A DNA stretch of 63,546 nt, counting the filler, from Lenisia limosa (lineage: Eukaryota; Protista; Breviatea): the NCBI GenBank assembly GCA_001655205.1. It is 14 parts of 14 records of this genome, joined end to end, with 100 filler letters (N's around TTAATTAATTAA, not from the genome) between each part and the next. Parts side by side here need not be neighbours in the genome. Positions count along the whole stretch, not along the records: positions 30,468 to 48,117 come from LPNZ01008858.1; 13 more parts are not named here. The stretch is one strand, 5' to 3'. The position numbers were made by a program, and so were the translations under genes. Numbering within the stretch: position 1 is the first letter of the stretch; the number at the start of each line of letters is the position of its first letter. The notes beneath the pieces were generated by a model. That model made no database searches. It was not told the origin of the DNA and worked only from the letters and a program-made list of their open reading frames with translations. Shown here in pieces: positions 1 through 63,546 of this stretch.

Positions 1-253
1 GATGATTGGGGGTTAATCACGTTAATGAAGTGTTGTGAATAATTGGAGGAACATAAAGTGGCTAATTCATAGTCCGTATATACCAACACAATCCTGATTT
101 GCAGGGAGATGAGATCTAAAAAAAATAACGTTGTATTTAGCCGAAGCCATCCACACCATCACGCTGATAAGAGATGTTGGATTATAGTATAATACTAATT
201 CACCCAATTATTTACCTAACAACTTTCTGCATTTACCTACCCTGATTTCTTAG

Positions 254-1574
254 GTATTGAAGGCACAGACGGCCCTGAATGAGCTGAAGGAGCAACTGGA
301 AGGCGAAATGACCAAGTCCAAACAGGCCAAATCCAGAATAGCCATGCTTACTCAGGAGGTCTGGCTTGTGCTTTGTTTTGTTTGTGTTTTGTTGTGCATG
401 CTGTAATTATTGTTGAACAATAAACAACCTATACGAGATATGTTGACAAGTTGGAGGAGGAAATAGATTCTTTCCAGATCGTTGCAAGATAATTTCAACG
501 TCCCCCCTTCTTAGGTTTCAACGTCCTCCCTTCTTAGGTTTCAACATCCCCCCTTCTGAGGTTTCCATTCTTATTGACTGGAAGATGATTGGGGGAAGAT
601 TATTATCCCTCCTGAGAGGGTTCTAAAAGGCTATTACCCCCACCCCCAACAGAGTTGATTTGGGTTTATTGATTTCATAAATTTTCCAATTTTACCCCCC
701 CCCCTCCCAGATTACTGTTCTGAAGGCCGCAACGAAGCAACGGGATGCTGAACTCGGCACTCTCAAGAACGGTGAGCTGAGGGATGCTGTTTCGTGGCAT
801 CGCGAGAGTAGCACTGGTGGTGGTTCTGTAGCAAACAAGTAATAGTTAGTATATATTATCATATGTAGTGTGTATCTATACCCCTAGGTTTTATTTCATC
901 AGTTTTCTTGCTCCACAAAAGGACTCGAACCTAATTCCATAGATAACGAGAGGCTTAAGAAGGTCGCAAAAGTTTCCAAGGAGAAAAAACCGAGTTCGAA
1001 GCCCCAGGAACAAATTCCATCAGAACACCTCGCAGCACACCCCCAGGTTCGTGATAGATTTGGGTTGAGCGTCTTCGAATCATGCTAATTAACTATATTC
1101 TCAAATGCTGTTCTGAAACTTGTATTCTTATCATCCAATTCAAAAGTCAAGTGATCATCACCAAACTTCTCTTTATAACATGATTAGATCAAAAGATCAT
1201 CATCACACTACGCCCCGGCTGCTGCTGGTTTAGACCACGTGATTGCAGAGGCAAGGAAAACTCGGGAGAAGAAGAAAACGACAAAGGCCCCATCTGGTAC
1301 GCCAACTTTACTGGGTGCTTTCCCGTTATTGTGGGAGAGTGATTACAAGGCTCTGTCATACGGTTTATCTTTCACACATTCACGCACACAAATTGTTTTC
1401 ATACTCACAAATGTTCATATCGATATTCATTTTTATTTCATAGGTAACTCTTTTCATCCCCCCCCCCCAGGATCGGAGTTCAACCGGGATGGGATAGATT
1501 TGTCGGAGTTGGAGCAGGCGGGGAGAGTTGTTGGCCTGACTGCGCGCGAAGTGTTGGCACTGACGTCGCCTTAA
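254..1574 (+). CDS. 3' part of a hypothetical coiled-coil protein (5 visible exons)
   Basis: GT-AG exons ~254-357, 711-771, 943-1047, 1189-1361 and 1471-1574 read VLKAQTALNELKEQLEGEMTKSKQAK..., ITVLKAATKQRDAELGTLKN, ..., SEFNRDGIDLSELEQAGRVVGLTAREVLALTSP*. No family recognised. Confidence 0.6.
493..566 (+). repeat. intronic minisatellite, ~23 bp unit x3
   Basis: tttcaacgtcc(c/t)cccttcttagg tandem repeats. Confidence 0.8.
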
Positions 1575-2269
1575 GCAGGTCACGTGCGGGTATTAAATGA
1601 TTGTGTTGTGTTGTAATTGTGTTTTTTTATCGTTAGGTTTTGTGTATTTTAGATGGTGTTTTCAGGTTGATTTAAGGTCTTGTTTGAAGGTGAATGTATA
1701 ACATTGTAATACTACTTCGGTGGTTTTAAAAATCCCCCACGAGAGAGGGGCTTGTCACCTAGTTAATTGGAAGCGTTCTATAGCGTGATTGACTATCTCA
1801 AAACAAAGATAGATTTAAAAGAACTGCGAAGAATCCAAAGGCAACAAAATTGCAGATTTCGGCAAATGCTCTTTGAACATTGTGGTAATGGCGGGGGGAA
1901 GTAAAATTGGAAATTTTAAACAAAAAGCCCAAATCAACTCTNNNNNNNNNNNNNNNNNNNNNNNNNNNNNNNNNNNNNNNNNNNNNNNNNNNNNNNNNNN
2001 NNNNNNNNNNNNNNNNNNNNNNNNNNNNNNNNNNNNNNNNNNNNNNNNNNNNNNNNNNNNNNNNNNNNNNNNNNNNNNNNNNNNNNNNNNNNNNNNNNNN
2101 NNNNNNNNNNNNNNNNNNNNNNATTTTTGAAAAATACACCAAACTCGCAAAACACCTTTTTTCGAAATGTTCTAGACACAACTTGAACCAAATTGTCACA
2201 ATAATCAGGCAGGCAATCCAGTGTTCAAACTACAAAATGCATAAAGCTCGATAAATACCCCTAGTACCA

Positions 2270-5200
2270 CGACACAACTCTCCGCACGGCTTTGGTCAAT
2301 GTCGAGTCTACTGCCTCCTTCCATTGTCGTCCCAAAGAAATCGGTTCTAAAGAATAAGAAAAAATGAATCTTCAAAAATCCAAAATGAAACCATATTGCC
2401 CGTCTTTATCTGCCAGGCGAAGTCCTCATGATCCCAAAAGTGGCAACTAAATGGTAGGCTTTATTTTGGTTTTCAAAGAGACGAGTGTATCGATATTCAT
2501 TGAGTTTCAAGAATCCTCTTGATTATTTAAGGGAAAAGTCATTCTAAGTGTTGCTCAGCGTAGAGCTCGTTGAGTTGAAATTGCGGATAAAGAGGGGTTT
2601 TTTATGATGCGTTTATTGGTATTTGCCTTAATTAAACCTGAATTATTGATAAGTCTTCAATCATCACTAAGACATGCGGCATTTTAGAACAATTCACGAT
2701 TTGTCCCGAAACAGCCATACCACTGTTTCTGAATAGCAAGCTCTCTCTCTCCCCCCCCCCCCNNNNNNNNNNNNNNNNNNNNNNNNNNNNNNNNNNNNNN
2801 NNNNNNNNNNNNNNNNNNNNNNNNNNNNNNNNNNNNNNNNNNNNNNNNNNNNNNNNNNNNNNCATAACCGTAGGCCTCACGACGCGAGTCTGAGGCTGGC
2901 TGGGGGAGGTAAAGGAAATATGATGGGGATGTTATGAACAAAATATGCACTAGTAAAAGTATTTCATAATTTTCCCTAGTACAAAGTATGTCACGCTATG
3001 ATATATTTATATGATATGATGTGAAACAAACAGATAATATCCCTTTGCCCACAACAAAAGGCGGGTTGGGTGGTGTGGAAGGATTGGCCCCTGCAGTGAG
3101 GTTGGTGGTCATCGGCTCGGAAGGGACTACACGGCCACACTTCTCCCAAATCAGATCCGTGCCAGGGACTACTGTCACCTTGAAGAGGTGATGATGATGA
3201 TGATAATGATGATGGTAATAATGGTAATATGAAAATAATGGTGGCGATGATGACAATGCCCCCTCTGACCGTATCAGTTGAATTAGGCGCTTTATTGAGG
3301 TTAAGGAAGACAGCATATGACGTTTTGTTAGTCTGAATCATGGTCGCGTTTGGACCTGAAAACGTCATCAAAAGTAACCCCAAAATGCTTCACCGTCAGC
3401 ATCAAGAAATAGCACCAACCCCAAATTACAACCCCCCCCCGCACCCATTATAAGCCCTGACGAGTCGCTGAAAGTTACGTTGAAGTCCGTGAGATGAACA
3501 GGGTCCTTCGCAGTGTCATTTGCAATCTCCATTGAGAATGTCATGTAACTATGGGAGTTATTTAGATATTCATACTTATTACAATATAAGTCATGCATTA
3601 AGAGATGAAGCGGTGATTTCTGACGCAAAAGAATATATAAAACCCCCAAAATCAACTCTGTTATTGAATGAATTCTGTTGATACCCCCCCCCCCCCNNNN
3701 NNNNNNNNNNNNNNNNNNNNNNNNNNNNNNNNNNNNNNNNNNNNNNNNNNNNNNNNNNNNNNNNNNNNNNNNNNNNNNNNNNNNNNNNNNNNNNNNNNNN
3801 NNNNNNNNGGTACAACGACATTATCGCCATCATCCGAGCCAGACGTGAGTACAAAGAGAATGATTGCCAAGGTGACAATGATGAAGTTGTGCGTGAGGTG
3901 GAGAATAGCACTCGCTGACAGGTTAGTGAGGGGAGGAGGGTCATTTTGAAAACAATAATCAACCCAAATCAACTATGTTAGAGAAACACACGGGTGTTTG
4001 AAAATAGCAAAGAGTCCCCCACCATCCGTGCCTTTATCTTTGAGTGCAATTGCCCGAGGCTTATGAATCGTAGCTCGTCCAGTCTGAATGCTAGTAAATA
4101 CAACTAATGCGGTATGTCTGAATGTAAATGTAACTAATGTGGCTGACTGTAGTGATGAGCATAAATATTTAAATACAAATAGTGTAACAAATCAAAAAAA
4201 ATAAGTCAAAAAATTGTAAGGTGACATATTGTAATTAGTTTGAAACATGGATCATAGTGATCTGGCTTACCCCCCCTCCCCCCCACATTCTTGTTCTTGT
4301 AGATGTTCATCCTAGATGGTTCACTCCACAGAACTTCAAAATCGGCAGCTTGACCGGTCAGAAAATGGAGAATCGTTCGTTGAGTTTTACTAGGGTTATA
4401 TGGTAGTATTATTGTCAATCACGGATGTATGTTTCAAAATAATCTCATTGAGTCGAATAGGAATATTTTTACTATATGGCCCGACTCGTTCTCTCTTCAT
4501 AATTGGTCAAAATTGCTTTATTTTGATGTTATTGATAATGGGCTTAATTATGTCAATTATTACACGTAAAGGGTGTCATTGAATCCATTATATACAATAT
4601 TTGTTGTGTTTGCTGCAGGCATCAACACCCCTATCATGACAGAAGAATTAGTCATATACTACAAATTATATTATACACAATATATAATAGTATACAAAAT
4701 ATATATTTCACTTGGCATGTATGTCGCCTTCCCACAGTTATCCTCACCAACCCCTTCCCACAGTTATCTTCATCATAAATCAAGGTTTTGAAGGGTGCAT
4801 GGCATTTCGGCTCTTTTGGGACTGTTAGATCTATTTCGGGGTATCTAAAAGGTCACAAGAAATGCTTTTACCCATCCATGTTGTGGAAACTTCAAAAGGG
4901 AATGTTAAACTATTGTGGCAATAGCCTCTCCTACCTCTGTCTACCCCTCACCCCCCACTTGAAGCCACGAGCCGGCCGTCTAGCCTGTCTATCTTGCTCT
5001 CGGGCTTTCTCGCGATCCACCACAGGCATTTCTGCTTGGATCAAACATTGGGCATTATTTCGCTACGAAAAAGATCGGTAAAATATCGATAGGTTCCGAG
5101 GATTAACCGAGAAATTCAGCCTTCTTTTTTTTCGAACCAGTGAATCACTTGACTCACCATCATCATGATGAGAGATGTATTAGACCGAAGCCGCTAACAT

Positions 5201-6678
5201 CATATCCCCTTGGCAATCTACAGGCACTTTTACGTAGCTTTTGAGCTGCTTTAACAGAATAACTATGGTTTTAAGACCCCCCCCCACGCGGTGCGGGGGC
5301 GTCCACGTCACTCCGGATTCGAGACCTTTCAGTCGCCCGGTCTGCCATTTCCTGGGCCGATGGTGGGGGGCTGCGAGGAGTAAAAATAAAACTGCACGAA
5401 ACAAAATTGACGCAAATCAACGTGCGGGGCGGGTGCAAATCCCTTATAACTAGGGTTTCACTTCGATTCGGGAAATATCGATAGTTTTCGAGGATTAATC
5501 GAGAAATTCCGTCTGTTTGCGAACCGAAGTGAAGCCCTACTACTAACAAGCCCCCCTACATAGTACTAACAGATTCCTCAATAGCCTCCCTTTCCGCTAC
5601 GGCGGCGGCATGGCGAACTGCCATTTCCTGGGGGGTTAGAATATCATTGGGAGGGGGTTAGAATATCATTGGGAGGGGGTTAGAATATATTACAAGAACA
5701 ATTAATGCACTCCCCTCCCACCCCACAGGATATCTGTCAAAACATCATAGTAAGCTATGTATAGTAGTACATAACTATATATGCATTTCATAAATACATG
5801 TAGTAGCTATGTATACTATACTATGTCTACATGATATATGTTTCTCCCCACCTTCTATATACCTCGGAAGTACATGTTGCTCCCCCCACCTTCTGTATAC
5901 CTCGGAAGTACTCTCTTGAGAGCCAAATTCCAACGAACGTCAAAGCGGTCAGACACACAATCCAAGGCACACCGCTGGATATGTGGACAAGTCCAAATAG
6001 AACTGGGCAGGGTGAGAGACGAAGAAAATGTCGATGGAGAAGAGTGGCGTAAAGGTACTAAACAGGCGATACGATGGGGGAGGGTGAAATAGAAAATTTA
6101 TGTAACAAAAAAAAGCCCAAAATCAAATCTGTTGGCTAGGTGAAGGGGATAGGGTGTTATACATGTATGTCTGAGATAGGGATGGGAAAAGGTTCTTTTC
6201 TGTTAGACTGAAAATCGGAGTATACTCCCATAGTAAGATGATATCTATTCTTCAATAAAAAAAAATACCGTTCTGGTTGGTACATATAGATATGGATTCA
6301 TGCCCTCCCCCACTTGAGCGTTTCATTGCATTTCTCCAGTGTTTTGAGCTACGACGGAAGACCAGTTCTGCAGGTTGATCAAAAGATCTTGAAACAGGTG
6401 TATAAGGGGATTGAAACCCACGCCCATCTTATATTTACTAGGGCTTCTACGGTCCTAAAAAGACCGATTAAATATCGATATTTATCGGGGATTTATCAAG
6501 AAATTCAGGGAGCGTAGGGAAGCCCTAATCTTAACACAAAGCCGCTCCTTCACTCTACCCACCTTCGATCCAGGCCAGAATTGGGAGGACGATGATGACA
6601 AGCAGCATAAAGAGCAGGCCCAAAAGGAGGGCGGAAGACTGGATACCCAAGAAGATGATGTTGGACTGGAGGGTGAGA
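2270..6678 (-). CDS. intron-rich coding region, hypothetical membrane/secreted protein(s), possibly two genes
   Basis: Spliced exons give hydrophobic segments (LTLQSNIIFLGIQSSALLLGLLFMLLVIIVLPILAWIE|VLFGLVHISSGVPWIVCLTALTFVGIWLSRE; HNFIIVTLAIILFVL). An exon near 2400-2450 reads CHFWDHEDFAWQIKT, weakly GPS-motif-like. Gaps prevent a full model. Confidence 0.4.
5451..5539. mobile_element. MITE family 1 (~90-100 bp, TA-flanked), representative copy
   Basis: TIRs (TA)GGGCTTCACTTCGRTTCG..CGAACCGAAGTGAAGCCC(TA). Other copies at ~5068, 6439-6527, 7665, 12296, 15524-15611, 16505-16590, 17202-17300, 23993-24050, 28318, 39791-39889, 53181-53274, 55188-55283, 57263, 61206, 61329-61423, 62459, 62809-62892, 63384-63473. 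Confidence 0.88.
5632..5692 (+). repeat. intronic minisatellite, ~21 bp unit x3
   Basis: gggggttagaatatcattggga tandem repeats. Confidence 0.8.
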
Positions 6679-7245
6679 NNNNNNNNNNNNNNNNNNNNNN
6701 NNNNNNNNNNNNNNNNNNNNNNNNNNNNNNNNNNNNNNNNNNNNNNNNNNNNNNNNNNNNNNNNNNNNNNNNNNNNNNNNNNNNNNNNNNNNNNNNNNNN
6801 TTAAGGAACTAATCACGAACCGAATAAAACTCCAAACAAAAAAAAAACCGAGCAATAACAAACACGAGCAACGAACGCTAAAACTAGACAAAAGGTAGAG
6901 AACAAAAATAAAACCGTCACTCCCTGTTACCTCTTCACTCGCCTCATAGTCGCTGTTGATCTTACGGCCGCACGTGTCATATTCATCCNNNNNNNNNNNN
7001 NNNNNNNNNNNNNNNNNNNNNNNNNNNNNNNNTTAATTAATTAANNNNNNNNNNNNNNNNNNNNNNNNNNNNNNNNNNNNNNNNNNNNGCCCCAATATAC
7101 AGTAACTGTGTTTCTAACTATCCCATAGACTTTGTTTCATATTTATTCCATTTTTTTTTTTTCAATTTACTCCCCATATAGTCCCCCCAGAATTGATTAT
7201 TGGCTGTTTTATTTGATTCTTAAATTTTCCGATTTTACTCTCCAG

Positions 7246-8593
7246 GGAGGTACCACCTCCCTCTTCGGCAACACAGCTGCTGCTCCGAACCCCTTTGCTC
7301 AAACCGTCCCCGCCAATCCCGCCGCTGCCACAGGTGGGTCTTGTTTTTTAAACTGTTTTTTTGGGGGGTTTGTTTTGTTTTTGTTTTTGTTGGTGTTTTT
7401 GTTGATGATGATATTGTTGGCTCTTTTTCTTTCATAAATTTTCCTATTTTACTCCCCCTCCCCCCCAGGATTCGGCCAGAAACCTCCAGACTCTGCGTTT
7501 CCTCTGGACACGAAATTCGTGAACCTGCCGGAAAACATCCAACAGAAGATCGTTGAAGTGGAGTATGGGGGAGAGGGGCAGAGGATGGTTGGAGTATGGA
7601 TTTTTATTTTTTCTTTTTTGAAGTCTCAGCGAGTTAAGGGCAATTTTATCATATTCTGGGCTTCACAGAAAATTTCACGATACCCTCGATAGTTTAAAAG
7701 AATCCACAAATATCCCCGAAATATATCTACAAAATTCTCACCGAAACCTTTTTGATCATTAGATCGTCATATTACCGGTGCTGCAGAAGCGACTGNNNNN
7801 NNNNNNNNNNNNNNNNNNNNNNNNNNNNNNNNNNNNNNNNTTGGGCGTTTTTTTTTATGTTTCTTAAATTTTCCAAATTTACCCCCCCCCCCCTCAGGAC
7901 CTTTTTGAAGTCTCAGCGAGTTAAGGGCGAAATCAACTGCCAGAAAGCCCAAAAAATCATTGGACAAACTACCGAGCAAATCAAATTCCTGGAATCAGTG
8001 GGTGGTTTGTTTTGTGTTTTTTTTTTGTTTTTGTGTATGTTTTCACATTCTTTTTTGTGTGAAGTTCGTCAGTTGTAATGATGATGATTGGGTGAATTAG
8101 TATGATTCTCTAATCTTGGGGAGGCACGCAGAAAGCTCTTTGCAGAGTTGTCAGGCAGAAGATTGGGTGAAAAAATATTATACCATAATGGGTACCTTAA
8201 GTCTAGGGGTTTTTTTTTATTTTCTGATTTTTTTCAAATATTCTAGAAGCTTTTGTACACTTTCAAAAGGTACGTATATACTTCCTCAATTTTTGAAAAA
8301 TGGCCTCAAAAAATCCAAACAAAAATAAGGACGCTAGTAGGGGGGGATCCCATCAAAAAGTCCAAAAGCTTCTAGAACATTAGAAAAAAACAGTGTTTTC
8401 CTAATACTTGAGGTACCCATCCAATGCTCTTAAAGAAAGATATTTGACTTAAACTGTTTTATTATTATTTTTTTATTACTTTTTTATTACTATTTTTAGG
8501 TTAATATTATTTGAACTTACTGTTTAGGCTGTCACCAACTCACGAGCGACAGCAGAAATCACCATCTCAAAATTACTCAAGCTCAAATCCAAC
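7246..8593 (+). CDS. FG-repeat nucleoporin fragment, Nup58/Nup49-like
   Basis: Exons read GGTTSLFGNTAAAPNPFAQ..|GFGQKPPDSAFPLDTKFVNLPENIQQKIVEVE|TFLKSQRVKGE..: FG/PF motifs followed by a coiled coil, as in the Nup58/Nup49 family. Confidence 0.55.
8188..8420. mobile_element. MITE-like foldback element (~230 bp) in the nucleoporin intron
   Basis: Ends ATGGGTACCTTAAGT..ACTTGAGGTACCCAT, with an inner imperfect inverted repeat ttctagaagcttttg / caaaagcttctagaa. Confidence 0.6.
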
Positions 8594-9002
8594 GTAAGCC
8601 CGTGTGTTGTCTTTGTTTATATTGATTCTTAGGGGTTACTGTCTCTGTTTACAGTCTTTGAGTTTCTATGCTGTGTGGTCTCTGAACATTTTTCATGTTC
8701 TTGTTGGTGATGGCCTGTTCACATTTATACTATTACAATTTATATAGCTTGGTGACCATACATAGCNNNNNNNNNNNNNNNNNNNNNNNNNNNNNNNNNN
8801 NNNNNNNNNNTTAATTAATTAANNNNNNNNNNNNNNNNNNNNNNNNNNNNNNNNNNNNNNNNNNNNAGGGTTGAAAACAAACAAAGCCCAGACCAGTCGC
8901 TTCTGCAACACTGTATCCCATTACTCCAGCGTACGTAAAAAAAGATAATTGGGGAAATGAGGGAGAGGGGGGTTAAAGATAGAGTGCTGTTCTACTCACC
9001 CG

Positions 9003-12000
9003 AAAGAATAACACCCTAATAAGCCTAATAAGGCCGCTCCTGTGTACAGTCCACCGCCGGATCTCTATGATCCTAGTTTCAATAGAGACTCCTCCACCCA
9101 CTTCAAGGTTAATAATGCCCTTGCACAGCTTCTGCTCTTCGCCTTCCTTAGGTGGTTTCGTGAAGTAGAAGAGGGACCCGGGGCGCAGAATGAAGAACCG
9201 TCTCTTCCAGTTCAGACTTGAGTGCGTGCTCTGGGGGGGGGGGTGNNNNNNNNNNTTCAGGCTCGAGTGTGCTCTGGGCGAAGGTGTGAAATTGGAAAAT
9301 TTATGAAAAACCTATAAACAAAACAAAACAAAACAAAAAAAAACACAACAAAACAAAACAAAAAAAAACAAAACAAAACAAAACCAAACNNNNNNNNNNN
9401 NNNNNNNNNNNNNNNNNNNNNNNNNNNNNNNNNNNNNNNNNNNNNNNNNNNNNNNNNNNNNNNNNNNNNNNNNNNNNNNNNNNNNNNNNNNNNNNNNNNN
9501 NNNNNNNNNNNNNGACACTTCCTCTCTTCCAGAGCCAGCCAGAGTGAAGAACAGTTGTGGCTGTAAAGTGAGATAATAAATGGAAATCTTGTAAATGATA
9601 TCATATATATTGATATATTGTATGAAGTGGACGAAAAGTTGTATGGAAATAGAAACTCTATCATATTATAATAATTAGACACTATATAATATATTGCATC
9701 ATATACATAGTTGTCAATACAGTGGAAAGCAGGTTGTATATGGATATAGTTATGATGAGTGAAACAGTTGTGGCCGTTAAGTGAGAGAGGTGGAAATAGC
9801 TCAAGTAAATATAGATATGAACATAGTAGAGGAACACCTATATGGAAATACGTTGAGGTGAGAAATAAAACAAGGTTGTATCTGGCCGAAACTGTCCACA
9901 CCATTACGCTTATAAGAGATATTGAATCTCTATGGAAATTGCTACGAGGTACGTAACAGCCCTCTTGCCCAAGTGGTTAACTTTGGTGTCGTTTCAGTTT
10001 TAGTTATATACAGCTTTATGGAAAATACTATGTAGGTTTCTATTATAACCGAACTGAACCGAAGTAACACCCTCAATTACTTACAAAGAGTTCTAATAAT
10101 ATTTACAATTCTGGGGAGCACATAGCATCCCCCTTGCATACCCTTTTGGTGCGCGGCTTCAATTTGTGCGGCAACCTGCGGTACATAAGTGTGGAGAAGG
10201 GAAAAAGAGTAACAACGAAAACAAAGCAAAACACGGAATTAGAGAAGAGGGAGAGGGCGAAAACTAGTATAAAATGAGATGAAATAATTCAGGGATGTTT
10301 GTTACCAACCTGTGTGATTTTCTGCTGGTCAGCGCGCTGCAGACCGAGGGACTCTTTCCAGGCCTCAAGCTAGGGTGTGAGAAATTGGCACTACATATAT
10401 ATACCTATAGCTATAACTATATAAATATTATACACATGTATATATTGATTATTGACAAAAAATGGAGGGAGATGAGGGACTTTTTCCAGGCCTCAAGCTG
10501 TAGAAGAAAAATGGGTACAACAAGTGGGGAGGGGGTGTTATGAGTATTATTTTATTGATAAAAAAATGGAGGAAGAGTCTTTTCATGCCTCAAGCTGGGG
10601 TGTGAGAAGTTGGCAGTTTATGTATATTGATTATTGCTTAAATTGGAGAAGGGAGATGGTGGAAGCTTCCGGGATTCAAGCTGGTATGTTAGAAATAAGG
10701 GTACAACAAGTGGGGGTGTTTCGAGAGTAGCTAAATTCTCTGACGAATAGGTTTCGGGGAGGGGGACGTCAATGAGCGTGGAGCGTGGTAATATGTTTGC
10801 ATCCATATGTATTTATTTGTTCCCTAGATTTCTAATGATTATTTCTCTTGTTCAAAAAACAAAACAAAAAAAAAAGTAAGCCGATATTCTAAGAATGTAC
10901 CATCCCCGCCTCCCTCTCCGTTCATCTTGTGAGGGGGGGGGGGGAAACGAAGGGAATTTCGATGAAGAATATTGGCGTAAAGGTACTAATCACGAACCGA
11001 ATAATCTGAAACTCAAAACAACAACAACAACAAAAAAAAAACAAGCAATAATAAACACAAATCCACCTTAGACCCCCCTCCCCCACCTCCTCCTGGGTGT
11101 TGCTAGAGAAGACGAAGTGAACGTTGCTGCGACTCACGAGTTTGAACAGACATTGCCGGCCGTCCACAACGGCCGTGGGCGGCGCCTCACCAAGTTGGAC
11201 CGTCTGAAAGAATTAAAAAGGGCTGAACCGTCTGAAATAAATATAATGGATGGATGGGTCCCCTGCCACCATCATCCCCCACCATAAACGTGCATTCCCA
11301 CTCCTAACCTCTCACCTTAAGCATGACAGTAACCTCAACCTCCATTCCCACCTTAAGCATGATGGTAGTCTTCAACAGGCCTGCCTCCTTAGAACGAGAG
11401 GGGGGGACGTCCGAGAAGATAAGGAAGGTTTTGCCTCTGACCACGCACCATCTCTTGGCCCTGGGGGGGGGGGGNNNNNNNNNNNNNNNNNNNNNNNNNN
11501 NNNNNNNNNNNNNNNNNNNNNNNNNNNNNNNNNNNNNNNNNNNNNNNNNNNNNNNNNNNTATTATTCAGTGTATTGAGAAAAGAAGCAAGAAGAAGAAGA
11601 CCCCCATCATTCATCATCATAACTGCATCATTAAGAGCATTATTAAAAATATCTTACTTACACCCCAACGTACCATGGTTTGCTTGACTTGTTGTGCTGG
11701 TAGAGCCAACCTTGAAGCGTGTCTTCAACTGCCGAGTTATTGAAGGGGAGAGGGGTGTCTGTCTGTGTATATGTGTTCAAAATTAGCAATTTTATGAAAC
11801 CAAAAAACCCAGAATTAACTCTTTTAGCTAAACATTCGAGGGTTGAAAATAACAAAACAAACAGAGCCCAGGCCAATCGCTATGCAGCACAGCATCCTCA
11901 TATCCTCATATCTACTCACCCCCCCCCCCCNNNNNNNNNNNNNNNNNNNNNNNNNNNNNNNNNNNNNNNNNNNNNNNNNNNNNNNNNNNNNNNNNNNNNN

Positions 12001-12090
12001 NNNNNNNNNNNNNNNNNNNNNNNNNNNNNNNNGAACTGGTGCGCAATAGAACGTAGCCACTGCTCCTTCGAGAACGCGTCGTCGCAACTG
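9003..12090 (-). CDS. PH-domain protein (two or more PH domains), fragment
   Basis: Exons give EDTLQGWLYQHNKSSKPW, GRQCLFKLVSRSNVHFVFSSNTQEE and LNWKRRFFILRPGSLFYFTKPP..CKGIINL, all PH-domain hallmarks. Confidence 0.7.
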
Positions 12091-12643
12091 GAGAGAGAGG
12101 GGGATTAGAGCAACTGGGATTAGAGCAATTGGTGAGGAATTAGAACATGTATGGCCTGAGTGTGTCTGTGGTGAAAAATAGAGTGAAGTGGGTGGTGGAA
12201 TGATTGTGCGATGGGGATAGAGAGAAATTTAGTTTGGGACCGTAGGGCGTAATAATACATACAATATATTATATATCTTTTAAATACTAGAGCCACGCTT
12301 CACTTTGGATCCAAAACACTTGTAAAATATCGATATTTATCGAGAATTAAGTCTTTTTTGGAATAGAAAGAAGCTCGAATAAGTACCCACCCACCCCATG
12401 ATAAAATATAGTATCTCCCCCCCCCCACCTGAGGATGAAGTGCTTGNNNNNNNNNNNNNNNNNNNNNNNNNNNNNNNNNNNNNNNNNNNNTTAATTAATT
12501 AANNNNNNNNNNNNNNNNNNNNNNNNNNNNNNNNNNNNNNNNNNNNGTTACCCACGAAATGTGTGTTTTAGATAAAGTTACCCATGAAATGTGTGTTTTA
12601 GATAAATAATGTGACTCCAATCAAAGTAACAGAACCCCTCCTC

Positions 12644-15230
12644 ACCCTTCTTGAGAGGGCGACTAGAAGGCCGGATGCTTCAGTGTTGGTTACATAGCCT
12701 CGAACAACCATTCCTTCCTGAGGGGGGGGGGGGGGNNNNNNNNNNNNNNNNNNNNNNNNNNNNNNNNNNNNNNNNNNNNNNNNNNNNNNNNNNNNNNNNN
12801 NNNNNNNNNNNNNNNNNNNNNNNNNNNNNNNNNNNNNNNNNNNNNNNNNNNNNNNNNNNNNNNNNNNNNNNNNNNNNNNNNNNNNNNNNNNNNNNNNNNN
12901 NNNNAAGTTATGAATAAAGGTGTAGCCTTTCTGAAATCATCCAACGCTTAACCCCCAACCTTAACATCCTTAACCGAGGCGAAGTCAATACACTCCTTCG
13001 CACGCTCAACAATGTGCTTTGGCCTGGAGGCAAGGGGGAGGGCAAGGAGATGTTCACCACCTATGCACATGAGTCAGGTGATAATTTCTCAATATATCTT
13101 CGATAAATATTGATTTTTCATCTCTTTTTTGAACAAATGAAATGTGAAACCTTGCCTTGTATGATATGAGTAAGGAGTAAGGTATCATAATTGCTTCGTT
13201 GCCCGCCCTATCAATAGTGTAGTACAAAGCCATATCCCCATGATCCTCCTGACCTGCGGCTGCGACGGCAAGTTGGCGGCAGTTCAACGTGTACTTGCCT
13301 GTTTTGGGGTTGCCGTCTTCAATGACCGCGGGGAAGGTCTTGAGAGGTTAGTGTGTTAATGGCCCATGGATTATTCACTTAGGCTTGTCATTGTCCCGAA
13401 CAACTTAATGTCACTAGAAAAGACGAATTCTATCATTCCTCCCATGTTAAAACCAATAAAGCACCAACCTGTCCAACAACAACAGTGGTAGCAGGGCGAT
13501 GTACATAGGCGTCATACAGGCTGGTGAAGGGTACGTTACCAACGGCGTTGCCAAACTCGACCTGAACGCCTGCACCCTGGAAGGAGTGAAAATGAGGGAA
13601 ACGCGATAAATACTGGGAATTTTCAAAATGAAGAGAAAAACAATCCTGCTTTAACTTTTAGCATAATCTATCTGCGCTTCATCAATCGCCCTCTTAAGAG
13701 AATGTTGTGTGAATCCCCTCCCAGCCTTTATGAGCACCCAGCCATACATAAATAGCCTTGATTTTGGCAGTCACAACTTCTCCGACTTTGTGCTCCATCT
13801 GAGAGAGGTGAAGAGGATTAGAGTGTGGTATGAACAAGCCATATCGATTAAGAGTATAAGGAATTGGAAAATGACGAGAAACACAACACGGACTAATGGC
13901 ATTGAAAAGCTCAGTCCAAGCCCCCATACGTTCAGGTCCTTCTTGGCATTCTTTGTGTCCTTGGCCTTCTTCTTCTCCTGCTCAGCCTTCACCTTTTCAC
14001 CCTTCTCCTTCTTCTTTTCTTTTTCCTTTTGCTCCTTCTTCTCCATTTTTTCCTTCTTCTCACGTGCCTTTTTCTCTGCCTTGGACTCCTAAAAGTGTCA
14101 GAAAGTGGGAATATCTATAACACAATAGACGAGACGATGACAAGAAGGTGAAACGAGTTTCTTGAATAATGCGTGTCTGGTAGTGATAGAACAAATAGTC
14201 CCCTCCACAGACCTTTGCAGGAACAGCAGCCACCACTTTCTCGGGAACCTGGGGAACGTGAGATGGGTGGCGGTTAATTAAACAAAACTACAAAAAGGAT
14301 ATATTTATACAATAAATGAAAGGACCAGTGGTCCACACTAATTGGACATCAAATCTCATAACGCATGCCAAAGGGGGATGATTGAAAAGGAAAAAATCTC
14401 TTCTACTTGATATTGGGTTTTTGTGTGTGTTGCTGTACTGTATAACCCCCCCCCCCCACNNNNNNNNNNNNNNNNNNNNNNNNNNNNNNNNNNNNNNNNN
14501 NNNNNNNNNNNNNNNNNNNNNNNNNNNNNNNNNNNNNNNNNNNNAGTGGCCACCAACAGGCCGTCAACTGGGGCGTATCCGTTGACACGTGCCTTGACCA
14601 TTGTGGATGGTTTGAAGAGCTGGAATGGGTAAGGAAGATCTAGGAAGAGACTGAACTCCATTGGTATATTCAAGACTAGCCCCCTCCTCCCACTGCCTTA
14701 AGGCTGGTTGGGACGGTTTCAGCCACTCGAGTTTCGGGTACCAAAGCAAGNNNNNNNNNNNNNNNNNNNNNNNNNNNNNNNNNNNNNNNNNNNNNNNNNN
14801 NNNNNNNNNNNNNNNNNNNNNNNNNNNNNNNNNNNNNNNNNNNNNNNNNNNNNNNNNNNNNNNNNNNNNNNNNNNNNNNNNNNNNNNNNNNNNNNNNNNN
14901 NNNNNNNNNNNNNNNNNNNNNNNNNNNNNNNNNNNNNNNNNNNNNNNNNNNNNNNNNNNNNNNNNNNNNNNNNNNNNNNNNNNNNNNNNNNNNNNNNNNN
15001 NNNNNNNNNNNNAAGAAAATTTCAATGTAGAATATTTGTGTAGAATCGAGAAACCAGCTTGAAGAAAGCCTTCATACTCATCTTCGCTGGTGAATCTCAG
15101 GACCAAGCCTCTTCCCTCATCAACACGCATGACCTGGGCGTCGGCAATGTAATGCGGCTTGAAGTGGGCAATTCCACAGGGGAGGGCCTCAGCAGAGTTC
15201 GTGGAAATGGTACAGGCCGAACCCATAAGG
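12644..15230 (-). CDS. RRP5: multi-S1-domain rRNA biogenesis protein Rrp5/PDCD11, internal fragment
   Basis: Successive S1 repeats in exons: FKPSTMVKARVNGYAPVDGLLVA; HKVGEVVTAKIKAI..GAGVQVEFGNAVGNVPFTSLYDAY; KTFPAVIEDGNPKTGKYTLNCR; VKDVK|EGMVVRGYVTNTEASGLLVALSR. Confidence 0.75.
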
Positions 15231-15335
15231 CGGGGNNNNNNNNNNNNNNNNNNNNNNNNNNNNNNNNNNNNNNNNNNNNTTAATTAATTAANNNNNNNNN
15301 NNNNNNNNNNNNNNNNNNNNNNNNNNNNNNNNNNN

Positions 15336-17180
15336 TGCGGAACCCTCAGTGTACTGCTACGACTCCGAGTACACCACCTTCCTTCCAATTGCCCTGGTCA
15401 GTGCAATCTTGCCAAAAAAAAATTTGTTTTTTTCACTATAATCCAATATCTCTTATAAGCGTGATGGTCTGGCCGCCAGCTACAACCTTGTTTTTCATTA
15501 CTATATGATGATATTTAATAATTCACTTCGGTTCCAAAAAAGACTGAACTCTCTCTAATCCTCGATAAATATCGGTATTTTACTTGTCTTTTTGGTAACG
15601 GAGTGAAACCTAAAAATTTGTCGTATTGCATTGTAAACCCCCCCCCCCCCCTNNNNNNNNNNNNNNNNNNNNNNNNNNNNNNNNNNNNNNNNNNNNNNNN
15701 NNNNNNNNNNNNNNNNNNNNNNNNNNNNNNNNNNNNCTGCAGAAGCCACTGGCCTGGGCTTTGTTTTCGTTGCTATCAACCCTCGTCAACAGAGTTTATT
15801 CTGGGCTTTTCCTGAGTCCTTAATTTTCCAATTTTTCACCCCCCCACCTTAGGCATCCGTTATAATTGTGATCATCCTGGTTCCGCTACTCTGCTTATGG
15901 GCTGTGTTTTGGGCGAATAAACAGCCTTATCATGACAAATGCTACTCCACATTCGGCTTTTTATACGCTAGGTTGGCGGGGGGGGGGTGTTATTGCTTGT
16001 TTTTGGTTTGTTTTGTTTTTGTATTTGTTTTGGCTTCCTACATTGGGAACTGATTTGGGTAGAAAGTGACATTTTCCCATTACAATGAATTTTTCCATTT
16101 TACCATGAATTTTCCTGTTTTACCTTGAATTTTCCCAATTTACACCACCAGATATACTCAAGCCAACTCATACTGGGAGTTTGCTATTCTCATGCGCANN
16201 NNNNNNNNNNNNNNNNNNNNNNNNNNNNNNNNNNNNNNNNNNNNNNNNNNNNNNNNNNNNNNNNNNNNNNNNNNNNNNNNNNNNNNNNNNNNNNNNNNNN
16301 NNNNNNNNNNNNNNNNNNNNNNNNNNNNNNNNNAAACTACCGAACTAAAGTGAAGCCGTACTTATTAGTTGAGGGTATCTTAATAGGTTCCACTTTCAAA
16401 GCCTTTTCTCCATTAATTGGTCGAGAGTTTAAAAAATGGTTTAATTTTTTTTAACCATGATTTTATTTTGGGTAAGAGTGACACTGTTACGCTTTAATGT
16501 ATCGCTCCGGTTTGAAAAAGAGTGAATTATTCGATATAATTCCTCTGAAATTATCAATATTTTACAAGTGTTTTTCCAAGTGAAGCCCTAGTTGCACAGT
16601 CCTAATTAATCTTGTAGTATCCTCAAGTACAGATCAGCTTCGCTCTCTGTATCTTGACCATATCGCTGTTTTACCATCTCTTCGCCAAGCCCTTCAGAAC
16701 GACTATGTTCAACTTCCTGGTTTGCCTTCACGATCACAATGAAGTACAAATGTAGAATCTAAGATACATAACTCTACATATCTTATCTATATTCAACGGT
16801 AGTGTTATACTATAATTCAACTCTTATATGCGTGATTGTGTGGACGGCTTCTGCCTGATAACCTTGTTTTTTATTTCTCATTGCTGAGTATATGATGTTT
16901 AACGGTTGGGCGATTATCTTGAGGGTTCCAGAATACTGCACAACCCTATTTAAAACCCAACACACCCCTGCCCATTTATTCCACACTCCACCACTACCCC
17001 ATGAAAAAAAAAAAAAAAAAAANNNNNNNNNNNNNNNNNNNNNNNNNNNNNNNNNNNNNNNNNNNNNNNNNNNNNNNNNNNNNNNNNNNNNNNNNNNNNN
17101 NNNNNNNNNNNNNNNNNNNNNNNNNNNNNNNNNTCTCATTGGAAACTGCTTCAATGGCGGTGTCTCTGATAGTTACAAGG
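15336..17180 (+). CDS. C-terminal multi-pass membrane domain of a protist surface-protein-type gene, fragment
   Basis: Exons read EPSVYCYDSEYTTFLPIAL, ..YSTFGFLYA|RYTQANSYWEFAILMR, ..HLFAKPFRTTMFNFL, SLETASMAVSLIV. This matches the FGFLY..Y..YWE..R pattern common in protist membrane proteins. Confidence 0.55.
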
Positions 17181-19219
17181 TAAGCAAATTGGTACAATTG
17201 AAGCTTTCCTCCCTACGGTCCCAAAAAAAGTCTGAATTTCTCGATAAATCCTCGTAAATATCGATATTCTACGTGTCTTTTTCGGACCGTAGGGAAGCAT
17301 ATCATATAATGTAACAGGATTTAGTGATGGGGTGGGGGTAGAGGGGGGTGCATCTCCCCTCCCCCGTCATTTTTAAATCCACGCCACCGTCATTTTTACG
17401 CTCTCACCCATTTCTTAAAACAGAAAATATTCACCCGTATCTGAAAAATTATTAATCCTCACACCAATCATCATTGTAACACCCCATTCCCATATATGTT
17501 CATGTACGCTGGAGTGATGGGATGCGGNNNNNNNNNNNNNNNNNNNNNNNNNNNNNNNNNNNNNNNNNNNNTTAATTAATTAANNNNNNNNNNNNNNNNN
17601 NNNNNNNNNNNNNNNNNNNNNNNNNNNAGAGGATATATTATCAAATAAGTTGGTTTTGAGGGGGAGTACCATTATCTCTCAGACATCATTGAAAGTTGAG
17701 TTGCTATTTACTGATGATTTTTGCTCTGATTTCATAGATAATAAAGAGACACGCAAACCGTGTTGATTTTGGGTTATCATGTTGGTTTTTTTAACTTTTG
17801 ACCCCAGAATAAAAATACCAGTTTTCAAAATTGCCGAAAAAAAACTCTCAGTGTTAAAATATTGAAATCTGAGATATCTGTTAACATAGCATTGTATTCA
17901 ATTCGATTAAATTAGGCAATTAGGCCTTCATTAAACGGCTGAAATATACGCTGTGCTATGCTCCTATTATCTTCAGTCTTCAGGGGTTAAAAAAGTTGAG
18001 AGGAAAATTCACAGATATATGGACGGTGTAATATTTGTTTTAAAAAAATAATAAAATTCACGTTTTATTGAACTGAACTAAACTTAACTTTTTCTATTTC
18101 AGTAGCTTCACTTTTGCTTGGACTTCCTCTTTGCGCAGCAGATCTGTGGAAGCGTTACTTTAGTTGGTGCAGCACTGCTTTATATTAGGAGAATGTAGGC
18201 TCTAGCCGGGAGCTGTCTAGTATTTTCCCCTTTTTTAATAAGGTTATGGGAATTGTCAGCAATAATTTTCACCCTGTCAGTTAATATTGAATCCATGAAG
18301 ACAAAAATCAAAAAAGAATAATGACTCATAGATGGTCAAGGATAAAAGTTTATATGACATAAAAATATATATTTTTTGCCCTTAAGGCTACCCCCCCCCT
18401 CTCTGAAACAATTAAATATTTCATATAGTAGTACTATAATAAATGATATGCATATCATATAGCTACTTGCTTTATACTATTTGTATGTATATGATGTACA
18501 TATCTTTAGCTGAACCCCCCACCCCCTCTTAGTGTATATATGAAATGATATGTTTTGAGGTCACCATATTCTCTATTTTTGTGTTAAAAAAGGAAAAAAA
18601 AAAGATTAGGACGCATCCTCAATTTACGTGTCCAAGAATCTTATGAGTTCCTGAACTTGAGCCAGATATAAGACTCGCTTAACCTCAACCATATATCTTT
18701 GGCAGATCTCATTTTCTTCAAAGCCATAACAGGTTTCTGTTAACGGAGGTTTTATAATCCCAGAATATTTTCTGGAGCTCCTTTTCTTTTCAATTTGTGC
18801 GTTGGATATATCATTAATATATTTTTAAGCAAAGGTATTGCCCTTAACATTGAAAATTTTACATTGTGAAAAACAATGTATTATACCATCTTTTGCAGCC
18901 TCAAAATATCAACATTGGAATAGAGACACTCAAACGAGCCGGTCTATTATTTGGCCTTTTTATTTACTTTCCAGATGAACCAGCGTCAAAGAAGTAGATT
19001 GCTTCTAAAGTAGAGGTACACACAATCATCAGTGACAGTGGGTCAGACGGGGAAGCCTTACACGCATATTATAATTCGATCAACGCGACAATACTATTTT
19101 TCAAATTCATTTTGCCGAATGAGAAATTTTTGACTGTTATAATGAGTTTTTATGCTTTTGCTTATTACCAAGCTATACCTCTACTCATTATGGTTGCATA
19201 AGGCATATTTTGAAGATTA

Positions 19220-22628
<3,409 letters not shown>

Positions 22629-24294
22629 GAAACAATAATGTGAAAGACAAAGCAATACTATTGCATGAAAGGTAAAAGCTAAACCCCCAAAATTTCAAGT
22701 TTGGAAAATTCAATCTGCTCATTAAGCACAAAAGTCAGTTATTTATAAAGAATTCGGGTAAGCAGCATACATCAAGTTGAAAGCAGCCCTAGTTTTATCA
22801 AAAATACTCAAATAGTGGATTTTGGTAAGGGCCAGAGATGCCAACGCCAAACTCGGTTAATGCCAAACTCGATCACTCATATCTCATATGATATATCACA
22901 CCGTCCATATATCTGTGAATTTTCCTCACTCTGTGAAAACNNNNNNNNNNNNNNNNNNNNNNNNNNNNNNNNNNNNNNNNNNNNTTAATTAATTAANNNN
23001 NNNNNNNNNNNNNNNNNNNNNNNNNNNNNNNNNNNNNNNNCCCAATCATTTGCCTAAAAGAGATCGGGGGGGGGGGGTATAGAAATTACCTGGGTGCGTG
23101 GGGAACCTGTGTATTTATCATCATTATATTAGGGTTCCGTGCAAATAATATCTAAGCAAATAATATATGTGCAAATAGTTTTTGAAGAAACTAATTGATA
23201 AAATTAGAAATTAAAGTGTCTGAAACTGAGGTCTCGTTTCAATATGTTGCACTCAAACTGTGCATTTATTTTTTCAATTAATTGCACGGAGCCCTAAATA
23301 TAATACAATATCCATTCCCCCCCCCCCTCCCGCAAACAGGAGATGTTGTGAGGGAGGTTTCGGGGGTAGTTTGGGGTCCCTTGCTCATGGGGTGCTTGAA
23401 TTCGATCATATTTGGCCATTCGTGGTCGGACGGGGGGGTCATAGCTGCGTGGTGAAGCTTGATGATGGTGCAAGGATTATCGAATATTATTGTGCAAAAT
23501 GTGAAAACTTCAAGGTAGTATATTCATTTATTGTATCTTATTGTGTATGTGTGTGACATGGGGGGCAGCTTGAACTCGGCCATATTTGGCCCATATAATT
23601 GGATGGGGTCATAGCTGCGTGGAGGTTTAGCTGTTATCAACTTGATGATGGAGACTTTCGAATATTATTGTTAGGGCTCCGTGAAACCAAATTGAAAAAA
23701 TAACTTAATTGCAATCTGTGAAGTGTGACATACTGTCATGGGAACTCCATTTCTTATTTCAAATTTTGTTTATTAATATCTCCAAAAAAATAATTGCACG
23801 GATGTTGTGCAAGATGTGAGCAAGGATTTTCCTATGTTCAAGAGCGAGATGTGATGACTTAAAGGGGAAAAGCTTGGACTTGTGGGGGTCATGGGTGGAG
23901 GTTTAAGGGGGGGGGGCAGTGCTGGGTGGAGTTGAAACTGATGTCGACTAAATCGATACGGCTGGAATTGATACTTGTCAGAGGAGTATACCAAGGGCTT
24001 CACTTCGATTCGAAAAATTCAGTCTTTTTTCGAACCGAAGTGAAGCCCTAGATATTATGAATTTTTGAAGGTTATATTACAAAATGTGAATCGAAAAAAG
24101 ATAATAGAAAAGCAGCTAAATTGGCACTTTAAACACCCTCCCCCATCATAGAGACATTTTATACCTCCCCCCCTCCCATAAACCCCCNNNNNNNNNNNNN
24201 NNNNNNNNNNNNNNNNNNNNNNNNNNNNNNNNNNNNNNNNNNNNNNNNNNNNNNNNNNNNNNNNNNNNNNNNNNNNNNNNNNNNNNNNNNNNNN

Positions 24295-25155
24295 NCGGCG
24301 TAATGAGCGTCGGCGCCATTGTAGTGGCCCGGTCTGGGGTCATGATGGGGTTGGTCCGTCGAAACGGGCGGTGCGTTCTGGGGGAGGGGGGTAAAACAAA
24401 GGAAATTTATGAAACAAAAAACAAAACTGTTTTTGAATTAATCGACAACAGTATTTACACACATTTATATCATACCTTATGTATATTTGTACCCCCCATG
24501 TTAACATACACAAGTATCCATACCTTGTGCTGTGAAATCATCCAGATCAGATAACAGCGTGCTTCCAGTCCACCCCGTCATTTTATTCGGTTTCCCCAAG
24601 GACCTTCCTTATCATAGAATACCCGCTCCCTCCCCCACGTCATCGGAGTCGGCCTCAAACTGGTCGCTGTCCTCTTCGAAATCGTCGTCATCATCAAAAT
24701 CTGAGGGGGGAGATAGGAAAATTGATGAAACAAAAAAAAAAAGAAGCCCAAATCAACTCTGTTGGCTCGTATGATAATTTGACCGACAAGTCTCAATGAT
24801 ACTCTGATACNNNNNNNNNNNNNNNNNNNNNNNNNNNNNNNNNNNNNNNNNNNNNNNNNNNNNNNNNNNNNNNNNNNNNNNNNNNNNNNNNNNNNNNNNN
24901 NNNNNNNNNNNNNNNNNNNNNNNNNNNNNNNNNNNNNNNNTAATGGGATGCGGTGCTGCAGAAGCGACTGGCTTCAGCTTTGTTTGTTTTGTTGTTATCC
25001 TCGTGTCTCACCCGTGAGAAAATGACCCAAACTTCATATCACCACCCAAATTGTATGTTCATAGCCCCTCATTCATCATCTTCATCATCCTCATCGCCAT
25101 CACCATCATCATCACTACCATCATCATCATCATCACCATCATCATCACTACCATC

Positions 25156-25205
<50 letters not shown>

Positions 25206-26267
25206 CATCATACCATCATCATCCTCCTCCTTGGGTGCCGAAGGTGAAGGTTTCGTCGGAGCAATAAGACGCATAATTTCAGCTTCTAAAGAAAAACATG
25301 AAAAAAAAAAAAAAACATGGGGGTTATTTATCTGGTCCCATTTAAAGAAGAATCGCAAAGCTGAAAATGCCTCGGAGTTAGCGATGCGAAATAATTTGGT
25401 CGAAGCCGTCCACACCATCATGCTATCAGAGATATTGGATAAAAGTATAATATTAATTCACCCAATCATTTGCCTTATAACTCTGTGCACACAGCTTTCT
25501 GCGTGCCTCTCCAGTTATACCCATCCCACCTTTTTCAGCAATTTCCTTTTCATCCGCCTCCCTCTTTTTCCTTTCGTTCCGCTCTTCTGTAGTTTCCCTT
25601 CTTTTTGGCTCCTCAGTCTTCTTCTCTTTCTCTTTTCTTATTCTTCTCTCCTCTTCCGTTTCTCTCCGCTTCTCCTTCTCCTTGCGTATTCTTCGTTCCT
25701 CTTCGCTTTCTTTTCTTCCCTCAGACTTCCTTTCTTTCTCCTTTCGAATACGCCTCTCCTCCTCAGTTTCCCTCCTTCGCTCCTTCTCCTTTCTTACATT
25801 TCTCTCTTCTTCTGTTTCATGCTTCCTCTCCTTCTCTTTCCTTAACCTCCTTTCCTCCTCAGTTTCTTTCCTTCTCGACCCTTCTCTTTCCCTCTCTTTC
25901 TCCTTCCTCTTCCTTCGTTCCTCTTCTGTCTCTCTCTTTCCTTCGGTCCTTCCTTCCTTCTCTTTTCGCTTTCTTCTTTCATCATCACTTTCTCTTTTCG
26001 CTTCCTTCTCCTTTCTCTTTCGCCTTTCGTCCTCCGTTTCTCTCCTTCCTTCCCTTCTCCCTTCCTTCTCCTTGCGTATTCTTCGTTCCTCCTCAGTTTC
26101 CTTCCTTCCCTCAGCTTTACCCTCCTTTTCCTTTCTTCTTCTCCTTTCCTCTTCGCTTTCCTTTCTCCCTTCCTTTTCCTTCCTCAACTTTCTATCCTCT
26201 TCACTTTCCTTTCTTCCTTGCTTCTCTCTCCGAGCCTCTTTCTCCTTCCGTGCCCTTCGTTCCTCCT
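24295..26267 (-). CDS. hypothetical protein with a long E/K/R tandem-repeat coiled region and an acidic exon
   Basis: ORF 25453-26187 has repeated (RR)ETEEERRIRKEKE(K/R) units. It continues into EAEIMRLIAPTKPSPSAPKEEDD and a GT-AG exon DFDDDDDFEEDSDQFEADSDD. Confidence 0.6.
25405..25515 (+). repeat. dispersed ~150-200 bp intronic repeat family, representative part
   Basis: (aacaaggttgtatctggccgaa)ccgtccacaccatcacgcttataagagatattgga..tataat..aattcacccaatcatttgcc..actctgtgcacacagctttc. Parts recur at 128-240, 9862-9927, 15441-15503, 16818-16893, 27254-27350, 33660-33720 and 34232-34325, in both orientations. Confidence 0.75.
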
Positions 26268-26744
26268 NNNNNNNNNNNNNNNNNNNNNNNNNNNNNNNNN
26301 NNNNNNNNNNNTTAATTAATTAANNNNNNNNNNNNNNNNNNNNNNNNNNNNNNNNNNNNNNNNNNNNGGGGGGGGGGGGGAAGTACAAGTGGGAAATTTT
26401 GACGAAGAATATATTTAATAGGTACTAATCAGGAACCCCATACGGGCCTCACACACCTTCCCTTCCAAAAAACAAAACCAAAATCAATCACTTTCCTATT
26501 CCTCAAAAGAAAAAATAAACCATTCCCCCACCCCTTTGTACATCCAGGCAACAATGAGCCCACGCACCCAACCCTTAGAGCCAACCCTTATTTCGAAGTT
26601 ACGGATCTATTTTGCCGACTTCCCTTACCCACAATTTTCAATTCAATTTTGGCGACTTTGGCTTCTAAATCGGCAATACGGCTTTCATATGCACTTGTCT
26701 GGACAATAAAACATCACACTTTACACCCCTCTCTACTGTCACCA

Positions 26745-27232
26745 TATCATATCACTTTTTGGATCATTTTCACACGTGTGAACTATCTTTTTCCACGCAG
26801 TGATATTGTACCTCATATTCAATGATACTCTGATACATTCAGGCGCTTATCATTTCGACTCGAAAGTCGGTCATATGATCATATCACAAGTGGATATCGG
26901 TTAACACTTCGACTTGAAAGACGGTCATATCACTAGTGGATATGGATTACTATGATTTATGCATTAATACCCCCCCCCNNNNNNNNNNNNNNNNNNNNNN
27001 NNNNNNNNNNNNNNNNNNNNNNNNNNNNNNNNNNNNNNNNNNNNNNNNNNNNNNNNNNNNNNNNNNNNNNNNNNNAAATCAATGATCATATCACTTTTGG
27101 ATCTTTTTCACACGTGTGAACTATCATTTTACACGCTGTGATATGATACCTCATAACCACTCGTATGATAATTGACCGTCAAGTCTCCTTCGTTCATCAT
27201 TTCGACTCGAAAGTCAGTCATATGATCATATC
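26745..27232 (+). repeat. local duplication, two copies of a ~140 bp unit
   Basis: catatcacttttggatc..cacacgtgtgaactatc..catttcgactcgaaagtc.gtcatatgatcatatc at ~26745-26885 and ~27083-27232. Confidence 0.7.
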
Positions 27233-27429
27233 TTATTGCTATAAATCGAGGCAGATACAACCTTGTTTTTTATTTCTCATTGCTATACAGATATACCATA
27301 AACCAATATCTCTTATAAGAGACGGTTTCGGCGAGAAACCTTGTTTTTTTTGATGCAAAATATGATGCAAAATAAGTTTGTACAATGACATAGTATGGAG
27401 GGGGAGGGATGTGTGATGATCGTAAAAGG

Positions 27430-28110
27430 GCAGCTTACACAATCTGTTGGCTTATTCCGAGACCGACTGAGAGTAAAAGAACGAATAATCGAAGCATCAT
27501 CTCCATTTTGGTCTAACTGGAGGCGTCAAAGGTCAAAGGATCTGCTCGGTGTCGTGCCAATATATCAATAAATGACTACTCTGACTGACTAATACCGCAC
27601 TAACAACACAATACAATCTGTAGACATGAGGGACGAAGGACGACAAAAAAAAACGATTGCTAGTTTTTGTATCACGACGTCATGACGTCAGTAGGAAGGT
27701 TTTTGGGCTCAAGGAGGAATGTCAAAAAGGACTCCGACTCCGGACTTTAGTATTCTACCAGTGATCTACATACACAATACATCATATATCCAGACTATAT
27801 CATACATATATCATGATATCAAACACCATACATCAAACAGCAGTTACAATAATTACTTCGATACTCGTCTGAGAAGAATATCCTGTTTTTGCATAAGCCC
27901 TCTTTCTCGTGGACTAATTCTAAAAGCTCCTCATTGAAATCACTCAAAACATCATACATTAACCCATTAATCCTCATCTTTCCAGAGAGTCTTGGTGATT
28001 ATCCGCTCAGGATCTTCCAAACCGATCAAAAGATCAAATGGTTTGACATTCAAATTCCATTCAGCCAGAATCTCAGTTTCCTACACAATTAGAAGAAAAG
28101 CAGAAAAACA
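27430..28110 (+). mobile_element. possible relic of an RLE-type non-LTR retroelement 3' end
   Basis: DYPLRIFQTDQKIKWFDIQIPFSQNLSFLHN*KK resembles the PD..D-(I/L)xxP motif of restriction-like endonucleases. Frames are broken. Confidence 0.3.
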
Positions 28111-28949
28111 ATCCAAAAAAAAAATCCTTTTATCCTGATAGAGAGCGATGTACTGGCACGATTGACTGAAGAAAAAGCTAATATCCGTGTCAGTACTTAT
28201 CGCCGTCAGTGGCAGGTATATTTCACCTCTGGGAAATATTTGATTATTATGCATGAATCCCCCNNNNNNNNNNNNNNNNNNNNNNNNNNNNNNNNNNNNN
28301 NNNNNNNNNNNNNNNNGAAAAATGACTGAATTTCTTGACAAATCCTCGAAAACTATCGATATTGTACCGATCTTTTTCGAACCGCCCTAGATATGTATGT
28401 ATTATGTAAGTAGACACATGTAATCCCAGAGTTGTAATGCAATGATTGGGTGAACTAATATAATACTACAATCCAGTATCTCCAAAAAGACGACTTCAGC
28501 CAGAGTAATAATATATGATACGTGTACATCATACAATATAGAGAGGGGAAATAAAACAAGGTTTTATCTGGTTGTATCTACAGAGACCGGGATAAGTCTT
28601 AACCTATTTTCCTTGGGCAAATCATCACAAATCGGTCAACATTTATCCCGGTCAGTGTACATTTCCGAAGACGCCTACCCCGTGATTTCTGCGGTACTCT
28701 TGTCAGAAAAGGCACTGAAGAGAGATGGGAAGCCTATGCGGTCAGTTCAGTTCAGTTCAGTTCAACNNNNNNNNNNNNNNNNNNNNNNNNNNNNNNNNNN
28801 NNNNNNNNNNTTAATTAATTAANNNNNNNNNNNNNNNNNNNNNNNNNNNNNNNNNNNNNNNNNNNNAGAATGGGTGAGGGGGGGGGGGCTATTATGTCTT
28901 CATTTCATGCCTATTTAGTGAGAGTCACGTTACTGACGTTTCCTATTTA

Positions 28950-30210
28950 GGTTACTAGTGATACTGACGACGGCGATCTCAGCACTAACTCGGGTGCAGT
29001 TTCTGTTACTGTCTCTAAAAACGCGGGTCTTGTGCTCAGGTTGGGGGGGGGGGGTACAAGGAAACANNNNNNNNNNNNNNNNNNNNNNNNNNNNNNNNNN
29101 NNNNNNNNNNNNNNNNNNNNNNNNNNNNNNNNNNNNNNNNNNNNNNNNNNNNNNNNNNNNNNNNNNNNNNNNNNNNNNNNNNNNNNNNNNNNNNNNNNNN
29201 NNNNNNNNNNNNNNNNNNNNNNNNNNNNNNNNNNNNNNNNNNNNNNNNNNNNNNNNNNNNNNNAAATCAAACCCTTTTCATAATATTAAATCGAACATTT
29301 TTCACAATATTTTAACATCTGAATATTCGAATTAGCGCGACATAATTTAGGATCTTGAGGTATGTTATATATCATATCATATCTGACATTGCTGTGCACT
29401 CACGCTCATCCTGATATAAATGAATATAGTATATACAGCCTCAGCATGTTATCCAATAATCTATTACTCACCCACACATGCTTTAGCGTCAGATTTATCT
29501 CATACTTAATATCCTAACATTAACGACATAATTTAGCACCTTGAGATAACTTATATGTATATATTATGATAAATATATATCCTGACACTGCAGTGTGTTG
29601 GCCTCAGAAGGGTTCTTTGCTGGTCAAACCGAAGTCAATGCGACTGAGGTTTACGCCTTCTCCTCCGGTAGTGACTTGGTGTATGAGGGGGATATGTAGG
29701 ATTGTCTGAAATAATAATCTTTGAATAAAAAGTTAACATACAGTACCGGGATAAGTCTTGAACTATTTTCCTTGGGAAATCACAGAGCAAATCGGTCATG
29801 ACCTATCCCGGTCACTGTACGTTAAAATAAAATGTTGAATAGTGGGTGACGGGGAAAGTAATAGAAGGGGGAAGGGGGATTGTTTGTATACTGAATTTCT
29901 CTTTGTTGATTGCCTGGGCTTTGTTTGTTGGGTTGTTTTCGACCCTGGTTTGTTTCAGTTGATTTTTGTATTCTTTTTTTGATGTGTGGTATAAATTTGT
30001 TATCTTACTATCCTGTATTTAACTTCTAACAGAGTTGATTTTGGGCTTCTTTGTTTCATAAATTTTCCTATTTTACTCCCCCTCCCCTCTCCCCACAGCA
30101 TGGAATGGTCACTGCATAATCCGTTGACTTCACCGGCAATGGACGTCCATTTAGGCGTGACGGGAGTGTTGCCTCAGGGCTGTGTGGTGCAGGACGCTGT
30201 CATTTCGGTC
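28950..30210 (+). CDS. hypothetical protein fragment (3 exons)
   Basis: GT-AG exons read VTSDTDDGDLSTNSGAVSVTVSKNAGLVLR, VLASEGFFAGQTEVNATEVYAFSS and MEWSLHNPLTSPAMDVHLGV. Confidence 0.4.
29741..29817. mobile_element. MITE family 2 (77 bp, Tc1/mariner-like ends)
   Basis: TA|CAGT(G)ACCGGGATA..TATCCCGGTCACTG|TA; second copy at 28581-28657. Confidence 0.7.
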
Positions 30211-30588
30211 TGAAGGGTCGGTATTGCTTTATATGCTATGATTATATTTGATGATGATAGAAATATTTATTTATATCATATAATAGTCATGGAGGGGGGG
30301 GACCATCGTCCATCACCAACACCCCCAGGTTCTCTCCCCGGTGGCGTCCACACACACTGCAATCAACNNNNNNNNNNNNNNNNNNNNNNNNNNNNNNNNN
30401 NNNNNNNNNNNTTAATTAATTAANNNNNNNNNNNNNNNNNNNNNNNNNNNNNNNNNNNNNNNNNNNNTGTTTTTAATTGAAGTAAATTCTGAAGATGATC
30501 CTCAAAAATGATATGAATTAACATTATATGATAAGTACTGCAATACTCAACTAATTCTATTAAGGAAAATGTTCATTTGGCTTGTTTT

Positions 30589-31993
30589 CACAGATAGAGG
30601 AAAATTCACAGATATATGGACGGTGTGATATATGATTTTTGGTGTTCATCAGTATTTTGTATTAATTTATTGTAGCTTACGTTGAAAGAAGTATAATCGT
30701 AACAGTAATTTTCATCATAAGCGTGTTCTTCATTGAAACAATCAGAGTGCTCAGCTTCATCTTCACAATCTGATGACACTCGCATTCCAAAGGAAATGGC
30801 TACATAATGGTAAAATGAAGTAGAAAATATGTACGCATACATATATCATATAGCTATATAGCTATATATTATACAAATGTACATTCAATATCTTGGTATA
30901 ATTGTAACAAAATGTGAAGATAAAAGAGAATGTATTTGTATGAGCTCATGCGAGAATGTGTTATGAATGAGGGTATGGCATACACTCAAAAGACTCGGGG
31001 GGCTCGTGTGGCAAAGTAGAGCACAGGGCAGGGATGAGAGAAGGTTTGAGAGCAAAATGCAAGATACCAAACCCATCCTAAAAGGTTACCAGTTCTTCAA
31101 TCAAATATATTCAATAAGAAGCGCCAGGAAGACAATGGAAACTTACTTTGGTAACGAAGTTTGCCAGGGAAGGCATTGCCGCAATGAGAGAAGCAACAAC
31201 AACCTCACTTCCAACAGCCATTGCATAGTGTAAAGGGGTGAGACCAGCCTATATGGTGATATTGGTTTGACATTGGTTCCCTTTTCACTATTTATTTTGA
31301 GAATATGATATGATATGAGTTTCCTACGTTATTAATACACGTCGAATAGTAGAAACTAGACAACGTGGCCAAAAACCCATCGGTATCACCAGCCCCAACT
31401 CACGAAATCAAGTGCAGAGGGGTCAGCGTTATGAGACAAAAGAAGACGTAGGCAGCGATGATTACCTCCCAAGGCGGCATGATGCAGAGGTGTAAGACCA
31501 AACTAGATGTGTGTCAAAAAATAAAGCCATGACCATAAATAGAATACCATTATCAAACCTTGTCACGGGAATAGATATCAGTCTTTCTGTACTGCAGAAG
31601 AACACGAGCACAGCTCAGACGATCGTCAGCAGAGGCAGGGAGAGGCAACTTCTAATGTGGATTAGAGTTGCGTTATCCTCTCGTTTGGTCATATCTAAGG
31701 CTTTTGGTACAAACATCAATACATTCAGTATTGAGGCCTGTTTATACCATTCATCAAATGATTATTTAAGCTATTTTTTGGTAGAAGATGAATTAAGTAA
31801 TAAATAACACTAACACTACCCACAGAATTCCCTTCGGAAGGCATAATAGAAGCAGACGCGAAATGGAGCGCGCTAATTCCAGCCTAAGAGTCATTAAATA
31901 ATATTACGGACAAATCCATCCATAGACTGTAAGAGAGCTTAAAGGAAAACATATCACACCGTCCATATATCTGTGAATTTTCCTCTATCTGTG
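30589..31993. mobile_element. 1.4 kb non-autonomous TIR DNA transposon with CACAG...CTGTG ends
   Basis: Perfect ~43 bp terminal inverted repeats (cacagatagaggaaaattcacagatatatggacggtgtgatat at 30589; reverse complement ending 31993). No intact transposase inside. Confidence 0.8.
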
Positions 31994-33468
31994 ATTTTTT
32001 TGAAATANNNNNNNNNNCTATTTCCAGTTTTTGATTGAGGTTTCTTTGTGTTTATTAATATCTGGGTGGTTTACTTTCAGCTTGTAACTTTATAGCTCCG
32101 TTCACTCTTCATGAAAGCTCAAACCATGTTAACAATGGGCAAAACGCTTTACATTCAATCTCATCCCAAAGTTAGCAGGGTAATTGTGTGTGTTATTTTC
32201 AATACAGGAAAAGTTAATTCAAGAGCCTAAATGGCAATCTTTGAGATGAATTGGGTATTTGATGATGTTCACAGTCTAAGAAAATTCAGATGTTGTATTA
32301 TATGAGATCTGTTTTGTGATAACAGAGATCAAAGAGCTGGTGTCATTATTCTCACATTCTTCAGATGACGATCTACTGGCGAATATGGATGTTGAGTCCG
32401 AACGGACAGGAAGTTCCCTTTTCAGTTCCGAAACCCACACCGGGATGCATGCAGCCGATACTTGGAGTGGAAGAGGCTCAAAAAGCTGAGGCTCAGAAAA
32501 TGAAGTGGGTCATTTTGTTCTGAGGTAAAAATAATAAAATAATTTTTAACCTCTATCGTCTACTGTGGGATCCTTACCACATTGATAATCTGTTAGGGAC
32601 TATCGAGGGGACATTTTGGGCCGGGATGATGCTACTAAGATCGATCCGTTGGATCCTCTCTGGTTCCTCTCTTTCGCACAGAACAAGCCAGGTCATAAAA
32701 TATACGGTTTGTATAATTGCCTTTTGTTTTCTTATTGCTTCTCAGAATTATTTGCCCTCTTTATTCCGAGCGTGTCTGGCCAAGCGGCTGCGTCTCTAGG
32801 CCATCAGCTCGGTGAAACGTTGACCACTGGTTGGGGCTTTTTGTTAGGGGTTGCAAAGCTGAGTATGGTGATTGAAGATTCAGCTCAGTTTCAAAAGAAT
32901 AATAATAATTACACATGATCAGTATGTATATAAATATGATATATGTTGATATAATTATCAACTAACATGTAATGCATTTTCACAAAATTCTTTTCCAAAC
33001 CATATCTTAACAGTTCAGATTTCGCATAGCTGTTCTGCGGCTTTAGGTAATGGTGTTTATTTAATACAGTTTTGAGTACTGTTCTACAGACGGAAAGATG
33101 TTCTTGCCTATTATTTGACACTCAAAGAGAAGAAATAGAGCAGGATGAGTCAACAGGTAAAATTTTGAACGCGAAGTGGGCCAGCTCAGGATCATTTCAT
33201 TCTACAAATCACAAAAATATTTCCTCTAAGGGTGACAGGGTTTTTGTTTGTTATGAGCACCACAAACAGAGAGTGTAATCATTTTAACGTCTCAAAACAA
33301 AGTAAATACCTCTGAATTTCACCAAAGTATATTATGATATGTGAATATCTCCAAAACACAACTTGACAATGACTTCAAGAGCACGGTTACAACTACAACA
33401 AGCCAACAATTACAGGCAACAACGACCCTCTTAAAACCCTAAGAAAGTCCACTGAAAAGATGAAGGGC

Positions 33469-34799
33469 TCAGTCAGCAGCTTTCTTCTTTTTCTTCGCCT
33501 CCTTCGACGACTCAATCCCCTCCTTCTCTGACTGCATCTCTCTTTTCTGTGGCATTATGTATAGAACGAAGTAAAAAGGAAAAGTAGGAAAGCACTTGTT
33601 AGAGTTGAATCATTACAATACAGCAGAGATGAGATGGGTCAACTTTGATACATGATGACTTAACCCAATCATCTGCTTATAACTCCTCTGTACAGCTTTC
33701 TGCGTGCTTCCTCAGCATATGATATCAAACTCTGAGATTCATGAATAAGGATATTTGCCCCTGTACTTCTAACTCGTTTTTTACCACGGATCCAAGAGGA
33801 GTTAGCGAGTATTATTACAAGTGATATTCGTTTTGGTCAGAGAAGTGTCACTGCCGATTAATTGCGTCATCTCCCTACCAAATCAGGGTTCCTGCGAGTG
33901 AGGAGGAGGACGTCATCCATAGTCACAGTTGCGCGCTTTGCGTGACGTGCGAACGCAGCAAGGTCAGCTGTCCATGTGTCTGGGGGTGGGGGTCAATATG
34001 CGACTTGACAAGGAATTGAATTGACAGTGTTTTTGTGTGTGAAGCCTTGAAGCTTAAGATGGTGGACAAGGTTTGAAGAAAACAAGTGTAATTCTCCCAG
34101 TCTTGAGCCAAAGATGTCAACTTCAGCTTGAAGCCTTTCTCATGTTGCACATGATTCAAAAAAGTTATCATTATCTTCTTGGACAGGAAACAGGCAAAGC
34201 AGGAAAGGGAATTGAGATGGAGATGAAAGACGATCACGCTTGTAAGAGATATTGGATAATAGTATAATTTTAATTCACAATAATTTGCCTACAACTCTGT
34301 GCACACAGCTTTCTTTGTGACCCCCCAGCATACCTTTAGATATGATATCAAATACCTATCTCATATTTTCCATTACGATTTTCACATTGTCAGCAAAGAC
34401 TAAATTTTCCCATCAACATCTGTACTGCACATGCACATGTACAGGGACAGGCAGAGACACCCAATACCTAATGATAATAGGATGTAATAGATGAGAAATA
34501 ATATGAAGGAACTCTGAAGAACATTCCCAGAAATTGATATTGTAAATTGAAAATCACATTTTCCAACTGACCATTCATTTTATCAAGGAGAACAGCCATT
34601 GTAGCGGTTGCCTCAGGAGTAACGCTTATCGCGAGAGAAGGTTCTAAAAGGGTGAAGACAATTTGGAAACTTACGCATTATTTCCACAGTTTGAGCCTAA
34701 ATATAGTTATAGTTAAAGGGAAGGACACGAGAGATAGCTTACAACGCTGTAAGCAAGGCGTTTCTTGAATTTTAGTTCGAGTTTCTCGCTTTCGTCCAT
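33469..34799 (-). CDS. CENPS: CENP-S/MHF1 histone-fold protein
   Basis: Spliced: MDESEKLELKFKKRLAYSV|AQTVEIM..|EPSLAISVTPEATATMAVLLDKMN|DTWTADLAAFARHAKRATVTMDDVLLTRRNPDL|..EAKKKKKAAD*. The DL..FARHAKR.T...DV motif is typical of CENP-S. Confidence 0.8.
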
Positions 34800-34884
34800 G
34801 CTTCTAAGCTTCTATCTTCTAAGCTTATAAATAACAGCTTATTATAGGCTGATTATAGGTTTATAATAACTGAAATAAATGTAT

Positions 34885-35390
34885 TTATCGATTGACCTCG
34901 AAATTTATCGAGAATATCAGTCTAGAAGGCCCGCCCGCAGAGCTTCTCCGCTTCCCACGCTTCGTTAAACTGTCACACACACCAAAGTAAGTCAACAAGA
35001 AATTAGACAAAAGTGACAGCTGACGAGGAATATAGAATTTTTTCGGAGTAAGTGCGTTGCCAACTTCCAGAGATGCCACAGCCTGTCATTAATGGTATTT
35101 CTTTTGGTCTTACAATGATTTTAAAACTGACCGCCTATAGAGGACGAAATCCTTGGCTGCACCAATTCCGAGGAGCTTCAGATTCATGCCAGAGAGCTTC
35201 TCAAGCGCCTTCGGCTTGCTTATGATGTGTATGAATCTATAGTGCGGCAAATTCCCCAGATTTCTTGTGCCTTTCCTCTCATTTTTTTTTCTGATATTGT
35301 AGCGGAACCAGTAAAACCGAGCATCTTCAAGAGGAGATGGAACTTCTGAGAAAAGAAAAGGAGGTTCTTTTGTCTTCACATCATGAAGAA
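34885..35390 (-). CDS. small hypothetical protein
   Basis: Open exon 35110-35379 plus downstream GT-AG-bounded segments. No family recognised. Confidence 0.3.
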
Positions 35391-35576
35391 GCTGTTGGGG
35401 GGGGGGGTTACTATGAGAAGGGAAAGTTTATTTCACGCTGTTTCGGACAGTCTTTCCTTTATTATCTCAGCTAGTGAGTAAGTATCACCTGTTTAAACTG
35501 AATTTACACCGATAGTCAAGCACTAACAGCGTAGTCTCGCCTCAGAAAGAAGACCTCAGAGCTCGCATCGCAGAAC

Positions 35577-38500
35577 ATGGACTTGGCAGAATCCCTTGAC
35601 CAGGCCAATACTAAGCTCAGGCAGGGTTAGTGATAATTGAATGGTTGTTTTTTTTATCACATTGTTCTATCATAAGTATTTCCACGGCATGACTGACGGC
35701 TTAGACAAGCAGAACATGTCACAACTTCACCAGCGTGTTGAGAGAATGTCAAACTTGATCCAGGTGCTGGGGTTTTCTGATGTTGGTAGTTTGGCAGAGT
35801 GGAGGAGCTCAAAGAAGTAATGTTTCCATACTGGATGTGAATACATGCTTATACTTTCTGATTTTTCAACTGCACCCCTCTCACCAGTAAAGGAGAGGGA
35901 GAACAAGCTCTGGAGTTTCCTTTTCACAGAGTCACCTTTTGGCGACATGGGGCGAAGCCTTGCTGAGGACCAGCCATGTGAGCTTTTTCATTTTTTGCAA
36001 TCAAAATTGTGTATTAAGGGGTTAAGATATGATATTGTGTAATTATAGCTTTATCCTTAGTTTAAACGATTCTTTCACACACAATGAGATCACTACACAT
36101 GCGTTCTATTTGTTACCCATGTCGTTAGACCTAACATTGACAGCGACTGACACGTCATCACAAGCCGCAAGCGAAGCCGAACTTGATGCCTTTATCGGTC
36201 TCAAAGTGGGTTGTTCAGCCAGTTGTTGATACCTATTCTCGTGATGCAACTCCTTGAAGTTCATTTTGGAGCTTTTTTCTGACCATTTTAGCATTTAAAA
36301 GACGACAACATTTCAATGAATGATGTATGCTGGATGGTGAAGATGTGAAATTTTTGTACGTAACAAGCCTATAATTGGGCTTTGTGCTCACGAGAGGGAG
36401 TGGATTTGAAAAACCTGAAATAATATTTTCTGGCTTTTGGGGTATCCAGACAAAGGGCCCATTTGACGTAATGTAGCTTCCGACTTTCGAGATAACTGAT
36501 GAGATCCGGGGATCCTTGCGCACTCGTGACTTCAACATGTGGGAGTACTCGCAATACGAACTGGTAGGCCGTGGTAGCTGTCCTGCGCGACCTGGTAGGC
36601 CGTGGTGGCTGTCCTGCGCGACCTTAGATACAAATAGTTCGCAAATGTGAAACCATTTTTGTTTGATTTTCCTTAGGAGGACCTTTTGTGCATTATCCTG
36701 GAGGATATGTCCTCAGGATTGGAGAAACCGTTACATATGGAAGACATCAAAGCTTTCGTTATGGTGGGTAGATCTTTTAAATTAATAGTAGTAATTGAGA
36801 AGGCATTTGTTGTAATATTAAATCGATTTATCAGCCCCTTGTTTATGTAATAGGTTGTGCGAAAGAACTACAACAACGTCAAATATCACTGTTGGGAACA
36901 TTGTTTCTCTGTGACTCAGGTATGTTCTTATACACAAAATATTAGTATGATATACGATATTTACAAATCCAAATTCACATTAAAAAAATCATACAAGTAA
37001 ACCCCCATCATGGTCCAGATGATGTACGTCTTCATTTACGATCTTCAACTGCGGTCTGTCTTTGACCCCGTCGAAATCCTGAGTCTCATCTTATCGTGTT
37101 TGGTTCATGACTTACAGCATCCTGGTGAGGGTGGTCTCTTTTATCATAAGATCGTATGAAATTTCGCTTTATAGTCAACACAGTATCAGGACAAATCTAC
37201 ATTGTAATCTTGACTTAATCCTCTCAGGCCTCAACAACGCCTATCAAGTTGCCGCTCTCACTGATCTTGCCATTCGCTACTCCGACATCAGCCCCCTGGA
37301 GAACCACCACTGTGCTACTGCATACCCTCTTTTGAGGTAAACTTCATAATGTCACTCACATGATCTTCTGGATTCTTGATACTAATGGACCGAATTAGTT
37401 GGACATTCGCCACGAATTTGATCTTTCAGAGCGCTTCTCAGTGGACAAGAACCTGAGCTCTTCAATCAAATTCGCAAGGCTGTTATCGACTGTAAGCTTG
37501 GTGGTAGATGTAGATAGCCTGTGATATTCATTCTGATACTCTACGGAAGTCAAGATCTAAGGGTCCCCCTTGCTATTTTCTGACGTCCCAGGTGTTCTTG
37601 CCACTGATATGGCAAAACATGTCAGTTTCATTGGCTCCTTAGACGATGCGGTTGAGAAATTCGAGTGAGCTGCACATTGTAAATTGAATAGAGGAATGTG
37701 CATCGTTTTCTTCTTGAGTGCTCTTTGATATTTTTTTATTTTTATTTTTATTATTATTTACAACAATAATAACTTAAAAATCTTTGTTCTAATACATGTA
37801 TTATCCTAGCGTCGTCGAGGAATACTAATCTTTTTTCCAAACAGTTGGAAGTCCCCATCTGACCGTCTGCTTATTATGAAGCTCCTTGTCAAAATGAGTG
37901 ACGTTTCCAATGAACTGCGACGTGAGTTTTTTGGGTAGTATCCTGGATATCAATTCCGTATTACCACCACCATCATCACCACACACCTTATGTCCTGACC
38001 ATACAGCATGGCCTGTTGCCCGGCCGTGGGCCGATAAGCTGCTAGCCGAGTTTGCGGAACAGACCGAAACGGAAATAGCCAATAATCTGCCTGTCACTGA
38101 GTGGATGAGAACTGTCAACGTCGTCCAGCCTAAAATGCAGGTTCGTGTCAGGATTTCTCTCTCTCTTCCGTATGGTTCTCTGGTATTGCAACTATTATCT
38201 CATTTCTCTCCAACTGGGATCAATAGCCCAAGATAACTTCCATATTACTCTGGTTAACACCTCCAGTTGAACTTCATTACGCATGTCTTGATGCCAATGT
38301 ACGAGGCCATGAAGTGAGCTAGACGCGTTGAATATTCATAAATTTGGGCTTTACATAGGTCCAAGTAACGACAGAACATTTCAGAAAATTCTTTATAGTA
38401 TCGATATTTCAGCCTTTTCAGACCGTAATAATCAAGTCAGAGTAGTCAACTGCATTCTAGTACTTTGATGCATGTTGGCATTTCTGACCCTCCAGGAACA

Positions 38501-38742
38501 TCTTCCCGAAACTCTCTTCATTCTGCGACCGCCTGTCAATGGCTCGTAACAGATGGCAGGTATGTAAACTTGAAAAATGGCAAGATGTAAACCGTGGTCT
38601 GGACGAGAAATCCATCAACGAATCATATTTCTCATACCTTCGTACCGAAGGGATGATGGACTATTATCTTACTCTGCGTAGGAGGAGTACAACAAGTATA
38701 TTGCTTCAACAGAGCAAGACTACACCCAGTAAATCTGTCTGA
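35577..38742 (+). CDS. class I cyclic-nucleotide phosphodiesterase, PDE9-like
   Basis: Exons give [22 protein letters not shown]|[18 protein letters not shown]|[54 protein letters not shown] and [13 protein letters not shown]: the HD-domain PDE metal-binding motifs. Confidence 0.92.
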
Positions 38743-39886
38743 CTGTATTAATCCCCCTTTTTGATTTCAACATAATATACATGTATAAATAAAAGAAACG
38801 AGTACAGTACAGTTAAATAGAATATACCTGAGAAAACAACAAAAGAAAGGTAAAATGGACTAATATACACTGTAAAATGGAGCTTCACTCTTTTGGATTG
38901 AGAGGAAATTTGGTCAAGTCGAGTCTGAATAACGAGTAAAAAACAGGTTGGAAATGGGGAAGGACAAATGTAAACCGTCTCACTCAATTATATCTTGAAG
39001 GTCATCTGGTAAGCCTGAAGTCTTTCTGAAATACTTCCTAAAATCTTATTTCCAAAGCTTATTGGAGCATTGACAGAGATGACAATAAAAATGTGTACAG
39101 ACTGTTTGGTTTCGCATCACGCATCATGAGCACTCTTTCTCCCACCCAACATTATTCGCTTGAGTCGGCTATAACTACAGTTCTCCGGGAGCTCCCTCCT
39201 CCAAACGTCAACACCAAGGTTCTGCATGACGCCAACAACACGACAGTAGTCTTGGATCATGGACGGGGTCGGCTGAGATGAGTTATACTAATCACAGCAA
39301 AAAGCATTTCAATAAAAAAGAGACCAGATGTATTTTGACCCCCCCCCCCCCNNNNNNNNNNNNNNNNNNNNNNNNNNNNNNNNNNNNNNNNNNNNNNNNN
39401 NNNNNNNNNNNNGCCGCATAGAGTCGCTGCCATTCTGGAGAGTTGAGTGTCGGAATATCACTTGTTTAAAAAAGATGGGCAAAATTATGAGGATATTTGC
39501 AGCATTTCCCCCAACCGAAGTGTGCTAATGATTTCTGGAATCTATGTTATTGCATCCCCATTATTATTCATAGTATTCTTGTTTTTTTTTTCTCCTACTT
39601 GAACTAAAGCGACAACTTCTTCAAAGGTCTCAACTTTTACAAAGGGCTTCTGTGAGGCAACATAGTCCCATAAATCGCTGTTCACATTTCTTAAGAGTTA
39701 TATGATTTAGTTTAATTTCCATCTTCTCCAACTAAGTTGAAGTGGCATAAACTTTTCAAGATGATGGAAAAAGAACAAATGAGTTGTGAGTAGGACTTCA
39801 CTTCCATTCGAAAAAGACCGGTAAAATATCGATAGTTTTAGAGGATTTATCGAGAAATTCAGTCATTTTCAAACCGAAGTGAAGAC

Positions 39887-42637
39887 CTAGTTGCGAGCCC
39901 CTAACTTGAAAACTCTTGCCACGAGGTCCTGTAGTCGATTGATGTCATTGATCGGAGCAATTGTGGGTAGAGTAGTTGAGAAAGTACCAGGGACAGGGGA
40001 AAGAGCCGGAGAAGATGTCTGGTGGATTAGCTCAGAGAAGGTTGAAATTGTTGAGATCTGACATCAAAGTAGTAGTAGTGTGTTGATAATCTATCAAAGT
40101 AAGGCTTTAGGATGAACTGGCTTACATTTGATATGGAATCAACCTTGGTGTTGGTGGGAGATGGGTTTACTGATTGGATGGGCTTGGCTTCTTGGACTGA
40201 ACAATGTAAGAGCAAACCAAGATTGCTATAATGAGAAATGTAAACTGACCAGGGTTGACAAATAAATACAACAACTGACGAGGAATAGAGTCTATCCACC
40301 CTTGACTCCCCTACATACCCCCCTCCTTCCATCATTTACAATAATTTGTCCATCCATACACAGGGCTTCAATTAAGAACCGATAAAAATGGATATGAGAT
40401 GTATCAAGAAATCCAGTTTTTTTATGGTGACCCACTTTGATACGGCTTGAAGCTCTTGGGGGCAGCTGGTTGGTTAGAGCTTGAAGGGGCAGATGATGGG
40501 GGTTGGATGGGGACAAGCGGAGGAGAACGTTTGGATTTTGACTTGGGTTTCACTTTAGATCGAGAGGCGGACGGAGGGGGGTTGACTCTCTTAACCCGGC
40601 TTTCTTCTTCTGAAATTTTGGCTAATGCGCTCGAAACGGGCTTGCTTGGCACTACAATTGTGAAAGGAGAGAAGAAGTCTTCTTCACAAAATATTAATTA
40701 GGAAGTAAATGACTTTGAAACCATCATACAGAGCGGAGATGCGGGTTGCAGTTTAGGGGAAGACTTGGGAGATGGTGCTGGGTTTTCAACTAAAGCAATC
40801 AGATGTCTGCAAGTGAAATATCTAAAAATGGGAAACGGCTGAAGCTGTTTTTCCTTACGGTGCACCTAGATTTCTACATGCCTCCAAGTATACTGAATAA
40901 TAGATTGCCAATTGATAAAAATATATAATCTATGATGAAATATGATGCAATAATCTCCACATGCTAACACCGAACGGTATATTGCATGATAATATACTTG
41001 AGTTATAAGGCCAATACTCTTTTATGCGTGATTACATACCTTGATTAAGAGGAACCATGCCCGGCACAGTGGTAACAGGGATGCTGGTGACAGTTTCAGC
41101 TGCTGGTACGTCTTTTTCAGAAGTGGATTGTTTAAGTGCTGATGGTGGGGCAAACGGTTTTGATGAAGGGGGGAGGGAGGGTGATTGTGAATTTAATGGG
41201 TGGAGGGAAGGAGTTGATGGTAAGGGGTTGGAAGTTGGTTGTAAGTTTGGAGACGTGCTTGGAGTCAAAATTACTGGCGTAGAGACAATGGCACGGGATG
41301 ATTTATCTGTGAGAGGGTGAGTGTTGCTTTTGTCACCATTCATACTCCCATGGGGTAGACTGCTACTTCTTTTCGTTGATAGTTTGTCTCCGGGCGGAAC
41401 AGGTTCTGGAGAGGTTCGCGGTGTGGATAGTGGTGTGTGGTTAGTACTGAGGAGTGGAGGTGGAGTGACAGGCGTTGTTTCTTTAACGGATGTGGTAGTG
41501 GACGTGTCTGCATCAGGGATGGAAACTGGAGGCTTGGATGGCGTGGTTTTGGGGAAATACACTGGAGGTGCGGGTCTCTAAGAGCTGTGAGAGAGCATTG
41601 GCATGATTGGGTTGGAGAGAGCTACCTTTTTCTCTATTAAGACGGGTTTATTATTGTGAGCTCGAACTGGAGCCTTAATAATATAGAAGTGTCAAGATTT
41701 GTTGGTTCATGATAACAAAAGGGCACCTTAATCAAAGGGGGAAGAAAAACAAAAATATATGATATGTATAATACATTATATTTGGGAAATTGCATCAATA
41801 AATGAGATTGTGAATCTGAATATTTTCCTCCGTCCATGGAAACTCAACAAACCTTCAAAGGGCTGGACAAAGGCTGTGTGGGCTGCGATATGGGGACAAC
41901 GGGCTTGAAAAGAGGCTTTGGAGGTTGGCTCAGTGCTGCCGTCGGAGGACTGACTTTCGACGCCGCCTAAATGAGAAAAGTAAGGTCAATATTCTGGGGT
42001 TAAAACCCCTCATTGATTTGTGTAACGTCAGTAGACAAATTCACCATGAGCGCTACATTCATCGATAAGTAGTGATTTCCAGCCGTCTTTGAGTAACCTT
42101 ATTCATGAAGTAGTGGAATAGATGTATCACTCTAATTTGAAATACAACTAGTAAAGGCCGTGTCAAAGTTGCAAATAATAACATCACATTTATAAAGGCT
42201 CTCTTTTGGTTTCTCGTCATTGCATTGTATACATAAACATAAAATACATAATATGATATATTACGCTATTGTTTGAGAGTTAAAATAGCCCCTTTGACAA
42301 ATATCCACCCTATTATCCCAAATTGTTCATTAACCCCCAAGATTTCCCTTTGAAATATGCCAAGCACAAAACCCACCTTGTCACCAAAAGGCTTGTTCCC
42401 GGACCAAGCTGGCGACCTCAGGAGGGATTGCGGCCGAGTGATTTGCGGCTGAGAGAGCGTTGTTGTTGGCTTCGAGATTGGCTTAATGGCCTTCTTCGGT
42501 ATCAGTACCGTCTCAGATTTGCTGCCCTCTGTTTTGATGCGCATTGGCTTGGAAGGCATCCTGAGCTTTGCCCCTGCTTTTGGAGAGTTTGGAGGCTGAA
42601 GAGTGAGAATAGGAAAATCTAAAGGAATAAGTACCAT
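39887..42637 (-). CDS. hypothetical Pro/Ser/Thr-rich low-complexity protein
   Basis: Long open P/S/T-rich exons (41032-41562, 40422-40652, 42266-42637) with GT-AG borders, ending ..DINRLQDLVARVFKLGARN*. Confidence 0.55.
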
Positions 42638-43179
42638 TTCCTTGCTACTTCTGACGTTCAGTTCGATATAATTTTACAATTATGGCATAGAAGGGCCGAA
42701 AGGGAAATTAATTGATTAAGTGAGTTCGCTAAACTCCGTTCTCTTGAGATTGGCTTTCTAGTTTTACTACTTCAGAGTTTATTGAGGACATTTAAAAACG
42801 GTTGTAGAGCAAATGAGAGCAAAGTATAAAAACACACATTGTGGTCATGATCGTGGATCATGAGTTCAGTTCTTTGCAGTCGTGTACGCATTTTCAAAAG
42901 ATTGCGTCTTTCAACAGCCAACCAGCCTCCTTTATCAAGCCCTTTAATGCTATGTAATTCTATCATGGATGTGTTTTTTTTAGGAATGATTGAAGGGACT
43001 CAACCCTTAAGAAATTGCGAAAAGCACAGGAGGCCCATGCCAAGCATAAGAACATACACATCAGAAACAACACCAACTACACATCACCCAGAAGAAAACG
43101 GAAGTTGACAGGTCTACCCTTACCATTGGGCCTAAAACGTGAGAAGGGAAGCGGGTGAAACAAAACAAAAAAAAAAGTA

Positions 43180-43260
43180 ATCCTCAGAGTGAGCTGGGTT
43201 ATGGTAACATCACAAGGATCAGAAGACAGTCGTGATAAAAAAGAATCGTCATCGGAGATG
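43180..43260 (-). ncRNA. box C/D snoRNA family A, copy 1 (snR71/SNORD29-type D guide plus snR73/SNORD35-type D' guide)
   Basis: ATGACGA..TCACGACTGTCTT-CTGA..GTGATG..AACCCAGCTCACT-CTGA with a short terminal stem. Guides pair with conserved LSU GUGAGCUGGGUU and AGAC(C)GUCGUGA. Confidence 0.85.
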
Positions 43261-43613
43261 AGAAGGTACAAAAGAGGAGGGGAGCAAACCTTGTCAGCAG
43301 CTGCAGACGGAACCATGAAGTGAAGCAACAGAGAGAGTTGTTCTAAAAATATTAGACAAGTGGTANNNNNNNNNNNNNNNNNNNNNNNNNNNNNNNNNNN
43401 NNNNNNNNNNNNNNNNNNNNNNNNNNNNNNNNNNNNNNNNNNNNNNNNNNNNNNNNNNNNNNNNNNNNNNNNNNNNNNNNNAATTCCAAAAGAGAGCAAA
43501 GCACCTTACAAACCTTGAGTGAAGACTAGACACTTTGCTGTCATTTCATGGGGAAAGAAACTATCTAAGATAATCAGATGGGAAGAAAGGAGGCACCAAT
43601 TGCAAAACGGACA

Positions 43614-43695
43614 ATCCTCAGAGTGAGCTGGGTTATGGTGACATCACAAGGATCAGAAGACAGTCGTGATAAAAAAAGAATCGTCATCGGAGATG
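43614..43695 (-). ncRNA. box C/D snoRNA family A, copy 2
   Basis: Near-identical to copy 1. Confidence 0.85.
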
Positions 43696-43831
43696 GGAAG
43701 GTACAAAAGAGGAGGGGAGCAAACCTTGTCAGCAGCTGCGGACGGAACCATGAAGTGAAGCAACAGAGAGAGTTGTTCTAAAAATATTAGACAAGTGGTA
43801 TGAGACAACGTGTCGTATTTTTTTTGAAAAA

Positions 43832-43900
43832 GGTCTCAGTTGAATCCCTTGGAATCCTCACATTCATTCAGTGGAAAGCTGTGTAAATAACCTCATAGAC
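43832..43900 (-). ncRNA. box C/D snoRNA family B, copy 1
   Basis: GTCT-ATGAGG..CAGCTTTCCA-CTGA..GTGAGG..CCAAGGGATTCAA-CTGA-GAC with a GTC/GAC terminal stem. Confidence 0.75.
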
Positions 43901-44027
43901 AATTCCTTCCAGAGGAAAGGTGTACCCAACAAACCTGATATCGAATGTCAAAGTTCGGCTGGACACGCAAAGGGATAATCTAAAAGAGTTAGAAGAGAAT
44001 AGCGATGGAAGAAATATGTTAACACGA

Positions 44028-44108
44028 TTCCTCAGAGTGAGCTGGGTTATGGTAACATCACAAGGATCAGAAGACAGTCGTGATAAAAAAGAATCGTCAT
44101 CGGAGATG
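44028..44108 (-). ncRNA. box C/D snoRNA family A, copy 3
   Basis: Near-identical to copy 1. Confidence 0.85.
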
Positions 44109-44233
44109 GGAAGGCACACAAGAGGTGGGGAACAAACCTTGTCAGCAGTTACGCTTGACATTTGAAGGAAGCTACAGGGATACTCTAAATTAATCAGAAT
44201 GATAAACTACAATATGATGCTTTTGAAATAAAT

Positions 44234-44302
44234 GGTCTCAGTTGAATCCCTAGGTATCCTCACATTCATTCAGTGGAAAGCTGTGTAAATAACCTCATAG
44301 AC
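44234..44302 (-). ncRNA. box C/D snoRNA family B, copy 2
   Basis: As B1; guide variant CCTAGGGATTCAA. Confidence 0.75.
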
Positions 44303-44439
44303 TATCATAAGCTAGTAGAGCCTCCCACAAACCTTGAATAGAACCTTCAATGACACTTATGCTGATAATCCATTCGAAGTGAATGCATCTAAGAAGACAG
44401 TTAGGGGGAAAAAGGGGGTGACAAAACGCAGAAAAAGTT

Positions 44440-44499
44440 ATCCTCAGAGTGAGCTGGGTTATGGTAACATCACAAGGATCAGAAGACAGTCGTGATAAA
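44440..44499 (-). ncRNA. box C/D snoRNA family A, copy 4 (5' end in N gap)
   Basis: Matches copy 1 up to the gap at 44500. Confidence 0.75.
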
Positions 44500-44623
44500 N
44501 NNNNNNNNNGGGTCAGATGAGATGTCGGAACAAACCTTGTCAAGCGTTGGGGATTGTAGTACAAAGAAGAACTGGAGAAATTAGAAAAGAAATACACAAT
44601 TAATATTGTTGGTGAATATAAAT

Positions 44624-44692
44624 GGTCTCAGTTGAATCCCTTGGTATCCTCACATTCATTCAGTGGAAAGCTGTGTAAATAACCTCATAGAC
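44624..44692 (-). ncRNA. box C/D snoRNA family B, copy 3
   Basis: As B1; guide variant CCAAGGGATTCAA. Confidence 0.75.
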
Positions 44693-44824
44693 TATCCCAG
44701 AAGTGATCAAAGCATCTCACAAACCTTGAGTGAAGACGCCATTGACTCGATAGAATTTTCACGAGCCGTGAGATCATCTAGATTGTTAAGGGGGCAGAGA
44801 GAGAGGTGAAATCCGACGAAAATA

Positions 44825-44902
44825 ATCCTCAGAGTGAGCTGGGTTATGGTAACATCACAAGGATCAGAAGACAGTCGTGATAAAAAGAATCGTCATCGGA
44901 GA
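44825..44902 (-). ncRNA. box C/D snoRNA family A, copy 5
   Basis: Near-identical to copy 1. Confidence 0.85.
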
Positions 44903-45029
44903 GAACAGTCATTCGGATTTGAGCATGACTCACCTCATTACAATATCGAGAGATCCTGTGGACGAATGTGAGTGGTCTGAAAGAGTGAGAGAAGAAAAGA
45001 GCAGGAAAAAAACAGGAGGTAAAGAAGAG

Positions 45030-45096
45030 CTCAGGAAATCCATAGGCTGGCATCACGCTTAGAAAGTCAAATGAAACACGGAGTAGAGATCATCAA
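45030..45096 (-). ncRNA. box C/D snoRNA family C, copy 1
   Basis: TTGATGA..CTCCGTGTTTCAT-TTGA..GTGATG..CTATGGATTTC-CTGA. TCCGTGTTTCA pairs with conserved LSU UGAAACACGGA (the U18 target region). Confidence 0.8.
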
Positions 45097-45232
45097 GGCT
45101 TGGAAAGATAACAGTTTCAGTTAACTGCATACCTATTTGAAAATTTAGAGATACTGTTGCCTGGTCTTAGGAGAGAAGGAAACTAAAACGATCAGGTTGT
45201 GAAACTACTGCGATCAGTTAATTATAATGTGA

Positions 45233-45297
45233 ATCCTCAGAGTGAGCTGGGTTATGGTAACATCACAAGGATCAGAAGACAGTCGTGATAAAAAGAA
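45233..45297 (-). pseudogene. box C/D snoRNA family A, copy 6, lacking box C
   Basis: Both guides and both CTGA boxes are intact, but the 5' segment containing ATGACGA is replaced by unrelated sequence. Confidence 0.65.
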
Positions 45298-45444
45298 GGT
45301 AGGATGTGATGTATATAACAAGTGTGAGCATACCAGAAAAGCAGGTTTGGAGAAACGCTGAAAAGCTGCATATTGCATGGGGTGAATCCTAAAAAAAAAA
45401 AAATTAAAAGAGAATAGGCAAAAAGCATGCTTTGGAATAGAAAT

Positions 45445-45513
45445 GGTCTCAGTTGAATCCCTAGGTATCCTCACATTCATTCAGTGGAAAGCTGTGTAAA
45501 TAACCTCATAGAC
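45445..45513 (-). ncRNA. box C/D snoRNA family B, copy 4
   Basis: As B2 (CCTAGGGATTCAA). Confidence 0.75.
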
Positions 45514-45643
45514 TATATATAATATACGGACAAAAACTCCCCACAAACCTTGGTCAAACTTGAGAGCTGTTTTGCTTGAAGAGGACCAAGATCTAAGACA
45601 ATCAGAGGAGAAGAGGGAGGACAAAATATAGCAAAAAAAAAAA

Positions 45644-45724
45644 ATCCTCAGAGTGAGCTGGGTTATGGTGACATCACAAGGATCAGAAGACAGTCGTGAT
45701 AAAAAAGAATCGTCATCGGAGATG
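45644..45724 (-). ncRNA. box C/D snoRNA family A, copy 7
   Basis: Near-identical to copy 2. Confidence 0.85.
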
Positions 45725-45865
45725 GGAAGGATGGATAACTGCTTCAAGTATTCTCACCTTGCATGCTGAGCTTCTTTGCGAGATTCACGATCAGATCAGT
45801 AGTTTGGCTGAGAGGTGAGAAATAAATGGGGGGGGGGGGACACTTTCAGAGGTGAAATGGAAAAA

Positions 45866-45934
45866 CTCAGGAAATCCATAGGGTGGCATCACGCTTAGAA
45901 AGTCAAATGAAACACGGAGTAGAGATCATCATCG
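45866..45934 (-). ncRNA. box C/D snoRNA family C, copy 2
   Basis: Canonical ATGATGA box C; same guides and D box as C1. Confidence 0.82.
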
Positions 45935-46877
45935 TTTTGAGGAGCAGAAAAGGAGGCGTGGAAGCCCAAATCACCAACATTCGGCAGATTAGAAGTACAG
46001 TAGCTTCACCGCAGGCTGTACATGGTCCTTAGAAACGGAGAGCAGTAACAAGGAACTGGAAAGGTCAGAAAGTGACAAAAACACCATGTTTAGCGTAAAA
46101 CTTGCTTAATGTGGGTGTAATAAAGCTTAATAGTCATCTTTAACAGTGTCATGCAGAAACAAAACAAAAAACTGCAAAATAAGTTCCAACCTTTCAGTAA
46201 CTGATCAAAGAAGCAAATAGCGGGTCAACTTGTAGTCTCAGGTTGCTGGCAAAGGGAGGCTTCCTGAAAAAAGGTCACATGATATTTTTCTTCATATTCT
46301 TTCAAACTCCGCAAGAAGCAAGTAATACTTTGGGAAGATCTTTCCCACTGAATCCCAATGAAGAGAGATATTCGACAATTTATGCAAAAAACCAAAATGG
46401 CTCTTCATAACAGTCGGGATGCTTGGATTCGACACTTTCCTCCCGGAACCAACCTTAAATGCCTCATTTGTGACAGAGTCTACATGGTTGATGTAATCAT
46501 ACAGAATAAGTGTATCATTTCAACTGTCAAGAAGTGGTCAAGACATAAACAATACTTAGACTGGGATTTGAAGAGGATTTTCAAAAAAAAAGGAAAAACT
46601 ATAAAAAGAGTACTGGGGTGGACAAAGGCATCGTTATTTCGGAAATTCTTGATGGCACAGACATTTGCACTATCCGGTTTTTTTCCTTGAGTGAACGTGA
46701 AATTTGCGTGAAATGGTGGGTTGCTGTGTTGTTGGGTTGATTTGATTTGTTAGGGGGCTTGAGAGATAACGAGATTACAGGATGATTACAGTTGGATTAC
46801 GGGAGAGAAAAAAAAAATATATCTGAGACATTGAGACACCACTACTATAACTAATAAACCTAATGCGAGCTATAGAA

Positions 46878-48116
46878 CTACATGACAAGACGGACCTCCT
46901 CAGCGAGGCTGCAGTCGTTGATGAACTTCAGCTTGTCGCCAGACTTCTCGGAGAAGTCCTGCGGGTTGTGAACCGGAAAGTGGGGACAAAATTGATGGAG
47001 AGAGTTTAGTAGTGGACTCTAGAGGAATAAGGAATGGGGTGGCCAAAGGAATGGGCTGATCTTCAGAATTCTACCCTGTTAAATCTAGGTGGAATAGGGT
47101 TTAGCCTGCCCCCAGTATTATAGCTCATCATTTTTAGAAGTAAAATGGGGATAAAGCAGAAAAAAGATACGACAACATAACCCAGCCTACATGAGGTGTG
47201 ACTTCTGACGCATTGGTTTCGGGATCAAGAATCTTAGCCTCCTTGAAAAGGGCAGTAACCATTTCCGAGCAGAACAGCGAGCTGAGGTCTTCTTTGTTGA
47301 GGAAGAACTTGCCAGGCTGACGGAAAGGTCAATCATTGATTTTGGTAACGTGATGAAAATTGAATATTAACTAGTAATGTCTTCGAGAACCGCTTACAAG
47401 GTCAATGGCAGACTTCACAAGTTCGATGTAACTCGTCTCATAGGTCTTGCCACGCATCTCGGTTCTGAAGGCCTTGAAGGCGGTTTTGAACTCCTCTTCG
47501 TTCACTCCTGGGGGGGGGGGGGGNNNNNNNNNNNNNNNNNNNNNNNNNNNNNNNNNNNNNNNNNNNNNNNNNNNNNNNNNNNNNNNNNNNNNNNNNNNNN
47601 NNNNNNNNNNNNNNNNNNNNNNNNNNNNNNNNNNNNNNNNNNNNNNNNNNNNNNNNNNNNNNNNNNNNNNNNNNNNNNNNNNNNNNNNNNNNNNNNNNNN
47701 NNNNNNNAACGCAGCGGCAAACCTTGGAGGCTACGGAAGGCAATTTGGTTGTAAACACCACAGAAGACCTTCTCCGAAAGAGCAAGCATCTCAATACCGA
47801 GGTTGATCTAAGGGGTTACCATTTGGATTACCAGTATCATCAGAAAACGGATAATTTTACCTTGTTGTCCTCGACGTTTCGAATGTTGGCCTTGTTGGTA
47901 GAAGACTCGTACAGCATGAGAGCATCCACAACATCAGACTTGACGACAATGCCACAATGGCTGAAGTCAGCGTTTTGTGATCTCTTGATCAACCAAGAGG
48001 CCTTAATAGTAAGAAAAATCCAAGGAGAACAGCTTCCATCCCTCTCACAATAGTGGTTCCGCTGAAAAGAACGACATCACCGGTCTTGAGCGTGCCACGA
48101 ACCTGGTCGTAGTTCT
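46878..48116 (-). CDS. permuted papain-like amidase (YaeF/YiiX, permuted NlpC/P60 fold), 3' part
   Basis: Exons: GTLKTGDVVLFSG; KRSQNADFSHCGIVV (catalytic His); RGKTYE; KEDLSSLFCSEMVTALFKEAKIL..NASEVTP (catalytic Cys); ends ..EEVRLVM*. His precedes Cys, which is the permuted arrangement. Confidence 0.75.
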
Positions 48117-48289
48117 GNNNNNNNNNNNNNNNNNNNNNNNNNNNNNNNNNNNNNNNNNNNNTTAATTAATTAANNNNNNNNNNNNNNNNNNNNNNNNNNN
48201 NNNNNNNNNNNNNNNNNTAAATACAATAAAACCTTTGAAAAAAGAAGAAGAAAAAAAAAACAGAGCTTTCATGAAAAGTTCTTTTAACT

Positions 48290-50782
48290 TGGCAACCCAT
48301 ACCCGCAAACCCTGAAGAGCGCGGCTTTGAGCATGTTGTCCTCAGCAGTGGCGGAATGGTCAGCTTCTGAGCAGTATGATGATGCTTGCACCAAACGGCC
48401 ACAGGTGTTGCACATGAGAAGAGTGGGGGGACTGGAAAATGAAATAATAAATGAAATTGAAGGGTGGAAGTATTTTCTACCCAAATATCACCATTTGAAG
48501 CAAACAGGTACTTATACGAATGCAACCAGAGAAATTTAAATCTCCACAAACAGAGGAGGAGGTAGATTTGTTGCTGGTGTTGGAGGAGGAGGGAGACTCA
48601 GGTCTGAGAGTTCCCATCCACAAACGGCTGCTAATGTGCCCGGGTGAAGCTAAAATAAATAAAATATTAAGATCATTCAAAGAGCCAAGAGGTGAGGAAT
48701 TGTTAAGGTAAGATGAGATAATCTGTTGAGTGGAGGTAAAAAAAAAAGCTGTGACCTTTGTTTATCAAACCTTTGAAAAAAATGTGATTTGCTTTTAGGT
48801 AAACGTAACTTTTTGCCTATTAAAACAATTCATATGATACTGCACCTTATTACCTCCCTTCTTGCATTAGCAGTTTTTTGGAGTGCCATCAAAGGAGGTC
48901 CATACTGCTCGAACTAAACTGTGAAAATATTCCAAATTGTTCAGGTTAAAACTACAACTGATGATATATGCAAATGATACGCATATTCATATACTATATA
49001 GCTATGCATAGCATGCAAACCGTAATGTATGTTAAATAATAGGTAGTAGATATCAATAAATAGGTTACATAGAGATTATTTTGGGAACCCCTAGCCAACC
49101 ACATCGTTGACCCAATTTCTGCTGATAAGAGGAAACTGTTCAAGAGGAATTTCACGCAGTTTCTCTGCCCTGAGAGCGTCAACGCCATTTTCGTATTATA
49201 TCCCTCCAGTTTAAATAGAACAACCAAAGTGTACTGTTCTTTTGAAAAATGTTCGAGAGGTTTCGTAATATCAAATAAAACATAAAATATTCAACGGTCT
49301 TCAAAAGTATAACGAATACAAGCCAGAACTGAAGGAAGCATTGCTACATCCAAGAAGCCCCTACCGAGCATCTAGACCAGCCACTGTAGCCTTTGAAGAG
49401 GTGTAACAAAACGACGAGAATGACTCAGGACACTGGAGCTTCTTCCTGGGGGTTGCAGTGAAAAGGGATTCGGTAATGCTTATACAGTCAAGGTATATGC
49501 ATGGTATTCTCAAAAGCTAGATGTATGAAATACGTTATTTGGAATTTGCCTGTGGTTAGAAAATGAAGTGATTCACTCTTGTCTGTCAAGTTTATCACCA
49601 CCTTAGATTTGGTGTTTGATATCGTTTACTTCTCTGATCGATATACAACAAATACCCTTTTGGACCATGAAACACCATGTTATAATGACTAGATACCCGG
49701 CAAACCAAGGACAGAACTTCGAATGACTCGTGTCAAGAGAAGCAATGAAGTCAGCCTTAGCTTCCATCCCTAAGGAATAAAGACAGCACCTGTATCTCAT
49801 TTTTTGCAAAGACACAATATCATACTATCTGATATCATATACACTTGTGATAGATAACACACATTCTGCTCGTAAAAAGAATCCGAAATGCTTTGATGAT
49901 GAATGCACAATATGATACTTTTCCATAACCGACCCTCATTAAAATACCTTTCACCACACCCGGGTAGCGTGCATCTTCAGAAATAGCCAGGGTCACGTCG
50001 CATGTGGTACACTGCAGATGATGATGAGGAATTTTCACGGTGAAAAGAAATGGGTATTTTGTTCCATGACGCAGAATCAATACGTTGAAAGAATGATTAA
50101 GCTTTATAAGACATACATTTATCATTGTGCTTTATAATAAAAAACAAGCATAATCATGAATTGGAGACAATAAAAAAGCTCATAAAAAGTAGAAGAAATA
50201 TATAAGATGAAGCTGACTTTTAAGCTAGACTCTCCGACACAAGCCCATCCTTTGGATGCACAAAGTAGTGGCGATACTGCATCCTTGGAGGAGAACCATG
50301 ATGCTATATGGGTCATGAAATTTTAAACAACTTATTACTTTTTCCTCTAAGAGAGACAGAAAATAGAAACTTAATACGAGAAATCAAAACAACTGTTGTT
50401 GCTCGCATTTTTGGTTATCAACCAAGAGCCAAGTTTTGAAAGAGTAGGTGTATGGGTCAGTATTTTGACAATTGGAAGTTGTAACGTTTGAAACCGTTCT
50501 GTTTCAAAACAGCTCAGAATACAGAAGACGTACAGAGGAAAAAGGTTGACGAACGGCTGGAGAAGTCCTCCTTGGAACTGATAATTTCTTCTTCTGTTCT
50601 GGATGCGTCAATTGAACCGTTCAATGCTGAACACTCACATAGGCATTTTGGAACGAGAAGAGGTAGGGAACTGAAGCGCCCAAGACCTTCAACCTAAGAT
50701 ACCCTATTTATTCAAACTGTATGTTTATCAATGAACAAGAAACACTGTAAAAGGTGGAAGAAGGGCTGATCGGGGCTTGCAT
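48290..50782 (-). CDS. C3HC zinc-finger protein, ZC3HC1/NIPA/Pml39-like
   Basis: Exons read SKEDFSSRSSTFSS|..ASWFSSKDAVSPLLCASKGWACVGESSL|..LQCTTCDVTL|..LDTSHSKFCPW, matching the zf-C3HC pattern. Confidence 0.7.
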
Positions 50783-50859
50783 TAATAAATGTAAGTCCGG
50801 TGGCGTAATAATCGCCTTTTCACCGAAATTTCAACTGCCCTTCATGACCTCTTTTCAGC

Positions 50860-53800
50860 ATGAGTAAGGCCAAAGTGGAAACTGAAGCAAAGGAAGTTAT
50901 TCCTCCTCATAGTTCCTTTTTTGCAGACTGTTTTAAGTTCGTGATCTGCGCCTCTGGCTTGTATACTTGCCATCTTTTGTATGGATTTGCGCAGGAAACA
51001 ATGTAAATGGGAAGAACAGCGTCCGTTTTCTGAGTTGCCATTATTGTGCAAAAATGACCTTTGCAGTGCCAATGCCAGCTATGGCGGGGAGAAGTTTCCC
51101 TTCACGTCTTTCTTGCTCCTCATGCAGTCATCATTCAACCTTTTGATTGGTTTCTTATGTTGGTATTTTTTTTCTAATGTCTGATCTCTAGTTTTCTTCA
51201 TTTTCAACAAGGGTGAAAATACTCCTCCCCTGACAAGCTATGCCATTCCCGCTATTGTTCTCTCCATTGCCGCTTGGTTCTCAAGTGCTTCCCTGTTATA
51301 CACGTCGTATCCTGCTCAGGTTTGCATGGGGTTGTTGTTTTATATGGCTTTTGGTCACAAAATATATGATGTCATACATCCGAAACTTGGTCCTGTACCT
51401 GAGGGTCAAACAGTTAATTGTATAAATCTTCCTAACAAAATGGGTTGCCATTTTTCAGTATTATTCTTTCTATTTATTGTCATATAAGTGTTTATTATTT
51501 AAAATTATTACTTTTTGAGGAATTGAAACCTTGGCTTATTTTCTAGATTCTTGCCAAGTCTTGCAAGCCCATTCCAAGTAAGTTGAACGTATTTTTTTAC
51601 TATTATTTTATTGTTTGTTTGTATTTTTTTAACGAGCGCCTGAACTTATTTTTTTGAAATCTCTTAGCCCTCAGTTATGTTTCCTTGCTTATTGACCCCA
51701 TCTTCCAAACTCATTTTGCAGTTATGCTCATCAGTATGGTTGTTGCTGGAAGGAAGTACCCTTTGAGAAAGTACCTCTGCATTGTCAGCGTTGTGGTCAG
51801 TGTAGCTACTTTTTTTTTTTTGGTGAGGGGGCTTTACCTTCTTCATTAATCATTCACGTGTATGCTTGTGAGTTATTAAAAATATGGTTTGGCGGTACCG
51901 GTTTCTTTTTAATGATGATATGCAAGAAAGGCTGCTGATATCTTAGGCATCTTCATCCAAGGGAGATGTGGATTTCACGCCTCTTGGTCTGATCTACATC
52001 GCCATTTCACTCACCTGTGATGGAATTGGAGGTGGGCCAGATTGAGAACCATTGTCTATTTTGTTGTTGCAATATTGAGAACCATTGGCTACTTTTTATG
52101 TTTCTATTTTGTGCATTATAACATTTTTTTAACGTTAAACGATTAGAGTCCCTATTTTGGAATCCAACTAAATTGAAACTGGGTTTTTTTATTTATTTTA
52201 TAATTGTCCATGTTTACCTTTTATCCCCCCCCCCCCTCAGGAGCTTTCNNNNNNNNNNNNNNNNNNNNNNNNNNNNNNNNNNNNNNNNNNNNNNNNNNNN
52301 NNNNNNNNNNNNNNNNNNNNNNNNNNNNNNNNNTACCGGAACCCTTATTATCTACGCCAACGCCTGGTCCATCATTGTCAGCTCCCGTGAGCTTCGAGGG
52401 AGGGGGTGGCTAACAAGCCCATATTGAGCCCATATTTAATGGTAATAATAATCTAAAACATCACGTATAAAGATATTGGTTACTGTCTCAGCATAGTGTA
52501 TTTCACCTCATCATTTGCGCTTAAGCCTCCAACTTGATGCTTATTCCCTCGTAGCTATGGCTGTGACCTCAGGTGAATTAGTCAAGGCCTTAACCTTCAT
52601 TGGCAACCACCCAGAAATCCTCACTCATCTTTTGGTGGGTGGTCTAGTCCAGGGGCTGAATTTGGGTAGGCACGCAGAAGGCTGTGTGCACAGAATTGAG
52701 GCAAATGAAAAAGACAGGTTGGGAGTATCTCTCCATTCATACAGGTTTCCCAGAATACTCGGGATTTTGCCTTTGTAGCATTTCCCTCCCAATAATACAA
52801 TTCTTATCACTCCCAGTCACAGCCTCATGCTGACCCCCCCCCCCCTGGAATATNNNNNNNNNNNNNNNNNNNNNNNNNNNNNNNNNNNNNNNNNNNNNNN
52901 NNNNNNCGAAGCCGTTCACTTATAAAAGATATCATATTGGATTTTTGTACACAAGTATTAATCACTAGAATTACCATTGCACAATAGAAAACCTCTAACC
53001 CTTATTCTTCAGGCCTATGTTTTGTGCGCAGGACTCGGTCAAATCTTCGTCTACATGACCGTCTCAAACTTCGGCCCTCTGGTGAGTTGGGTATTACTTC
53101 AGAAGCCACTTTTTAATGTGAGGGTTCCTGGCTGAAAAGACTGAGGCTTCAATGCAAACTTGTTTTATTTCTCATCTCTTGGGCTTCACCGGTTCGAAAA
53201 AAGACTGAATTTCTCTATAAATCCTCGAAAACTACATATTTTCTCTGTTGTTTTGGAACCAAAGTGAAGCCCTACTCATCTCTCTTACTAAACAAAAAAT
53301 TTCGGGAAGTAACCCGTTAGAAATCCCTAGTCATTCTGGTTTAGTATATTCTATGTCACTCAAGACCATCACATTTTGAAGGCTCAGTTTATTCCTCAGG
53401 TCACATCCATCCTGACCACCACGCGAAAACTCTTTTCCGTCCTTGCGTCTGTGGTTCTCTTTGGCCACCCCGTCTCACCAGGACAATGGGCCTGTGTGGC
53501 TGTCGTCTTCGCCGGACTCTTGTTGGATGCTTTCTTCGCTAAGGCAGCCAAGGTAAGCCATGCGTTGAAATAAGTCCAATTTTACGCTGGTCCAAGGGAC
53601 GCTATATGGGGGGTCACCCCCCTGCGTTTTCTTCACTTTATCATAATACTAGAGGGTCAAGTGGAAGATTTCACTGCTAAAGATATCCTCATTACATTTA
53701 ACCATAATCACCACATGTTCACCCTATTTTCATATGGATGTTTCGTGTTGACCTGGTCTGATAGTTTTTAATACATACCATACTAGATATATGATAATAT

Positions 53801-54080
53801 GAGATTATACATATCATATCATCTATTATATACTATATGCATAGATAATACAAAACCATATACTGTGTGTACAATAGTATTATTATTATATTTGAAGCCC
53901 CATTAAATATAATTCCTTCAGGCCAAGGCCATAGCCGAGAAGCAGATCTTGAAGTCTCCCGACCTCACCCCCCACAACATTAACGTTCTCCCATCGCCTT
54001 CATCTTCCGAGTCTGATGAGACTCCGAAAGCCTCCCCCAAGACCCCAACATCCACCCTCAGACGACGCAGAGGGGATTAG
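50860..54080 (+). CDS. SLC35B1: UDP-galactose/ATP-ADP transporter, SLC35B1/HUT1 family
   Basis: MSKAK..LYGFAQET|..YGGEKFPFTSFL..|SYPAQ|ILAKSCKPIP|VMLISMVVAGRKYPLRKY..|SLTCDGIG..|GLGQIFVYMTVSNFGPL|VTSILTTTRKLFSVLASVVLFGHP. Confidence 0.9.
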
Positions 54081-54379
54081 GTCACATGGTTGTTTTTATT
54101 CATCTGATTTCATTAATGCATACGTTTCTATTTCTTTCCGCACAAAACAGAATTGAAAAAGATATATATTGGGAGTTAAATTGGGAACAGAGAAACAGTA
54201 CCTAAACAGAAAAACAAGTACACACAAAAATAAAATCAATCTTGAATAATTCCAACAAGACCAACTCCAAGAACAGTGAAGGGTTCCTGAAATGTCAATT
54301 GTGAACAATTAAAAGTCAACCACATCTTCGAAAAATAATACAAGAAATTAACATCAAGAAAAAAAAAACGCAAGAGCGA

Positions 54380-55550
54380 TGTCACTCATAAAACACGACA
54401 GCTAACCTCGCGAGTCATTGTAATTTCCATGGGGTTCGCACGAGGAGTCAGCTCAAACTCCGCCATATTAAAGGGCTACAGTAGTAAAACTAGTTTCCCC
54501 ATATCAAATTAATATCTGTCAACAATCAATACATTTTGGAACAAAGCCCAACAAACCTGTATCAAAGACTGGACTGCAGTAGATAACATGGTTCGGTTCT
54601 TCGAGATTCCATCCGCTCGGATGTTGACGTCGGTCATCGAAACGAACTCTTCAAGATCCGACTTGGCGTGGCAATAGCGGGTCGGGTCATTGGTCTCGCA
54701 TTTCACAAGGGCACATGCCTGGGGTGTTAAGTTCTTGAGAAAGGAAAATGGGTAACGGTTGCTTCATCTTTCATAAAACAAAATCAAATAATCCTCCAAC
54801 TTGGATGTCCAAAACAGGGATAAACATTGGGGCCACACCATCAATGGCAACAACACCATAAAGCACGTTAGCTAAAGAGTCACAAAATAAACAATGACCT
54901 GATGAAATTTAACAACCGTTTTCTAAAACAATCAAAAGAAAACAATTACCCATGTGAAGAGTAGGTAAGATGTACCTGGAGCTTCAGAGATGAGATAGAA
55001 GTCAACATGACATGTCACAGTTTTATGGGTGACGGATGAAGTGTAGTGTCCTTCACCGGGTGAAATCTACAGTATTAGCATTATGAAAGAACAGTTTTAT
55101 CAATTCCAAAGATAAGAATGTCATGTTTTTTCGAAAAAGACCAATGTTCCTAAAATTGTAATACTAGCTAGTATGTTCTAGAATCTTTAGGGTTTCCCAC
55201 CTGTCCAAAACAGAAATATTGACATATTATATCGAGGATTTATCGAAAAATTATGTCAATTTTGGGACCGCAGGGAATCCCTAATACCAGCTAATAGCGG
55301 AAAAGGGGACTACTCAACATTTGTCCCCACCCACATTAATGAGCTGAATGGTGGATTCACTTGGTTTGTCTGGGGCAGTCGCGGCGCTATAGGGGGCTAG
55401 TTCAGGAAGCGGAATATGGTACGGCCGCGGGATTTTGACGGTTTCTGGCTTGGGGTTCTCAGCACCAACAGTGGCAATAAGGAGGAAATCAACGGGGTCG
55501 TCAAAGACATGTGTGACGTGGGCGATGAGGGGAGAGTCTTTTTGGTACAC
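54380..55550 (-). CDS. hypothetical protein fragment
   Basis: GT-AG exons at 55314-55550, 54567-54716 and others are open and protein-like. No family recognised. Confidence 0.45.
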
Positions 55551-57699
55551 GCCANNNNNNNNNNNNNNNNNNNNNNNNNNNNNNNNNNNNNNNNNNNNTT
55601 AATTAATTAANNNNNNNNNNNNNNNNNNNNNNNNNNNNNNNNNNNNNNNNNNNNGAGGTCTTTAACATCATGACAATTGGTTAGGATATTGATTATCGTA
55701 TCAGGTCGAAGACGTCCACATTCTCACGATTTTAGGGGATATGGATTATATTGACAAGCCAAAAACCGTCCAAACTATCATGTCTATCAAATACACGTAA
55801 ATGAAACACTGGTACTTTTACAAACAACCGCCACGGTTCTATTTTAATCTCATGTTCCAAAATAAGACTGAATCCTCAATAGACCCTCGATAAACCCTCG
55901 ATAAACCCTCGATAAACCCTCCGTAAATCCTCCATAAAACCTCGGTAATTCCTCGATAAATCACCATNNNNNNNNNNNNNNNNNNNNNNNNNNNNNNNNN
56001 NNNNNNNNNNNNNNNNNNNNNNNNNNNNNNNNNNNNNNNNNNNNNNNNNNNNNNNNNNNNNNNNNNNNNNNNNNNNNNNNNNNNNNNNNNNNNNNNNNNN
56101 NNNNNNNNNNNNNNNNNNNNNNNNNNNNNNNNNNNNNNNNNNNNNNNNNNNNNNNNNNNNNNNNNNNNNNNNNNNNNNNNNNNNNTACTGAGTATGTGAC
56201 ATTTGAACGACAAGTAACAAAGATACTTTAATACACGCGGGGTGAATCATCGTGTTTTCTGTGTTCACCACATCAAGCGATCGGATGAAACCAATGTATA
56301 TCATTTTTCTGGTTAACGAAAAATAGTATGGTGAAATCAACGAATATTATATTGTATGTTTTATTAATATGACTCACTATTGGGTTGCGGTACACCGGAT
56401 ATGTTAACATTCTGAGAGGGGTAAAATTGAAGGTTTCTGAGATAACATCTAAGGACTGAACACAAAAACAAACATTAATATCATGCTATATTATTGAGAT
56501 ATGCGAAATAAAAAAAGTCTCAGATATTGGAGCAAGAAAAAAAGAACAACTTCAATCCAAAAAAAAAAAAAGTGCTTATTAGTGTTACATAGACTAATAA
56601 GAACGATCCTAAAGTATATCAACCTCATACAGATTTACTTTCAGGGTCCTCATTTGCTGCCCAGGTTTGCAGTAGTTCAACCCAATGCACGTACTGTAGA
56701 ATTTGTTAATGATTTGCCTGTTATTAAAGAACTAAGTATATTATCCTTGTAGAAATGTGTATAATTATCCTGAAATTTTATGATACACTAAATTATTTGA
56801 TACACTAAATTTTTTGTACACAAATTTTTGATACACTGAAAGTCCTAACATGATTGATTAAATAATAGTCTTACATCCGTGTCGTTCAGTGTTAATCCTC
56901 ACAATCATATTGATGAATCCCTGAAAACTTGTATATTACCCCAGCATTTTAAACCACCATAATACCTGGGGGGAGGCAATGACAATTGAACTTGCCATAA
57001 ACGGTATGGATAATGGGGAGTTGTCTGCTCGCGAGTTGACAAAGATCACATTGAAGAAGGTACTCTGAAGAGAACAGAATTATACGCAAGAAAAACGTGT
57101 AATATTGAAAGATGTTCATGGATAGAGTTTTAAAAGTATCTACTTGTATGGCAATGTCATTTTTTCAATTAGTGAAGAATTATCTCACATCATCAGTTGG
57201 CAAAAAAGGTACCAAGAAGACACTGTCTCTTTGAAATATGAAATACACATGAGGATCATATGAGGGGTTTCACTTCGATTTGAAAAATACTGGTAAAATA
57301 TCGATAGTATTCGAGGATTTATCGAGAAATTCAGTCTTTTTTCGAACAGACATAAAGCTCTACATATGTATATGTACGTGAGGTGTCAAAAAAAAAGAAG
57401 TCAGATCATTACATCTGACAACCCATGTAATAATAATTAGAACGTTATGTGTGATATAATCCTAGTTTGATTCCTAGTTTGATGCATTGCACCCACCAAT
57501 TCAATGACATCGCCATTAGGAATTGTGATGTGACCGTTGCAGAGAAGTGGGNNNNNNNNNNNNNNNNNNNNNNNNNNNNNNNNNNNNNNNNNNNNTTAAT
57601 TAATTAANNNNNNNNNNNNNNNNNNNNNNNNNNNNNNNNNNNNNNNNNNNNAAAAAAAAAAAAAAAAACAATCTGAAAAAATATTATTTTTGATTGCTT

Positions 57700-60600
57700 C
57701 AAACTCTCGACAAACCTGCTTGCGCTTTTGAGCGTCATTGTTGCTGGAACCGGAGTTGTTGGGCTCCGCGTCCTCCCGGTCAACCTGCTTCTTCACTTCG
57801 GGATTGCTGAGGGGGGGTAAAATTGGAAAGTAAAATGGAAAATATATGAAGCAAACAAGCCCAAAATCAACTCTGTTGGCTGGTAACACACAAGGGTTGA
57901 TAACCACAAAACAAAAAAGGCTCAGGTCAGTCGCTTCTGCAGCATTGCATCCCATTACTCCAGCGTAGGAGGGGGGGAGTATCAATGTCTCAGTTAAACC
58001 CTTCTATAATTTCCCAACTTTGATTCACCACATTATCCAGGCTTGTCTAAAAATGGGGTGGCTCATTAAAAAACAAAAACGTCTTTTAGCTCTGTTCATA
58101 AAAAATACCACTTTTAGCCCTTTTGATCTTTTTTAACTACAGACACTGACACCCCCTTTTTAGAGCCATTATCTGAGTCCACTTACTTAGTTTCCGGTCC
58201 TCCACCATCAGAAACGATGCAGGGCCTGGGGTAGATCTGCATTTCACCGTAGATGACAATCTGGACGAGGAAGCGCTTGTAGAAGATCTTTGCAGGGTCC
58301 CAATGGTTCTCAGTCTCAATTTCCATTGAAATGTCGGCGGTGAGGTCCACGGGGCCAAGAGTGAGCTNNNNNNNNNNNNNNNNNNNNNNNNNNNNNNNNN
58401 NNNNNNNNNNNNNNNNNNNNNNNNNNNNNNNNNNNNNNNNNNNNNNNNNNNNNNNNNATTGAAAAAAAAGAAGAAACAGTTTGCTATATTGAAAGAACGA
58501 AGAACATCCTTTGTGCTATTTTCAGCAAGTTGTCCCACTCACGCCTCCAGAACCGCTACCAGTCACTTCCCAACTAAAAAGGTTAGATATTATCAATCAC
58601 ACATTTATGAGCAAAGAAACATCCACAAGCCATTCCAGCCAACTATCCGTAATCTTCCATTCTGAAGCTTCCAGGACCGAGGGAGAAGTCCAAACTGAGT
58701 CCGCAATCGAGCTCGAAAAGCTAGGAGACATCAGGAAGGTGTGATGGTTGAATCTCTCTATCACCGAAAGCATAATAACACTCGCATATAAACGCGATCA
58801 GCATACTCCGAGGTCGACACCGTAGTCACCAAGGACTTCGAAGGAGCTGGGGAATCCAAATGTCACCTCAGGGAAATCCACGTGCATTTTGCCCACCTGA
58901 AAGAGGTCAGCAGATACCGATATAAACGCGAAAAAACGGCATGGGGTGATAAAAGCTTTACCCAATTTATAATAAACTCGAGCAAAAACAATTTATCATG
59001 AAAACACGATGTTGCTTAAATGTTTCAGCAATAATAATCAACCTACAATAACAACAAATATACAGCCATCATATACCCAACATACGGGATCAGAGAACGC
59101 CATCAGGTTTGTGACTGCGGGGTCGGGGGTGTTGACAGAGGGGTCGGCATCCAGAGACGGCTCCCATTTCTAAAGGGTCATGTGTAGTAAAGGGTTAATG
59201 GGCTGCCGTTGATATATAGTAAAAAAAACGACTGAATATCTACTATCTACAGCCCCTTGAACCCCCCTCCCCATTGTCTAGTTTATGTACCAGTTTAGAT
59301 GGAATTGGTAAACTTGTCCCCCCTCCAACTAAACAAGCCATCCCTCACTTCAAGGACCCCCTCCCTCACTTCAAGGTTCTGATAGCTATTGCCCCATTGG
59401 AGCATCCACATCAGAGAGTCTTGAGGAACTAATGCATCAAATTAATAATCTTGAAATTATTTGTATATGCTATAACAACAACAACAACAACTAGTATATG
59501 ATATATTTACATGTATAACAACATAAAAAATCGTGAAACGCACAGATGACCCTATCCCACCCTTTTTGACGCGACTTTGTACTCGGCGAGAGACCTTTTC
59601 AGATCCTCCGACCATGATCATTCGCATCATTACTCCAGACGCTACGTGGTCACGTGGGAATGGCAAGTTATGGCACCAAAATAATTCCAATAAACAAACA
59701 ACAAGCGTTTGATTGAACCAAGAAACTAAAGTCTCGTCCTCACACACAAAAAAAAAAAACACCCTCATAAGTCATGGCTTACTTGGCACTTTGCCGAGGG
59801 GGAAGTCGTCGTTGCTTCCTATGTTCACTGTGCAGAAGATGAAGCCTTCACTGTACATCGTGAGGGACGTTATCCACAAAGGATAAACCATTCCCAACTC
59901 CCAACCCCTCTCTCTCTCTGCCCTTTCCTATGGATTTGGAAATTCTGTTGTGGAAGTGATATGATAACACCACAATAAGACAAATACACCCCCCACGGAT
60001 CAATATCCTCGATTGGGACTTCACAAAGGGTCTCCTCGGGTTGGGCAGAACGTGAGAACACCACCTAAAGGGTCATACCAACTTATAGTATAGCATAATA
60101 TAGTATAATGTAACAAGTATTATACTTAATATAGTATAATAATAAGTATACTACTTGTTACATGAGTGACTCAAATACACTGCCACCCCCTCCTCGCCTT
60201 CTGGACAAGAGACGTTGAGGTCAAGGAGGCGTAGAAACGAGTCTCAATATCGAAGCCGTCAAGATAGACGTAGTTGGGAGGGAAGGTGCTTCCAAAGGAG
60301 TCGAACTACATAAAGTGAGATAAGACAGATTTGGTAAAGAGAAGAAAATATGGTTTCACACCAAGAAATCCGAAGTCAACAAAAATAATACGCACCAAAG
60401 AAGATATTAATAAGTAGTCCGCTATCTTGCTTCAAGTTGATGAATGGTGATAGATGAAGGAGTAAAGAACCACCTCGCTTACATAGGGATTACCGACGGT
60501 GGAAATGACCTGATTATCGTCCATATTGGACTCAAGGAATTTGACTGGGTTGTTAAGGATGACGTTGTGCGTAATCTTCTCGGAGATCTAAATGGTGAGG

Positions 60601-61050
60601 ATTAAGAACATGACCCTTACTTTGCTTCTCCAAATATTATGATGAATATCATTTGATCATCATGATTGCATTCATCGATTAATCACAACCCAAAAATCAC
60701 CCCGCCCACCGCGAAGCCGTCGTAGAATATCGTGAAAGAAGTGGGAACACCAATATCTTTAATAGTGGTGTAGTATTCTGCCGCCAGGAAGCCCTTAGTA
60801 AGGCCCGCGTGCTCGGTGGGGTACATGAGGAGGTTGTTTTCTTGGTCATACTGCACAGAGTAAACAAGACAGACTCAGAAAATGGGAAATTTACACGAAT
60901 CGTTGCTTAGATATCATATATCGGATATGTATAACATGTCAATATCACATATCTCTAGCCCACGAAGTAGAGCATCATGTGGAGGGTCTTGGCGCTTCTC
61001 GATTTGACGTTCTCGAATTCAACGGTGAAGGTTGCTTTGACTCTTCCGTC
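57700..61050 (-). CDS. hypothetical multi-exon protein fragment (possibly secreted)
   Basis: About 10 GT-AG exons, e.g. YDQENNLLMYPTEHAGLTKGFLAAEYYTTIKDIG and FDSFGSTFPPNYVYLDGFDIETRFY. Confidence 0.5.
57807..57967 (-). repeat. intron-3'-end repeat module, most complete copy (~160 bp)
   Basis: TACGCTGGAGTAATGGGATG..CTGCAGAAGCGACTG..CAACCCT..AACAGAGTTGATTTTGGGCT..TTCATAAATTTTCCAATTTTAC(C)nCAG. About 20 full or partial copies, e.g. 648-710, 1893-1941, 3620-3663, 6077-6135, 7188-7245, 7419-7468, 7841-7897, 8868-8936, 11790-11900, 15737-15852, 24701-24763, 30028-30098, 62179-62255, 62645-62703. Confidence 0.85.
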
Positions 61051-61783
61051 CTGGGGGAGGGAAGTGGCGGTTAGACAGAAAAGGGCTNNNNNNNNNNNNN
61101 NNNNNNNNNNNNNNNNNNNNNNNNNNNNNNNTTAATTAATTAANNNNNNNNNNNNNNNNNNNNNNNNNNNNNNNNNNNNNNNNNNNNACTGATAAAAAGA
61201 ATAATTAGGGCTTCAAAAAAGACTGAATTTATCAATAAATCTTCGAAAACTATCAATGCTTTACCGGTATTTATAAAGAACAGGTTTTGTACCCCCCTAT
61301 CATCCTTATTTTATTACCTACCCAATAACTTCACTTCGGTTCGAAAAAGTCCAGTAAAATATCGATATTTATCGAGGATTTATCGAGAAATTCAGTATTT
61401 TCTCAAACCGAAGTAAAGCCCTAGCTAGTCACCCCCCCCCCCACCCTTNNNNNNNNNNNNNNNNNNNNNNNNNNNNNNNNNNNNNNNNNNNNNNNNNNNN
61501 NNNNNNNNNNNNNNNNNNNNNNNNNNNNNNNNNNNNNNNNNNNNNNNNNNNNNNNNNNNNNNNNNNNNNNNNNNNNNNNNNNNNNNNNNNNNNNNNNNNN
61601 NNNNNNNNNNNNNNNNNNNNNNNNNNNNNNNNNNNNNNNNNNNNNNNNGGGGGGGGGGGATGCAGAAGTTTCAATAAATCCTCGATAAATCATCGATAAA
61701 TAGTTACCGGGATTAGACTTGAGAGATTTTATATGTGATATATAAGTATGTAAATAGAATCATCAATTGCATCTCCCCCAACC

Positions 61784-62985
61784 CAAGGCCACAAATTCCT
61801 GGAATTGCGCCTTAGTCGCCCTCAGCCGCCGGAACAAATCGTCAGCCTGTCGGTATACCTGGAGCGAGGGAGGTTATATAATTACATGTAGTATATTATA
61901 CTATGTATCTAATAATAGAGATGAAAATAATATACAATATCAAATAAAATAAAAAACATTAGCATATCATACAAAAGGTTTGCCTTTGGTTTTATCCATT
62001 TTAGACGACCTAATAATTGTAAAAAATGCTCGTCATGCCAAATTCCCCCAAAAAGCCTACCACGGCAAGTGCCTGAGGGTGATGCTTCGGCAAATCCTTG
62101 AAGATAGCACTATCACCAACTCCCTTGAAACCCAGGGGGAGGGATAGGAACTTACGAAGCTCTTTGTAGTACCTTGCTCTGTGGGGGGAGTAAAATTGGA
62201 AATGCAAAATTGGACAATTTATGAACCAAAAAAACAGTCCAAAATCAACTCTGTTGGCTGACAACACACAAATCACTCCAACGTACTGAAAATGGAAAAT
62301 TGATGAAACAAACCAACACACACACAAATCCTTAATAAATATCGATGCTTGATAATTCACCTCCCATTACACACGCACATCACAAAATCCACACTAACCT
62401 CCTTCGCACACAAATCACCTATTTTATTCCCTCTCCCAAAAATAAACCATATTACCCCTAGGCTTCACTTCGGTATATTATTGATAGTCGAGTAATTCAG
62501 TCTTTTTTCGGACTATCCGTAACCCACTGGATATCTTCGAGAGGAGGGCGGAATTGGATTCTGTGACTGGCAAAAGAAAGCTCAACCTGCGGGGATTAAA
62601 TTTATGAAACCTGCATGTATATCTGGAGTGAGTTTGAGATTGATGGGGGGGGGGGTAAATTTAGAAAATGTAAGTTACAAAAAAAGCCCAAAATCAACTC
62701 TTTGTCGAAGGTAATCGCAGTTTGGGAGTAACAAGAAGGCGGCTGTATTCCCTTGGAAAATAGACAATTTATGAAACTAGTCCCCCCCCCCCCTCCAAAC
62801 AATTGGTCGGACTTCACTTCGGTTCGAAAAAGACCGGGAAAATATCGAAGATTTCGATAAATTCTGTCTTTCATCGAACCGAAGTGAAGCCCAACTTGTC
62901 ACCATCTACCCACCTTGATTTGCGGGAGAGTTGCATGGAGACCCTCGAGTCCCTTGATGTACTGAACTTCGAGTGCCTTGTAGAG
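61784..62985 (-). CDS. DYNC2H1: cytoplasmic dynein-2 heavy chain (retrograde IFT motor), tail-region fragment
   Basis: LYKALEVQYIKGLEGLHATLPQIK|VELSFASHRIQFRPPLEDI|RARYYKELRKFLSLPLGFKGVG..|VYRQADDLFRRL matches the DYNC2H1 tail motif LYKALEHQY..LQFRPPFEEIRAKYYREMKRF. Confidence 0.9.
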
Positions 62986-63546
62986 CTGGGGGAGGGGGAG
63001 GTAAATATGCAAAGATTACTGTTTTTAGTGTACATTTCCCCCCTTTTTTTCACTGTTTTTTTTTTACTGTTTTTAACTGTTTTTTTACTGTTTATTAGTG
63101 TTTTTGTTTTTATTGTATTTTGAACATCCCTGCCCCCCCCCCCACCTGANNNNNNNNNNNNNNNNNNNNNNNNNNNNNNNNNNNNNNNNNNNNNNNNNNN
63201 NNNNNNNNNNNNNNNNNNNNNNNNNNNNNNNNNNNNNNNNNNNNNNNNNNNNNNNNNNNNNNNNNNNNNNNNNNNNNNNNNNNNNNNNNNNNNNNNNNNN
63301 NNNNNNNNNNNNNNNNNNNNNNNNNNNNNNNNNNNNNNNNNNNNNNNNNNNNNNNNNNNNNNNNNNNNNACATTATACATACCTAGGGCTTCCCTTCGGT
63401 CTCGAAATAGACGATAAACCCTCGATAACTATCTATATTTTGACGATCTTATTCGGACCGCAGGGAAGCCTTAGTTATGCCCCCACACTACCACTTACAC
63501 TGACCGCGACAAGTCCCTTAATCTTTTATCAACCGTGTCAGAACTT

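Follow-up and report, generated by a model that had tools for sequence, protein, structure and literature searches.

The animal snoRNA hosts UHG/SNHG1, GAS5 and Drosophila Uhg are spliced, multi-intron transcripts that carry one box C/D snoRNA in each intron. Their exons are short and poorly conserved, their snoRNAs guide rRNA modification and have a constrained spacing to the 3' splice site, and each intron contains a different snoRNA. Clusters in which snoRNAs are reiterated are known in trypanosomatids and Euglena. The organisation of such clusters has been reviewed (PMC2780460). The filamentous fungus Neurospora crassa possesses UHG-like non-coding hosts, also with one snoRNA per intron (PMC2780460), so that the initial annotation of the locus described below, which called this a metazoan arrangement, was too narrow. 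In mammals, SNORD115/116, SNORD113/114 and rat Bsr consist of repeated lncRNA exon-intron cassettes in which the same C/D snoRNA is copied from intron to intron, the copies being homogenised while their flanks diverge (PMC11028025). These are orphan, tissue-specific snoRNAs of imprinted loci, present in tens of copies. Annotation of snoRNAs is sparse outside animals, plants and yeasts, and understudied genomes may hold new snoRNA tandem repeats (PMC11028025).

The window analysed here is a stretch of 63,546 nucleotides, filler included, from Lenisia limosa (assembly GCA_001655205.1). Between positions 46055 and 43130 its minus strand contains 13 units of three box C/D snoRNA families, namely seven of A, four of B and two of C. 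Exact-core searches of the piece that holds the array gave seven hits for A, four for B and two for C, confined to the minus strand of the array with no further hits in the piece, and reproduced the unit order given in the initial annotation, C,A,B,A*,C,A,B,A,B,A,B,A,(gap),A. The locus is probably a snoRNA host gene like UHG and GAS5, of Pol II type, that was expanded by tandem duplication of exon+intron cassettes. The proposal that a host transcript of duplicated cassettes carries one box C/D snoRNA per intron is supported by the geometry of boxes and K-turns, the preferential conservation of snoRNA bodies, matches of the guides to known rRNA methylation sites, and exon joints in polyadenylated RNA. 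The transcription unit extends approximately from 42760 to 46055 on the minus strand in the exon/intron model. Its first exon may begin further upstream, and its 3' end is suggested by an AATAAA at about 42784-42779, upstream of the next ATG, that of the downstream gene at 42637. The host is presumably independent of the neighbouring genes.

Family C is represented by C1 (45866-45930) and C2 (45030-45094), and family B by B1 (45446-45513), B2 (44625-44692), B3 (44235-44302) and B4 (43833-43900). The A copies are A1 (45645-45720), A3 (44826-44900), A4 (44441-44509), A5 (44029-44104), A6 (43615-43691), A7 (43181-43256) and A2* (45234-45305), which has no C box and is probably defective. The predicted units are 65-77 nt long. 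In all three families, a terminal stem of at least 3 bp, a 3-nt bulge and GA are followed by CUGA, which is compatible with a K-turn. The C and D boxes are AUGACGA and CUGA in A, AUGAGGU and CUGA in B, and AUGAUGA (core UGAUGA) and CUGA in C. In A and B, one or two letters depart from the consensus, at sites that pair with the U and come after the G of the K-turn. Each family also has internal D' and C' boxes: CUGA and GUGAUGU in A, CUGA and GUGAGGA in B, and UUGA and UGAUGC (GUGAUGC in its longer form) in C. The terminal stems are UCC/GGA in A1 and GUC/GAC in B1. The stem of C1, AAAAC/GUUUU, is unlike the AGC/GCU of C2, yet both are paired. The snoRNA bodies are 98% identical between copies, whereas intron flanks and exons are 50-66% identical. 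This confinement of the homogenised part to the 65-77 nt cores, with boxes, stems and guides intact, is expected under selection on the RNA.

The host was modelled with 13 introns for the 13 units, one snoRNA in each. From upstream to downstream its exons are E1 (45975-46055), E2 (45758-45807), E3 (45549-45592), E4 (45334-45388), E5 (45133-45182), E6 (44934-44976), E7 (44725-44777), E8 (44536-44571), E9 (44333-44388), E10 (44138-44184), E11 (43935-43979), E12 (43725-43777), E13 (43514-43564) and E14 (43290-43342), all on the minus strand. E1 has a candidate acceptor at its upstream border and a GTGAT donor, and E12 differs from E14 by one base. A putative terminal exon (42760-43131), whose extent is approximate, follows the last acceptor, TTTTAG|GCCC. 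Exons E2-E14 measure 36-56 nt. GTTTG donors follow the exons ending at 43290, 43514, 43725, 43935, 44138, 44333, 44536, 44725 and 45549, and the nine coordinates given earlier for them are all exact, each marking the low end of the GTTTG. The remaining donors are GTGAG or GTATG. The unit-bearing introns are of the GT..AG type and 147-167 nt long, with the snoRNA 26-44 nt past the donor and 48-58 nt ahead of the acceptor. Every unit-bearing spacer (13 of 13) has a GT donor, a pyrimidine tract and an AG, and 12 of 15 introns have a branch-like CTRAY/CTCAC motif in which the A precedes the AG by 8-9 nt. Compared with the animal hosts, these introns are much shorter and more uniform, with the branch point about 9 nt from the acceptor.

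Splicing of the host can be followed in a polyA RNA-seq run, in which a 189-nt contig (depth 2) joins 43977-43935, 43342-43290 and 44388-44333 exactly at the predicted GT..AG borders. The contig thus represents spliced, polyadenylated host RNA with three exon pieces and two joints, indicating that the introns are spliced out. It confirms both borders of E9 and E14 and the 3' border of E11, and the two joints agree exactly with exon junctions predicted beforehand. The same run lacks the intron of a neighbouring gene (41039-40790), which shows that it holds real spliced RNA of the organism. The contig runs through E11, E14 and E9 into 37 nt that do not occur in the window, an order at odds with the assembly; the array is therefore probably larger than assembled or wrongly threaded through its repeats.

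Two assembly gaps interrupt the array. A gap of 10 N (44500-44509) removes the C-box end of A4, where about 17-20 nt would be expected from the other A copies. A gap of 116 N (43366-43481) is bordered by sequence that matches a B-type intron, on one side its 5' flank, which ends in GGAATT, and on the other its final 23 nt. By comparison with the intron of B4, this gap most likely hides about 100 nt, including a fifth B copy that would be a fourteenth unit. Among the matches listed, no DNA contig bridges either gap. The DNA contigs break at the repeated units, so that continuity of the array over both gaps rests on the scaffold, and the RNA contig points to a cassette order other than that of the scaffold.

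The guides were compared with 10 eukaryotic rDNAs from metagenomes. The D guide of A is complementary to GUGAGCUGGGUU over 12 nt without mismatch in all 10, and its position 5 falls on an A. The D' guide of A pairs with AGACCGUCGUGA over 12 nt with one mismatch, a U opposite a universally conserved C adjoining the target nucleotide; here position 5 falls on a C, 13 nt downstream of the A targeted by the D guide. In yeast, Am2946 is guided by snR71 and Cm2959 by snR73, two separate snoRNAs for sites that A would guide alone. The spacing and base types of the two targets of A are those of these yeast sites (tabulated in PMC8307265). On complementarity, A is predicted to act as a double guide, directed at two neighbouring LSU positions of the peptidyl-transferase region that are universally conserved and correspond to Am2946 and Cm2959. 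The D' guide of C, UCCGUGUUUCA, is perfectly complementary to LSU over 11 nt in 9 of the 10 rDNAs, and over its inner 10 nt in all of them. C is predicted to guide the LSU site that human SNORD126 methylates, Am1310 of 28S rRNA (PMC8307265). Conserved 12-mers like that of A were yielded by 0.7% of shuffled A+B+C concatenates, and 11-mers like that of C by 2.5%. Neither B nor the D guide of C has a conserved rRNA target among the 10 rDNAs. B has non-canonical UGAGG boxes and a D guide that varies among its copies; it is a canonical-looking C/D RNA and a candidate guide. Stable small RNAs, mature at 65-77 nt, would be expected from A, B and C, and methylation may be expected at the three predicted LSU positions.

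The likeness to known snoRNA families is limited to boxes and guide elements. Dictyostelium DdR16 (RF01566) has the same two antisense elements as A, against LSU GUGAGCUGGG and GUCGUGA, and likewise a mismatch opposite the C adjoining the target C, but its two guides are in swapped positions with respect to D' and D. Yeast snR71 shares the D-type guide with A. The Rfam covariance matches of A fall in the guide parts and are weak (snR71, 27-28 bits; DdR16, 26 bits; plant Z161/Z228 within the same 26-28 bits), far under gathering scores of 60-70. The 5' guide of C matches both human SNORD126 (RF01168) and SNORD18, but its register to the D' box is that of the SNORD126 consensus and lies 3 nt off the U18 site. 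C differs from SNORD126 in having UUGA instead of CUGA as D' box and an unrelated second guide. No gathering score was reached by any of the families, the best scores being 28 for snR71, 26 for DdR16, 14.5 for SNORD126 and 15 for SNORD18, against 60, 70, 55 and 41, respectively.

An unlikely alternative is that the host codes for a protein, or serves as an extended 5' UTR with many introns for the downstream P/S/T-rich gene (ATG at 42637), with the snoRNAs residing in the introns of an mRNA. Only about 500 nt separate that gene, which is on the same strand, from the last acceptor, and the RNA run has no coverage from 43127 to 41576, including the putative terminal exon, which leaves room for such a link. 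The spliced exons hold a 143-codon ATG-ORF (432 nt) from E4 into E13, longer than expected by chance (P 0.002-0.02 against shuffles, about 0.01), and over this stretch its frame has 0 stops compared to 7 and 8 in the other two. Furthermore, the 201 nt of the block E9-E12 are divisible by 3, and the frame is preserved where the RNA joins E14 to E9. Codon usage, however, gives no coding signal: the log-likelihood ratio of the longest ORF is -0.10 per codon compared to +0.03 to +0.29 in seven real exons, and G occupies 12% of its first codon positions compared to 23-29%. Over the whole of the spliced exons each of the three frames has at least 7 stops. Indels whose lengths are not divisible by 3 distinguish the duplicated exons, which diverge as fast as the introns, and E10 and E12 use two different frames for their shared end CTGCTGACAAG. 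The AATAAA at about 42784 precedes the next ATG, and several upstream ATGs precede 42637. The host transcript is thus likely to be non-coding, as had been proposed; codon usage and the out-of-frame duplicated ends support that proposal, whereas the unexpectedly long ORF speaks against it. The fungal UHG-like hosts, which are likewise spliced and low in coding potential, have shorter ORFs of 159-267 bp (PMC2780460).

The non-colinear order of exons in the RNA could also reflect back-splicing or cassette shuffling of the host RNA. Alternatively, the locus may be an in-frame array of much greater length that repeats every 201 nt, its unusually long ORF being maintained by selection, perhaps to keep the host RNA translated and stable. 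Both readings are improbable; if either were true, this non-animal eukaryote would have a snoRNA host whose exons serve a second function.

It is very unlikely that the locus is a decaying repeat array of snoRNA-like pseudogenes, without function and with cores kept similar by gene conversion. In favour of this reading, A2* has lost its C box, the boxes of B are unusual and its D guide varies, and 98% identity could result from concerted evolution instead of selection. Against this, the homogenised part coincides exactly with cores whose boxes, stems and guides to known methylation sites are intact, the terminal stems of the two C copies are compensatory, and the locus is transcribed and spliced. 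Least credible of all is a polycistronic cluster like those of plants, trypanosomatids or Euglena, in which endo- and exonucleases would release the snoRNAs without splicing and the splice-like signals would be incidental: a few snoRNA types are indeed reiterated about 130 nt apart, which resembles the trypanosomatid and Euglena clusters, but removal of these spacers by nucleases only is contradicted by their GT donors, pyrimidine tracts, branch motifs 8-9 nt from the AG and AG acceptors, and by the polyA RNA contig, which lacks the snoRNA-bearing segments exactly at the predicted borders and joins the middle parts of the spacers as exons.

If the locus is a UHG/GAS5-like host, the minus strand would give rise to a multi-exon, polyadenylated and probably non-coding transcript from which each short intron is spliced. 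The debranched intron would then be trimmed by exonucleases as far as the box C/D snoRNP that has formed on the unit within it. The snoRNA lies about 30-40 nt past the donor, some 40-48 nt separate it from the branch point, and the branch point is about 9 nt from the acceptor; this fixed geometry may couple snoRNP assembly to splicing. The exons would serve as disposable spacers, conserved only at their splice-site ends, and the multiple copies would raise snoRNA dosage per transcript.

Hosting of one snoRNA per intron is already known in animals and fungi, and tandem snoRNA-intron arrays are known in mammals; the Lenisia locus is a new example. It has the spliced multi-intron transcript, the short, poorly conserved exons, the constrained distance from the 3' splice site and the predicted rRNA guides of the animal hosts, but repeats three snoRNAs 2-7 times by cassette duplication. 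The fungal clusters contain distinct snoRNAs conserved with yeast clusters (PMC2780460), whereas the Lenisia units are tandem paralogues. Unlike the mammalian arrays, it interleaves three families in about 14 assembled units, and at least two of the three (A and C) are predicted housekeeping rRNA guides with canonical targets. The locus would thus unite two arrangements that are usually separate, the one-snoRNA-per-intron hosting of animals and filamentous fungi and the tandem reiteration of a few housekeeping guides, the latter with parallels in trypanosomatid and Euglena clusters or mammalian orphan arrays. Its uniform intron length, snoRNA-to-branch-point distance and branch point 9 nt from the acceptor would make it a natural test bed for splicing-coupled snoRNP assembly, and it predicts three specific LSU methylations that are directly checkable. 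If the organism is a deep-branching flagellate, the locus would also provide a data point for the debate on the age of intronic snoRNA hosting (PMC3511168).

The existence of a snoRNA-host array on the minus strand between positions 46055 and 43130 is well supported. Direct reading and exact-core searches identified three families of box C/D snoRNAs, A, B and C, represented by seven copies (75-77 nt), four copies (68 nt) and two copies (65 nt), respectively. The exact cores follow one another in the order C, A, B, A*, C, A, B, A, B, A, B, A, gap, A, precisely as read in the initial annotation. In a strict scan of both strands, the window yielded no A, B or C copies beyond these, and a scan for other canonical C/D units found none elsewhere in it. 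A candidate further box C/D unit of 69 nt (AUGAUGA ... CUGA) is located at 47063-47131 on the minus strand, in intronic sequence of the protein-coding gene upstream; it lacks both a good terminal stem and a conserved complement in rRNA. The upstream gene (46878-48117, minus strand) has at least five coding exons, ends with a stop codon at 46880-46878 and is interrupted by an N gap at 47521-47706. Its first visible exon, which seems to contain a 47-nt intron, carries a GDVVLFSG...SHCGIVV pattern, which we take to resemble permuted papain-like (YiiX-type) amidases.

The exons between successive units, numbered E1 to E14 from the 5' end, were placed using AG acceptors and GT donors. The resulting geometry is unusually uniform. 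The 13 snoRNA introns are 147-167 nt long, each snoRNA is positioned 26-44 nt past the donor and 48-58 nt ahead of the acceptor, and exons E2-E14 measure 36-56 nt. In 12 of 15 introns there is a branch-like motif, CTRAY or CTCAC, whose A is 8-9 nt away from the acceptor. All nine GTTTG donors were found at the coordinates proposed earlier; elsewhere the donor is GTGAG or GTATG. The 8-9 nt branch spacing and the AAG/GTTTGT donor also occur in the neighboring protein-coding gene, one intron of which is confirmed by RNA, so the splice signals of the host are the normal ones of this genome. Frequent AAG/GTTTGT donors and a near-fixed branch A characterize the minus strand over 40790-46056, both in the host and in its RNA-confirmed neighbor. 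The branch point is likewise very near the acceptor in Giardia and Trichomonas (PMC1501061).

The locus is represented in two public runs from a single study, one DNA-like and the other polyA RNA-seq, and both were aligned to positions 40800-46600. The RNA run yielded a 189-nt contig that matches, in RNA sense, 43977-43935, then 43342-43290 and then 44388-44333. The interval skipped in this contig is bounded by CT..AC on the plus strand, i.e. GT..AG on the minus strand, and all of the joints lie on predicted exon borders, which rules out a purely nuclease-processed polycistron. In another contig of the polyA run, the intron at 41039-40790 of the downstream gene has been removed, which indicates that the run represents genuine spliced RNA of the organism. 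The downstream gene (40700-42637, minus strand) encodes a Pro/Ser/Thr-rich low-complexity protein and is expressed in this run.

The order of exons in the host RNA contig, E11, E14 (a T variant, not E12) and E9 followed by a 37-nt end, disagrees with the assembly. This is most simply explained if the array is larger, or has been wrongly threaded through the identical 65-77 nt repeats, or if there is a second locus. Back-splicing could also produce such a non-colinear order. K-mer sharing is not the cause: common sequence between the exons is confined to their ends and is no longer than 11 nt.

The DNA-run contigs end at every repeated unit, and several of their loose ends enter sequence that is not in the window. 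Of the six loose-end sequences, that of the neighboring gene alone maps within the window; the four from DNA contigs and the 37-nt one that ends the host RNA contig have no match there. DNA-run contigs match the A and C flanks at 43158-43207, 45627-45723 and 45840 and then leave the window sequence, which shows that A and C have extra copies, or allelic variants, outside the assembled array. The array itself contains two gaps. A 10-N gap at 44500-44509 takes away the C-box end of A4, the fourth A copy. At 43366-43481, a 116-N gap separates the start of a B-type intron, ending in GGAATT, from the last 23 nt of such an intron; judging from intron B4, the missing sequence most likely amounts to about 100 nt and includes one B copy. 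Neither gap is bridged among the DNA contigs listed. The N gaps at 39330-39400 and 47507-47720 are bordered by long C or G homopolymers, which the C run at about 45830-45843 resembles; these features look technical in origin, from sequencing or assembly, and not biological.

All three families fit a K-turn, consisting of a terminal stem, a 3-nt bulge, GA and two letters facing the C-U of CUGA. In A, the stem is UCC, the bulge GAU, the letters after GA are CG and the partner strand is CUGA-GGA. The corresponding elements of B are GUC, UAU, GG and CUGA-GAC, and those of C are AGC or AAAAC, CUU or GAU, UG, and CUGA-GCU or CUGA-GUUUU. The terminal stems of the two C copies differ, yet pairing is kept in both. 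In B, UGAGG serves as the C as well as the C' box. The A* copy (A2*, 45305-45234) lacks a C box and is probably dead. The unit bodies are 98% identical among copies, whereas the intron flanks and duplicated exons are nearly unalignable: flank identity averages 58-62% for A and B and is 50% and 61% in the one pair of C copies, and the duplicated exons are 51-66% identical, with the exception of one recent duplicate pair (98%).

Guide targets were sought in ten eukaryotic rDNA loci from metagenomes, each covering SSU and LSU; 51 loci from a 5.8S-pattern scan of viral contigs were discarded as an rDNA source (0 of 51 were rDNA). The D guide of A contains a 12-nt perfect complement of GUGAGCUGGGUU in all ten rDNAs, with the A at position 5. 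Pairing of its D' guide with AGACCGUCGUGA includes one mismatch and places at position 5 the C located 13 nt downstream of the D-guide target. This spacing and the base types agree with yeast Am2946 (snR71), Cm2948 and Cm2959 (snR73), tabulated in PMC8307265. The 5' guide of C, UCCGUGUUUCA, perfectly complements LSU UGAAACACGGA in nine of the ten rDNAs, and its inner 10 nt do so in all ten. In the Rfam alignment its register is that of SNORD126, which guides human 28S Am1310 (PMC8307265). Among shuffled versions of the three units, 0.7% contained a 12-mer as conserved as that of A and 2.5% an 11-mer as conserved as that of C. Over the whole window, no Rfam match came near any gathering score, and permissive scans gave only weak matches driven by guide elements; those of A to snR71, DdR16 and plant Z161/Z228 are located precisely in the guide parts. 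Dictyostelium DdR16 has the same two guides as A with their positions swapped. Perfect and G-U-tolerant searches of the ten full rDNAs found no conserved target for B or for the D guide of C. The D guide of B matches SSU GGAAUUCCUAG over 10 bp, a match weakened by variation of this guide among copies. B is treated here as a putative C/D RNA without a conserved rRNA target.

The spliced E1-E14 sequence is 717 nt long and has at least seven stops in each frame. An ATG-initiated ORF of 143 codons running from E4 into E13 exceeds those of shuffled sequences (P 0.002-0.02). Its codon usage gives a log-likelihood ratio of -0.10 per codon, compared to +0.03 to +0.29 in seven real exons (leave-one-out), and G occupies codon position 1 in 12% of its codons, compared to 23-29% in the real exons. 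Indels between duplicated host exons are not multiples of 3, and the common exon end CTGCTGACAAG is in different frames in E10 and E12. Taken together, the lack of codon signal, low G at position 1, indels and frame-shifted exon end make it likely that the host transcript is non-coding. An AATAAA at about 42784 comes ahead of the ATG of the next gene (42637). At 37000-38250, the plus strand carries a cyclic-nucleotide phosphodiesterase gene split into short exons, with the HD motif VHDLQHPG followed by SPLENHH; the Atlas clusters nearest to it carry PF00233.

The interpretation in the initial annotation, a host gene with one C/D snoRNA per intron, is essentially right, its non-coding part being likely. 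Its description of this arrangement as metazoan is too narrow, because UHG-like hosts with low coding potential and a single C/D snoRNA in each intron also occur in Neurospora crassa (PMC2780460). Repeated exon-intron cassettes, each with a copy of one snoRNA, are found in SNORD113/114, SNORD115/116 and rat Bsr, arrays that yield orphan snoRNAs at imprinted loci (PMC11028025). The Lenisia limosa array differs from these in that three families are interleaved, at least two of which are housekeeping rRNA guides. What is new here is a tandem three-family array housed in introns that are very short and uniform, within a host that is probably non-coding.
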